Source: Promethearchaeota archaeon (GTDB lineage Archaea; Asgardarchaeota; Lokiarchaeia; Sigyniarchaeales; SOKP01). From it: a stretch of 43,014 bases of DNA. The notes beneath the pieces are model-generated. The model was given only the letters and a program-made list of their open reading frames with translations, made no database searches and was not told where the DNA came from. Positions 1 to 43,014 of the stretch are shown piece after piece (positions within the stretch are counted from its first letter, which is position 1; the number at the start of each line of letters is the position of its first letter). The stretch is from assembly GCA_048941285.1 (NCBI GenBank), contig JBHLNS010000030.1, positions 1-43,014 on the forward strand. Reading direction: 5' to 3'. The position numbers and the translations under genes were made by a program.

Positions 1-222
1 AAGGAAAATCTACAATGGATGAGGATATTTCATAATATTTCCAATAATTCAGAATTTATTGCTTTTTTAGGATTTTCGAATAAGGAGCAATTTAATCAAT
101 TAAGACAACTCGGTGATTTTTATTTGGAGGAATATTTATTCACGGGGATTGAAGAACCACTTGGAATGTCCTGTGTTGCTAGCTATAATCAATTCATATG
201 TAAATTATTATCTCCCGTCTGA
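1..222 (+). CDS. Possible 3' fragment of a hypothetical protein (frame open from the window edge)
   Basis: Frame 1 is open from base 1 to TGA at 220-222; no recognisable motif; could be spurious. Confidence 0.25.
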   Translation, partial: KENLQWMRIFHNISNNSEFIAFLGFSNKEQFNQLRQLGDFYLEEYLFTGIEEPLGMSCVASYNQFICKLLSPV

Positions 223-300
223 TTCTCATCAACAAAAAAATCTAAATTTCTTATTTTAACAAATTTTAATGAACCTAATATACCCAAGAAAAGCAATGGA

Positions 301-350
301 GCTTATACTTCCGATGAGTCCGAGAATAGGTCGAAATTTATAAATTGAGA
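301..350 (+). ncRNA. Degenerate hammerhead-ribozyme-like motif
   Basis: CCGATGA-GTCC-GAGAATA-GGTC-GAAA at 311-336 resembles the core CUGAUGA-stem II-GAAA, but has U4->C, a U.U mismatch in stem II and weak stems I and III. Confidence 0.3.
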
Positions 351-480
351 TCTAATAATAACATAATTGTATTTAAGATCTTTTGGATCCTCAGTAAAAT
401 TTTTATCACTAATCTTATTATGTATAATTTAGGTGTTTTAATATCGTAATATGAAATTGTAATAAGAAAGTTAAATATAA

Positions 481-798
481 TTAATTGGTTTTATAAAATT
501 CTCGTACCGTCCCTTTCTTAATGTTTTCTTGTAATTTTGGGGTTTTTTCAAGATTTTGGGCATCTATGAATTTTCCATCTATGGAGTAATAGTAGATCCT
601 AATGGTTTCCTTATAATCTACTAGTACTAAATAGAATGCCCCCTCCACTCGTCTTACAACTAATTCTTTCAAGGGGCCTCCTTTCGTAAGGACTTGCTCA
701 CCTTTTACTCTTAATACTTGGACTGAGAATGGCCGCTTCTCCCTAAATTCACGTTTCGCAAAAAAGATCAATTGTTTAACAATTTTTCTCTGATTCAT
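481..798 (-). CDS. Hypothetical protein (105 aa)
   Basis: ATG-started ORF with protein-like composition; no family recognised. Confidence 0.6.
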   Translation of the reverse strand: MNQRKIVKQLIFFAKREFREKRPFSVQVLRVKGEQVLTKGGPLKELVVRRVEGAFYLVLVDYKETIRIYYYSIDGKFIDAQNLEKTPKLQENIKKGTVREFYKTN

Positions 799-1075
799 AT
801 GGGAATTTCGAAGTATATGTTCTAATAGTATAAGTTTTAATGAGAATTATAAATATATATATTTCTTCATTTCTTTAGACGATATTAATATAAGTGGTGT
901 ATGTAATTTTCCTGTTTTTTCTAAAACTAATCAATAAAAGAGATATTGAATAGATTTAAAGAGTTTTTTGATTTATTACAAGAATAAAATCAATAATTTT
1001 TGTTTATTTTTAATAGCCATTCCTAAAGATAAAAAGGTAAAATTTGACTTAGAGAAAATAGAAATATTTTTTATT

Positions 1076-1091
1076 AATACCATATGGTATT
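1076..1091. promoter_or_regulatory. 16-bp perfect palindrome, candidate operator
   Basis: AATACCATATGGTATT overlapping the 3' end of a TATA-like TTTTTTATTAA and about 30 nt upstream of ATG 1121. Confidence 0.3.
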
Positions 1092-1120
1092 TCTAAAGAT
1101 AAAAATAAAAGGTAAGCAAT

Positions 1121-1417
1121 ATGAGAAAGCTATATTTTGGTATTATATCAGTGATCTTAGGGTTAATATCCCTTCTAAATTTGATTTTAATAGTATTAAG
1201 TACCTATTATACGGGGGTAGTTGTAGGCAGTATCTGGCTTAGTATTTTTCTTCAGATTGCCTCAATAGTCTTAGGAATAGTAAGTATTATAAAAGATGAT
1301 TCAAAGGTTTTAGGATTAATAGGATTAATCATTGGAGTAAACCTTTTAAGAGGTTCATTAGTCTTTACATATTTCTGGGTGACAATCCTAGCACCTCTAT
1401 GGACGGGTATGGGTTAA
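1121..1417 (+). CDS. Small membrane protein (about 3 TM helices)
   Basis: Three hydrophobic stretches; AAGGT SD-like motif upstream. Confidence 0.7.
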   Translation: MRKLYFGIISVILGLISLLNLILIVLSTYYTGVVVGSIWLSIFLQIASIVLGIVSIIKDDSKVLGLIGLIIGVNLLRGSLVFTYFWVTILAPLWTGMG

Positions 1418-1433
1418 GTCTTTTTTATCTTTA

Positions 1434-1716
1434 CTAGATTGTATTCTTCTCGCAGCCATACTTTTCAATATCCTTGACTAACTGCTCTAGAAGATCTTTT
1501 TTCATTTTCTCATATATCTCTTTTTTCATGATTTTTAATCTTCTTGGATGCCATTCCTGCTATTAGCAGTCTATTTGTTCTAGCCAATCCTATAAGATTA
1601 TTTCTTTGAGGTATTAAGAATGGGATCATAATTTTTTGTTTTCTTTTCAGGATTTCATTGTATAAATCGTCTGAATCTTTGGACAGTATTATTTCCTCTT
1701 CAAACATGAAACTCAT
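1434..1716 (-). pseudogene. Hypothetical protein, possibly frameshifted near 1532-1536
   Basis: ORF 1510..1716 ends at TGA. Removing one A from the A5 run (ATTAAAAATCATG) continues into IMKKEIYEKMKKDLLEQLVKDIEKYGCEKNTI-TAG (stop 1434-1436). Confidence 0.35.
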
Positions 1717-1762
1717 GAAATTGTAAGCTAACTAAATTTCATAAGAATTTTAAAGATTAGGC

Positions 1763-2266
1763 CTAACTTTTTTCTTTTATTGCTGATAAAGGACTTTTTG
1801 GCGTAAAACCAATAAGATCTTCTTCCTCTCTTTTAACAATATAGGAAGGAGCATTTATTTTTTTTCCCCGAACTTGGATATGTCCATGAGTTATATATTG
1901 TCTTGCTTGATAAACGGTACTGGCGAGTCCTTTTTCATAAACAAGAGTCTGGAGTCTTCTTTTTAAAAGGTCTTCAGTTGTTAGCAGTAATACATCCTCA
2001 AACTCTGCTTCAGAGCCAATGATACCTAATCTATTTAGTTTCTGAATTAAAGTTTGCTGGACTTCTTTAGCACGTTCTGTAGACAATGTTCTGGACTGTC
2101 TTGCGATATCACGCCAATTTCCGAGCATTGTACGCATTTTCCAATATTCTCGCTTATTTCTTAGTCCATATTTACCAAGAAATTCGAGTTCTTCCATTAT
2201 TCTGTCTCTTTGAAATGGATGTTTTGGTTTTTTAAATTTCCTCTTTAAACGTCTGGGGTCTCCCAT
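1763..2266 (-). CDS. rps4: 30S ribosomal protein uS4 (archaeal S4)
   Basis: MGDP..KF..PKHP, YGLRNKRE, RRLQT, ARQYITHGHI motifs; SD GGGTGA upstream. Confidence 0.97.
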   Translation of the reverse strand: MGDPRRLKRKFKKPKHPFQRDRIMEELEFLGKYGLRNKREYWKMRTMLGNWRDIARQSRTLSTERAKEVQQTLIQKLNRLGIIGSEAEFEDVLLLTTEDLLKRRLQTLVYEKGLASTVYQARQYITHGHIQVRGKKINAPSYIVKREEEDLIGFTPKSPLSAIKEKS

Positions 2267-2284
2267 TTTTTCACCCTTATCTAA

Positions 2285-2782
2285 TTATTTTTTTACTTGT
2301 TGTTGACCTTTTTTTCGTCTCATGACACCTACAACTAGACCATGGCGTCCGGTACTTTTTGTTCTTTGACCGCGTACTTTTAATCTTAAGTGATGTCGCA
2401 CGCCTTTGTAACTCTTTATCTTCTTCATTCTATCGACATCTCTTCTGACAGTTATCTCTAGCTTATTTCCAATTATATGAAGATCCTCACCTGTACGTAG
2501 ATCTTTTGGTCGATTTACCATCCAATTAGGAACACCATTTTCAACAGGGTTCATAATTATCTCTTCAATTTTGTTTAGATCTTTTTCACCAATAGCTCCT
2601 ATTCTTAGATTAGGATCTATTGCTGCTACTTTAACTATAGCTTGAGCGAATCTTCTACCTATGCCTCTAATCTGTGTTAAGGCATGTTCAACTTTGGCAT
2701 TTCCATCCACTTGTGTTCTTAGTTTACGAAAAAATACTTTTTCACGAAAATTTTTTGGCCGAACAGCAGATAAAGAACTCAT
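2285..2782 (-). CDS. rps13: 30S ribosomal protein uS13 (archaeal S13, eukaryotic S18-type)
   Basis: ALTQIRGIGRRFA, P.W..NR.KD..TG, SYKGVRH...LKVRGQRTKSTGR. Confidence 0.97.
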   Translation of the reverse strand: MSSLSAVRPKNFREKVFFRKLRTQVDGNAKVEHALTQIRGIGRRFAQAIVKVAAIDPNLRIGAIGEKDLNKIEEIIMNPVENGVPNWMVNRPKDLRTGEDLHIIGNKLEITVRRDVDRMKKIKSYKGVRHHLRLKVRGQRTKSTGRHGLVVGVMRRKKGQQQVKK

Positions 2783-2913
2783 ACGAACTCAATCAATTAA
2801 TTTTTTGTTTTCTTTTTCGATTTAATGGTAGTAAATACAGAATTTAATATTAAATTTTTGGTTTTCCTTGAGGAGAAGTTGGAGGATTCATAGATTTCTT
2901 AAAACTTAAAATT

Positions 2914-4407
2914 CTAATAATGTGGAACTCTCTTATTTTCTTCTAATTTTAAAGTTATATGCTTTTTACTCTTAGTTTTTTTGGAATTAGCAATTTTTTC
3001 TAATAAGGATAAACCGGGTTTCACGTCTGCTATTGGTTTGGATTCAATTAATTTGTTTTTAATTAACTCATTATATAATTCCATTCCTTTCTCAGTCCTA
3101 ATTAGGACTGTGTTCCATCCTGAAGGAGATCCTATTGATCCAATTGATATATCTGCTGATTCAGATGTTAAATCATAACACATTTCACAATCTTCTCTTG
3201 CTAAATGTGAAATTTCTTTAATTGGAATATTTAGTTCATCTCCATTTTTAGTATAAACAAAGAATTTTCCTTTATTAATGTCCATTTTCTTTGCGTTATT
3301 AATATCAATGTTTAGTTTCTTACAAATATTTAAAATAGATTCGTAAGAAAAAGATTCCATACAGAAGATACCAATTCTATATTCCACATTATTTACTGAT
3401 GGAAATCCTATGTTATAAATATTGGATTTTAGAAGAGCTTGCATTTGGCAAGGTACTCCTACAACCGCAATTTTTTTCCCATTTAATTCGTTTTCATTCA
3501 ATAATTGTAAATTAGGATTGTTCACATATTTAGTACCTGCTGAAGAGAGGATATCTTCCTTGTTTTTAATTAGAATTGGTTCAGGTCGCCATAAAGTATT
3601 ACTCATTTTGGCTCCAATTGCTAAATTAATTTTATTTTTTTCTAAAAGATACTGTATACAAGTGCTTGAAATGCCTCCATCTTGACAAATTTCAGATATT
3701 TCTTTTATTTTAGTTCTTGCGGAATAGGCTTCAATATAATGTCCAATTTTACCATAATTTTTAATTTCAGAAGCATGTTCCTGAGTCATATTTAAGATTT
3801 TAACTGGTAAATAAGTCCTAGGACAAACAAAATAGCATAAGCCACACCTAATGCATTTATCTTCATCAATTTTTCCAAAACCATTATAAATACGAAGACA
3901 ATTTACTGGACAGATTCCAGCACAGAGCCCGCAACCTGAACAATTTTTAGATTCAAATATAACCTTTACAGGTTCATAAATTGTTTTGAGTTTTGAAATT
4001 TCTCCGTCTAAAACTTGGATTGAAAAATCATTGAAGATTAGATTTTCAGGATTATCTTCATCTCCTTCAATTTCATCATATAATTCTTCCACAATTATAA
4101 GTCTCTCATTTCTAAGTAATTCGAATAAACTTAATGTTTTAGTTAAATCAAGAGAATTAGTTTTAGAAAATATGCTTAAAGTTTTGAGATTATTATCAGA
4201 ATTTTTTTTTAAAAAATTAAATAAAGAGTATTTTAATTTTTCTTCATCTAACATTCTATAAAGGATAGTATCATACTCTATTTCATTATATATTCCAGCT
4301 TCTAAAATTTCACGTTTAGCATCAATAAACGCTCGAATTCTATATGAATCTAATGCATCTGCTAGATTTTTTAAAAATTCCCATGAAAGATTATTTTCAA
4401 GACTCAT
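2914..4407 (-). CDS. Coenzyme F420 hydrogenase/dehydrogenase beta-subunit family protein (FrhB/FdhB/FpoF-like) with 2x[4Fe-4S] domain and about 140-aa N-terminal extension
   Basis: CSGCGLCAGICP and CIRCGLCYFVCP ferredoxin motifs; FrhB motifs QDGG, AGTKY, VGVPCQ, IGIFCMESF, C..CYD....ADISIGSIGSP.GWNTV. Confidence 0.9.
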   Translation of the reverse strand: MSLENNLSWEFLKNLADALDSYRIRAFIDAKREILEAGIYNEIEYDTILYRMLDEEKLKYSLFNFLKKNSDNNLKTLSIFSKTNSLDLTKTLSLFELLRNERLIIVEELYDEIEGDEDNPENLIFNDFSIQVLDGEISKLKTIYEPVKVIFESKNCSGCGLCAGICPVNCLRIYNGFGKIDEDKCIRCGLCYFVCPRTYLPVKILNMTQEHASEIKNYGKIGHYIEAYSARTKIKEISEICQDGGISSTCIQYLLEKNKINLAIGAKMSNTLWRPEPILIKNKEDILSSAGTKYVNNPNLQLLNENELNGKKIAVVGVPCQMQALLKSNIYNIGFPSVNNVEYRIGIFCMESFSYESILNICKKLNIDINNAKKMDINKGKFFVYTKNGDELNIPIKEISHLAREDCEMCYDLTSESADISIGSIGSPSGWNTVLIRTEKGMELYNELIKNKLIESKPIADVKPGLSLLEKIANSKKTKSKKHITLKLEENKRVPHY

Positions 4408-4440
4408 AATTTTATGAAATACTTTTTAAATACAAATTTT

Positions 4441-4500
4441 TCCGAAAACCCGGGCTTGGGGTTAGTTTCTTTTCAACTATTATTTTTTTGAAAAGATCAT
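4441..4500 (-). promoter_or_regulatory. Candidate SECIS-like structured RNA 3' of mvhD
   Basis: One nt after the mvhD TAG: AUGA, then a perfect 9-bp stem UCUUUUCAA/UUGAAAAGA with an A-rich 11-nt loop, then a GC-rich AACCC/GGGUU hairpin. The 3' GA of a canonical kink-turn core is not cleanly placed. Confidence 0.35.
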
Positions 4501-4501
4501 T

Positions 4502-4927
4502 CTAATTCGGATTATATTTTGGTAATGGAGGGAGACTATGAATTTTGGATGAGATATCTTCGACTGATCTTATAAATTTTTCAACTTCTGCCGCTGAACA
4601 AAAATATTGCTGAACTCTTTCTTCAGAAATACCTTCATGTTTTAATAATTTCTTTAATGTTAGAACGTGTTCATATGTAGTAGTATTACCATTTCCAAAT
4701 TCACATTCTCCTTCTTTTCAAGAAATTATTGCAACACCATCAGCACCATTTAAAAAAGCCTCCATAATTAGATGGATCCCAATTCTTCCAGTACATCTCA
4801 CACGAATGAGATGAAAGTCTGTAGAGTAAGATTTTCTCGTAACTCCTGTTAAGTCTGCTGCTGAATACCCTCACTTATCACAACCAAAAGCTATAATTCT
4901 TCTTGAATTATTTTTTTTAGTAGCCAT
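4502..4927 (-). CDS. mvhD: Hydrogenase iron-sulfur delta subunit MvhD/VhuD, selenoprotein with 2 Sec (141 aa); absent from the ORF track
   Basis: Manual translation: MATKKNNSRRIIAFGCDK-U19-GYSAADLTG...IRVRCTGRI...EAFLNGADGVAIIS-U70-KEGECEFGNGN...GISEERV...CSAAE...LPPLPKYNPN-TAG. TGA codons at 4871-4873 and 4718-4720 occupy conserved Cys positions; SD GAGGT upstream. Confidence 0.93.
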
Positions 4928-4939
4928 TATTTTTTACCT

Positions 4940-6952
4940 CTAATTTACTGATTGGTCAACACTTTCAGATGACACATCTATTAATTCTGCTTCACTGCAT
5001 CCAATACCTTTAATTTCTTGAGTAAATTGTTTATCACGGTAATATTTTAAGTCAATAGCTCTTGCTGGACAAGATGATATGCACACACCACAACCTTTAC
5101 ATTTTAAATCGTCAACTTCTGCAATTTCACTTTCATTTACTTTTATTGCTTCGTATGTACAGAGTTTTTCACACCTGCGACAGCCCATACAGAGATTCTT
5201 ATCTACTTCAGCAATAATTAATTCTTGTTTGATAGTATCATGCGATAAAATCGTTGATGCTTTACTTGCTGCCGCCAATGCAGAAGATACTGAATAGGGA
5301 ATGTTTTTTGGCCCCGCAGCACAGCCAGCTATGTATATTCCTAAATCCTTTGTTTCTTGTGGGTTTAAGCATCCATGAATTTCAGAGAGGAATCCTCCGG
5401 GACCTTTAGTTAATCCCATTACATTAATCATTTCTTCAGTGCCTTTTGACGGAATCATTCCTGTTGATAAGACGACTAGATCAGCATCAATTTTTACAAT
5501 TTCTCCAGTTAAGGATGAATAAGCTCTAACTTTTAGCTTATTTGTTTTAGTATCTTCTATAATTTCACCTACCTTTCCTCTAATCATTCGAATGCCTGAT
5601 TCTCGTATTTTTCTATAGTATTCTTCATTGCCTTTATCTGTTGTTCGAATATCAATATAGAACATGATCACGTCCATTTCTGGATATTCTTGCTTTAATA
5701 ATTGAGCATTTTTAAGTGCCACACTACAACAAACAAATGAACAATAAGGATTTGCATTTACATCCCTAGAGCCTACACATTGAATCATTACAACAGTTTT
5801 TGGTGTTTCTCCGTTTGATATTCTATATACATGTCCTCCAGTAGGGCCAATCGGACTTAAAAGTCTTTCTAATTCTATCTGAGTTATAACGTCAGGATAG
5901 TATCCATAATTATATTCGTTTGACTTCCATATTGGATACTCGTCCCAACCTGTGGCAACAATTACAGCTCCTACTTTAACATCTACATATTCTACTTCTT
6001 GTTCAAAATTTATTGCTTCAGCTGGACATATGCGTTCACAATTTTTACAATCGATACATACACTTCTGTCCATCACAGCTAATTTAGGTACTGCTTGCGG
6101 AAAAGGTATATAAATTGCTCCTCTCTCACCTATACCTCTATCAAATTCACTAGGAACTTTGATAGGACATTTAGTTGTACATAATCCACACCCTGTACAT
6201 TTTTTTTCGTCTACATAACGGGGGTTTTTCCGGATCTTAACTTTATAATCTCCAGGAATACCACTAAATTCCACTACATCACTATATGTAAATAGGTTTA
6301 TATTTGGGTGTTTTGATGCATTTACCATTATTGGTGCCAAAACTCATATTCCACAATCATCAGTTGGATAAATTCTATCTAACTGTGCCATTTTACCTCC
6401 AATAGTAGCTTCTTTCTCTACTAAATACACAGGGGTCCCTTGATTAGCTAAATCTAAAGCAGCATTCATCCCAGCAATACCTGCACCGACAATTAACACA
6501 GCTTTTTCAACAGGAATTTCTTTTCTAGGAATATTTTCCAATTCACGGGCACGATTGATTCCAGCTTTAACTAATCTTATAGCTTTCTCAGTTGCTTTAT
6601 TCTTATCATCCCTATGAACAAAAGAACAGTGTTCTCTTAAATTTACCATTTGAAAAAAATACGGACTTAAACCAGCTTCAACTAGTACAGCTCTATAGGT
6701 TGGTTCATGAATTTTTGGGGTACAAGCAGCAACTACTACTCTATTTAGATCTTGTTCTAAAATATCATTTCTAATAGTATTTTGTCCAGGATCTGAACAT
6801 GTAAATGAATTAACTCTAGAAATGACCACATTTGGTAAGTTTTCTATTGCGGTTTTAACTGCATCACAATCAACAGAAGCTTTAATATTCACGCCTCACT
6901 CGCATACATAGACTCCAATTCTCGGTACATCCTTGGTCTGTTTATCAGACAT
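4940..6952 (-). CDS. hdrA: Heterodisulfide reductase subunit A (FAD, Fe-S), selenoprotein with 2 Sec (670 aa); joins track ORFs 6344..6892 and 4940..6340
   Basis: ATG 6952 behind AGGTGA. MSDKQTKDVPRIGVYVCE-U19-GVNI (TGA 6896-6898) and LDRIYPTDDCGI-U203-VLAP (TGA 6344-6346) lie in one frame. ACTP..HE, NLREHCSFVH, GAGIAG, QCVGSRD, YCSFVCC and two 2x[4Fe-4S] domains are present. Confidence 0.95.
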
Positions 6953-7180
6953 ATTTTTCACCTTCTTGTATAGCGTCACCACAATTTTTTGATAATTTGA
7001 ATTTTTTACTATATTTGATTGAGATTTGAAATTAATGAAATAATTTATTTTTTCTGATTAGAGTTCAATAGGTGGTATTAATTATTTTCTTTTGTTTTAT
7101 GTTTTAATCATTTAATTTTCAATAAAGCTTTTATAGAACTTCTCGTGAATTTTTTATTGTAAAAATAATTATTCATTAAT

Positions 7181-7366
7181 ATGTCAGAGATGGAAGAAAA
7201 AAAGAAAGAAGATTATGCAATTGAGTTTATGGCAGAAGAAGGTTTAAAAGGAAAAGCAAGAAGAATTAAAATTATGAAGATTATTGATATGGTGGGTTAT
7301 GATAAGAGGAAGATTAAAACGGCACTAGCACGTTCTACTATTAATGATAGGATTCACCATGAATAA
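7181..7366 (+). CDS. Small hypothetical protein (61 aa)
   Basis: Clean ATG..TAA ORF with protein-like composition, divergent from hdrA and upstream of serS. Confidence 0.65.
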   Translation: MSEMEEKKKEDYAIEFMAEEGLKGKARRIKIMKIIDMVGYDKRKIKTALARSTINDRIHHE

Positions 7367-7472
7367 TACCATTTTTTATAAAAACATTTTTGAATCAACT
7401 TCACATTTTAATAAAATATAATTTTATAAAATTTAAATTAAATTTTCAAAGAGAAATCAAGGGAAGTTAATC

Positions 7473-8762
7473 TTGCTTGATATTGAATTATTCAGAAAAA
7501 ATCTTGAAGATATAATTGAGTCAGAAAGAAAAAGGTTTAAGGAAACTTCAAATGCGGAAAAAGTTTTAGAATATGATATAAAATGGAGAAATATTTTACA
7601 AGAATTAGAAGATTTAAGAAAAGAAAGAAATGAAATATCAATTAAAATCGGAGAATTTAAAAAATCCGGCAATAAAAAGAAAGCTGCTGAATCGATAGCT
7701 AATTCAAAAAGAATAAAGGATAAAATTGAAGAATTAGAAAAATTGAAAGTCGAATATTTGGAACTGCGAGAAAAATATCGATATAAGGTTGGAAATATCT
7801 TGCACGAATCTGTTCCAACAGGACAAACTGATGAAGACAATGAAATTCTAAGAACTGTTGGGAGTTTACCGAAATTTGATTTTAAACCCCTCTCTCATGT
7901 CGATTTAGTCTCTAAAATTGGAGGAGTAGATACAAAAAAGGCTTCAGAATTAGTTGGATCAAGATTTTACTATTTGAAAGGGGATCTAGTATTTCTTAAT
8001 TTAGCCCTTTTAAAATTTGCTTTGGACAGACTAATAGAAAAGAATTATATTCCTATATGGCCTCCATACTTTACTAAATATGAAGTAATGAAAGCTGCAG
8101 CAGAATTGACAGATTTCGAAGAACAATTATACAAAATTCAAGATGAAGATTTATATATGATTGCTACTTCTGAGCAAACTTTAGCAGCTTATCATTATGA
8201 TGAAATAATCGAACCAGAGAAATTACCAATAAAGTATGCTGGAATTTCCTCATGTTTTAGGAGAGAAGCGGGATCGCATGGAAAAGATACCTTAGGAATT
8301 TTTAGAGTTCATCGATTTGAAAAAGTTGAACAGTTTATTTTCAGTAAACCTGAAGAATCTTGGATTTTTTTTGAAGAATTAATTAATAACGCTGAAGAAT
8401 TGTATAAAGAGTTGAAAATTCCATATAGAATAGCAAATATAGCTTCTGGAGAACTGAATGATAATGCAGCCAAAAAATACGATTTAGAAGCATGGTTCCC
8501 TGCTTCAGAGACATATCGTGAATTAGTATCATGCAGTAATTGTTTAGATTATCAAGCAAGGAAATTAAAAATACGGATGGGAATAGTGGGATCACAACAA
8601 GCAAAAGAGGTTCCGCATACATTAAATTCAACCGCAATCGCAACTGAGCGTACAATTTGTTGTATTCTCGAAAATTATCAAAATAAGGATCATTCAATTA
8701 CAATTCCAGAAGCACTTCAAAAATATATGAATGGTAAAAAAATTATTAAACCAATAAAATAA
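7473..8762 (+). CDS. serS: Seryl-tRNA synthetase (standard class II type)
   Basis: N-terminal coiled coil; IATSEQ, CFRREAG, GIFRVHRFEKVEQF, ELVSCSNC.DYQAR, HTLNSTA.ATER. Confidence 0.97.
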   Translation: MLDIELFRKNLEDIIESERKRFKETSNAEKVLEYDIKWRNILQELEDLRKERNEISIKIGEFKKSGNKKKAAESIANSKRIKDKIEELEKLKVEYLELREKYRYKVGNILHESVPTGQTDEDNEILRTVGSLPKFDFKPLSHVDLVSKIGGVDTKKASELVGSRFYYLKGDLVFLNLALLKFALDRLIEKNYIPIWPPYFTKYEVMKAAAELTDFEEQLYKIQDEDLYMIATSEQTLAAYHYDEIIEPEKLPIKYAGISSCFRREAGSHGKDTLGIFRVHRFEKVEQFIFSKPEESWIFFEELINNAEELYKELKIPYRIANIASGELNDNAAKKYDLEAWFPASETYRELVSCSNCLDYQARKLKIRMGIVGSQQAKEVPHTLNSTAIATERTICCILENYQNKDHSITIPEALQKYMNGKKIIKPIK

Positions 8763-8780
8763 AACTATATAAGAAATAAA

Positions 8781-10013
8781 ATGATTGAAAAAGATCTTGA
8801 AGATTTTGAAGCCTTTTATAAGCAACGCATAAATGCTCAGTATTTTAAAATTAAAAAAGCTACAAAGAAATTAATTCAAGAGATTAGAGAGGATTTAATA
8901 GAAATCAAAGTTTGTTTAGATCATTTCTTAGAAACAGGAAAGGAAAAAATAGATCAAAAAGCTTTAAGGTCATTGAATTTCTTTTCTGACCGTATAAGAA
9001 AAGAAGTTGATGAGATTGAAATCCCTGAAGAAGAACTAAATTATGACACTATAAATGATTTAATAAATTCAGTTAAGAAGTTATTTACTAGTATTAATGA
9101 AATTGCTAGAAAGTCTTTACCGAAGTTTCATAAAGAAGTACAAGCAGAAATTAAAGAATTAAATTATATTACTCGAAAATTAGGGAAGAAGCAAGCGCAA
9201 TTAGACGATTTTATGAGAAAAAAGTATACAGAAGTAAAAGATGCAGAATACTTACTAAAGAAATTGCCAAAACTCTATAATCTTAAGGATAATATCGAAC
9301 ATGCTAAAGTAGATTTGGATAAATTTGAGGAAGAATTGGAGGAGCGTAATAGGAACCAGGAAATTCTAAATTCAAAGCTAATAGAGATTGAACAAAATGA
9401 TCTTTTTAAAGAGTTGGATGCTGAAAAAGATACGTTATTTCAATTACAATTAAAAATCAATGATGAAATTGGGTTTAAAAAAGCCTTAAAGAAATTAAAG
9501 TTTGAATTAGAAAAAGGATCTATTCATATTTCAAATATTGATTTAAATTATATGAGGGATTTTCTTAAAAATCCGATTAGAATGTTGATCGATGAGCGTA
9601 GAGATTTACCAAAGTTTACTGCTCTTATGGTCCAATTGCGTCATGCATTGGAAGAAAATAAACTTAATCTTAAAACTGAAACGAAAGAAAAAACAATTGA
9701 CCAGATAAATACCATTTTTGATGAAAAGCAATTACAGGCAAATATTGAAAATTATTTGGAAATTGAAAATAAAATTAAAGCTTTAGAAAAAAAAATTGAA
9801 GATGCCGGACTGGCTCAAAAATTAGAAGATGTGAAAAATCAAATTTCTTCAAATACTATTAAACTTGAGCATATTGAGGCAGATTTTAGTAGAAAAAATA
9901 AGGATTATACAAGATACCTCAATGCTCTTAAAACTGAAAGAGAAGAATTCCAAAACTCAGTTGAAGACGTATTAAAAGAACAAATAAAAATTAATATAAC
10001 TTTTTCATTCTAA
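8781..10013 (+). CDS. Coiled-coil hypothetical protein (410 aa)
   Basis: Long K/E/L-rich helical ORF, 18 nt after serS; no catalytic motif seen. Confidence 0.75.
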   Translation: MIEKDLEDFEAFYKQRINAQYFKIKKATKKLIQEIREDLIEIKVCLDHFLETGKEKIDQKALRSLNFFSDRIRKEVDEIEIPEEELNYDTINDLINSVKKLFTSINEIARKSLPKFHKEVQAEIKELNYITRKLGKKQAQLDDFMRKKYTEVKDAEYLLKKLPKLYNLKDNIEHAKVDLDKFEEELEERNRNQEILNSKLIEIEQNDLFKELDAEKDTLFQLQLKINDEIGFKKALKKLKFELEKGSIHISNIDLNYMRDFLKNPIRMLIDERRDLPKFTALMVQLRHALEENKLNLKTETKEKTIDQINTIFDEKQLQANIENYLEIENKIKALEKKIEDAGLAQKLEDVKNQISSNTIKLEHIEADFSRKNKDYTRYLNALKTEREEFQNSVEDVLKEQIKINITFSF

Positions 10014-10014
10014 A

Positions 10015-10749
10015 TCATAATTTTCTTCTGCCAATTTTAAAACTTCTATTATTATTAGCATCTATTTTTTTGAGCGCTATTTTTAAATTATTTTGTAAAA
10101 ATCTAAAGACATCAGTATCCCTTAAATTAAAGACTTTTAGGTATTCATATCCTAAAACCAAATCTTGTTTAATATCTATATCAAATCCCGCTCTAAAAGA
10201 GTCATAAACAGCAATTTTATTTATGCCTTTCTTAGATGCATTATTAAGCAAGGCTACTAAAGAAGGAGTATTTGGATCTGAAAAATAGGATGAAATGATA
10301 TTAGGTGGGTTCCTTGCAAGAATTGAAATCCCTGCGGAATGAATAGCGGGGCAAATTACTAATTGATTCTCTTGGATTAATTCATTAATTTCATAAAAAT
10401 TTTTTGAGGATACTAATATTAAATCCAAAAAAGAAAACACTGTTTGCCTTGCATCATATTTTTTTATTGCAATATTATTAAGATCTTCTATGACCTCATC
10501 AAATGATTTAAGGGGGGATGTTAATTCCTCTTTTATCCCAATTAAATCATAATCTCTAGCAAGCTCCAATATTTCAGGAGTGTTGCAATATACAATCTTT
10601 TGATCGAAACAAGCTACATCTTTCAATGTCTTTCCAAGATCCTTAAACATAGCAATTGTTAAATCTTTTAACTGTTTATTGGAGAAACAATCTCTAAGGC
10701 GAGATTTTGTCCTTGTCAACGGAGCCACGGGAATAAGTAAAATACTCAT
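10015..10749 (-). CDS. cofC: 2-phospho-L-lactate/PEP guanylyltransferase (F420 biosynthesis)
   Basis: LIPV....TKSRL...F......L...M..D N-terminus and FDID...DL C-terminal motif. Confidence 0.85.
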   Translation of the reverse strand: MSILLIPVAPLTRTKSRLRDCFSNKQLKDLTIAMFKDLGKTLKDVACFDQKIVYCNTPEILELARDYDLIGIKEELTSPLKSFDEVIEDLNNIAIKKYDARQTVFSFLDLILVSSKNFYEINELIQENQLVICPAIHSAGISILARNPPNIISSYFSDPNTPSLVALLNNASKKGINKIAVYDSFRAGFDIDIKQDLVLGYEYLKVFNLRDTDVFRFLQNNLKIALKKIDANNNRSFKIGRRKL

Positions 10750-10836
10750 AGTGTAAGTTTATTTAACCTTAAAACCAAGATCTAGTAAAAGTATTATTTT
10801 CAAAAATGTGTTTTAGAATTTAAGATTATGTAGATC

Positions 10837-11394
10837 TTATTTAAAAGTGTTTAAAATCTGAACAGATAAACTCTCAAAGGCTTCATCTACATTCTCATTT
10901 AATTTCGCGGAGGTTTCAAAATATTTTACTCCAACCATTTTTATTTTATTTTCAATAACTTCTTTATCTACTTTTCTTGATAAATCTCTTTTATTTCCCA
11001 CTATAATATATGGTACGTTTCCACTTAACTCTTTCAATTTTTCTATCCAAAAGTCAATATTTTCATAGGAAGATATTTTATCTAAGGAAAAAATTACCAT
11101 CGCACCAACCGCTTGAACAAAATAATATTCGTTAGCCCATAATTTATCTGTTTGCCCTCCAATATCCCAAAAGTAAAGTTTAAAACCTTTATCTTTAATA
11201 TCCTTCTTTAATTTTGGATTTTTTATATCCAATTGATCTAAAATCTTAGTTAAATCAATTTCTTTAATTAGAAAATTAGCTCCTATGGTTTGATGATATT
11301 CTTCACTAAATTGGTCATCAACATATTGAGCTAATAGGCTAGTCTTGCCAACACCTGCGTCTCCGAGTAATATAACCTTTCCACGATAAGACAT
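10837..11394 (-). CDS. Rab-like small GTPase
   Basis: G1 GDAGVGKT, G2 TIGANF, G3 WDIGGQ, G4 GNKRD, G5 ETSAK; no C-terminal Cys. Confidence 0.93.
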   Translation of the reverse strand: MSYRGKVILLGDAGVGKTSLLAQYVDDQFSEEYHQTIGANFLIKEIDLTKILDQLDIKNPKLKKDIKDKGFKLYFWDIGGQTDKLWANEYYFVQAVGAMVIFSLDKISSYENIDFWIEKLKELSGNVPYIIVGNKRDLSRKVDKEVIENKIKMVGVKYFETSAKLNENVDEAFESLSVQILNTFK

Positions 11395-11488
11395 AACGCT
11401 TTTCCCCCATTTTCGTAAAAATATATTTATCTTTTTGACTTTAAATTATATATTTTTTTTATTATTTATTTTTAATTAATTAAAGAAT

Positions 11489-12331
11489 TTAATCTAGGGT
11501 TTTTTTAGGGCGTGTTAATTGTATTAATTTACATTCACTTGTAATAAAATGTTTGAATAAATGTTCATATCCTACAAGTTGTTTTGAGGTACCGTTTTCT
11601 AGCCATAACCCTGAAGTATATTCAGGCGCCTCTCTAACACTATCTAAGGTTGTAAGCAAAAATTGATTATCAGTTATTAATAATCCAAAAGGAATAACAC
11701 TATCCCCTTCAATTGAGTGAATAGTTATTGATATTTTTAGCAATTTTTTTATTTCTTCTTTTAAGAGTTCATTATATTTTAACGCTATTACAATTTGAAC
11801 ATCAGAAGAGAATTTTTTATTCCACAGTTCTTTTAGCACCCAATCATATCCTCCTAATTCTTGCATGAGCAAATCGGGTGTAATTATAAAAAAAATCCTT
11901 TCACTAGCAGAAATTATCAATTCTTTTATTTTTTTCCTGATTTTCGATCGAGAACTTATTGACCAGACTCTAGGTTCGGATTCTTCTTTATTGATTTCTA
12001 AATCACCAATGATTTTTTCTAATGTTAAAGTATCCTCAATCTTTTCTTTATATTCTTCACGAATGACTTTAAAGATTCTTTCTATCGGAATTACTTGATA
12101 ATTTGCGCCTCTTTTAATTGGTTCTTTTTGAATAAAACCTTTTTCCATTAATCTATTCAACGAATCATACACCCTTGCGCGATCAACACCTGAATATTTA
12201 GCAATATCTGCGGGACTAAGGATCTTGAACTTGCATAATGTGAGTAAGACTTTAGAATCATTTTTAGTAAATCCTAAAGATTGCAGAGATTCTTCAATTT
12301 CTGATTCATCCAAATTTTTCAATTTCGACAT
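11489..12331 (-). CDS. TrmB-family transcriptional regulator
   Basis: N-terminal wHTH (LGFT..DSKV...ADIAKYSGVDRARVYDSLNRL..KGFI) plus C-terminal PLD-like effector domain. Confidence 0.88.
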   Translation of the reverse strand: MSKLKNLDESEIEESLQSLGFTKNDSKVLLTLCKFKILSPADIAKYSGVDRARVYDSLNRLMEKGFIQKEPIKRGANYQVIPIERIFKVIREEYKEKIEDTLTLEKIIGDLEINKEESEPRVWSISSRSKIRKKIKELIISASERIFFIITPDLLMQELGGYDWVLKELWNKKFSSDVQIVIALKYNELLKEEIKKLLKISITIHSIEGDSVIPFGLLITDNQFLLTTLDSVREAPEYTSGLWLENGTSKQLVGYEHLFKHFITSECKLIQLTRPKKTLD

Positions 12332-12858
12332 ACAAAAAATAAATTCTATGGATCGATTATTTTTTTTTAATAATCTAATTTAAGATTTAATATTTTAACT
12401 TTTATATTTGAAAAAATCATAAAATTACATTATTTTAAGTTTTAAGGTTTCCAAACTTTTTCTATTTTTCTATTAGATTTTTAAGTATTAATAGATAATA
12501 AAAAAAAATGATATATTTTAATTTTTCACAGATATACTTACTGAATATTTAACACGAGTAAAAATAAAGAAAAAACAGAGTTCGGTGCTTTAGGAGGTCA
12601 AATTTAGAATTTTTCTAATTCTCAATTCATTAAAATTTTAACATAATTAATTAGTGATTAATAAATTATTAACTGGATCAATTGGATTATTGAGAATAGT
12701 AAATTTTCAAAATATAAAGAAACTACGGCTTTATTAAATAAAAATTAAAATTTGTTTTTAGTCGGAAAAATTAATATCAAATTAATAAAACGATCTCATT
12801 TTCGATTCAGTTGATCTCTTAGTGCTCTTTCATAACAGTATTGATTCCAATCATAACA

Positions 12859-12937
12859 TTTATATAATAGAAATGTGTAGTTATACTTAATTAACATCTA
12901 AAAAATAAACTAAAATAAACTAAATAAAGAGTGGAGG
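12859..12937 (+). promoter_or_regulatory. Putative promoter (TATA box) and SD for the histone gene
   Basis: TTTATATA at 12859-12866; GGAGG at 12933-12937, 7 nt before ATG 12945. Confidence 0.5.
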
Positions 12938-12944
12938 AATAAAT

Positions 12945-13178
12945 ATGGCTAAAAAGAAAGCACCTGCTAAGAAATCTGAAGGATATATTGCCAAAGCTCC
13001 AATTAGACGCTTAATGAAAAAAGAGGGAGCTGATCTCGTAGCAGCAGAAGCACTAGATAAATTAATTGACTTCCTTGAAAAGAGTGCTGCCACAGCAACT
13101 AAAGAAGCTATTAAAGTTTGTAAAGCTGATAAACGTAAGCGAGTTACTGCAGCAGATATTCGAAACGCTACAAGATAA
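12945..13178 (+). CDS. Archaeal histone with lysine-rich N-terminal tail
   Basis: Histone fold APIRRLMK..GA..V...A...L...LE......KEAIK.....RKRVTAADI preceded by MAKKKAPAKKSEG. Confidence 0.92.
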   Translation: MAKKKAPAKKSEGYIAKAPIRRLMKKEGADLVAAEALDKLIDFLEKSAATATKEAIKVCKADKRKRVTAADIRNATR

Positions 13179-13205
13179 AGGCTTCAGATTTGTATAATTA
13201 AGAAA

Positions 13206-13220
13206 TTTTTTTTCCTTTTT
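13206..13220 (+). terminator. Oligo-T terminator after histone gene
   Basis: T-rich run TTTTTTTTCCTTTTT about 27 nt after the stop. Confidence 0.45.
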
Positions 13221-13223
13221 ATT

Positions 13224-13751
13224 TTAATAATTCTTGAAGAATTCTTTTGTTAGATATTTTTTGATGTTCATTTCTAACTTCTTTTTAACAGCATCTAATC
13301 CTTCTGGTAATACACGCGTTTCAGCTACAATATCTATGAATCCTAATTCTGAACCATATCTGGGCACTAAATGAAAATGTAAATGTTCAATACTACCTCC
13401 TGCATCCTTTCCTTGATTTATACCTACATTATAACCTTTAGGATTGTATAAATCATTTAATAATAATTGTAAGCCTTGAATTGTGCGAAAGATATGCAGA
13501 ATTTCAGATCTGGTAAGTTCGAGGATTTTTGTTTTGTGCTCTTTGGTAGCAACCATTAAATGGGCGGGATTATATGGATAAAGATTAAGCACTACAAAAC
13601 AAATATTATCCTCATAAATTTTGAGAGAGGTAACTCTTTCATCATTATCACTCACTGCACAAAGAATACAATCAACTTTTGGTCTTGCCTTTCCTTGAAC
13701 GTAATCTAACTTCCCGAGTGCTTGTAGCCATTTCTTAAAAATTATCTTCAC
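13224..13751 (-). CDS. HIT-family nucleotide hydrolase (Ap4A phosphorylase/Fhit-like)
   Basis: CxxC, LNLYPYNPAHLMV, GYNVGINQG..AGGSIEHLHFHLVPR. Confidence 0.92.
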   Translation of the reverse strand: MKIIFKKWLQALGKLDYVQGKARPKVDCILCAVSDNDERVTSLKIYEDNICFVVLNLYPYNPAHLMVATKEHKTKILELTRSEILHIFRTIQGLQLLLNDLYNPKGYNVGINQGKDAGGSIEHLHFHLVPRYGSELGFIDIVAETRVLPEGLDAVKKKLEMNIKKYLTKEFFKNY

Positions 13752-13771
13752 CGATTGATTTAAGATTAGAA

Positions 13772-14320
13772 TTATGAATAGAGAGAAAAATTAGAGTCAG
13801 AATCGAATTCTTTTGATTTCAAAAAGTCCTCTGGTTTTATTTTGCCAGCACAATATTCTGATAAAATTATATTACTATAAGCAGCACAATTAAAAACCTT
13901 TCGAACTGATGTAAAAAAAGAATTTTTGGAAATTTGTTCTTCATTATCAAGAAAATATTGATCTATTATTTCGTATCTGTTATTCTTTATATCTATTCGA
14001 AAAAAAACATCTCTTAAAAGAAAGGACTTTCTTAAATCTATAAAAAAATTCAATTTTTTATTGTTTTCTAAAGAATCCAAAGCTTTTACATGAGGATCCG
14101 AAATTTGAATGCCTAAACTCACAATAACTAAATTTTTATTTTTAGGCTGAAAGACTACCATAGTTCTACCAACAGGGCGCCCTAATGGATCATTTCCAGG
14201 AGGAAATATGAATTGAAATCCAAAATTTAATTTAGGGTCTGATATTTTTTCTCGTAATAATCCTTCATCTAATAAATAATCGTGGATTAAATCCTTGATT
14301 TTACTCTCTTTACTCGACAT
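13772..14320 (-). CDS. Conserved archaeal protein, DUF2299-like
   Basis: I.DYL.DEGL...F.F...FP...V.QPK...I..H pattern recalled for DUF2299; family call not verified. Confidence 0.6.
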   Translation of the reverse strand: MSSKESKIKDLIHDYLLDEGLLREKISDPKLNFGFQFIFPPGNDPLGRPVGRTMVVFQPKNKNLVIVSLGIQISDPHVKALDSLENNKKLNFFIDLRKSFLLRDVFFRIDIKNNRYEIIDQYFLDNEEQISKNSFFTSVRKVFNCAAYSNIILSEYCAGKIKPEDFLKSKEFDSDSNFSLYS

Positions 14321-14417
14321 AATAATTCAGTAAGGATAGGAATGAATTGAATTTTATATTATTTTTCCAATAGAAAATAAAATTCTGCTTTTATCAAGTT
14401 ATAAGAAAATGCGAAAT

Positions 14418-14771
14418 CTAATATTTACCCTTCGGTCTTGGTTGAGGTTCAATTCCCGCAGATTTTAATACTTTAATATTACTTTCTAAATCTTCTAATG
14501 GAGTACAATATATTACTTGAAGAGATTCCATATCGATGTAGATCTTACCAACAATACCTAAACCCAGTAAATGGTTATCTTTATCAACAAAAGTATGATC
14601 TATGTTCATTTTAATAGCTTGCTTCCCTCCCTCAAGCTCCACTAAAGAGGGTTGACAAGCTGTATACCCAGGCCCTCGATTTCGAAGTAAATAATTCATT
14701 AAGGCAAAATCTAATTCATCATTGATTTCACCTTGCTCTTGAATAATTTTAATTATACTCGGGTCGTCCAT
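14418..14771 (-). CDS. Hypothetical protein (117 aa)
   Basis: Clean ORF; no family recognised. Confidence 0.7.
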   Translation of the reverse strand: MDDPSIIKIIQEQGEINDELDFALMNYLLRNRGPGYTACQPSLVELEGGKQAIKMNIDHTFVDKDNHLLGLGIVGKIYIDMESLQVIYCTPLEDLESNIKVLKSAGIEPQPRPKGKY

Positions 14772-14992
14772 CTCAATAAAATTTCTTTATTTAGATTAAA
14801 ATGAGTAGAACTAGTTTTTATTTTTTTGCTAGATCTAATACTAAATTTTCATAGAATGGAAGAGATTTTTTACATCAAAAGTAAAGAACTTGAAATTTTA
14901 AAATAAAAAAAAAAGAAAAATCGCCTCCATTCTCAAGATTGATTTATAGAATATCTGATTTAGCCAATTTTACAGGATTAAGGCTTATTTTA

Positions 14993-15247
14993 TTAATCTT
15001 TTTCCTCCATTTGCACCTCGTCTACTGAATGGAGGGCACAATTCAACGAACTCAAGACTTCAGTGACAGCATCAAGACTAAGATTAATGCCTTCAATATT
15101 CATATGTAAAGACGCAGTTTTTTGATCTAGCTCATCAACTTTTATGTGAACTCTTGTTACTCCATCAATTTTCATTAAACTACGAGCCAATAAGTCTACT
15201 CCAGGTTGATGTGGTTTTAAAATATCTAGATAATACTCAACTTTCAT
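14993..15247 (-). CDS. DUF211-family protein
   Basis: LDILKPHQP...L....GV..V.I.V.E.D......IEG......HSVDEV. Confidence 0.85.
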   Translation of the reverse strand: MKVEYYLDILKPHQPGVDLLARSLMKIDGVTRVHIKVDELDQKTASLHMNIEGINLSLDAVTEVLSSLNCALHSVDEVQMEEKD

Positions 15248-15322
15248 TATTTTTATTTAAACCCTTGAATATAATTATTCATTAATAGTTTTTGTGGATA
15301 TTTTATAATTTCATTTGTTAAT

Positions 15323-16012
15323 TTATAAAAGTTTCTCAATTTCTTCTATCAATTTTAATGGTATATCTATTTCTTTAATTATTTTGTTCGCTTTTTGGAG
15401 AGATTCAAAGTTAGCTAAATTAGTAAGAACCCCTATAGAATAGGCATCAACATTGATTGCAGCTTCAATATCACGAGCATTATCTCCAATTACTAATATC
15501 TCATCGGCTTTTACATTTAAATGATTACATATTTGTATTAAATGATCTGGATGGGGTTTTAGATTGTTAATATTATCTCTTCCTATAATTATATTGAAAT
15601 AATGTAATAAATTCACTTGTGTGAGAGAGATTTCCGCATTTTTTCGTGTGTTAAAAGTAAAAATAGCTTGTTTTAGATTTCGATTTTTAGCAAACTCTAA
15701 TACTTGGTTTATCCCATTGATCATCGTAGCGTTTATTGCAGCTTCATGTTCTATTTTACTAATCTCAATATCTACTTCTTCTATAATAGCATTTATCTTA
15801 TTCTTAGAAAAACCTTTTCTTTCAAAAAATTCTCTAGCAGATTTCATATTTTCTAATATTGAAATTTGTACGGTAAGAAGATTTTTAGGAACTGCGTATT
15901 TTTTTAGAATTTTGATACATATTCTCCGAGCTTTTATGTAGTCAATTTTAAAATGTATTAGAGTACCATCTAAATCCCAAACAATTGCTTTAATTGGCTT
16001 TTTTATCTGCAT
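15323..16012 (-). CDS. HAD-superfamily phosphatase (phosphoglycolate phosphatase-like)
   Basis: DLDGTL, KPHPD, IGD...DI.AA motifs. Confidence 0.9.
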   Translation of the reverse strand: MQIKKPIKAIVWDLDGTLIHFKIDYIKARRICIKILKKYAVPKNLLTVQISILENMKSAREFFERKGFSKNKINAIIEEVDIEISKIEHEAAINATMINGINQVLEFAKNRNLKQAIFTFNTRKNAEISLTQVNLLHYFNIIIGRDNINNLKPHPDHLIQICNHLNVKADEILVIGDNARDIEAAINVDAYSIGVLTNLANFESLQKANKIIKEIDIPLKLIEEIEKLL

Positions 16013-16585
16013 TTAATATACCAAGTCAGAATAGATTGGCCCCTTTGGAGTTAATTGAGATTTTTTCAGTTTTACCTGACTTATATTAAAAACTCCAAAC
16101 TCCAAATCTTTGTTTTGATTAATTAAATTCTTAAGTGTGTCAAAAGTTTTATAATTTATTTTACCTTTTTTAAGTCTTCCAATTGTTAAGTGAGGTTTGA
16201 ACTCAGATCTTTTATCGCGCTCTATTTTTAATTTATCAAGTAAGTATTCCTCAATAGAATCTTTAACATTTTGTAAGAATTGTATATTACCTACAAGTTT
16301 TATCCATAGAACTGAAAATTTATTAAATTGACCAACACCCTTCAAATGATATTTAAATTCTTTTCCTTGAAACTGTTTTTCATTAATTTCTTCTTGTAAA
16401 ATTTTATAAATTTTAGGTGCTAAATGTTCTGGGATATCTCCTAAAAACTTCATTGTTATATGTAGATTTTCTGGCTCCACAATCTTAATTTTCGGTTGAT
16501 TTTGCTTTAATCTTTGAGAAAATAGGTTTATTTTCTCAATAGTTTCATTATCCTTTAATTCTATCGCTATAAATGTTCTTATCAT
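16013..16585 (-). CDS. thpR: RNA 2',3'-cyclic phosphodiesterase (2H family, LigT/ThpR)
   Basis: MIRTFIAIEL, two HxT motifs (LHITM, PHLTI), S.LTPKGPIY. Start placed at 16585, an ATGA overlap with the upstream stop. Confidence 0.92.
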   Translation of the reverse strand: MIRTFIAIELKDNETIEKINLFSQRLKQNQPKIKIVEPENLHITMKFLGDIPEHLAPKIYKILQEEINEKQFQGKEFKYHLKGVGQFNKFSVLWIKLVGNIQFLQNVKDSIEEYLLDKLKIERDKRSEFKPHLTIGRLKKGKINYKTFDTLKNLINQNKDLEFGVFNISQVKLKKSQLTPKGPIYSDLVY

Positions 16586-17715
16586 TTCTTTTCCCAATAA
16601 TTATAAATTCTCCATTTTTTTTTTGTTAATTGTTTTTTATGGTCTGGTATAATATGAATTTCTTTTAAATCTTCAATAGATGAAGAATTTATAATATTAA
16701 TTATATCCTTTAAAAAAAGTATATTCATTTTAGCTCTTGTATTTGCATCAGCCGAGGCATTATGAGGCATAAGAATCATTCTTCTGTTTGGTTGATCAAT
16801 TTTTATCTTTTTTAATCTAGCAAGAGTCTTAGAATCAATAGGTTCTATAGAGTAAACGTCCAAAGCGATATTTAGTTGAATTTCTTTTCTCTCCAACAAA
16901 TTTATTAAGACCTCTAAATCCAAAACACCACCTCGCGCTGTATTTATTAGTAATGAATCTTCTTTCATCAGCTTTAATAAATTTTCGTCGATTAAATTTT
17001 CAGTATTCTTATTAAAAGGTACATGAATGCTGATTATATCTGAATCTCTAACCAAATTCTCAAGATTTTCTCTGAATTCTATTTGAGGATAAATTTTTTC
17101 AAAATCTTTCTGTCGATTTTTATCATTATAAAGGATTTTGATACCCCAAGGATATAATTTTTTTACTACACTCTTTCCTATTTCACCTAATCCTATTATA
17201 CCGAGTTTTTTATCAGTAACTATTGAAGATAAAGATTGATCTAAATCCCATTTATCATCAGAGGTCCATTTTTTATCCCATACATAATTATGAAGATCAA
17301 CTATATTCCTCAAATTTGCCATCATGATTGCTATAGTGTAATCTGCTACTGTTTCATGAAGAATTCCTGGAGTATGAGTAATTATTATATCATCTTTATT
17401 GGTTCTTTGAATATGGTCATAGCCCGCTGTTGATGTGGATATCGCAAAGATTTGTGAAGATTTTAAGTTTTCTGACGATATATCATGGCTTAAATGACAA
17501 CCTAGAATATCTGGATTATAACTTTCCAATTCTTCTTTGATCTGTTCCTTTGTGGGAAATCTCCCATTAAAAACTTTAACTTCCGAAATTTTATCTAATT
17601 GTTGCCATAAATCTATAATTTCTTTTCGTAAAAATTCTGAAATCTTTTTATTGGAACCAATTTCCTTCTCTGAAAAAACGTTAGAGGTGAAATATACTTT
17701 AGGCTTATAAATCAT
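16582..17715 (-). CDS. D-2-hydroxyacid dehydrogenase (glyoxylate reductase-like)
   Basis: AGYDHI, THTPG, GLGEIG, INTARG, ALDV...EP, PHNAS. Likely start ATG 17715 (MIYKPKV) behind GTGGT. Confidence 0.9.
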   Translation of the reverse strand: MIYKPKVYFTSNVFSEKEIGSNKKISEFLRKEIIDLWQQLDKISEVKVFNGRFPTKEQIKEELESYNPDILGCHLSHDISSENLKSSQIFAISTSTAGYDHIQRTNKDDIIITHTPGILHETVADYTIAIMMANLRNIVDLHNYVWDKKWTSDDKWDLDQSLSSIVTDKKLGIIGLGEIGKSVVKKLYPWGIKILYNDKNRQKDFEKIYPQIEFRENLENLVRDSDIISIHVPFNKNTENLIDENLLKLMKEDSLLINTARGGVLDLEVLINLLERKEIQLNIALDVYSIEPIDSKTLARLKKIKIDQPNRRMILMPHNASADANTRAKMNILFLKDIINIINSSSIEDLKEIHIIPDHKKQLTKKKWRIYNYWEKK

Positions 17716-17844
17716 TTTTATAACCACTTTTATTGCCGAATACAATTTTATGATTATATACAAATATTTGTATTTTTGCTATAATCAAGATCTATTAGAG
17801 CTAATTCTAATTAATGAATTGAAAAACTATAATAGTGGTAGAAA

Positions 17845-17970
17845 ATGACTAGAGTGAAATTTCAACAATGTAGAAGAGAGATTATAGAAGGCACAAAAGT
17901 TCAGCATTTTGATTTACAGGAGCCTACTACTATTCACATATTTTGCTCGGAAAAATGTAAATTAAAGTAA
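17845..17970 (+). CDS. 41-aa TRASH/MYM-type zinc-finger microprotein or pseudogene (not in track)
   Basis: MTRVKFQQCRREI...HIFCSEKCKLK-TAA behind GTGGT. FCSxxC motif is present; the first Cys of CxxC appears as Phe (TTT vs TGT). Confidence 0.5.
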   Translation: MTRVKFQQCRREIIEGTKVQHFDLQEPTTIHIFCSEKCKLK

Positions 17971-18011
17971 ATCGATATAAAAGAGAAAGAGAAAAGCCAA
18001 TACTTCAATTA

Positions 18012-18974
18012 TTATCTTTCAATTTTTCCTGGAAGATAATAATCATATTTTTTCCTCAGTAATTTAGTTTTTATAAATCTATCAAATAATCTCATTCTTT
18101 GGTAAAGTACCCATATAAATTTATCAGATTTATAATACTTTTCAACTTCTTCGTATGTTAAAGGTTCTATATTGAACATACTTGCCTCTTCTTTCAAAAA
18201 GGTATTAACAATCTTTATCAACGTTGGAATGAGATCTGATTTCTGTTCTTTAAAGAAATTTGCCACAAGATCTATAATCACTAACCTCCAATCATAGTAT
18301 CTATCAATAAGATCTTGGAGAAAAATTAGTTTTAAGAGCCCTCTTATGAAACTTGGCATACTTTTAGTAAGTAATTCAATTTCCATTGCCTCGACTCCAT
18401 TTTTCCGGTAAAATGGTGGAACTGTATCTATATAAATTAATTGCGAATTCTCATCGATGTTAGGTTTATTAGGATTATAATTAATTACGGCAAAATTTGA
18501 TATTTGCCCATCTAATCCAACATCAAAAGTTCTGTTTTCTTTATTAAAAGTCCAAACCTTTTTCATTTCTCTTAATGCTTTAAGTATCAAAACTCCTGTC
18601 TCGTGCTTTCCGACGTGATGAATTACTTTATTCCCAACTGATTCAGATGGAATCTTTTCTTGTATTGCATAAAAAATGATTTTTCCCTTATCATTTTCAA
18701 ACCAAATAATTTCTAGTAGTGGTGTTTTAATCTTAATTTCTTCATTTAAAAATCTATTATACTCTCGGAAAATATGTTCATGTTTTTTAGCTTGTTCCCG
18801 ACTTTCAAAAATAGGTAGCCTTTTATAAGCATAGTTATGCTCATCATTAACAATTTCAAAGACTAGAGTAATTTCTCCATAACCAAGAATTTTTATGGGC
18901 ACTTTTCCCCTTTCTGGATTAATAGTATCAATTGTCAGTTCTAATTCCTTTAATAAATCAATATTAACATCCAT
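18012..18974 (-). CDS. Protein-kinase-like fold protein (DUF6206-like)
   Basis: LGYGEITLV (Gly loop), AYKR, DGQISN (catalytic loop DxxxxN), YIDT (metal-binding Asp). Confidence 0.65.
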   Translation of the reverse strand: MDVNIDLLKELELTIDTINPERGKVPIKILGYGEITLVFEIVNDEHNYAYKRLPIFESREQAKKHEHIFREYNRFLNEEIKIKTPLLEIIWFENDKGKIIFYAIQEKIPSESVGNKVIHHVGKHETGVLILKALREMKKVWTFNKENRTFDVGLDGQISNFAVINYNPNKPNIDENSQLIYIDTVPPFYRKNGVEAMEIELLTKSMPSFIRGLLKLIFLQDLIDRYYDWRLVIIDLVANFFKEQKSDLIPTLIKIVNTFLKEEASMFNIEPLTYEEVEKYYKSDKFIWVLYQRMRLFDRFIKTKLLRKKYDYYLPGKIER

Positions 18975-19078
18975 ATTATATCACTTTAGAAATTTGCAAT
19001 ATCTCTTATTTTTAATTTTCATTTAATATTATTTAAAAGTATAAACTTTATTCTTTTTCATTTCTTTTTAGAATTTAA

Positions 19079-22270
<3,192 letters not shown>

Positions 22271-22346
22271 TTTGAAAATAACAATATTATTATTTATATA
22301 ATAACTTAAAACTATCATCAAAAACTTATTGTAAATTTTAATCAAT

Positions 22347-23159
22347 ATGGCTCGTCCTTTATGGTTTGTTAAATTATTAAAAAAAGCTTTTCCAAAGGTC
22401 AAGTTTATAGCGAAATTGACGAATTTTCCCATCTTTAACAAAATTTTTGACATTCTCCTTTTTAAAGGGGATAATATAATTTATTTACCTCAAGATAAAA
22501 TCATAAAGATCAATAAAGAAATGGGAGAGATTTATCAAATAGCGCTCCCTTCTCAAGTGCTGGAATACTTTATCGATAAAGCTAAACATCATTGGATTAT
22601 GGACTTTTGTATTTGTAGAACAAGTATGGAATGTAAAGATTATCCTGCTGGATTAGGCTGCCTATTCCTTGGAAATGCAGTATTAAATATAAATCCTCAA
22701 TTAGGTAGGTTAGTTACGAAAGATCAGGCATTAGATCATTTAAAAAAATGCCGGGATGCGGGTTTAGTACATATGATTGGTAGAAATAGACTAGATGCTC
22801 AATGGCTCGGGGTTAAACCTGGAGAAAAACTCTTAAGCATCTGTAATTGTGATCCTTGCTGTTGCTTATGGCGAGTATCTTCAATTTTAGCTCCAAATAT
22901 AGGATCAAAGATAAAAAAAATGCCAGGGGTGGAAATCCTAGTTAATGATAAATGCATCGGATGTAGAACATGCATAAAAGAATGTTTTGTTAATGCGATA
23001 GAGATTATAAACACCAAAGCTTATATAAACCAAAATTGTAGAGGGTGTGGTCGATGTGTTGATATATGCCCACAAAAAGCTATAGACTTATATATTGAAG
23101 AAGAAAATTATATAGAAAAATCAATTGAAGAAATTGATAATATAATAAATGTGGTTTAA
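22347..23159 (+). CDS. 4Fe-4S ferredoxin-domain protein
   Basis: CICR....C, ICNCDPCCC and two C-terminal CxxCxxCxxxC motifs. Confidence 0.88.
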   Translation: MARPLWFVKLLKKAFPKVKFIAKLTNFPIFNKIFDILLFKGDNIIYLPQDKIIKINKEMGEIYQIALPSQVLEYFIDKAKHHWIMDFCICRTSMECKDYPAGLGCLFLGNAVLNINPQLGRLVTKDQALDHLKKCRDAGLVHMIGRNRLDAQWLGVKPGEKLLSICNCDPCCCLWRVSSILAPNIGSKIKKMPGVEILVNDKCIGCRTCIKECFVNAIEIINTKAYINQNCRGCGRCVDICPQKAIDLYIEEENYIEKSIEEIDNIINVV

Positions 23160-23169
23160 TTCATTAATC

Positions 23170-24618
23170 TTAAGTCGTTTTCTTCCAGAAAAAGTTCTTG
23201 AGTTTCAAATTATCTACTCTAGTTCTTTCTTTTAATGCTGATACTGCTTGCACTGTTTCTTTAATAGAATGAAAAACTGGTATTCTTGCAAGTTCTAATG
23301 ATTCTATGATCATAGAATATTTTGCAACATATGGAACAAAACATACAGTAGGTTTTTTTTTATAAGCAACAATATTGGCTATTCTTCTTCCTATCTGAAA
23401 GGAAATATTTGGAGGATAAGGAAGTAGAAGCAGTATTATGCATTCGATTTTTTCTAAATCTGATAAATATCGAATTACATTTTCAATATCTGTATCTAAT
23501 ACAGATCCTGTTAAATCAATAGGATTATTAAATGAAGCTATCTCTTTAGCGACTGGATTCATAAGATCCTTCAAATCTCTTTTTTCTTTTTGAGAAAATC
23601 GTACTGCATTAAGCCCATACATTTTTAACATGTCACTTGCTAATACAGCATGACCTCCAGAAACTGAAACAATTGCTACATCCCCATTTATTACAACATT
23701 TTTACCAAACGGATTTCTTTTATGTGATAACACATCAAACACCTTTAAACAAGTCAACAATTCTCTTTCTGAATGTGGTTGGATAATGTAGTTTTGTCTT
23801 AAGGCATCATAAATTATTCTAAAATCACCTGCTAAACTTGCTGTATGTGATTGAGTAGCGACTTTTCCTTCTCGGGTTTTCCCTCCAAAGAATACTATCA
23901 CGGTGTCTTCTGATTCTTTTGATAATTGTAAAAATTTTTGTGCCTTTCCCTCTTTAAATCCTTCTAAATAGAAAGCAATGTTAGTTGTTTCAGGATCTAC
24001 TTTACTGAAGTACTCTAATAGTATAGCTTCATCCACAACTGCTCGATTACCAATAGAAACTGCTGTTGATACTCCTATGTTTCTTTCATTAAACTTCACA
24101 AAAAATTGATCCACTAAGACACCTCCGCTCTGACTTATGAGAGCAACAGACCCTTTTGGAGGTCTAGTGATACGTTCTGTAGGTAAAAAAATAGTATCGA
24201 CTAGTGGAGGCGCATAAACTCCAAGACAATTTGGCCCTAAAACTGCAATATCATTCTCTAATGCTATTTTCTCAAGTTCTTCTTGCCTTTTTTTACCTTT
24301 TCCACCAATTTCAGCAAAACCTCCCCCGATTATAACAGCAGTAGGAATATTTAAATCAACACAATCTCTAATGTATCCCAACGTATCATCTGGCCCAACT
24401 GCTATGACGAGTAAATCTGGAATTTCTGGTAGCTTGTCTAACTTTTCATATAGCTCAATTCCCTCAATTTCACCACCACTAGGATAAATTCCATATACTT
24501 TTACATTCATCTCGAATTCATTTTTCAGCAAAACGATTCTACCAGGGCTTAAGGGATTTTTTTTACTTATACCGACAACAGCCATTGATTTAGGCTTGAA
24601 AAGTCTTTCTAAATCCAT
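23170..24618 (-). CDS. acdA: Acyl-CoA synthetase (ADP-forming) alpha subunit
   Basis: LFKPKS.AVVG.S, GGFAE, GPNCLG, SQSG, GN.A, YLEG, phospho-His SHTASLAG, NPIDLTG. Start ATG 24618 or TTG 24627. Confidence 0.9.
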   Translation of the reverse strand: MDLERLFKPKSMAVVGISKKNPLSPGRIVLLKNEFEMNVKVYGIYPSGGEIEGIELYEKLDKLPEIPDLLVIAVGPDDTLGYIRDCVDLNIPTAVIIGGGFAEIGGKGKKRQEELEKIALENDIAVLGPNCLGVYAPPLVDTIFLPTERITRPPKGSVALISQSGGVLVDQFFVKFNERNIGVSTAVSIGNRAVVDEAILLEYFSKVDPETTNIAFYLEGFKEGKAQKFLQLSKESEDTVIVFFGGKTREGKVATQSHTASLAGDFRIIYDALRQNYIIQPHSERELLTCLKVFDVLSHKRNPFGKNVVINGDVAIVSVSGGHAVLASDMLKMYGLNAVRFSQKEKRDLKDLMNPVAKEIASFNNPIDLTGSVLDTDIENVIRYLSDLEKIECIILLLLPYPPNISFQIGRRIANIVAYKKKPTVCFVPYVAKYSMIIESLELARIPVFHSIKETVQAVSALKERTRVDNLKLKNFFWKKTT

Positions 24619-24731
24619 CTTAAACAAAACGTTAATATTGAGTATGTTAGTTAAAGTTTATAAAATATTTATTTTTGTTCTAAATTTTAATTTCAACCGT
24701 AATAATAATTAAAAAAATAAAAATAAGGAAT

Positions 24732-25688
24732 TCAGTTTTTAACAATATCTTTAATGATATTCACAAATGCCCCAACATCTTTGTTGATGTAATAGATATT
24801 CAAAGGATTTTTCCTTTTTAATACCAACATGTAATAAGGTAAATTTTTTTCTTCCAACATTATTGGTTTGAATAAGAAATAATTATCTTTCCTTCTAACA
24901 ACAATCTGATCCTCTTGGTTTTCTAACATCATATTTGAAAAAACATCATTAAGTGTTAGAAAATAAGCAATAGTATCACTCAACATTTTCTTTGAATTAT
25001 CATCTTCAAAAAAAGACCCTAAAATAATAGAATTTTTATCAATAATCATCAATCCTTCACATGCCAATTTCCTCGCAAATTCTTCAACAGTCTTTTGAAT
25101 TAATTCTTTTTTGGGATATAACTCTAGCAAAACCTTAGACATTGCATTAATGATGGTAAATGGATCATATATCGAAGTAACAAAGAAATCTATTTTTTTA
25201 TAATTCAAGGTCTCGATTATTTCTTTCTTTAAATCAATCATTTGTTTGTGAATTTCCTTTTGTACAGATAGGATTAATTTTGGATCATATTTGTGGAAAA
25301 AAATATTGATATAAGGGGAAATCTTCAATTCAATAAATTTATCTACCACATCATAGAGATAACTCAAGGATTCGTGTATTCGAGAAGCATCTAATATGTC
25401 TATAACGTATATTGCAATTTCTGTGTCATCAAAATATTTCCCAGGGTTTCTTAAATAAGAAATTAGATAGCTTTTTTGCCCTCCTAAATCCCATTCGCTA
25501 ATTTCACGACCCAATAATTTAAATTTTCTTCTCTGAGCGCCTCTAGTTGGCTCGATTAGAGCTATAGTTGAGAAATCCCTCTGAAGCGCTAAAATTATAC
25601 TTGTTTTTCCTGCTCCATCCAAACCAGTAAAAAGTATTTTGTGAGTTCTTTCCTCCTCTTCATGAAAAAATTGTATTGACTCTTCCAA
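24732..25688 (-). CDS. Rag/Gtr-like small GTPase with C-terminal roadblock/longin-like domain
   Basis: GLDGAGKT, PT, WDLGGQ, G4 HKYD, G5 TSIYD; C-terminal about 125-aa alpha/beta domain (GLMIIDKNSIILGS). Confidence 0.85.
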   Translation of the reverse strand: MEESIQFFHEEEERTHKILFTGLDGAGKTSIILALQRDFSTIALIEPTRGAQRRKFKLLGREISEWDLGGQKSYLISYLRNPGKYFDDTEIAIYVIDILDASRIHESLSYLYDVVDKFIELKISPYINIFFHKYDPKLILSVQKEIHKQMIDLKKEIIETLNYKKIDFFVTSIYDPFTIINAMSKVLLELYPKKELIQKTVEEFARKLACEGLMIIDKNSIILGSFFEDDNSKKMLSDTIAYFLTLNDVFSNMMLENQEDQIVVRRKDNYFLFKPIMLEEKNLPYYMLVLKRKNPLNIYYINKDVGAFVNIIKDIVKN

Positions 25689-25999
25689 ACGAATTCTACC
25701 TCTATTATACTTAATAAAACAAAATATTATACTATAATGAACCTAAATGCATATTTCGGCCTATTATTATACAGATAATTATGTTATTTAAATCTATTTT
25801 AATAAAATTAAAGCGTTTGCTTATATTAGAAAAGGTTAAAAATATATCAAAAGATGAATTTAATTTTAGGCTATGAACTCTCTTTTAATGATATTTGATT
25901 TCGAGTAAAATCAGTAATAGTTAAAAATTTATTAAGAAATAAAGCGAATTAATATCAAATTATTTTACTATATAACAAAAAATATTTATTGAGATAGTT

Positions 26000-27409
26000 A
26001 TGAATAAAGAGATAAATGAAGGATCTATAAAATTTTCATATAAGAGGGCCGCAAGATATGGAATTGGGCAACTATCAGATATAGCGTCTTATCAAGCGTT
26101 TACATTTCTCACATTTACATTCTATTTTGCTGTTGTTGGTATCGATATTGTTTGGATATCGATAGGTTTTATAATTTGGTCAATTTGGAATAGTTTCAAT
26201 GATACATTTATAGGATATCTTTCAGATAGAACTCACTCTAAATGGGGTCGTCGATTTCCTTGGATAATGATTTCATTATTCCCGCTAGCAATAATAATGA
26301 TTCTATTATTTACTCCACCTTTTATTTGGGGCAATACTATTGTTGTAGCGGATTATATATATTTCCTTTTCATTATTATCATATTCGAGTTCTTTTTTAC
26401 TATGTATGACATCAATTTCACTTCTTTGTATCCCGAAATCTTTCTTACCGAGGAAGAGAGAACTAAAGGAAATAATGTTAGGCAACTATTTGCCATCTTT
26501 GGATTGATTACTGCTTTTATTATGCCCTCAATTTTTATTTCCAGTTATACAAATCCAAGATCAGGGGAATATGCTATGTATGGAATAATTGTTGCATGCA
26601 TAGTTTTTATTGCAGGAATACTCTTTCTAAAATTTTCTCCGAAAGAAAGAATTGAATTTCAAGAAGATTACAAGAAAGCACCGTCATTTTTTAATAATCT
26701 TAAGATTTGTGTTAAAAGTAAAAGTTTTATTAGATATATTCCCGCTGAAATCGCAAATTGGTTCGTTTATGGGATGCTGCCCGTAATTGTGCCCTTATAT
26801 GGAGAATTTGTCTTGGGATTTGTCGAGCCTTTTATGATTTCTTTATTATTAGGGGCAACTTTCTTATCAACGGCTATTTTCATGACTCTTTTATGGAAAC
26901 CATTAGTACGAAAGATCGGGCCAAGAAAATCATGGCTAATATCAATGACAATTTGGATTGCAACTCTCGCTCCATTATTTTTCCTTAATTCTACCATGCC
27001 CTTTTTGGAAATTATTGCATATATTGTTTTTTTCTTGATAGGAATTGGTTTATCTGGTTCTATGTACATTATTGATATAATTATAGCAGATATTGTTGAT
27101 GAAGATGAGGTAAAAACTGGTACACGCAGAGAAGGAGGTTATTACGGTGTAAATATTTTCTTTCAACGATTTGCTACTGTCTTTGTATTTCTTATTATAG
27201 GTCCTGTGTTTTTAATGGCTGACTGGAGAATTTTTACAACAATTAGTATTCCAGAATTTGAACTAAGAAGTTTAATGTTTATTTATCCAGCAATAGCTTT
27301 ATTGATTGCGATTATAGCAATTTTCTTTTACCCATTAGATGGTGAGAGATTAAAACACATAAAAGAACAAAGAGATAAAATACATCAAGAAAAAAAATCA
27401 AAACTATAA
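26000..27409 (+). CDS. MFS transporter, glycoside-pentoside-hexuronide (MelB-like) family
   Basis: W...ND..IG.LSDRT.S.WGRR.PW, ADIVDEDE..TG.RREG.YYG; about 12 TM segments. Confidence 0.92.
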   Translation: MNKEINEGSIKFSYKRAARYGIGQLSDIASYQAFTFLTFTFYFAVVGIDIVWISIGFIIWSIWNSFNDTFIGYLSDRTHSKWGRRFPWIMISLFPLAIIMILLFTPPFIWGNTIVVADYIYFLFIIIIFEFFFTMYDINFTSLYPEIFLTEEERTKGNNVRQLFAIFGLITAFIMPSIFISSYTNPRSGEYAMYGIIVACIVFIAGILFLKFSPKERIEFQEDYKKAPSFFNNLKICVKSKSFIRYIPAEIANWFVYGMLPVIVPLYGEFVLGFVEPFMISLLLGATFLSTAIFMTLLWKPLVRKIGPRKSWLISMTIWIATLAPLFFLNSTMPFLEIIAYIVFFLIGIGLSGSMYIIDIIIADIVDEDEVKTGTRREGGYYGVNIFFQRFATVFVFLIIGPVFLMADWRIFTTISIPEFELRSLMFIYPAIALLIAIIAIFFYPLDGERLKHIKEQRDKIHQEKKSKL

Positions 27410-27423
27410 ACTTTTATCTTTTT

Positions 27424-28731
27424 TTATTTAATTTCCTTTAATTTAGATATGCCATTGCGTATTAAAACTAATATTTCTTTGAGTTCATGTTTTTCCACTA
27501 TTAAGGGTGGTAAAATTTTGAGAGTATCCTTTTTATTATTACAATAATCTAGCAACACTCCTTCTTTTATTATAGAAAGCATTGCTAATTGACTATCCGT
27601 TTCATTATAGAACTCTACACCACACATAAGACCTCTACCCCGAATTTCTTTAATTAAATCAGAAAATTCATTTTTTATTACTTCTAAACCCTCTTGTAAC
27701 AGCTTTCCCATTAGTTTAACATGATCTAAAAATTTTTGATCTGATTGAATTTTTAACATTTCAAGAGCAATAGCACATCCTATATCAGCCCCTCCTGTAG
27801 TTGAAATGTGAATAAATGGATCATCTTTATAAACCGCTTTTTCAATAAATGGCCTATAACTGCATGTAGACAATGGATAAATTCCTGCTGTCATTCCTTT
27901 TCCTAATACCATAAAATCTGGCACCACTTTTTCATTTACATAAAGCCCTCCATCTATAGCCCATAAATGACCTGTTCGACCTAATCCTGCTTGAACTTCA
28001 TCTATTATCATCATAGTGCCTGCATTATCACATATTTCTCTAACCTCTGCGAAATAACCCTCACGAGCAATCAATATACCAGCAGTAGCGGGAATAGTTT
28101 CTAATATCACACAAGCAATATCATCAGTTACCGCTTTTTTCATAGCATCAATATCCCCAAATGGAACTTGTTTAAATCCTGGGACTTGCCAAAGGAATTT
28201 ATCTCTAAATCCAGGATCCCCAGTTGCTAAAGCAAAGCCAGTATGTCCATGATATCCACCTATAGCTGATACACAACCTTTCCGTTTTGTATATGCTCTT
28301 GAAAATTTGATAGCACAATCTATCGACTCCCCGCCTCCAACTCCAAATGTGGTTTTACTGATATCACCTGGTAACAAGTCAGCAAGTTTTTTACCTAAAA
28401 GAGCTCTTTGTTCAGATAAGAGAATATGATCACCAATATCCAATCCTTCTTCCAATGCATCTTTTATTAATTTAAAAATAAGAGGATTCTGATGCCCTAA
28501 GTTATATACACCACCTGAAGTTCGACAATTAAAAAATTCTAAAGGTGGTTCACCAGGTCGCGAGCTCTCCAATGCTCGTAACTTAACTCCCTTTCTCTCT
28601 CCTGGAATAACTCCTAAGCCAAGACTTTTAAAAAATCGAACTTTAGGGCCATTAACATATTTATTATAAAGCTTGAGTAATTCCTTTTGAGGTAGAGTCC
28701 CAATAAATTTTCTTGAAGTTTTCTCTTTCAT
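27424..28731 (-). CDS. Class III PLP-dependent aminotransferase (putrescine/ornithine aminotransferase-like)
   Basis: NLGH, GGESID.A.K, YHG, IIDEVQAGLGRTG, LGKG, STTGG, RGRGLM. Confidence 0.92.
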   Translation of the reverse strand: MKEKTSRKFIGTLPQKELLKLYNKYVNGPKVRFFKSLGLGVIPGERKGVKLRALESSRPGEPPLEFFNCRTSGGVYNLGHQNPLIFKLIKDALEEGLDIGDHILLSEQRALLGKKLADLLPGDISKTTFGVGGGESIDCAIKFSRAYTKRKGCVSAIGGYHGHTGFALATGDPGFRDKFLWQVPGFKQVPFGDIDAMKKAVTDDIACVILETIPATAGILIAREGYFAEVREICDNAGTMMIIDEVQAGLGRTGHLWAIDGGLYVNEKVVPDFMVLGKGMTAGIYPLSTCSYRPFIEKAVYKDDPFIHISTTGGADIGCAIALEMLKIQSDQKFLDHVKLMGKLLQEGLEVIKNEFSDLIKEIRGRGLMCGVEFYNETDSQLAMLSIIKEGVLLDYCNNKKDTLKILPPLIVEKHELKEILVLIRNGISKLKEIK

Positions 28732-28866
28732 AATTTATCTAAGAACTCATTATTTATTAAAAATTGGAAGATATTAAATATTTAAATTAAATAAATTGTT
28801 ATGAAATTAAAAAAGAAAAAGTTAAAATAAAAAATCGTAAATTTTATCTTCTTAGTAAGCTATTAG

Positions 28867-29703
28867 TTAAAATTCATATCCACATTTTTTACAAACGTGT
28901 TTTTTTGCGTACATTGGGATATGACCAACGTATGAGAGCACTTTAGTCTTATCTTCTGTGACTTTTATATTTGATCCGACTGCCCCACACATAGGACAAG
29001 TAATTCTTTCATCACTTGCAAAACCTCCGGCACCGATTTCTGGGGGTTTCAATTCTTCCAACTCAGATTCAACTTCATGGAGATGTGCTGCAGTGGATTC
29101 TAATGATTGTTCTTTTTCAGTAATTTTATCGCTTAATTCCTGAATTTTCGCATCTTTTTGCATGAGAGTGTTATTTAATTCAGTTAGTTGTGAATTTAAT
29201 TGAGTAATTTCCCCTTGAGCAGTTGTTAGTTTAGAAGTTAACTCTTCCACTTGAGCAGCTTTTTTATTTGCCTCTTTAAGTTGTTCTTCTAAAGCAGTAG
29301 TCTTTTCTAATTCTGAGGTTAATTCGTTAATTTGTGCTTCGCTATTAGCTAAGCTATTTTCTAAATCCTCATTTTTAGATTTATATTCTGCTAACTCTGT
29401 TTTAAGATTATTATTTTCATTGGTTAAATCCCGGATTACATCTTGATCTTCAGTTTTAGTTTTTTGAAGGTCAGAACTAGTATCTGTTAATTTGCTTTTT
29501 GTTTGTTCAAGCTTACTATGAGTCTCGTCTAGTTCATTCATACTATTTGCAAGTTTATCTTTAGTTTGAGCTAAATCACTTTTAGTATCAGAAAGTTGTT
29601 TTTCAAGATCATTTACTTTCGATCTTAGATCCAATAGGAATCTTCCTTCAACAGACAATTTTTTGTCTGGTTTTGCTTCTGCCTTTGCCCAGTCAATTGA
29701 CAA
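28867..29703 (-). CDS. Long coiled-coil protein with C-terminal zinc ribbon
   Basis: Heptad repeats LSDTKSD/LAQTKDK/LEQTKSK etc.; CPMCG...CKKCG. Start probably TTG 29703 behind GAGGT (track uses 29712). Confidence 0.8.
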   Translation of the reverse strand: MSIDWAKAEAKPDKKLSVEGRFLLDLRSKVNDLEKQLSDTKSDLAQTKDKLANSMNELDETHSKLEQTKSKLTDTSSDLQKTKTEDQDVIRDLTNENNNLKTELAEYKSKNEDLENSLANSEAQINELTSELEKTTALEEQLKEANKKAAQVEELTSKLTTAQGEITQLNSQLTELNNTLMQKDAKIQELSDKITEKEQSLESTAAHLHEVESELEELKPPEIGAGGFASDERITCPMCGAVGSNIKVTEDKTKVLSYVGHIPMYAKKHVCKKCGYEF

Positions 29704-29898
29704 TTTTGTCAACCTCGATTTATATTTTGTATTGATTTTATGAATTTAATTTATTATTAATATATAAATCATAGTGTATTAAGTTTTTAATTATTTTTAC
29801 ATTTAGGTTTCATTTTCCTAAATTAAGTGTTATGATTTAATTATTTTCTAAATTATAATATATTATATAGAAATCAACAAAGAATAGAGATTATTTAG

Positions 29899-30765
29899 AT
29901 GGAACCGATAGAGCATTCAAAATTTAAAATTGATTATATTTCGACCTCAGGAGTATATAAAACACCATTTACATTAATAATGATTCTGCAATTTCTATTT
30001 GGATGTGTGATAATCATACTAGTCAATATATGGTTCTATAATGACTTATATTTCCTCCTTACTGGTGAGAAATTTATACCAGTTCTTTTAATAGGACAAT
30101 GGTGGGAATGGTTTTTGCTTCCTTTGAATCTTTATGGAAATGTATTGTTGTTTGCTTTTTCAATTATCTTATTTTCGACATTAATTTTTAAGATTTTAAA
30201 CAAACTTTATCCTCCTAAAGAGGGTGTATTTGCAAGGGGTAGTAAAGAATGGAAATATACTCATCGAAGGTTTTGGACAGCATATTTTCCAATTTGGCTT
30301 GCAAGATCTCTACCATTACCGTGGTCAGATATTTTTGTTTATCGTTTTCTGGGGGTTCGTATAGGAAGGAATGTGGTTGCTTATGAGGGATATATAGATC
30401 CAGAATTTATCGAGATTGGAGATTATACTATGACATCATTGAATATTTGTATTTTTTCACACCTAATCTATCATGATAGAATTTTCATAAAAAAAGTAAA
30501 AATAGGTAAAGCTTGTATTGTTGGCCCTCATACTATAATAAGTCCAGGGACTGTACTACAGGATGAAGCTGTTTTAGGTGTAAACAGCTATACCTGGATA
30601 GACCAAGAATTGGAAGGAAATTTGATTCATGTGGGAATACCAGTAAGTATGAAACTCCCAATTCAATCAATCGAAGAATCTCAAAAAAAAGCTGAAAAAG
30701 TAAAAGCTGGCTCATTAGAGGAGGTAGGTTCCAGTAATAATGGAGTTAAAGGAGGTAATATGTAA
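29899..30765 (+). CDS. Membrane-bound left-handed beta-helix (hexapeptide) acyltransferase
   Basis: Two TM helices, PPKEG.F, RFLGVRIG, hexapeptide repeats (IEIGDY, VKIGKACIVG, ISPGTVL). Confidence 0.82.
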   Translation: MEPIEHSKFKIDYISTSGVYKTPFTLIMILQFLFGCVIIILVNIWFYNDLYFLLTGEKFIPVLLIGQWWEWFLLPLNLYGNVLLFAFSIILFSTLIFKILNKLYPPKEGVFARGSKEWKYTHRRFWTAYFPIWLARSLPLPWSDIFVYRFLGVRIGRNVVAYEGYIDPEFIEIGDYTMTSLNICIFSHLIYHDRIFIKKVKIGKACIVGPHTIISPGTVLQDEAVLGVNSYTWIDQELEGNLIHVGIPVSMKLPIQSIEESQKKAEKVKAGSLEEVGSSNNGVKGGNM

Positions 30766-30768
30766 GAA

Positions 30769-31506
30769 ATGTTTCAACCCGCAAGTTTAAAAGGAGATTC
30801 TCCAACTCCAATAGACGAGAGACTTAGAAATAAATACATTATTTTATATTTTCTCATAATTCTTCTGAGTTTTATACCGTGTATTTTGTTTGAATTGGTT
30901 TATGGCATCTTTCTTTGGAAAGAAGGGTTATATTTGTTGTATATTTTTTTATTTCCTTTAAATATCTTAGGTTTAATTCATTTATTGCAATTAAGTGCAA
31001 TTCTATTTTCTTTTTTGTTTTTAACATTAATAAAACTAATTTTCCCACCAAAAGAAGGAATATTTAATAGGGATATAGATGATAAAAATTATTATTATTG
31101 GAATTTGAGAAATATTGTTAAAAAATGGCCTCTTTTCATAAATGCTTCAAACCCATTTCCATGGTTAAAAAATCGGTTTACACTTCGATTTTTTGGAGTA
31201 AAAATAGGAAGAAATGGAATACATGATAATAGTTGGATCACCTCTGAATTTGTATCAATAGGGAAAAATGTTATTATTGGAATGAACACTAATATATTGA
31301 GCTTTGGAATTGAACAAGAAAAATTTATTCTAAAGAAAATAATAATAGAAGATGAGGTTTTAATTGGAGCCAAGTGTGTCTTACTTCCAGGAACTCATAT
31401 AAAGCGTAATGCAAAGCTATCTGCTCATTCATATACAAAATTCAATCAAATACTAGTAGAAAATTCCATATATATTGGTCATCCTGCAAAATTAAAAGAG
31501 AAATAA
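30769..31506 (+). CDS. Membrane-bound left-handed beta-helix acyltransferase, paralogue of the upstream gene
   Basis: Same architecture: PPKEGIF, RFFGVKIG, VSIGKNVIIG, IIIEDEVLIG, LLPGT, GHPA. Confidence 0.82.
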   Translation: MFQPASLKGDSPTPIDERLRNKYIILYFLIILLSFIPCILFELVYGIFLWKEGLYLLYIFLFPLNILGLIHLLQLSAILFSFLFLTLIKLIFPPKEGIFNRDIDDKNYYYWNLRNIVKKWPLFINASNPFPWLKNRFTLRFFGVKIGRNGIHDNSWITSEFVSIGKNVIIGMNTNILSFGIEQEKFILKKIIIEDEVLIGAKCVLLPGTHIKRNAKLSAHSYTKFNQILVENSIYIGHPAKLKEK

Positions 31507-31512
31507 TACAAT

Positions 31513-33108
31513 ATGAACTCTGAAAAAATTATAAAACTAAGAACCGAACGAAAAAAATCATTAAAAAGAAGAATAGTTATAGTATCAGACACTCACATTA
31601 GTCGAGCGAGAGGACCTTTCAATCTTCATGCCTATAATGTAGGTATACAACAAATAAATAAGATAAAAGATGTTAATCTTTATTTACATCTTGGAGATAT
31701 TACTCACACGGGAACTCTTTTGGAATATGAATATGCTATGGAGCAATTCAAGAAATTTAAGCCAATTTCCAAATGCCCACTAATGATCCTAATAGGAAAT
31801 CATGATGCTATGAATGTTGGGTATCTTTTATTCGAAGAGATGATTGGTAGAAGGCATTATGAATATGAAGATGATGAATTATATATTATCGGCATAGATA
31901 GTACAAAGCCAGACTTACCTGGGGGCATAATTCATCATAACGTAATTGAAGCCGTAAGAAAGAGATTAGAAATCCCAGAACGAGAAAATAAATTTAAAGT
32001 AGTTTGTTTTCATCATCAACTCATTCCTATTCCAAATACAGGGAAAGAGAGATCTGCTATTGATGATTCAGGAGATATGCTTAAAATGCTTTTGGATGCT
32101 AAAGCAGATTTGGTATTAAATGGGCATAGACACACTTCTAATTTATATACTGTTAGTAGTAGCGAAAAAGATATGTTTATTTTCAATGCGGGAACATTTT
32201 GTTGTAATAAAACAAGATATCGCGATTTATTTACGTACTCTGTCATTGATTTAAATCAGGATAGTCTTACTTTTAAGATAATTCCAATATTAGATTCTAC
32301 TGCTAAAAGTAAAATCCTCCGGAATGTTAATTATTATCTCCCAGTAGAATTAAAAAAGGATCACAAACCTATTTGCAAGTTTGTACAATTTTCACATTCT
32401 TTAATAAGTGAAGAGTCAAAAGAAAAGTCTACAAATCTAGATAAAGCTATTGAACGAATAAATAGAATTGAAGATATAGATTTAGTTGTTCATGCTGGAA
32501 ATGTAACTCAAAACAGTTTTAAAGAAGAATTTAAGATTGCTAAAGAAAAACTTAGTCACCTCAAATATCCATATTTAGTTGTACCTGGATATACTGATTC
32601 AAAACCTCCTGCTTGGGAATATTGGAAACAATATTTTGGTGAGTTTGATCCTTTATATGAAAATGATAAATTATATTTTCAGGGATTAAATTCTACGACT
32701 CGAGATTCCACTGAAGGTTTCATTGGTAGAAAAAAAATGAATAATTTCATAGACAAAGTTTTATCTTTAGGGCATCAAAAAATATTCGGAGTTTGTTGTT
32801 TTCATAGTTTAATTCCAACTCCTTTAAGTGTATGGAGAACTGAATTAATTGATTCAGGTGATGTACTTTCTCAATTTGCTCGTTCTCAAATCGATCTTTG
32901 TTTAAATAGTTCACCCAGTATTTCATTTAATGTAAAAATTGACCATACTATCTTTTCTAATGGAGGAAATCTTAATTTAAAACGTTTTGATGAAACATTT
33001 ATAGAAGTTGATATTTATAAAAAAGGAAATGTTGTATTAAAACAACATAATTTGAAAACAGGGCAAATAGAAATTGTTGGTAATTATAATCTAACGATTT
33101 TCATATAA
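31513..33108 (+). CDS. Calcineurin-like metallophosphoesterase (Icc/CpdA-like) with a second, degenerate phosphoesterase domain
   Basis: Domain 1: SDTH, GD, GNHD, HH, GHRH. Domain 2: FSH, AGN, PGYTD, FH, NSSP. Confidence 0.88.
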   Translation: MNSEKIIKLRTERKKSLKRRIVIVSDTHISRARGPFNLHAYNVGIQQINKIKDVNLYLHLGDITHTGTLLEYEYAMEQFKKFKPISKCPLMILIGNHDAMNVGYLLFEEMIGRRHYEYEDDELYIIGIDSTKPDLPGGIIHHNVIEAVRKRLEIPERENKFKVVCFHHQLIPIPNTGKERSAIDDSGDMLKMLLDAKADLVLNGHRHTSNLYTVSSSEKDMFIFNAGTFCCNKTRYRDLFTYSVIDLNQDSLTFKIIPILDSTAKSKILRNVNYYLPVELKKDHKPICKFVQFSHSLISEESKEKSTNLDKAIERINRIEDIDLVVHAGNVTQNSFKEEFKIAKEKLSHLKYPYLVVPGYTDSKPPAWEYWKQYFGEFDPLYENDKLYFQGLNSTTRDSTEGFIGRKKMNNFIDKVLSLGHQKIFGVCCFHSLIPTPLSVWRTELIDSGDVLSQFARSQIDLCLNSSPSISFNVKIDHTIFSNGGNLNLKRFDETFIEVDIYKKGNVVLKQHNLKTGQIEIVGNYNLTIFI

Positions 33109-33152
33109 TGATAATTAAAATTCAATGATGGCTTTATTTGGTTTAAAATAAG

Positions 33153-33233
33153 TACTATAGTTATTAAAAAATAACCTTAATAAGGATATTTTTTTAATAA
33201 AAATAGTAATATTTAGTTATCAAATATTTGATA
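33153..33233. repeat. Long imperfect inverted repeat plus 16-bp perfect palindrome upstream of the ubiquitin-like gene
   Basis: TACTAT-AG-TTATTAAAAAATAACCTTA-A-TAAGGATATTTTTTTAATAA-AA-ATAGTA (33153-33208) and TATCAAATATTTGATA (33218-33233). Confidence 0.45.
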
Positions 33234-33252
33234 TCTGAAAAAGGAGAGTTTC

Positions 33253-33534
33253 ATGGCCAAAGTAAAGCTTAACTTGTTGAATATTTTTCAACTAAGAGTT
33301 AATAAGAAATTTATAATTTATGAAGGCAAAACAGTTAAAGATATAATCTCTCAATTTTTAAGCGAAAATGTTGATAAACTTGATGCTGAATTATTTGATA
33401 GCAGCAAGAAAAAGTTTACTTCACAAATATTAATTTTATTAAACGGGAGGAATATTAAATATTTGAAAAATTATAAAACAAGCCTAAAAGATGGAGATGA
33501 GTTATATATCTCCTACGCTTTAGCTGGAGGTTAA
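33253..33534 (+). CDS. MoaD/ThiS/SAMP-family ubiquitin-like protein
   Basis: Beta-grasp pattern TVKDII...ILLNGRNI.......LKDGDEL......AGG with C-terminal GG; SD AGGAG. Confidence 0.9.
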   Translation: MAKVKLNLLNIFQLRVNKKFIIYEGKTVKDIISQFLSENVDKLDAELFDSSKKKFTSQILILLNGRNIKYLKNYKTSLKDGDELYISYALAGG

Positions 33535-33675
33535 CAAATTAAAGTTTTTATACATTAAGCTTAAATAATAAAACAATCATTATTTCCTTACGAATAGTGA
33601 TGATTTATTAATTTTTCTTAATATTGAATATTTTAGAAGACAGATCATTAAAAACAATATATTTGGTGGTTTTTT

Positions 33676-34608
33676 ATTACGAAAAAAATTGGAATTATGG
33701 GTTTAGATAATGCGGGTAAAACCAGTATCCTCACAGTTATCACTAAACGTTTTGGTTTTGAGGAAGAAGTGGCTAGATTAACACCAACAAGAAGAATTTC
33801 CCGTGATACTTTTAAGTTTTTAGGTTTTGAATTTACAAGAATGGATTTTGGAGGTCAAAAACAATATAGAGAAGAGTATTTAAAACATCCAGAAAAGTAT
33901 CTTAGTGGAACAGATTTAATGTTCTATGTAATAGATGCTCAGGATTTCAATAGATATATAGAATCTATAGATTATTTGGAGGATGTTTTACTCTTTTTCA
34001 AGGAAGAACAAGTATATGTTCCAATATGTATTCTCTTTCATAAATTTGACCCTCAACTCGTAGATGATGTACAAATTAATAAAAGAATTCTCACATTAAA
34101 ACAAGCATTAACAAGATACTCTAACGATTTCGACATATTTTTCTTTGAAACAACAATATTTGATATTAAATCAATCATGGATGCTTTTTCAAGCGGTTTA
34201 TCCATGCTATTCGAGAAGATGGAGATGGTTTCACAGTTATTTGCAGAAATTGGTAGAAATTATAATTCCATATTGATGACCTTATTTGATTCTCGTGGTG
34301 TAACGGTTGGAGAATGGTATAGACCACACCTTCAATTGGGAGAGAAACTAAAAATCTATGAAAAGTATATAGAACTACAAAAACGCGTGATTAAAGAAAA
34401 TCGAAACTTGCTCGAATTTTCTGACGTATTTGAAAGTGGAGAAAGGTTCTCTGGTATTATTGAGGTTCTCGAATTTGGGAATCTAGATTTTTATTTGTTA
34501 TTTATTATTGAAGAAGATGAAGATCTTCAAAAAACTGTTTCAATATTGGATAAGATTGAATCTGCAAAACCACAAATGGAGAACCTTATTCTACAAATAA
34601 TTCAATGA
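33676..34608 (+). CDS. Rag/Gtr-like small GTPase with C-terminal roadblock/longin-like domain; probable ATT start at 33676 (first ATG at 33697)
   Basis: (M)TKKIGIMGLDNAGKT, PT, DFGGQ, G4 HKFD, G5 TTIFD; C-terminal domain LMTLFDSRGVTVG. Confidence 0.85.
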   Translation: MTKKIGIMGLDNAGKTSILTVITKRFGFEEEVARLTPTRRISRDTFKFLGFEFTRMDFGGQKQYREEYLKHPEKYLSGTDLMFYVIDAQDFNRYIESIDYLEDVLLFFKEEQVYVPICILFHKFDPQLVDDVQINKRILTLKQALTRYSNDFDIFFFETTIFDIKSIMDAFSSGLSMLFEKMEMVSQLFAEIGRNYNSILMTLFDSRGVTVGEWYRPHLQLGEKLKIYEKYIELQKRVIKENRNLLEFSDVFESGERFSGIIEVLEFGNLDFYLLFIIEEDEDLQKTVSILDKIESAKPQMENLILQIIQ

Positions 34609-34621
34609 ATTTTACTAATAG

Positions 34622-34726
34622 CGCAGCTGGAGGGATTTGAACCCCCGAGCGCTAACGCGCACCGGCTCTCTTGATTATTTTGTCTGACACTCGAGGCCGG
34701 CGTCTTACCATCTAGGCTACAGCTGC
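34622..34726 (-). tRNA. tRNA-Ser(CGA) with 22-nt intron at position 37/38 (34668-34689)
   Basis: Acceptor GCAGCTG/CAGCTGC, anticodon stem CCGGC/GCCGG, anticodon CGA at 34691-34693, long variable arm GCGC-GTTA-GCGC, TTCAAAT loop, discriminator G, no encoded CCA. Confidence 0.93.
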
Positions 34727-34861
34727 TTTCTTAATTTTTTATTAATTTTTTAATAATCTAAAGATATACTAGGTATAAATTTATTACTCTTTTTTACACT
34801 ACAAAATAAATTAATTTATAATCTATTTATAGAAATTCCTAAAATTTAATAAGATATAATT

Positions 34862-35161
34862 TTAAGACGAGGGAACGTATATTTTCAATTTTAAGGAAGG
34901 ATCAAGCAATTTAATCAAACCTTCTTCTTCATATTGTTTTAATAACAATTTCACTGTGGAAACTCTAATATCATATTTAAGAGCAATATCTGTCGCTAAT
35001 ATTGTTTTTTTCTTTAAAATTAATTCCTTTATTTCTTTTTCAAGTGGTTTTGGAATAAATGCATCTCTCTCAACTACGTCTATTTGTTTACTTCTCCCAT
35101 ATTTTCTTCTTAAATTTAGTGTAGCTTTTCTTATATTTTGCTTTTCTTCCTTTTCAGACAT
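34862..35161 (-). CDS. rps25e: 30S ribosomal protein eS25
   Basis: Basic N-terminus plus wHTH (KTILATDIALKYDIRVSTVKLLLKQYEEEGLIKL..KIY). Confidence 0.8.
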   Translation of the reverse strand: MSEKEEKQNIRKATLNLRRKYGRSKQIDVVERDAFIPKPLEKEIKELILKKKTILATDIALKYDIRVSTVKLLLKQYEEEGLIKLLDPSLKLKIYVPSS

Positions 35162-35309
35162 AATTAATCATACGGTGATAATTAGAATATTTTAAACTAA
35201 AGCTGAATGAAATTATAAATATTTAAAATTTAATAAAATTTTTGATTTAATAGTGAAAATTTAATTTCAGCATTGATTAGCTGATTATCATATTAAAAAT
35301 CAACAGAAA

Positions 35310-35945
35310 TTGAACAATAATTACTACTTTAATATTAAAAGAAGACGACCAGAAGAGATTTATAATGATGCCTCAGATTATTTTAGAGGAGAAATCTTAG
35401 ATTTATATGCTAGATCTAAAAATATTAGGAAAATACAAGAAAGAATTACTATCAGAACTTTAGAGATTTTAAATCTTAAAAAAAAAAATTCATTGATTTT
35501 AGACGCTGGTACTGGTCCAGGGTTTACAGCAATGTATTTAAATGAAATTGGTTATAAAACTGTAGCTATTGACATTATTCCAGAGTTCTTATATTATTAT
35601 AATATAAAGGAATTTAACCCAATCGCTGCAGATATGTGTTTTCCCCCTTTTAAGCCAGATTCTTTTGATGCAATTATCTCTATTTCAGCTTTACAATGGA
35701 TATTTAGAGATATTAAAGATGAAAAAATGGAATTTTTATTAAAAAATTTATCAAAATCCTTTTTCGAGATTTTAAAACCATTTTCTCAAGTAGTTTTCCA
35801 ATTTTACCCTAAAAACAATAAAATTATGGAGCAAATAGGTAAAATTTTTACAAAAAATACTAATTTTTACGGAAATTTCATAATAGATAATCCCAATAGC
35901 CCAAAAAAGCGAAAAATTTATCTTTTACTGAAGAAAGAGACATAA
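35310..35945 (+). CDS. bud23: SAM-dependent methyltransferase, Bud23/WBSCR22 (18S rRNA m7G) homologue
   Basis: RPEE, Y...S..I..IQ..IT.R.LE.LNL, ILD.G.G.G, PF...SFDA.ISISALQW, QFYPKN, F.G...ID.P.S.K..K.YL.L, colinear with yeast Bud23 as recalled. Confidence 0.8.
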   Translation: MNNNYYFNIKRRRPEEIYNDASDYFRGEILDLYARSKNIRKIQERITIRTLEILNLKKKNSLILDAGTGPGFTAMYLNEIGYKTVAIDIIPEFLYYYNIKEFNPIAADMCFPPFKPDSFDAIISISALQWIFRDIKDEKMEFLLKNLSKSFFEILKPFSQVVFQFYPKNNKIMEQIGKIFTKNTNFYGNFIIDNPNSPKKRKIYLLLKKET

Positions 35946-36091
35946 TTTAAGAGTTAAACCCTAAAATTTCTATAAAACTATTTTCTAGTTTTGATATAAG
36001 AATCTGTTTATATAGATAATATTTTATTTAACTTCTATTATAATATTGTTAAAAAATATATTTAAAAATTGCAAATTAAAATGTTGATTTT

Positions 36092-39000
36092 ATGAAGATA
36101 CAAAAAAGCTATAAACAACGATTGAATAAAACATCCTTACTCTTTGTAATCCTAGTTCTAAGCTTTATTACAGGAGTTTCAATGAATTCTATTAATATTT
36201 CAAATGATAAAGATAATTTGAGTGATAAAGAGTTTAAAGATGATAATTTTCCTGCGGAATCTCTAAATCCAAGTGTTTTAGGTAATGATTCTTGGTGGGA
36301 TTATTCCTTTAGATATCGAAGATTGATAGAAGTTAGCAATCCTTACGCGCTTACTTTTGTAGATTATGGTGTAAGCACCTCTTTTAATTATGCTCAGTTA
36401 TTACAAGCCGGAATGATATATCAAGACGATTTAGATGATATTAGGATAGTAGAGAATGGAAAATTAAGAAACTATTATATTGTTAAGGATTATCCAGAAA
36501 CGGGTTTCGCAACAGTTTATTTTGATACAAATATTTCTCAATCAACAACAGAGCTAGACACTTATATGTATTTTGGAAATGAAATTGTAGGGAATGCAGA
36601 ATCAGATGATCCTTCAAGTAGTTTTGGGTGGATTAAGAATGGCGATTTTGAATTAGATACTAGCTCAGATGACAAATATAGCCCCTTTGGTTGGACATTT
36701 ACCGATGAACCAATCGATTATCTTGGGATTGTATCTGGCGATAATATCCCATACCCAAATGCTGCTAATGAATCAGCTATAAGTTATGAATATTTTCGAT
36801 ATAAACCAATTCATATATCAGAATGTGACCCTGATTACCTAACAGATCCACCTCCTAATTGGGATAGTGCTCTTCGAATAGAAAATGGTGAGTATTCCTA
36901 TGTATGGGGTTCAAATCTAAATGCATTAGGTGGTATTGGATCTGTATTTGATTATGCTGGTACTTTTTTCTCATATCCCTTTAAAGTTCCAATAGTTCAA
37001 GGAGGAAGTCTTTACCTAAGACTATATCGTAATATCAGAACATGGCGTTTTGAGAAACGAGCGAAACCCCAAGATGATATTGATATCGATGGATTTTTTA
37101 TTAGACTCTGTAATGTATCTTCTTATGGGTCTGATGTCGATTCTCATACAGTACTAGGAGAAGAATACTCGAGTCCTGAATATGTCGAGGCTTATGGAGG
37201 GTATGCCAGATATAGCCCAAGTGGAAAGATGTGGGACGATGAAGATTATTTACAGGATCATGTAACACCCGGTAGTCAGTATGCTACATTATCTCATACA
37301 TATAATGACGGAGATTTGACTGGAACCATTTATTATGATCTTACTCCATATATGGGTCAAGAAATTTTCTTAGAAGCTGGTGCATGGGGACAAGAGTCTG
37401 GGAATTTACCACAAGAAGCAGGAGAAAAGCAAGGCATTTTTCAACTTGATTATATCGGATTTAATTATACTCTTACAGCATCAATTGATCAAGTTCAAGC
37501 ACATAACTCAACACTAAAAATAATTGCTAGAGATGTTGATGGAAGGATAGTATCTAATGCTGAAGTAATGTTGGTTAATAATTCTATTTCCAAAGGACAA
37601 CCAGGTTATGAAGTAGCAACGGGAATGACAGATTCTATAGGAAGAATAACATTTAAGAATATTCCAAATGGTAGATATAATATTACTGCTAATTATACTC
37701 TTGGCTCAAGAGAAAGCGAAGTTTATAATAGTTATATTTCTGGTGTTGGTCCATTCTATTTGAATGGAATCTCTTATACTGAAGAGATTACTCTGGATTT
37801 ATGGACTATAGATTTTGAGATTACAGATTGGGATGGCACTCCTCTGAGTAAGGGATACATTGAGGTGAATGAAACATTAGGTGGAGATTTATTGAAGACA
37901 ATGATTTTAGACCAGAATGGAAGAGCAATGTTTAGATGGCTAAATGTACCATCTTATTATTTCAGAGTCTATTATGATAATGATGATTATTATGGCAATC
38001 CACTATTGTTGAATGAATCATATATATACAGAAGTGATTATGATAAAGTGGGAGTTAAATATCAGGATTATTCAATATCAGTGAAGGACACCAATATTAA
38101 TCCTCCTGGGGAAAATGGGTACTCCATTAGTGAATATATATATACTAATGGATCTAGAACTGAGTTCGGATATGAAAAAATTATAAAATTTAACGTTTCA
38201 TTGACGAATATGATTGATCAACTCGAAGATATATCTATTTATTATATCGATAAGTATGGCACTACAGGTACTAGCAACCATCTCATATATTTTGAAGATG
38301 GATATAATCCTGGTGAAGATAATGACTTTATCGAATTAGATGTACCTTTAATAGATAATTCAAAATTAAGAAGCGAAAGATATGAAGTTCACGGATTGTT
38401 AATTGAAGTTAATGGATTAAACTTCTCTCAATGTGATGGAACTATTGAAATTGAAACTATCGAAACGTGTAACATATATAATAGAACTAATTTAGCTAGA
38501 ATAAATATTCAGATGATAGATGAATATGATAATCCTATTTCCGCCGAAATCCATGTCGTTGATACATTATCGGGAAATCCTCTAATAGATTTGACCGCAT
38601 CGAGTACTACAACAGGTGGTTGGGCTTATGGTAGTAGCGGATTACCATTTTGGTATTTAAAAAACCGGATTTATAATTTTACTATAGATGCTTATAACTT
38701 GACAAATATTGTATTTGATGTAGATTATATTGATCCTCCTCAGTGGCAACCTCAAGGGATAACATGGTTCAATTACACACTTGAAACAGCGTCAACAATC
38801 ACTTTCAAGGCATATTTACCAGGTGTAAACACTTCCTATTACCTTACATCCTTTTCGAATAGTTCTGGAACAGAAGAGGCATATTGGGGTGATAATGTAG
38901 CATTCTCAGTAATTTTCGAGTATACCGATGATAATGGTAATACCTGGAACCCGGTAGCAGATCCTAGCGCTCGATGTACAATATATATTAGAAGAGTTGG

Positions 39001-40531
39001 TACATCTACAGATTTAATTAGAGAATTTATGTGGTCTGGAACAGGTGCTGGAAATTTCACGATAATCATTAATTCTGCTGATTTGTCAGCAGGCGGGAGT
39101 AGTCGATTTTACAATGTTAGAATTGAAGGGTCCCTCCCAGGATATCCAGCCCCTAATAGTGAAGGTTTTCTACTTGAATTAAAAGCAATACCTACAATTA
39201 TCAGTGCTCATGATCATGATACACAAATAGAATTACTAGATAAATCCTATACTGCTCATTATGATGATTATATAAGTATTATGGTGAAATATTCAATTTA
39301 TGAAACTGGAATTCCATTGGAAGATGCCTATTTAACATATGAATGGTTGGGCCTTACACCTATAAGCTTTTATGCAGACCCTATTAATGTTGGGTTTTAC
39401 ACCTTCACATTAGACACTTCAGATGCTCAAACGACTGGCCTTAAAGTTATTAGTATTACTGCTTCATATGAAAACTATACAACGAAATCAAATTTTTTGG
39501 TGTATCTTAACATTCTTGAAAGAGAAACGATTCTCAACGCCCAATCTGACGACTTGTATTATATTAGCTCAAGAATTTATGTTCAAGATCAAAAGAATTT
39601 CATTTTTACGTATCAAGACTCTAGTACGATGGATATAATTGGAGATTTAACTATTTCTAATTATGTTTGGGAAGAATTATATGAGAATGGAACAAAAATA
39701 CCCGGTAGTTTTGGCTCAGGCACATTAATTCAAAATTTGAATCATAGTTATACTTTAGATTTTAACACAGAGCTAAAGCCAGTTGGATATTATTTCTTAT
39801 ATTTGACGTTAAAGCAAGAAAATTATGAACAGAAAAATGCTTTTATTTATTTAGAAATAATGCTGAGAGAATTTACAGTAACAATTCAATATCCTCATTT
39901 AGGGAGTAATAATCAAATTGCAATAACTCAAGGGAGTGATATCTATTTTGAGGTCCATTTATGGGACAATACTAGATCTGAAGAATTGGCAACTGCTGAG
40001 GTTAAATTTGATTTTAGAGGTATATCATATATATTAAATCCAATTCTAACTGAACCAGGAGCTTACAACGCATCCGTATTGACCAAAGATATTAATACAT
40101 TCTTAATGGCACACACTTTTGTAGGTAAAATTCAAATTAATGCCGCTAATTTCACTAGTCAAGAATTTTCAATAACTATTACCGTAAAAATGCAGGAGAT
40201 ATGGCCGGGAATGCCAACCTTCTATTTCATTATAATAACAGCAGCGATTGTTGGTGTTGTAGGAAGCATAGTTGGATATAGGGTTATCCAACAAGCAAGA
40301 ATACCCAAACACGTTAAAAAGATTAGAAAAATTAAAAACTTGATAAAATCTAAAAAGATAATCACCGAATCATTTTCAGTACCAACTAAAGACGAAATGA
40401 TGGTTAAATTGTTTGGAGAAGATTGGAAGTATATTGGGCTTTCAATAGAAGAAGCATTAGGGATAACCGATCTAAAAAAGAAATCTTCATTAGAAAACAA
40501 AATAACAAAGGAAAGAGGTGAAAATGAGTAA
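36092..40531 (+). CDS. Large single-pass cell-surface protein (signal peptide, DUF2341-like N-domain, CBM-like domain, multiple Ig/transthyretin-like repeats, C-terminal TM, basic cytoplasmic tail)
   Basis: Hydrophobic N-terminus; WWD.SF.YRR.I...DDIRIV...YMYFGN; WIKNGDFE; repeated D.DG..(V/L)..A.V motifs; many N-x-S/T sequons; TM FYFIIITAAIVGVVGSIVGY; about 80-aa tail. Confidence 0.85.
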   Translation: MKIQKSYKQRLNKTSLLFVILVLSFITGVSMNSINISNDKDNLSDKEFKDDNFPAESLNPSVLGNDSWWDYSFRYRRLIEVSNPYALTFVDYGVSTSFNYAQLLQAGMIYQDDLDDIRIVENGKLRNYYIVKDYPETGFATVYFDTNISQSTTELDTYMYFGNEIVGNAESDDPSSSFGWIKNGDFELDTSSDDKYSPFGWTFTDEPIDYLGIVSGDNIPYPNAANESAISYEYFRYKPIHISECDPDYLTDPPPNWDSALRIENGEYSYVWGSNLNALGGIGSVFDYAGTFFSYPFKVPIVQGGSLYLRLYRNIRTWRFEKRAKPQDDIDIDGFFIRLCNVSSYGSDVDSHTVLGEEYSSPEYVEAYGGYARYSPSGKMWDDEDYLQDHVTPGSQYATLSHTYNDGDLTGTIYYDLTPYMGQEIFLEAGAWGQESGNLPQEAGEKQGIFQLDYIGFNYTLTASIDQVQAHNSTLKIIARDVDGRIVSNAEVMLVNNSISKGQPGYEVATGMTDSIGRITFKNIPNGRYNITANYTLGSRESEVYNSYISGVGPFYLNGISYTEEITLDLWTIDFEITDWDGTPLSKGYIEVNETLGGDLLKTMILDQNGRAMFRWLNVPSYYFRVYYDNDDYYGNPLLLNESYIYRSDYDKVGVKYQDYSISVKDTNINPPGENGYSISEYIYTNGSRTEFGYEKIIKFNVSLTNMIDQLEDISIYYIDKYGTTGTSNHLIYFEDGYNPGEDNDFIELDVPLIDNSKLRSERYEVHGLLIEVNGLNFSQCDGTIEIETIETCNIYNRTNLARINIQMIDEYDNPISAEIHVVDTLSGNPLIDLTASSTTTGGWAYGSSGLPFWYLKNRIYNFTIDAYNLTNIVFDVDYIDPPQWQPQGITWFNYTLETASTITFKAYLPGVNTSYYLTSFSNSSGTEEAYWGDNVAFSVIFEYTDDNGNTWNPVADPSARCTIYIRRVGTSTDLIREFMWSGTGAGNFTIIINSADLSAGGSSRFYNVRIEGSLPGYPAPNSEGFLLELKAIPTIISAHDHDTQIELLDKSYTAHYDDYISIMVKYSIYETGIPLEDAYLTYEWLGLTPISFYADPINVGFYTFTLDTSDAQTTGLKVISITASYENYTTKSNFLVYLNILERETILNAQSDDLYYISSRIYVQDQKNFIFTYQDSSTMDIIGDLTISNYVWEELYENGTKIPGSFGSGTLIQNLNHSYTLDFNTELKPVGYYFLYLTLKQENYEQKNAFIYLEIMLREFTVTIQYPHLGSNNQIAITQGSDIYFEVHLWDNTRSEELATAEVKFDFRGISYILNPILTEPGAYNASVLTKDINTFLMAHTFVGKIQINAANFTSQEFSITITVKMQEIWPGMPTFYFIIITAAIVGVVGSIVGYRVIQQARIPKHVKKIRKIKNLIKSKKIITESFSVPTKDEMMVKLFGEDWKYIGLSIEEALGITDLKKKSSLENKITKERGENE

Positions 40532-41643
40532 TGCCAATAGGTTTAGTTATTATGAGATGGGATATAAAAGTAAGTACAGAAATACTTGCTAAATATCCAG
40601 AAGAACTTATAATAAGTGATGAAACTTTAATGCAAATTTATGCCGCTCATGAATATACAGGAGAACCAGGAATGATAAGTTTATTAGTTGGTCCTTTAAA
40701 CATTGCTTCGTACTATACAGGTCGAGAAAAACCATTATATATTATCTTACTGCTGAATCTAGATGAAGATGCTGATACTTATGAAGGAGGATTATCAGAT
40801 ATTTCTCGTGTAATATTCCAAAATTACGAAGATAATGCCTACCTGGAGATGATTCCTTTTCTTTTCCAACGTTTATCCATATACCCTCATTTGAATGATG
40901 AGCAAAGTTTAGCTGTTACCTTTTCTGACAACCTTAATCGATTGATCATAGAGAGATTAAGAGAAGAAGGAGTAATTACTAAGTCTGAATTAAAAATATG
41001 GTTGAAGGATAGATATAGGGAAGGATTTTTTGACGTTGACGCAATTTTAATGGAACTAATTAAAAAAGAAATTGTAAAAGAAACATCAGTAAAAGGAATG
41101 CCTTCTGAACTAATATTTCTAATAAATGATCTTTTTATGTTAAGAAGACCCCCAATTAGATTACTCAAAAATCCTGTAGAACGGGGGCTTCCGGAGAGAT
41201 TTGTTGAGGAATATAATGTTGCGGTAAGAAAATTTTTCCAAAAGTATCGGCCCTCAGAAGAAGATAATCTTAAAATTTTAGATGAAGTTATTGGAGACCC
41301 TCAAGTTTATGAAATTTTTAAACTTCTAAGAATTTCAATTGTCACGAAAAATGTTTTAGAGAAATTACGTAAAAAAGGCGTTGATGATATAGATGGTGGT
41401 TTAAAGAAATTATGGGAAAACCAATTGATTCATGTATTCCAAGATAGTAAAGGAAATGAGTATTATGCATTAATCTCTGACTTTCACAATTCTCTAGTAT
41501 ATCCAAAATACATGTTAAAAACGATTATTCATCAATATGGAGTAAAATCAAAATCTAGTAGTGTTTTAATCGAATATCTTAACGTTCTTGACGATAATTA
41601 TCGTTCTATAAAAATTAAAGCTGAAGTAAAACAAGAAGAATAA
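40531..41643 (+). CDS. Longin/uDENN-like domain plus tandem winged-helix protein (NPRL2/FLCN-like architecture)
   Basis: N-terminal GLVIMRWD..VSTEILAKYP (uDENN/longin-type start) and two wHTH-like segments ending ELIKKEIV and KLWENQLI; TAATG overlap with the upstream gene. Confidence 0.65.
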   Translation: MPIGLVIMRWDIKVSTEILAKYPEELIISDETLMQIYAAHEYTGEPGMISLLVGPLNIASYYTGREKPLYIILLLNLDEDADTYEGGLSDISRVIFQNYEDNAYLEMIPFLFQRLSIYPHLNDEQSLAVTFSDNLNRLIIERLREEGVITKSELKIWLKDRYREGFFDVDAILMELIKKEIVKETSVKGMPSELIFLINDLFMLRRPPIRLLKNPVERGLPERFVEEYNVAVRKFFQKYRPSEEDNLKILDEVIGDPQVYEIFKLLRISIVTKNVLEKLRKKGVDDIDGGLKKLWENQLIHVFQDSKGNEYYALISDFHNSLVYPKYMLKTIIHQYGVKSKSSSVLIEYLNVLDDNYRSIKIKAEVKQEE

Positions 41644-41644
41644 A

Positions 41645-41670
41645 TTTTTTTATTTTTTTATTTTTTTAAT
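41645..41670 (+). terminator. Oligo-T terminator between convergent genes
   Basis: Three consecutive T7 runs separated by single A. Confidence 0.5.
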
Positions 41671-41685
41671 TAGATATATGACTTT

Positions 41686-42726
41686 TTATTGGTTTGCTAA
41701 ATACCCTTTCAGTTTATTAGCTTTTTCATGAAATTCCTTGTAAAGATTATCATCACCTAATTCAAGGCATAAATCTGAAATTTTCTCAAAATATTCAGCA
41801 GTTTTAGCAATATCTCCGTTTTCTAAACTAATTTTTGCTTGATGAATTAATTGATCTCTTTCGAATAGAGGTTTTAATAAAGGTGAGGCATCAGTACTAA
41901 CCTCAAGGATATCTGCTATAATTTGAATCATCTTTTCTCGATTATCAGGTTCAATTGCAACCATTGAGTATGTTTTAAGACCAAGTATTGATTCAATTTT
42001 CTGTACAATTAACGCATCAGGTAAATCTTGTTTGTTCCCAATTATAGCGGTATGGGCATATGGGGCGTGTTCTTTTACTAATTCAATAAAAAATTTACTT
42101 TTTTCTACATTTTCTAAAGTAGAGTCAGTAATGATAAGAACTGCATCACTACCTAGAATAAAATCGTTCCATAGATAACTGAATTGTTCTTGTCCGGCGA
42201 AATCCCATAGGTGAAAATATAATTTACCGATTTTAACAGTTGAAATTTTCCCTGTAATAGTAGGAATATGTACTGATGGGATCTCTGTAGCACAAATTAA
42301 CTTTGTAGTTGTGGTTTTTCCTACTCCAGAAAAGCCTACTAATGAGATTTTTGTCTTAAGATTCCTATGAATGGAATCTACGATCGGATCAAGTAATTCC
42401 ATGAGTGAGGAATCCAAATTGTCAATAGCATCACCAAAAGTATCTAAAAATTCTTTTTGGAGATTTTTTAATTCACGTTTCGTCTGTGCGAGATTATCAT
42501 TAATGTCAGTTATAAACATAAACATTAAATCTAATTCCTCTTCGACTGCAAAAACTAATTTGTATTTAATATAATCATAACTGTTGAGTTCTATCCCAGT
42601 ACCCTTTTTAGATAATTCCATTATATCGTGATAAAATTTATTAAAATCCCCCTCAGATATCGCTTTACCGAAGTTTTTATTATACAGTACTTTTTCATCC
42701 TTTAATATATAAACTTGCCTTAGCAT
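41686..42726 (-). CDS. Longin-domain/Arf-like small GTPase fusion with C-terminal helical bundle
   Basis: N-terminal longin-like MLRQVYILKD..VLY...F; G1 GFSGVGKT, PT, WDFAGQ...LW, NKQD; C-terminal TPR/MIT-like helices. Start ATG 42726 or TTG 42735. Confidence 0.85.
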   Translation of the reverse strand: MLRQVYILKDEKVLYNKNFGKAISEGDFNKFYHDIMELSKKGTGIELNSYDYIKYKLVFAVEEELDLMFMFITDINDNLAQTKRELKNLQKEFLDTFGDAIDNLDSSLMELLDPIVDSIHRNLKTKISLVGFSGVGKTTTTKLICATEIPSVHIPTITGKISTVKIGKLYFHLWDFAGQEQFSYLWNDFILGSDAVLIITDSTLENVEKSKFFIELVKEHAPYAHTAIIGNKQDLPDALIVQKIESILGLKTYSMVAIEPDNREKMIQIIADILEVSTDASPLLKPLFERDQLIHQAKISLENGDIAKTAEYFEKISDLCLELGDDNLYKEFHEKANKLKGYLANQ

Positions 42727-43014
42727 ATTTCCCAATCTAACTATTATAAAATTATCAAATAAAGAAGTTAATTTCTCTTTCTATCAAAATCAAAAATGAA
42801 AATTTTCCTTGATTCTTCAATCTAAATTTAAATATTTAAATTTTTAGAAATTGAAAAATATGAGAAGCATAATATAGAATTATTCAAATTATATTTAAAT
42901 CCAAGAAAGTGAAAGAGATGAAGGTTTGTTTAATTTACATAGAGCTAATAAATGAATATAATATTTTTTGTATAGTTTTCAAACTTATATCAATTTAATT
43001 TAGTCCGTTTTAAA

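Follow-up and report, generated by a model that had tools for sequence, protein, structure and literature searches.

Between hdrA and a downstream frhB-like gene, the DNA analysed here (43,014 nucleotides from a Promethearchaeota archaeon, contig JBHLNS010000030.1; hereafter the window, with a G+C content of 29.7%) has a gap of 532 nt, extending from the lowest base of hdrA (4940) to the start of the frhB-like gene (4407). An earlier note on this DNA had placed in the gap a complete MvhD/VhuD selenoprotein gene of 141 codons at 4502..4927, with TGA at codons 19 and 70 as its only interruptions and hidden from the ORF track. Is this frame a genuine gene, and how are its UGA codons read? The features on which the answer depends are:

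6952..4940, minus strand: hdrA, 670 aa from the ATG at 6952, TAG stop at 4942-4940; match to PDB HdrA 9sfi_A with E 1.1e-216
4936..4940, minus strand: GAGGU, Shine-Dalgarno-like, 8 nt before the vhuD ATG, read from the sequence
4927..4502, minus strand: coding sequence of vhuD/mvhD (141 aa, then TAG), containing two UGA codons in frame (almost certainly Sec)
4873-4871, minus strand: UGA codon 19 (CxxU), X in 9sfi_K and Cys in the Cys-type chains
4720-4718, minus strand: UGA codon 70 (U-K-E-G-E-C), probable [2Fe-2S] ligand, X in 9sfi_K and Cys in the Cys-type chains
4407..2914, minus strand: frhB-like gene, 497 aa, starting 94 nt after the vhuD stop

A vhuD gene between hdrA and the frhB-like gene

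Read directly from the sequence, the frame begins with ATG at 4927-4925 and ends with TAG at 4504-4502 on the minus strand. With TGA read as U, the translation is 141 residues long; TGA occurs exactly twice, at positions 19 and 70, and the product contains the motifs FGCDKU-GYSAAD, RVRCTGR and GADGVAIISU-KEGEC, residue 19 lying in the context FGCDK-U-GYSAADLTGVTR. The coordinates, motifs and gap length of the earlier note were therefore right, and the strand that it left unstated is the minus strand. Under translation table 11, the ORFs of at least 40 aa listed inside 4502-4927 comprise a single 44-aa piece (4740..4874), and because only this standard-code fragment appears there, the gene is invisible to the ORF track, as the note had said.

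The Pfam profile FlpD (PF02662), described as 'methyl-viologen-reducing hydrogenase delta subunit', matches the product with an E-value of 4.9e-38 and 130.4 bits (cut-off 22.3). The alignment pairs residues 11-132 with profile positions 1-122 of 123, and since this essentially full-length match spans both TGAs, the frame is not a product of chance. Six distinct solved MvhD/VhuD sequences in the PDB match with E-values from 2.8e-26 to 3.5e-22. The cysteine set of the family (CxxC near the N-terminus, RCTG and CxxxxC) is represented by C16, U19, C45, U70 and C75, which pair with Cys or X in five solved chains. The Cys-type MvhD proteins of Methanothermobacter marburgensis and Methanothermococcus thermolithotrophicus (9sw2_D, 5odc_D) align over their full length (E 2.2e-24 to 2.8e-26) and share the five conserved positions, but they carry Cys at both sites, with H..D after the second, whereas the window protein has U at both and K..E. 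The closest relatives in the genome collection, at 70-91% identity, are all Asgard MAGs (Promethearchaeota/Promethearchaeia or other Asgard names). At the level of sequence comparison, 4502..4927 is thus confirmed as vhuD (mvhD/frhD), from an Asgard archaeon of the Loki type (Promethearchaeota). The GAGGU upstream, which shares its first G with the end of the hdrA TAG, would be its ribosome-binding stretch.

Conservation of the two UGA codons at cysteine positions

The earlier note had equated the two TGAs with conserved Cys positions that are Sec in the VhuD of Methanococcales, and had suggested aligning them with homologues. When this alignment was run on structure chains, U19 and U70 both fell on Cys in the four Cys-type chains 5odc_D, 9sw2_D, 7bkb_F and 8rvu_F, and both fell on the two residues of Methanococcus maripaludis VhuD (9sfi_K) that are non-standard and printed as X, which bears out the proposal. 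Together with the full-length FlpD match, the position of both TGAs at conserved Cys sites also upholds the view of the gene as a complete MvhD/VhuD selenoprotein gene. The likeness to M. maripaludis VhuD (9sfi_K, PMC13518236), as far as that paper describes it, extends to the fold family, both Sec positions and the sequence U-K-x-x-E-C after the second Sec.

Among related Asgard loci, codon 19 is TGA without exception, in 38/38 overall and in all 36 full-length loci. At codon 70, TGA stands in 36/39 and Cys in 3/39; within the full-length loci, the counts are TGA 34/36 and TGT 2/36. As for the partial loci, one has TGA at both codons (L040), another has TGA at codon 70 (L041) and a third combines TGA at codon 19 with Cys at codon 70 (L043). 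Sec19 is hence universal among relatives and Sec70 swaps with Cys; an exchange of Sec and Cys at one site with full conservation at the other is the classical signature of a selenoprotein.

One alternative is that UGA encodes a standard amino acid throughout this genome (Trp or Gly, the readings of codes 4 and 25). Public gene callers do put W at both sites in relatives, as seen in 17/17 aligned database relatives (picked among 120 listed of 299 found), and W at both sites means that the TGAs were translated by code-4 gene callers. However, the homologous residue is Cys or Sec and never Trp or Gly, and three relatives have Cys at codon 70. The stop codons of the 30 long ORFs in the window (TAA 23, TGA 4, TAG 3) also speak against genome-wide recoding: in the four that end in TGA, the next in-frame stop follows 0 to 21 codons on, one of them forming a TGA-TAA tandem, and the proximity of a second stop in these ORFs indicates that TGA is otherwise a normal stop.

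The genome moreover contains both tRNA-Sec (59.4 bits, above cut-off) and SepSecS (472.6 bits, 72 nt from tRNA-Sec), a further point against a standard amino acid, and we give such recoding next to no credence. Another 4 kb along is an EFsec-like gene, scoring 239.7 bits against a cut-off of 242.25 with a selB model that is the bacterial one. A PSTK-like gene was detected with an E-value of 6.8e-45 and 153.9 bits against a cut-off of 290.5, and selD is represented by two adjacent genes, each with one TGA and above cut-off. ARAGORN reported no tRNA in the window.

A second alternative is a pseudogene, in which a decaying mvhD copy would have acquired two nonsense mutations. FlpD has 14 matches in the genome, of which 11 lack internal stops and could cover the function, one has a TGA and a TAA, and two have two TGAs, namely the window vhuD and a copy at C4:46721-47086. 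Decay is nevertheless at odds with the retention of both TGAs in the full-length loci given above. It is equally at odds with the pattern of substitutions relative to the window, whose third-position share is 0.78 in codons 10-18, 0.80 in codons 20-69 and 0.63 in codons 71-136; because substitutions stay third-position-heavy there, purifying selection on VhuD appears to continue past each TGA. There are no frameshifts, and a conserved SECIS lies downstream (see below). With the conserved TGAs, the SECIS and the codon-position bias taken together, the pseudogene reading is refuted in practice, its probability being negligible.

Four metatranscriptome runs from one study, in which 5-6% of sampled words were present, provided short RNA-library contigs that are 95-99% alike in the best cases. 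These contigs cover 4507-4946 and parts of hdrA, taking in both vhuD TGAs and the hdrA-vhuD junction; they reach neither the SECIS nor more than almost none of the frhB-like gene. Their sole indel is 3 nt long and in frame, and neither TGA is altered among the 40 differences listed (of 88). The contigs may stem from DNA and from close relatives, and they cannot establish transcription, strand, ends or operon structure; they offer at most a weak hint of vhuD expression. Returning to selenocysteine, the comparative evidence indicates that both vhuD UGAs are almost certainly read as Sec, and we infer its actual insertion at VhuD positions 19 and 70.

A lokiSECIS-type element behind the vhuD stop codon

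Selenocysteine insertion calls for a SECIS, and a candidate begins one base past the vhuD stop codon. Its parts are:

4500-4466, minus strand: Loki-type SECIS core, starting one base after the vhuD UAG
4500-4497, minus strand: AUGA, read from the sequence
4496-4488 and 4476-4468, minus strand: the two 9-nt arms of the stem P3, UCUUUUCAA and UUGAAAAGA
4487-4477, minus strand: 11-nt apical loop AAAAAUAAUAG, A-rich and ending in G
4467-4466, minus strand: AA on the 3' side, directly after the stem

From 4500, the minus strand accordingly reads AUGA UCUUUUCAA AAAAAUAAUAG UUGAAAAGA AA. The same layout of AUGA followed by 9, 11 and 9 nt is present in 38/38 sequences (37 related loci and the window, of which 36 are distinct and were used for covariation), and the AUGA and the final G of the loop are invariant over all 38. 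In the P3 stem, seven of the nine pairs have changed on both sides among the 36 distinct sequences. None of 500 shuffles reached the observed covariation, except for the measure of further standard pair types, which was reached by one in 500, and none of the controls in slid registers came near it. The first pair of the stem, which adjoins the G.A pairs, is unpaired in 13/36; a kink-turn tolerates an unpaired pair at the position beside its G.A pairs.

According to the text of Mariotti et al. 2016 (PMC4989117), the lokiSECIS combines an AUGA with a stem of 9 bp and a loop of 11 nt in which the first five bases are A and the last is a G preceded by A. The element described here agrees in its AUGA, in the 9 bp of its stem and in its 11-nt loop with adenines first and AG last. 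It differs from that account in what follows the stem, which is AA in 36/38 sequences, including the window, and GA in 2/38, so that the window has AA where the GA.GA quartet of the lokiSECIS would have GA. The 2016 core consensus is GA, with an AA variant reported for VhuU (PMC4989117), and because an AUGA_AA core is listed in the text of PMC11227280, for a number of Lokiarchaeia hdrA/frhD genes, AA is an otherwise known variant. We therefore accept that AA in place of GA does not exclude membership of the lokiSECIS class. No Rfam SECIS family reached its gathering score in the window, nor was there a match at E-values up to 10 within 4380-4560. Judged by sequence and layout, the element after vhuD is of the lokiSECIS / Asgard type I eSECIS-like kind, and it would lie on the same mRNA as vhuD.

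The second FlpD copy with two TGAs (C4) likewise follows a Sec-HdrA gene. Its SECIS core is the canonical AUGA..GA, and its stop codon is likely the UGA of this AUGA.

A predicted three-way junction that includes the end of the coding sequence

Covariation, RNAalifold and the single-sequence minimum free energy (MFE) fold combine to predict a larger structure around the core, made up of P3 and the following parts:

4511-4441, minus strand: whole SECIS fold, a predicted three-way junction
4511-4506 and 4446-4441, minus strand: P1, UCCGAA with UUCGGA, the 5' arm being the end of the last three vhuD sense codons
4504-4502 and 4465-4463, minus strand: P2, the UAG stop codon with CUA, the canonical helix of the kink-turn
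4501-4499, minus strand: kink-turn bulge AAU of 3 nt, followed by G.A and A.A
4461-4459 and 4451-4449, minus strand: P4, a hairpin of CCC, 7 nt and GGG

Over the 21 pairs of the junction, 97.9% of cells are paired among the 36 distinct sequences and 11/21 pairs have changed on both sides, values reached in 0/500 shuffles; for P1, P2 and P4, the covariation rests on few events, one to three sequences for each pair. P1, P3 and P4 also emerge unprompted from RNAalifold, and the window sequence alone gives an MFE structure with the same helices (z -2.53). The coding bases within P1 appear to be constrained at the RNA level. Its Pro codon is CCG in 37/38 sequences, CCG being the Pro codon used least often across the window's long ORFs (28/423), and the lone exception (L038) has GCG with a compensating UUCGC on the opposite arm; this constraint is argued both by the retention of a rare codon and by the compensation. 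The UAG triplet is similarly kept in 37/38 sequences, even in the two (L019 and L035) whose frame ends elsewhere, and the ending of vhuD in UAG is explained by the pairing of this triplet with CUA inside the SECIS.

Model R1 recovers the same fold at five other sites in the genome with E-values of 2.7e-5 or better, and all five lie just behind an ORF with an in-frame TGA. This observation bears on a third alternative, in which the hairpin is a terminator or an mRNA-stability element and the UGAs undergo SECIS-independent read-through by near-cognate Cys or Trp tRNAs, or mostly cause termination, with little or no Sec protein being made. The location of the element at the 3' end of the gene, followed by U-rich sequence, would suit this explanation, Sec insertion here being a prediction from sequence. 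On the other hand, the invariant AUGA, the A-rich start of the loop and the loop-final G are specific to SECIS elements, and the placement of the five further R1 matches also counts against this alternative. We consider this third possibility to be very unlikely and retain the SECIS as the preferred interpretation.

On balance we lean, by a narrow measure, towards a model in which the hdrA-vhuD SECIS is a three-way junction, with P1 formed from the last sense codons and UAG/CUA serving as the C-helix of the kink-turn. Termination at the UAG and formation of the SECIS would then be mutually exclusive on a ribosome-occupied mRNA, and the third arm, with its UGC-containing loop, could dock an archaeal SECIS-binding factor. 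The fold described in the text of Mariotti et al. 2016 differs, taking in neither the stop codon and last sense codons nor any closing helix or third hairpin. Neither PMC4989117 nor PMC11227280 mentions a junction or lower stem for the hdrA/frhD SECIS in its text, figures and supplements aside, and a literature search returned no Asgard SECIS described as a three-way junction. In this detail the present analysis goes slightly beyond the text of Mariotti 2016 and Huang 2024, and the shape points to defined mutants that would suit the archaeal SECIS reporter assays now available.

Sharing of the SECIS with hdrA, and the stop codons of the gene row

The upstream gene hdrA, whose start at 6952 was chosen to fit the beginning of the PDB alignment and is probable, also contains UGA codons:

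6898-6896 and 6346-6344, minus strand: in-frame UGA codons of hdrA

The first aligns with a Cys of 9sfi_A and the second with its X (Sec197 of M. maripaludis), and exactly two TGAs are present in 29/29 full-length hdrA relatives. We detected no SECIS of hdrA's own, R1 giving a single match on the contig. Since there is one SECIS on the contig, its sharing by hdrA and vhuD is the economical reading, and the SECIS behind vhuD most likely also serves the hdrA UGAs. The single element would act on a shared hdrA-vhuD transcript with four Sec codons over about 2.4 kb.

As the earlier note had pointed out, TAG is the stop codon of hdrA, vhuD and the frhB-like gene alike in the window, which it took as a sign that UGA is recoded on this mRNA; all three TAG-ending long ORFs lie, oddly, in 1763-6340. 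For hdrA the argument stands, as its end in relatives is TAA in 25/33, TAG in 8/33 and TGA in 0/33 (located in 33 of 38 sequences, the script finding none in five), TGA being in any case a minority stop in the window (4/30 long ORFs). For vhuD the TAG is kept for another reason, the UAG/CUA pairing in the SECIS. For the frhB-like gene, which is downstream of vhuD in 37/38 sequences, the argument fails: in the 35 sequences with a visible stop, this is TAG in 19, TAA in 12 and TGA in four, and the TGA stop in 4/35 relatives means that this gene is not protected from UGA. In the window, the frhB-like gene has no visible Shine-Dalgarno sequence and lies 94 nt downstream of vhuD, behind the U-rich stretch.

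Relation to known systems and proposed function

The HdrA-VhuD selenoprotein pair and its shared eukaryote-like SECIS are already known for this lineage, having been described in 2016 and catalogued in 2024. In the text of Mariotti et al. 2016 (PMC4989117), Lokiarchaeota have tandem HdrA-VhuD selenoprotein genes with one shared lokiSECIS, and the present locus resembles that account in several ways: the two Sec of VhuD are separated by about 50 codons (here 19 and 70), HdrA carries more than one Sec, one of them the canonical Sec around position 200, a single SECIS is found only behind vhuD, and hdrA never ends in UGA. Huang et al. 2024 report FrhD/MvhD/VhuD in 57.3% of Sec-using Asgard genomes, and state that hdrA and frhD are always neighbours with one SECIS common to both (PMC11227280). 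From the Asgard family and type I eSECIS-like element of that paper, as far as its text goes, we see no difference of substance. M. maripaludis, in contrast, belongs to another domain-level lineage; the SECIS of Methanococcales is of the archaeal GAA_A-bulge type (PMC4989117, in its text), unlike the eukaryote-like kink-turn SECIS found here. The finding at this locus is thus an annotation fix, as gene callers split or miss vhuD and NCBI-style records stop at the first UGA. Its value is modest, that of a clean, well-conserved example.

By homology to solved complexes and from the adjacency of hdrA, VhuD would be a small [2Fe-2S] protein, docked on HdrA, that takes electrons from an input module and delivers them to HdrA's bifurcating FAD, an adaptor role like that described for M. 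maripaludis VhuD in PMC13518236. Its UGAs would be decoded by tRNA-Sec under the direction of the one eukaryote-like kink-turn SECIS, one base past the UAG. In M. maripaludis, the input module is given as the Vhu hydrogenase or Fdh, whereas here the neighbour is FrhB-like. In this protein, an N-terminal part whose fold is unknown precedes a 2x[4Fe-4S] ferredoxin domain, after which come the FrhB N and C domains (Pfam FrhB_FdhB_C, E 7.3e-43; FrhB_FdhB_N, E 8.4e-18), and the protein matches PDB FrhB 6qgr_B with an E-value of 2e-62. It is the likely electron-input partner and may oxidise F420H2. Such an F420H2-fed input is plausible in view of the FrhB match, the additional 2x[4Fe-4S] domain and the presence of Cof genes: CofH, CofD and CofE are above cut-offs in the genome, and the window itself contains one more candidate:

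10015-10749: CofC-like gene

The Elp proteins discussed in PMC13518236 provide an example of F420H2-fed input. HdrBC, or any other electron-acceptor side, is absent from this gene row.

The earlier note had assigned both UGAs to Cys positions of the [2Fe-2S] region, which holds only loosely, as U19 corresponds to MvhD Cys16 by alignment offset and U70 is a probable ligand by elimination, since a [2Fe-2S] cluster needs all four of C16, C45, U70 and C75. After U70, the window protein has K and E in place of the methanogen His68 and Asp71, and K/E at these positions are presented as conservative variants in PMC13580544. The same paper describes MvhD Cys16 and HdrA Cys202/Cys205 as additional conserved cysteines between the cluster and the FAD, and PMC13518236 places an HdrA Cys-Sec197 pair between cluster A3 and the FAD. 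The motif DDCxx[C/U] is common to these proteins, so that the Cys-Sec197 pair of PMC13518236 corresponds to a Cys and the second Sec of the window HdrA, and we infer that this pair occupies the Cys202/Cys205 positions of PMC13580544. Since U19 and the second HdrA Sec fall there, two of the three 'relay' positions would be Sec in this enzyme. Recent cryo-EM papers, in the text consulted, locate MvhD Cys16 along the unresolved route by which electrons get from the [2Fe-2S] cluster to the bifurcating FAD. With Sec19 universal among relatives, this hints that, of the two selenols, the one at position 19 is critical for function, and the placement of Sec19 on the cluster-to-flavin path goes slightly beyond earlier text. 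Taken as a whole, we regard it as highly probable that the locus encodes a Sec-containing VhuD, produced under the direction of a SECIS shared with hdrA and acting as a [2Fe-2S] adaptor on HdrA with an FrhB-like input partner.

Other SECIS-bearing genes in the genome

Elsewhere in the genome, R1 matches behind a third Sec-HdrA gene that has no vhuD after it (C67), behind an 82-aa membrane ORF with U-G-C (C65) and behind a 75-aa membrane ORF with one UGA (C36). A further match lies behind a protein of roughly 157 aa with two adjacent Sec residues, VVHAD-UU-AD (C24). This Sec-Sec protein has no Pfam match, and its predicted structure (mean pLDDT 59.9) is too poor for a fold search. It is neither the UxxC/UxxU PrxL protein of 2016 nor, going by the text of PMC11227280, one of the seven families of Huang 2024. 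In public records, members of the family end at the first TGA or are given as WW. The family is present in 33/41 related genomes, all 38 matches having at least two TGAs, and the gene sits behind one for an SBF/Acr3-type transporter.

A predicted three-way junction at the end of vhuD

The selenocysteine insertion element (SECIS) that follows vhuD, the selenoprotein gene with two in-frame UGA codons, is predicted to fold as a three-way junction made up of a closing helix, a UAG/CUA helix and a third hairpin.

Window 4441-4511 (-), predicted SECIS three-way junction

One strand of the closing helix is supplied by the last codons of vhuD, including a rare proline codon, CCG, that is kept in 37 of the 38 sequences (the window and 37 related Asgard loci). 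The kink-turn C-helix is formed by the vhuD stop codon itself, UAG, paired with CUA, and the third arm is a small hairpin (CCC-7 nt-GGG). The available passages of PMC4989117 and PMC11227280 make no mention of the junction, the closing helix, the UAG/CUA pairing or the third hairpin.

All three ORFs of at least 150 aa in the window that end in TAG, namely hdrA, the frhB-like gene and the ribosomal protein S4 gene, lie within positions 1763-6340 (-), where vhuD is a fourth TAG-ending gene; the other long ORFs of the window stop at TAA or TGA and none at TAG. Sequence overlaps account for the TAG codons of hdrA and vhuD but not for those of the frhB-like and S4 genes.

SECIS elements elsewhere in the genome

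Further SECIS-associated genes are present on other contigs of the same genome (G000).

G000:C24:5603-6127 (-), locus L068, Sec-Sec protein gene, about 157 aa with two adjacent UGA codons
C24:5528-5605, Loki-type SECIS 3' of this gene
G000:C67:9245-9327 (-), locus L062, third Sec-hdrA with SECIS (88.5 bits with the SECIS fold model R1)
G000:C65:271-516 (-), loci L063/L076, 82-aa ORF with one TGA and a 3' SECIS (57.3 bits)
G000:C36:38429-38653 (+), loci L064/L084, 75-aa ORF with one in-frame TGA and a SECIS (47.1 bits)

The Sec-Sec protein, in which the UGA pair occurs in the context VVHAD-UU-ADVM, has matches in 33 of 41 related genomes, with at least two TGAs in every case. It belongs to no Pfam family, is shortened to 118 aa in public records and is missing from the selenoprotein lists in the available passages of PMC4989117 (2016) and PMC11227280 (2024). 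An SBF/Acr3-family transporter gene lies upstream.

The third hdrA paralogue carries the canonical DDCAIU motif and is followed directly by its SECIS, with no intervening vhuD gene, making it an exception to the rule that hdrA and vhuD always occur in tandem. Its product ends in a short tail similar to the C-terminal helix of VhuD.

The 82-aa ORF, a candidate small selenoprotein that belongs to no Pfam family, encodes a GDG-U-GC motif and a membrane helix by prediction. Its single TGA is retained in matches from 10 of the 41 genomes (G000 included). The 75-aa ORF encodes two hydrophobic stretches and has its SECIS 22 nt downstream; it is weakly supported, since the search detected it in just 2 of 41 genomes.

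Selenocysteine machinery and neighbouring genes

G000:C52:86888-93350, SepSecS, tRNA-Sec and an EFsec-like gene, all within 6.5 kb
C39:20541-22670, two selD genes in tandem, one TGA each
Window 34622-34726 (-), 105-nt tRNA (Rfam, 43.4 bits)
Window 7473-8762 (+), seryl-tRNA synthetase gene, divergent from hdrA-vhuD
Window 10015-10749 (-), CofC-like gene (F420 biosynthesis; 69.9 bits, below cut-off)

The 105-nt tRNA, detected by Rfam but missed by ARAGORN, probably contains an intron. Seryl-tRNA synthetase catalyses the first step of tRNA-Sec charging, and its gene neighbours the four-Sec hdrA-vhuD genes in 21 of 39 related loci, an arrangement that may be plain conserved gene order. The CofC-like and FrhB-like genes are 3 kb apart, and other parts of the genome encode CofH, CofD and CofE, each scoring over its cut-off.

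Follow-up and report, generated by a model that had tools for sequence, protein, structure and literature searches.

The locus described here raises the question of how a gene for an HdrA-type flavoprotein, which carries two in-frame TGA codons, is translated in an archaeon of the Promethearchaeota. The Loki lineage is now called Promethearchaeota or Promethearchaeia. The stretch of DNA analysed, called the window below, comprises 43,014 nucleotides, and the features of hdrA within it are as follows:

4940..6952, minus strand: hdrA, 670 codons and a TAG stop, HdrA-type FAD/iron-sulfur flavoprotein with predicted Sec19 and Sec203
6896-6898, minus strand: TGA of the putative Sec codon 19, in an N-terminal C-x-U-G motif (context VYVCE-TGA-GVNI)
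6344-6346, minus strand: TGA of the putative Sec codon 203, in a D-C-x-x-U motif, the canonical Sec site of HdrA (context PTDDCGI-TGA-VLAP)
6936..6950, minus strand: small hairpin GUCUG-N5-CAGAC, whose first base is the G of the ATG

When TGA was translated as U, hdrA formed a single open minus-strand frame that runs from the ATG at 6950-6952 to the TAG at 4940-4942, with 670 sense codons and exactly two in-frame TGAs, codons 19 and 203 counted from the ATG. The initial annotation had described one frame of 670 amino acids with two in-frame UGAs, and both contexts that it quoted were found again in the translation; the observation of a two-Sec hdrA frame is thereby confirmed, far beyond chance. 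Its further claim that standard gene calling fragments hdrA and removes the N-terminus was also borne out. Translation table 11 splits the gene into ORFs 6344..6892 (182 aa, GTG start) and 4940..6340 (466 aa, TTG start), and the first 18 codons are missing from these calls. The stop codon is TAG, and in the orthologues it is TAA or TAG wherever the alignment includes the stop.

The protein was assigned to the HdrA family by its domains and by structural alignment. Pfam matches covered Fer4 families, Pyr_redox_2, and FAD-binding or FAD/NAD-binding domains, and the full HdrA set was present: a Cys-rich N-terminal domain, a FAD-binding thioredoxin-reductase-like domain, an inserted ferredoxin, and a C-terminal ferredoxin. 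HdrA aligned end to end with the solved chains 9sfi_A (E 1e-216) and 5odc_A (E 9e-209), residues 9-650 matching residues 3-649 of both. Codon 19 aligned with Cys13 in both chains, and codon 203 with Cys197 of 5odc_A and with a non-standard residue X of 9sfi_A, which is the modelled Sec197 of Methanococcus HdrA according to an excerpt of the source paper (PMC13518236). The earlier statements that both TGAs occupy Cys positions of HdrA, and that D-C-x-x-U is the known Sec site of methanogens, agree with these alignments and, for the Cys positions, with conservation across loci. The best NCBIfam match was HdrA2 (NF040770), with 820 bits under a cut-off of 1100; two other equivalog models gave 609 bits under a cut-off of 1300 and 592 bits under one of 1400, so that all scores were below their cut-offs. 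By these cut-offs and by the genes adjacent to hdrA, where hdrBC was looked for, equivalence to the methanogen CoB-CoM heterodisulfide reductase HdrA was not found: the window contained no hdrBC, and contig C43 gave no match to the CCG domain of HdrB. From the low scores and the lack of an HdrB match on this contig, we consider the product an HdrA-family protein for which a heterodisulfide substrate is not implied.

Both TGAs were invariant in all 19 orthologues, which come from separately assembled genomes, at a pS of 0.4-0.6. The codon of the neighbouring Cys17 varied among the same sequences (TGC in 8, TGT in 11). The pN/pS ratio was 0.385 for codons 1-18, 0.125 for codons 20-202, and 0.094 for codons 204-650; these low values on all sides of the TGAs indicate that the stretches before, between, and after them are all translated. 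Among 30 related loci, 28 cover codon 19, and 24 of these have TGA there; codon 203 is TGA in 29 of 29. A second set of 80 species-representative loci, which probably overlaps with the first in genomes, gave TGA 62, Cys 12, and uncovered 6 for position 19, and TGA 66, Cys 12, and uncovered 2 for position 203. In homologues from bacterial-labelled contigs, position 19 was Cys in 12 of 12; positions 17, 19, 52, 77, and 203 were Cys in the TGA-free paralogues as well as in homologues on such contigs, and HdrA paralogues with four Sec residues have them at 19, 52, 77, and 203. The initial annotation had regarded the N-terminal Sec as the less common site, a view that could not be upheld, as all 62 TGA-bearing homologues of the 80-locus set that cover position 19 have it. 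Judged by these alignments, the predicted N-terminal Sec19 is the rule in the Loki lineage and not a rarity.

In the read data, none of the best runs contained more than half of the sampled words. Contigs built from reads were short pieces of mixed strains, none of which spanned the stretch, and no TGA was among the 40 difference rows listed out of 250. Contigs from the RNA library covered positions 6387-6935 only.

Two further genes and a hairpin follow hdrA on the same strand:

4502..4927, minus strand: mvhD/vhuD, 141 codons and a TAG stop (Pfam FlpD PF02662, E 5e-38)
4871-4873, minus strand: TGA of the putative Sec19 of mvhD, in frame at an invariant Cys column
4718-4720, minus strand: TGA of the putative Sec70 of mvhD, in frame at an invariant Cys column
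4452..4514, minus strand: Loki-type SECIS directly behind mvhD, with AUGA at 4497-4500 and the 3' AA at 4466-4467
2914..4407, minus strand: frhB-like gene encoding 497 aa, with two [4Fe-4S] motifs and FrhB N- and C-terminal domains (FrhB_FdhB_N/C, Fer4)

Only 12 nt separate the hdrA stop (4940-4942) from the ATG of mvhD (4925-4927). With the VhuD model NF045873, mvhD scored 119 bits, under the cut-off of 215. It was located downstream of hdrA in 27 of the 30 related loci, and those 27 had TGA at position 19 without exception and at both positions in 24 cases. The second locus set gave TGA 59 and Cys 11 at position 19, and TGA 56 and Cys 14 at position 70. The initial annotation mentioned neither this gene with its two TGAs nor the shared SECIS, which constitute the actual decoding unit. 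The frhB-like gene scored 295.7 bits with PRK09325, above the cut-off of 269, and every one of the 21 orthologous loci examined (L018-L037 and L044) has it downstream of mvhD; it is probably the third gene of the module. Its start is 45 nt past the SECIS match, and the element may therefore be intercistronic rather than located in a 3' UTR.

The SECIS hairpin has a 9-bp stem in which positions 4488-4496 pair with 4468-4476 (strands UCUUUUCAA and UUGAAAAGA), closed by an A-rich apical loop of 11 nt, AAAAAUAAUAG (4477-4487), that starts with AAAAA; in the lower helix, UAG pairs with CUA. The 3' side of the core is AA, not GA, and an excerpt of Huang et al. 2024 (PMC11227280) reports such an AUGA_AA variant for hdrA/frhD of Lokiarchaeia. 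The fold had a z-score of -2.6. In the alignment 95.4% of the cells were paired, and three pairs had changed on both sides, a number reached by 87 of 500 shuffles; covariation, as far as the aligned sequences can speak for the fold, gives weak support because they are close kin. A strict SECIS pattern scan of the whole genome returned 13 rows, several of them A/T-rich chance hairpins, and was set aside in favour of a covariance model. With this model, which was built from the very family it scores, the hairpin behind mvhD was, at 87.3 bits, the sole strong match in the 43-kb window, followed by one of 16.2 bits at 27868-27908. All 21 orthologous loci have the element after mvhD. An hdrA paralogue on contig C67, which lacks mvhD, retains the same SECIS right after hdrA (79.9 bits), as would be expected if the UGAs of hdrA itself depend on the element. 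With a permissive threshold, Rfam detected no SECIS family in 4200-7100 and gave four chance-level matches only, one of which, KRAS_3UTR (E 6.3), falls on the SECIS hairpin.

The initial annotation had also stated that the lineage encodes selenocysteine, and the machinery was located in the genome. A tRNA-SeC (anticodon tca) lies on contig C52, with SepSecS (376 bits) about 200 bases or less away and an EFSec-like factor some 4 kb beyond this pair (TIGR00475, 240.1 bits against a cut-off of 242.25). PSTK was recognized by PF08433 (122 bits), with TIGR03574 as the best match at 154.2 bits, below its cut-off of 290.5, and there are two selD genes with one TGA each. Genome-wide, TGA ends 228 of 1840 frames of at least 250 codons and is thus a normal stop, and the in-frame TGAs fall only at cysteine positions. 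As side observations, a membrane ORF of 71 aa that contains one TGA occurred in only 2 of 31 genomes, and the AlphaFold model of a Sec-Sec side protein had a mean pLDDT of 56, too low for searching by fold.

We consider it very likely that this Loki-type Asgard archaeon (Promethearchaeota) has here a functional selenoprotein operon, in which a two-Sec hdrA and a two-Sec mvhD share one SECIS. Both genes would most likely be carried on one transcript, and Sec-tRNA(Sec) with an EFSec-type factor would decode the four UGAs as selenocysteine. This factor would be recruited, across two cistrons, by the single eukaryote-like (Loki-type) SECIS behind mvhD, which follows the four UGAs at distances of about 0.2, 0.4, 1.8, and 2.4 kb. 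HdrA and MvhD, probably together with the FrhB-like protein, would then form an F420-linked module for flavin-based electron bifurcation or confurcation.

Several other explanations were weighed against this operon. That hdrA is a pseudogene with nonsense mutations, or that its TGAs are errors of sequencing or assembly, is what the fragments from standard gene calling would suggest; this reading is effectively refuted, as separately assembled genomes share the same two TGAs in 19 of 19 orthologues, pN/pS remains at 0.09-0.39 around them, and the pattern is repeated in 62 (codon 19) and 66 (codon 203) further loci. A changed code or near-cognate decoding, by which the TGAs would be read as a standard residue such as Cys or Trp, might appeal to some public gene calls for another family in these organisms that translate TGA as W, although these were made with code 4 on short contigs. 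The regular use of TGA as a stop in 228 of 1840 long frames, the confinement of the in-frame TGAs to cysteine positions, and the presence of a SECIS with the full Sec machinery make this reading very improbable.

Within a selenocysteine interpretation, the UGAs of hdrA might still be served by another signal in or near this gene, for example the hairpin at its start codon. All 19 orthologues have the same letters in its 5-bp stem, with a variable loop, and the stem codons TCT, CAG, and ACC account for 31%, 17%, and 8% of their respective codon families in the rest of these genes; its fold energy is -5.0 kcal/mol. A single SECIS that would act over 2.4 kb and a cistron boundary was called "unparalleled" in an excerpt of Mariotti et al. 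(PMC4989117). However, the SECIS model gave no second match in or near hdrA, the C67 paralogue has its SECIS right behind hdrA although mvhD is missing, and the start hairpin lacks the AUGA/GA kink-turn core. We therefore regard a separate signal for hdrA as improbable and retain the operon with one shared SECIS.

The functional meaning of the selenocysteines may lie in the electron-gating part of the complex. HdrA's N-terminal domain carries the mobile [4Fe-4S] 'shuttle' cluster HA3, and exactly four cysteine positions are invariant in this domain, 17, 19, 52, and 77, of which Sec19 is one. They correspond to Cys11, Cys13, Cys46, and Cys71 of the solved structures. Cys197, position 203 here, was reported as an in-trans ligand of HA3 (PMC9012536), and the residue at this position reportedly holds a ligand of unknown identity between MvhD's [2Fe-2S] cluster and FAD (PMC13580544). 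Sec70 of MvhD lies immediately before the Lys/Glu counterparts of His68 and Asp71, which touch that unknown ligand (PMC13580544). All four Sec residues map to the mobile arm by which solved Hdr complexes gate electron bifurcation. From Sec19 in the HA3 domain, the trans-ligand or gate site at 203, and Sec70 beside the ligand contacts, one could tentatively propose that in Loki-type archaea the bifurcating arm bears an iron-sulfur 'shuttle' and gate with partial or complete selenolate ligation, a reading that we consider possible yet rather unlikely. Before these structures, Mariotti et al. had stated, in an excerpt of their paper, that these positions do not coordinate clusters (PMC4989117).

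HdrA's N-terminal domain and MvhD may resemble each other. A profile-profile comparison of the two, which asked whether Sec19 of HdrA and Sec19 of MvhD are homologous positions, was not significant (probability 0.4%, E 0.16). As gene callers cut both hdrA and mvhD, databases misrepresent a redox enzyme that is central to these archaea.

HdrA2 of Methanosarcina (NF040770) is a natural HdrA-MvhD fusion that works with F420H2. HdrA covers positions 1-645 of its model and MvhD positions 642-772, and the two genes here thus correspond to a split HdrA2; in contrast to HdrA2, they are separate, contain Sec, and score 820 and 118 bits, under the cut-off of 1100. The HdrA of methanogens (Methanococcus) aligns end to end with the present protein, with Sec203 corresponding to Sec197 of the C-x-x-U pair near FAD, whereas the N-terminal C-x-C-G motif has Cys there and not Sec. 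According to the same excerpt of Mariotti et al. (PMC4989117), VhuD of Methanococcales likewise has two Sec residues about 50 codons apart, and the methanogen genes have a SECIS of the euryarchaeal type and are sited with vhu hydrogenase genes, whereas the neighbour here is the FrhB-like gene.

With eukaryotic SECIS elements that serve multiple UGAs, as in selenoprotein P, the hairpin shares the AUGA kink-turn core, the A-rich apical loop, the downstream location, and the presumed action at a distance (PMC4989117). It differs in that no SBP2 is known in Asgard archaea and that one element would serve two cistrons here. The combination of a multi-Sec HdrA with one eukaryote-like SECIS for two cistrons over 2.4 kb is a published argument for an archaeal origin of the eukaryotic SECIS.

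The closest counterpart is the HdrA-VhuD pair of Lokiarchaeota, and the two-plus-two arrangement of Sec residues in hdrA and mvhD with one shared SECIS is already published, in 2016 and 2024. Mariotti et al. 2016 described tandem HdrA-VhuD selenoprotein genes with one common lokiSECIS and a multi-Sec HdrA (PMC4989117), and Huang et al. 2024 surveyed the same pair as hdrA-frhD with type I eSECIS-like structures (PMC11227280, in excerpt). As in that pair, hdrA directly precedes vhuD on one strand, the two being separated by very few nucleotides (12 here), HdrA has the canonical Sec near position 200 and an extra Sec at a conserved Cys, and VhuD (about 150 aa; 141 aa here) has two Sec residues, which are 51 codons apart. 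The single SECIS, only behind vhuD, also agrees in its AUGA, 9-bp stem, and 11-nt A-run loop. According to the excerpt of the 2016 paper, hdrA of the Loki lineage has UAA or UAG as its stop, never UGA (PMC4989117), a rule that the TAG stops of hdrA and mvhD match. Since paralogues with four Sec residues use 19, 52, 77, and 203, codon 19 is very probably one of the 'five possible positions' of Mariotti et al. Nothing essential differs, the 3' core being AA rather than GA; the locus is one more well-conserved example of a known arrangement, and its remaining interest is mechanistic.

Translation of the reverse strand gave a single hdrA frame interrupted by two TGAs only, in the contexts VYVCE-TGA-GVNI and PTDDCGI-TGA-VLAP, as the initial annotation had described. 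Its expectation that standard gene calling would fragment the gene and drop its N-terminus was also borne out: calling with table 11 split the frame into ORFs at 6344..6892 and 4940..6340, dropping codons 1-18. A Shine-Dalgarno-like GGTGA motif lies a few bases 5' of the ATG. What the initial annotation had missed is the mvhD gene that follows, with two further TGAs and a SECIS behind it. The features, with selenocysteine (Sec) written as U, are as follows.

6950-6952 (ATG) to 4940-4942 (TAG), reverse strand: hdrA frame, 670 sense codons by translation
6896-6898, reverse strand: TGA at hdrA codon 19, counted from the ATG
6344-6346, reverse strand: TGA at hdrA codon 203, counted from the ATG
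6936-6950, reverse strand: hairpin GUCUG-N5-CAGAC, 5 bp, with the G of the hdrA ATG as its first base
4927 to 4505, reverse strand: mvhD/vhuD (also frhD), 141 codons, starting 12 bases past the hdrA stop; FlpD, E 5e-38
mvhD codons 19 (FGCDK-U-GYSAAD) and 70 (IIS-U-KEGEC), reverse strand: in-frame TGAs by translation
Starting 45 nt past the SECIS model match: frhB-like gene, 497 aa, two [4Fe-4S] motifs, FrhB N- and C-terminal domains
10015-10749: CofC-like F420-biosynthesis gene

The HdrA product contains four ferredoxin-type [4Fe-4S] motifs and an FAD/NAD-binding fold (Pfam), and residues 9-650 aligned without large gaps to 9sfi_A (E 1e-216), 5odc_A (E 9e-209), 8rvu_a, and 7bkb_A. In these alignments, codon 19 was opposite Cys13 of 9sfi_A and 5odc_A, which is the latter of the two cysteines in the N-terminal C-x-C-G motif, and codon 203 was opposite Cys197 of 5odc_A and a non-standard residue (X) of 9sfi_A, reported as a selenocysteine (Sec197) that forms a bond with a cysteine near the FAD (PMC13518236). 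Both TGAs are therefore at HdrA cysteine positions, and the second is the known DCxxU site of methanogens, as had been proposed. The best NCBIfam model was HdrA2 (820 bits). Because no NCBIfam equivalog cut-off was reached by HdrA and no HdrB-type CCG domain was found on the window's contig, the product is classified by sequence as an HdrA-family flavoprotein, with no heterodisulfide substrate implied.

One base after the TAG stop of mvhD, an AUGA is followed by a perfect 9-bp stem (UCUUUUCAA/UUGAAAAGA) capped by a loop of 11 nt (AAAAAUAAUAG); AA and a short lower helix come next. This anatomy matches that given for the lokiSECIS in PMC4989117 (9-bp stem, 11-nt apical loop, AUGA core, and adenosine run), and PMC11227280 records the AUGA_AA core variant in hdrA/frhD of Lokiarchaeia. 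Eighteen such hairpins were used to build a covariance model, which found one strong match in the window, at 4452-4514 on the reverse strand (87.3 bits); the second-best score was 16.2 bits, at 27868-27908. By pattern or model, the SECIS was present behind mvhD in 21/21 orthologous loci. In the alignment, 95.4% of cells were paired and both-sided changes occurred in 3 of 12 pairs, a level reached by 87 of 500 shuffles; covariation support from these sequences is modest, since they are close kin.

Homologous loci were gathered from 40 related genomes, and 30 loci were read. Codon 203 was TGA in 29/29 loci; codon 19 was covered in 28 loci and was TGA in 24 of them, the four exceptions being more distant paralogues (L042, and L045-L047 with a TGA at position 52 instead). 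A further 80 loci, drawn from species-representative genomes, formed a second sample that probably overlaps the first; there, position 19 was TGA in 62, Cys in 12, and uncovered in 6, and position 203 was TGA in 66, Cys in 12, and uncovered in 2. The 12 all-Cys loci were those with identity of 42-45%, and their contigs carry bacterial MAG labels. The N-terminal Sec, which the initial annotation had considered the less common site, is new only relative to methanogens and is the rule in this lineage. Seventy of the 80 loci carried mvhD, with TGA and Cys in 59 and 11 at position 19 and in 56 and 14 at position 70.

Selection was examined in 19 full-length orthologues with 78-95% protein identity. 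Both hdrA TGAs were unchanged in all 19, at high synonymous divergence (pS 0.40-0.61); the adjacent Cys17 codon was TGC in 8 and TGT in 11. Values of pN/pS were 0.385 for codons 1-18, 0.125 for codons 20-202, and 0.094 for codons 204-650 (0.600 in the variable tail, 651-670), so all three stretches parted by the TGAs are under purifying selection as protein. TGA is not reassigned across the genome, where it closes 228 of the 1840 stop-to-stop frames with 250 or more codons. At the hdrA start codon, the stem letters of the hairpin were the same in 19/19 orthologues and the loop was variable. The identical stem uses minority codons (elsewhere in these genes, TCT accounts for 31%, CAG for 17%, and ACC for 8% of its codon family), which points to selection on the RNA; the hairpin may be a translational control element.

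The source genome (G000; 3.55 Mb, 101 contigs, 29.7% G+C, 94% complete) contains the Sec machinery that the initial annotation had said to look for.

Contig C52: tRNA-SeC, anticodon TCA
Contig C52, ~200 bases from tRNA-SeC: SepSecS, 376 bits
~4 kb beyond SepSecS: EFSec-like GTPase, TIGR00475 240.1 bits, just short of the 242.25 cut-off of this bacterial model
In the same genome: PSTK, PF08433 122 bits; best match TIGR03574, 154 bits, under cut-off
G000:C39:20541-22670, forward strand: two tandem selD (selenophosphate synthetase) genes, one in-frame TGA each

Divergent from hdrA and upstream of it is a gene for seryl-tRNA synthetase (7473-8762, forward strand), the enzyme that charges tRNA-Sec with serine. 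This neighbourhood recurs in 16/30 and 30/80 related loci and may be plain synteny among kin. Farther along are a 410-aa ORF (8781-10013, forward strand), for which no family was found in Pfam or NCBIfam, and a Ras-family small GTPase gene (10837-11394, reverse strand); such genes are typical of Asgard archaea.

A whole-genome search with the SECIS model returned six places: the window locus, contigs C4, C67, C36, and C24, and a weak one on C23. Two of these accompany hdrA paralogues.

G000:C4:44771-47198, forward strand (L051): hdrA-mvhD pair, HdrA TGAs at 19, 52, 77, and 203, two-Sec mvhD
G000:C67:9265-11361, reverse strand (L049): hdrA paralogue, 71% identity, TGA at 19 and 203

The C4 SECIS (C4:47154-47198, 35.8 bits) lies behind mvhD. 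Relatives have 3 to 5 TGAs, and one of them, L130, has an extra TGA at position 305, within a ferredoxin motif. On C67, no mvhD was found behind hdrA; the SECIS (C67:9265-9327, 79.9 bits) lies directly past the hdrA stop, and the last ~30 residues of HdrA resemble the MvhD C-terminus. The sequence suggests that mvhD was deleted and the SECIS kept with hdrA, as expected if the hdrA UGAs depend on the hairpin. Compared with the hairpin in the window, that of C67 has C-G in place of U-A at two stem pairs, both fully compensated, and G-U in place of A-U at one. C67-type hdrA also occurs in L038-L040; in L040 (G022:C1), a third TGA is opposite Arg114, not a cysteine, and may mark a genuine stop, gene decay, or an additional Sec. 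Tandem HdrA-like gene pairs occur on C3, C4, C31, C67, and C78, with the same complementary pattern as in ANME archaea (PMC9012536).

Two of the remaining matches led to other candidate selenoproteins. The SECIS model reached a 158-aa protein (G000:C24:5603-6079, reverse strand; L052:1558-2034) with two adjacent TGAs (HAD-U-U-ADV), its own SECIS, and an adjoining SBF/Acr3-type transporter gene. Two TGAs were present in 31/31 matches, from 27 of 31 genomes, and were adjacent in 9 of 10 fetched loci, those with the protein fully read. In public gene calls it is either truncated to 118 aa or has WW at the TGAs; no family was found in Pfam or NCBIfam, and it was not found in the accessible portions of published selenoprotein accounts. 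A 71-aa ORF (G000:C36:38441-38737, forward strand; L050:1264-1560) has two hydrophobic stretches, one TGA (IIA-U-GHIL), and a SECIS match (39.7 bits) 20 nt downstream; homologues occurred in 2/31 genomes, one with three tandem copies, each with a TGA. On contig C88, a SECIS-like hairpin at ~20063 follows the N-terminal portion of a [NiFe]-hydrogenase large subunit (G000:C88:18687-20110, forward strand), which may be a VhuA/VhuU-type selenoprotein.

The 497-aa FrhB-like protein scored 295.7 bits with PRK09325, over the cut-off, and its gene trails mvhD in 21/21 orthologous loci, so the unit is probably an FrhB-MvhD-HdrA module, which, from the FrhB family name, would exchange electrons with F420. 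Exactly four cysteines are invariant in the HdrA N-terminal domain (17, 19, 52, and 77), also in the source-genome paralogues, and three of them (19, 52, and 77) are the additional Sec positions seen in this genus. Chadwick et al. (2022) list the crystal N-terminal [4Fe-4S] cluster ligands as the domain cysteines plus Cys197 of the partner HdrA (PMC9012536). A 2026 cryo-EM study describes this cluster (HA3) as a mobile electron shuttle and an unidentified ligand gripped by a Cys202/Cys205 pair and MvhD Asp71, near His68 (PMC13580544). That pair corresponds to C200/U203 here, and MvhD Sec70 is followed directly by Lys71 and, three residues on, by Glu74, conservative counterparts of His68 and Asp71. 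With Sec19 among the N-terminal cysteines and U203 and the Sec70 region at the reported ligand, we hypothesize that all four Sec residues would be on the mobile arm gating bifurcation; it stays a hypothesis, as a profile comparison did not show the HdrA N-terminal domain and MvhD to be homologous. If true, the pre-structure statement of Mariotti et al. (2016) that the extra Sec positions do not coordinate clusters (PMC4989117) may need revising.

Measured to the AUGA core, the four UGAs are 218, 371, 1844, and 2396 nt upstream. We infer that hdrA and mvhD would be co-transcribed on one polycistronic mRNA, with the single SECIS acting across cistrons on all four. In the published model, one SECIS on one polycistronic mRNA serves distant UGAs and not codons too close to it (PMC4989117); the TAG ending of each gene, the short spacer between them, and the presence of a single element fit this model. 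In Lokiarchaeota, Mariotti et al. (2016) reported VhuD always directly downstream of HdrA and a single lokiSECIS behind VhuD for up to six UGAs over ~2 kb (PMC4989117), and codon 19 would be one of their five HdrA Sec positions. Sun et al. (2021) included HdrA and MvhD among selenoproteins of further Asgard classes, and Huang et al. (2024) catalogued selenoproteins of Asgard archaea, 1439 in all, and described hdrA-frhD clusters in which one eSECIS-like structure is shared (PMC11227280). The two-Sec hdrA finding is correct and already known: every feature tested at the window locus agreed with the HdrA-VhuD arrangement set out by Mariotti et al. (2016).
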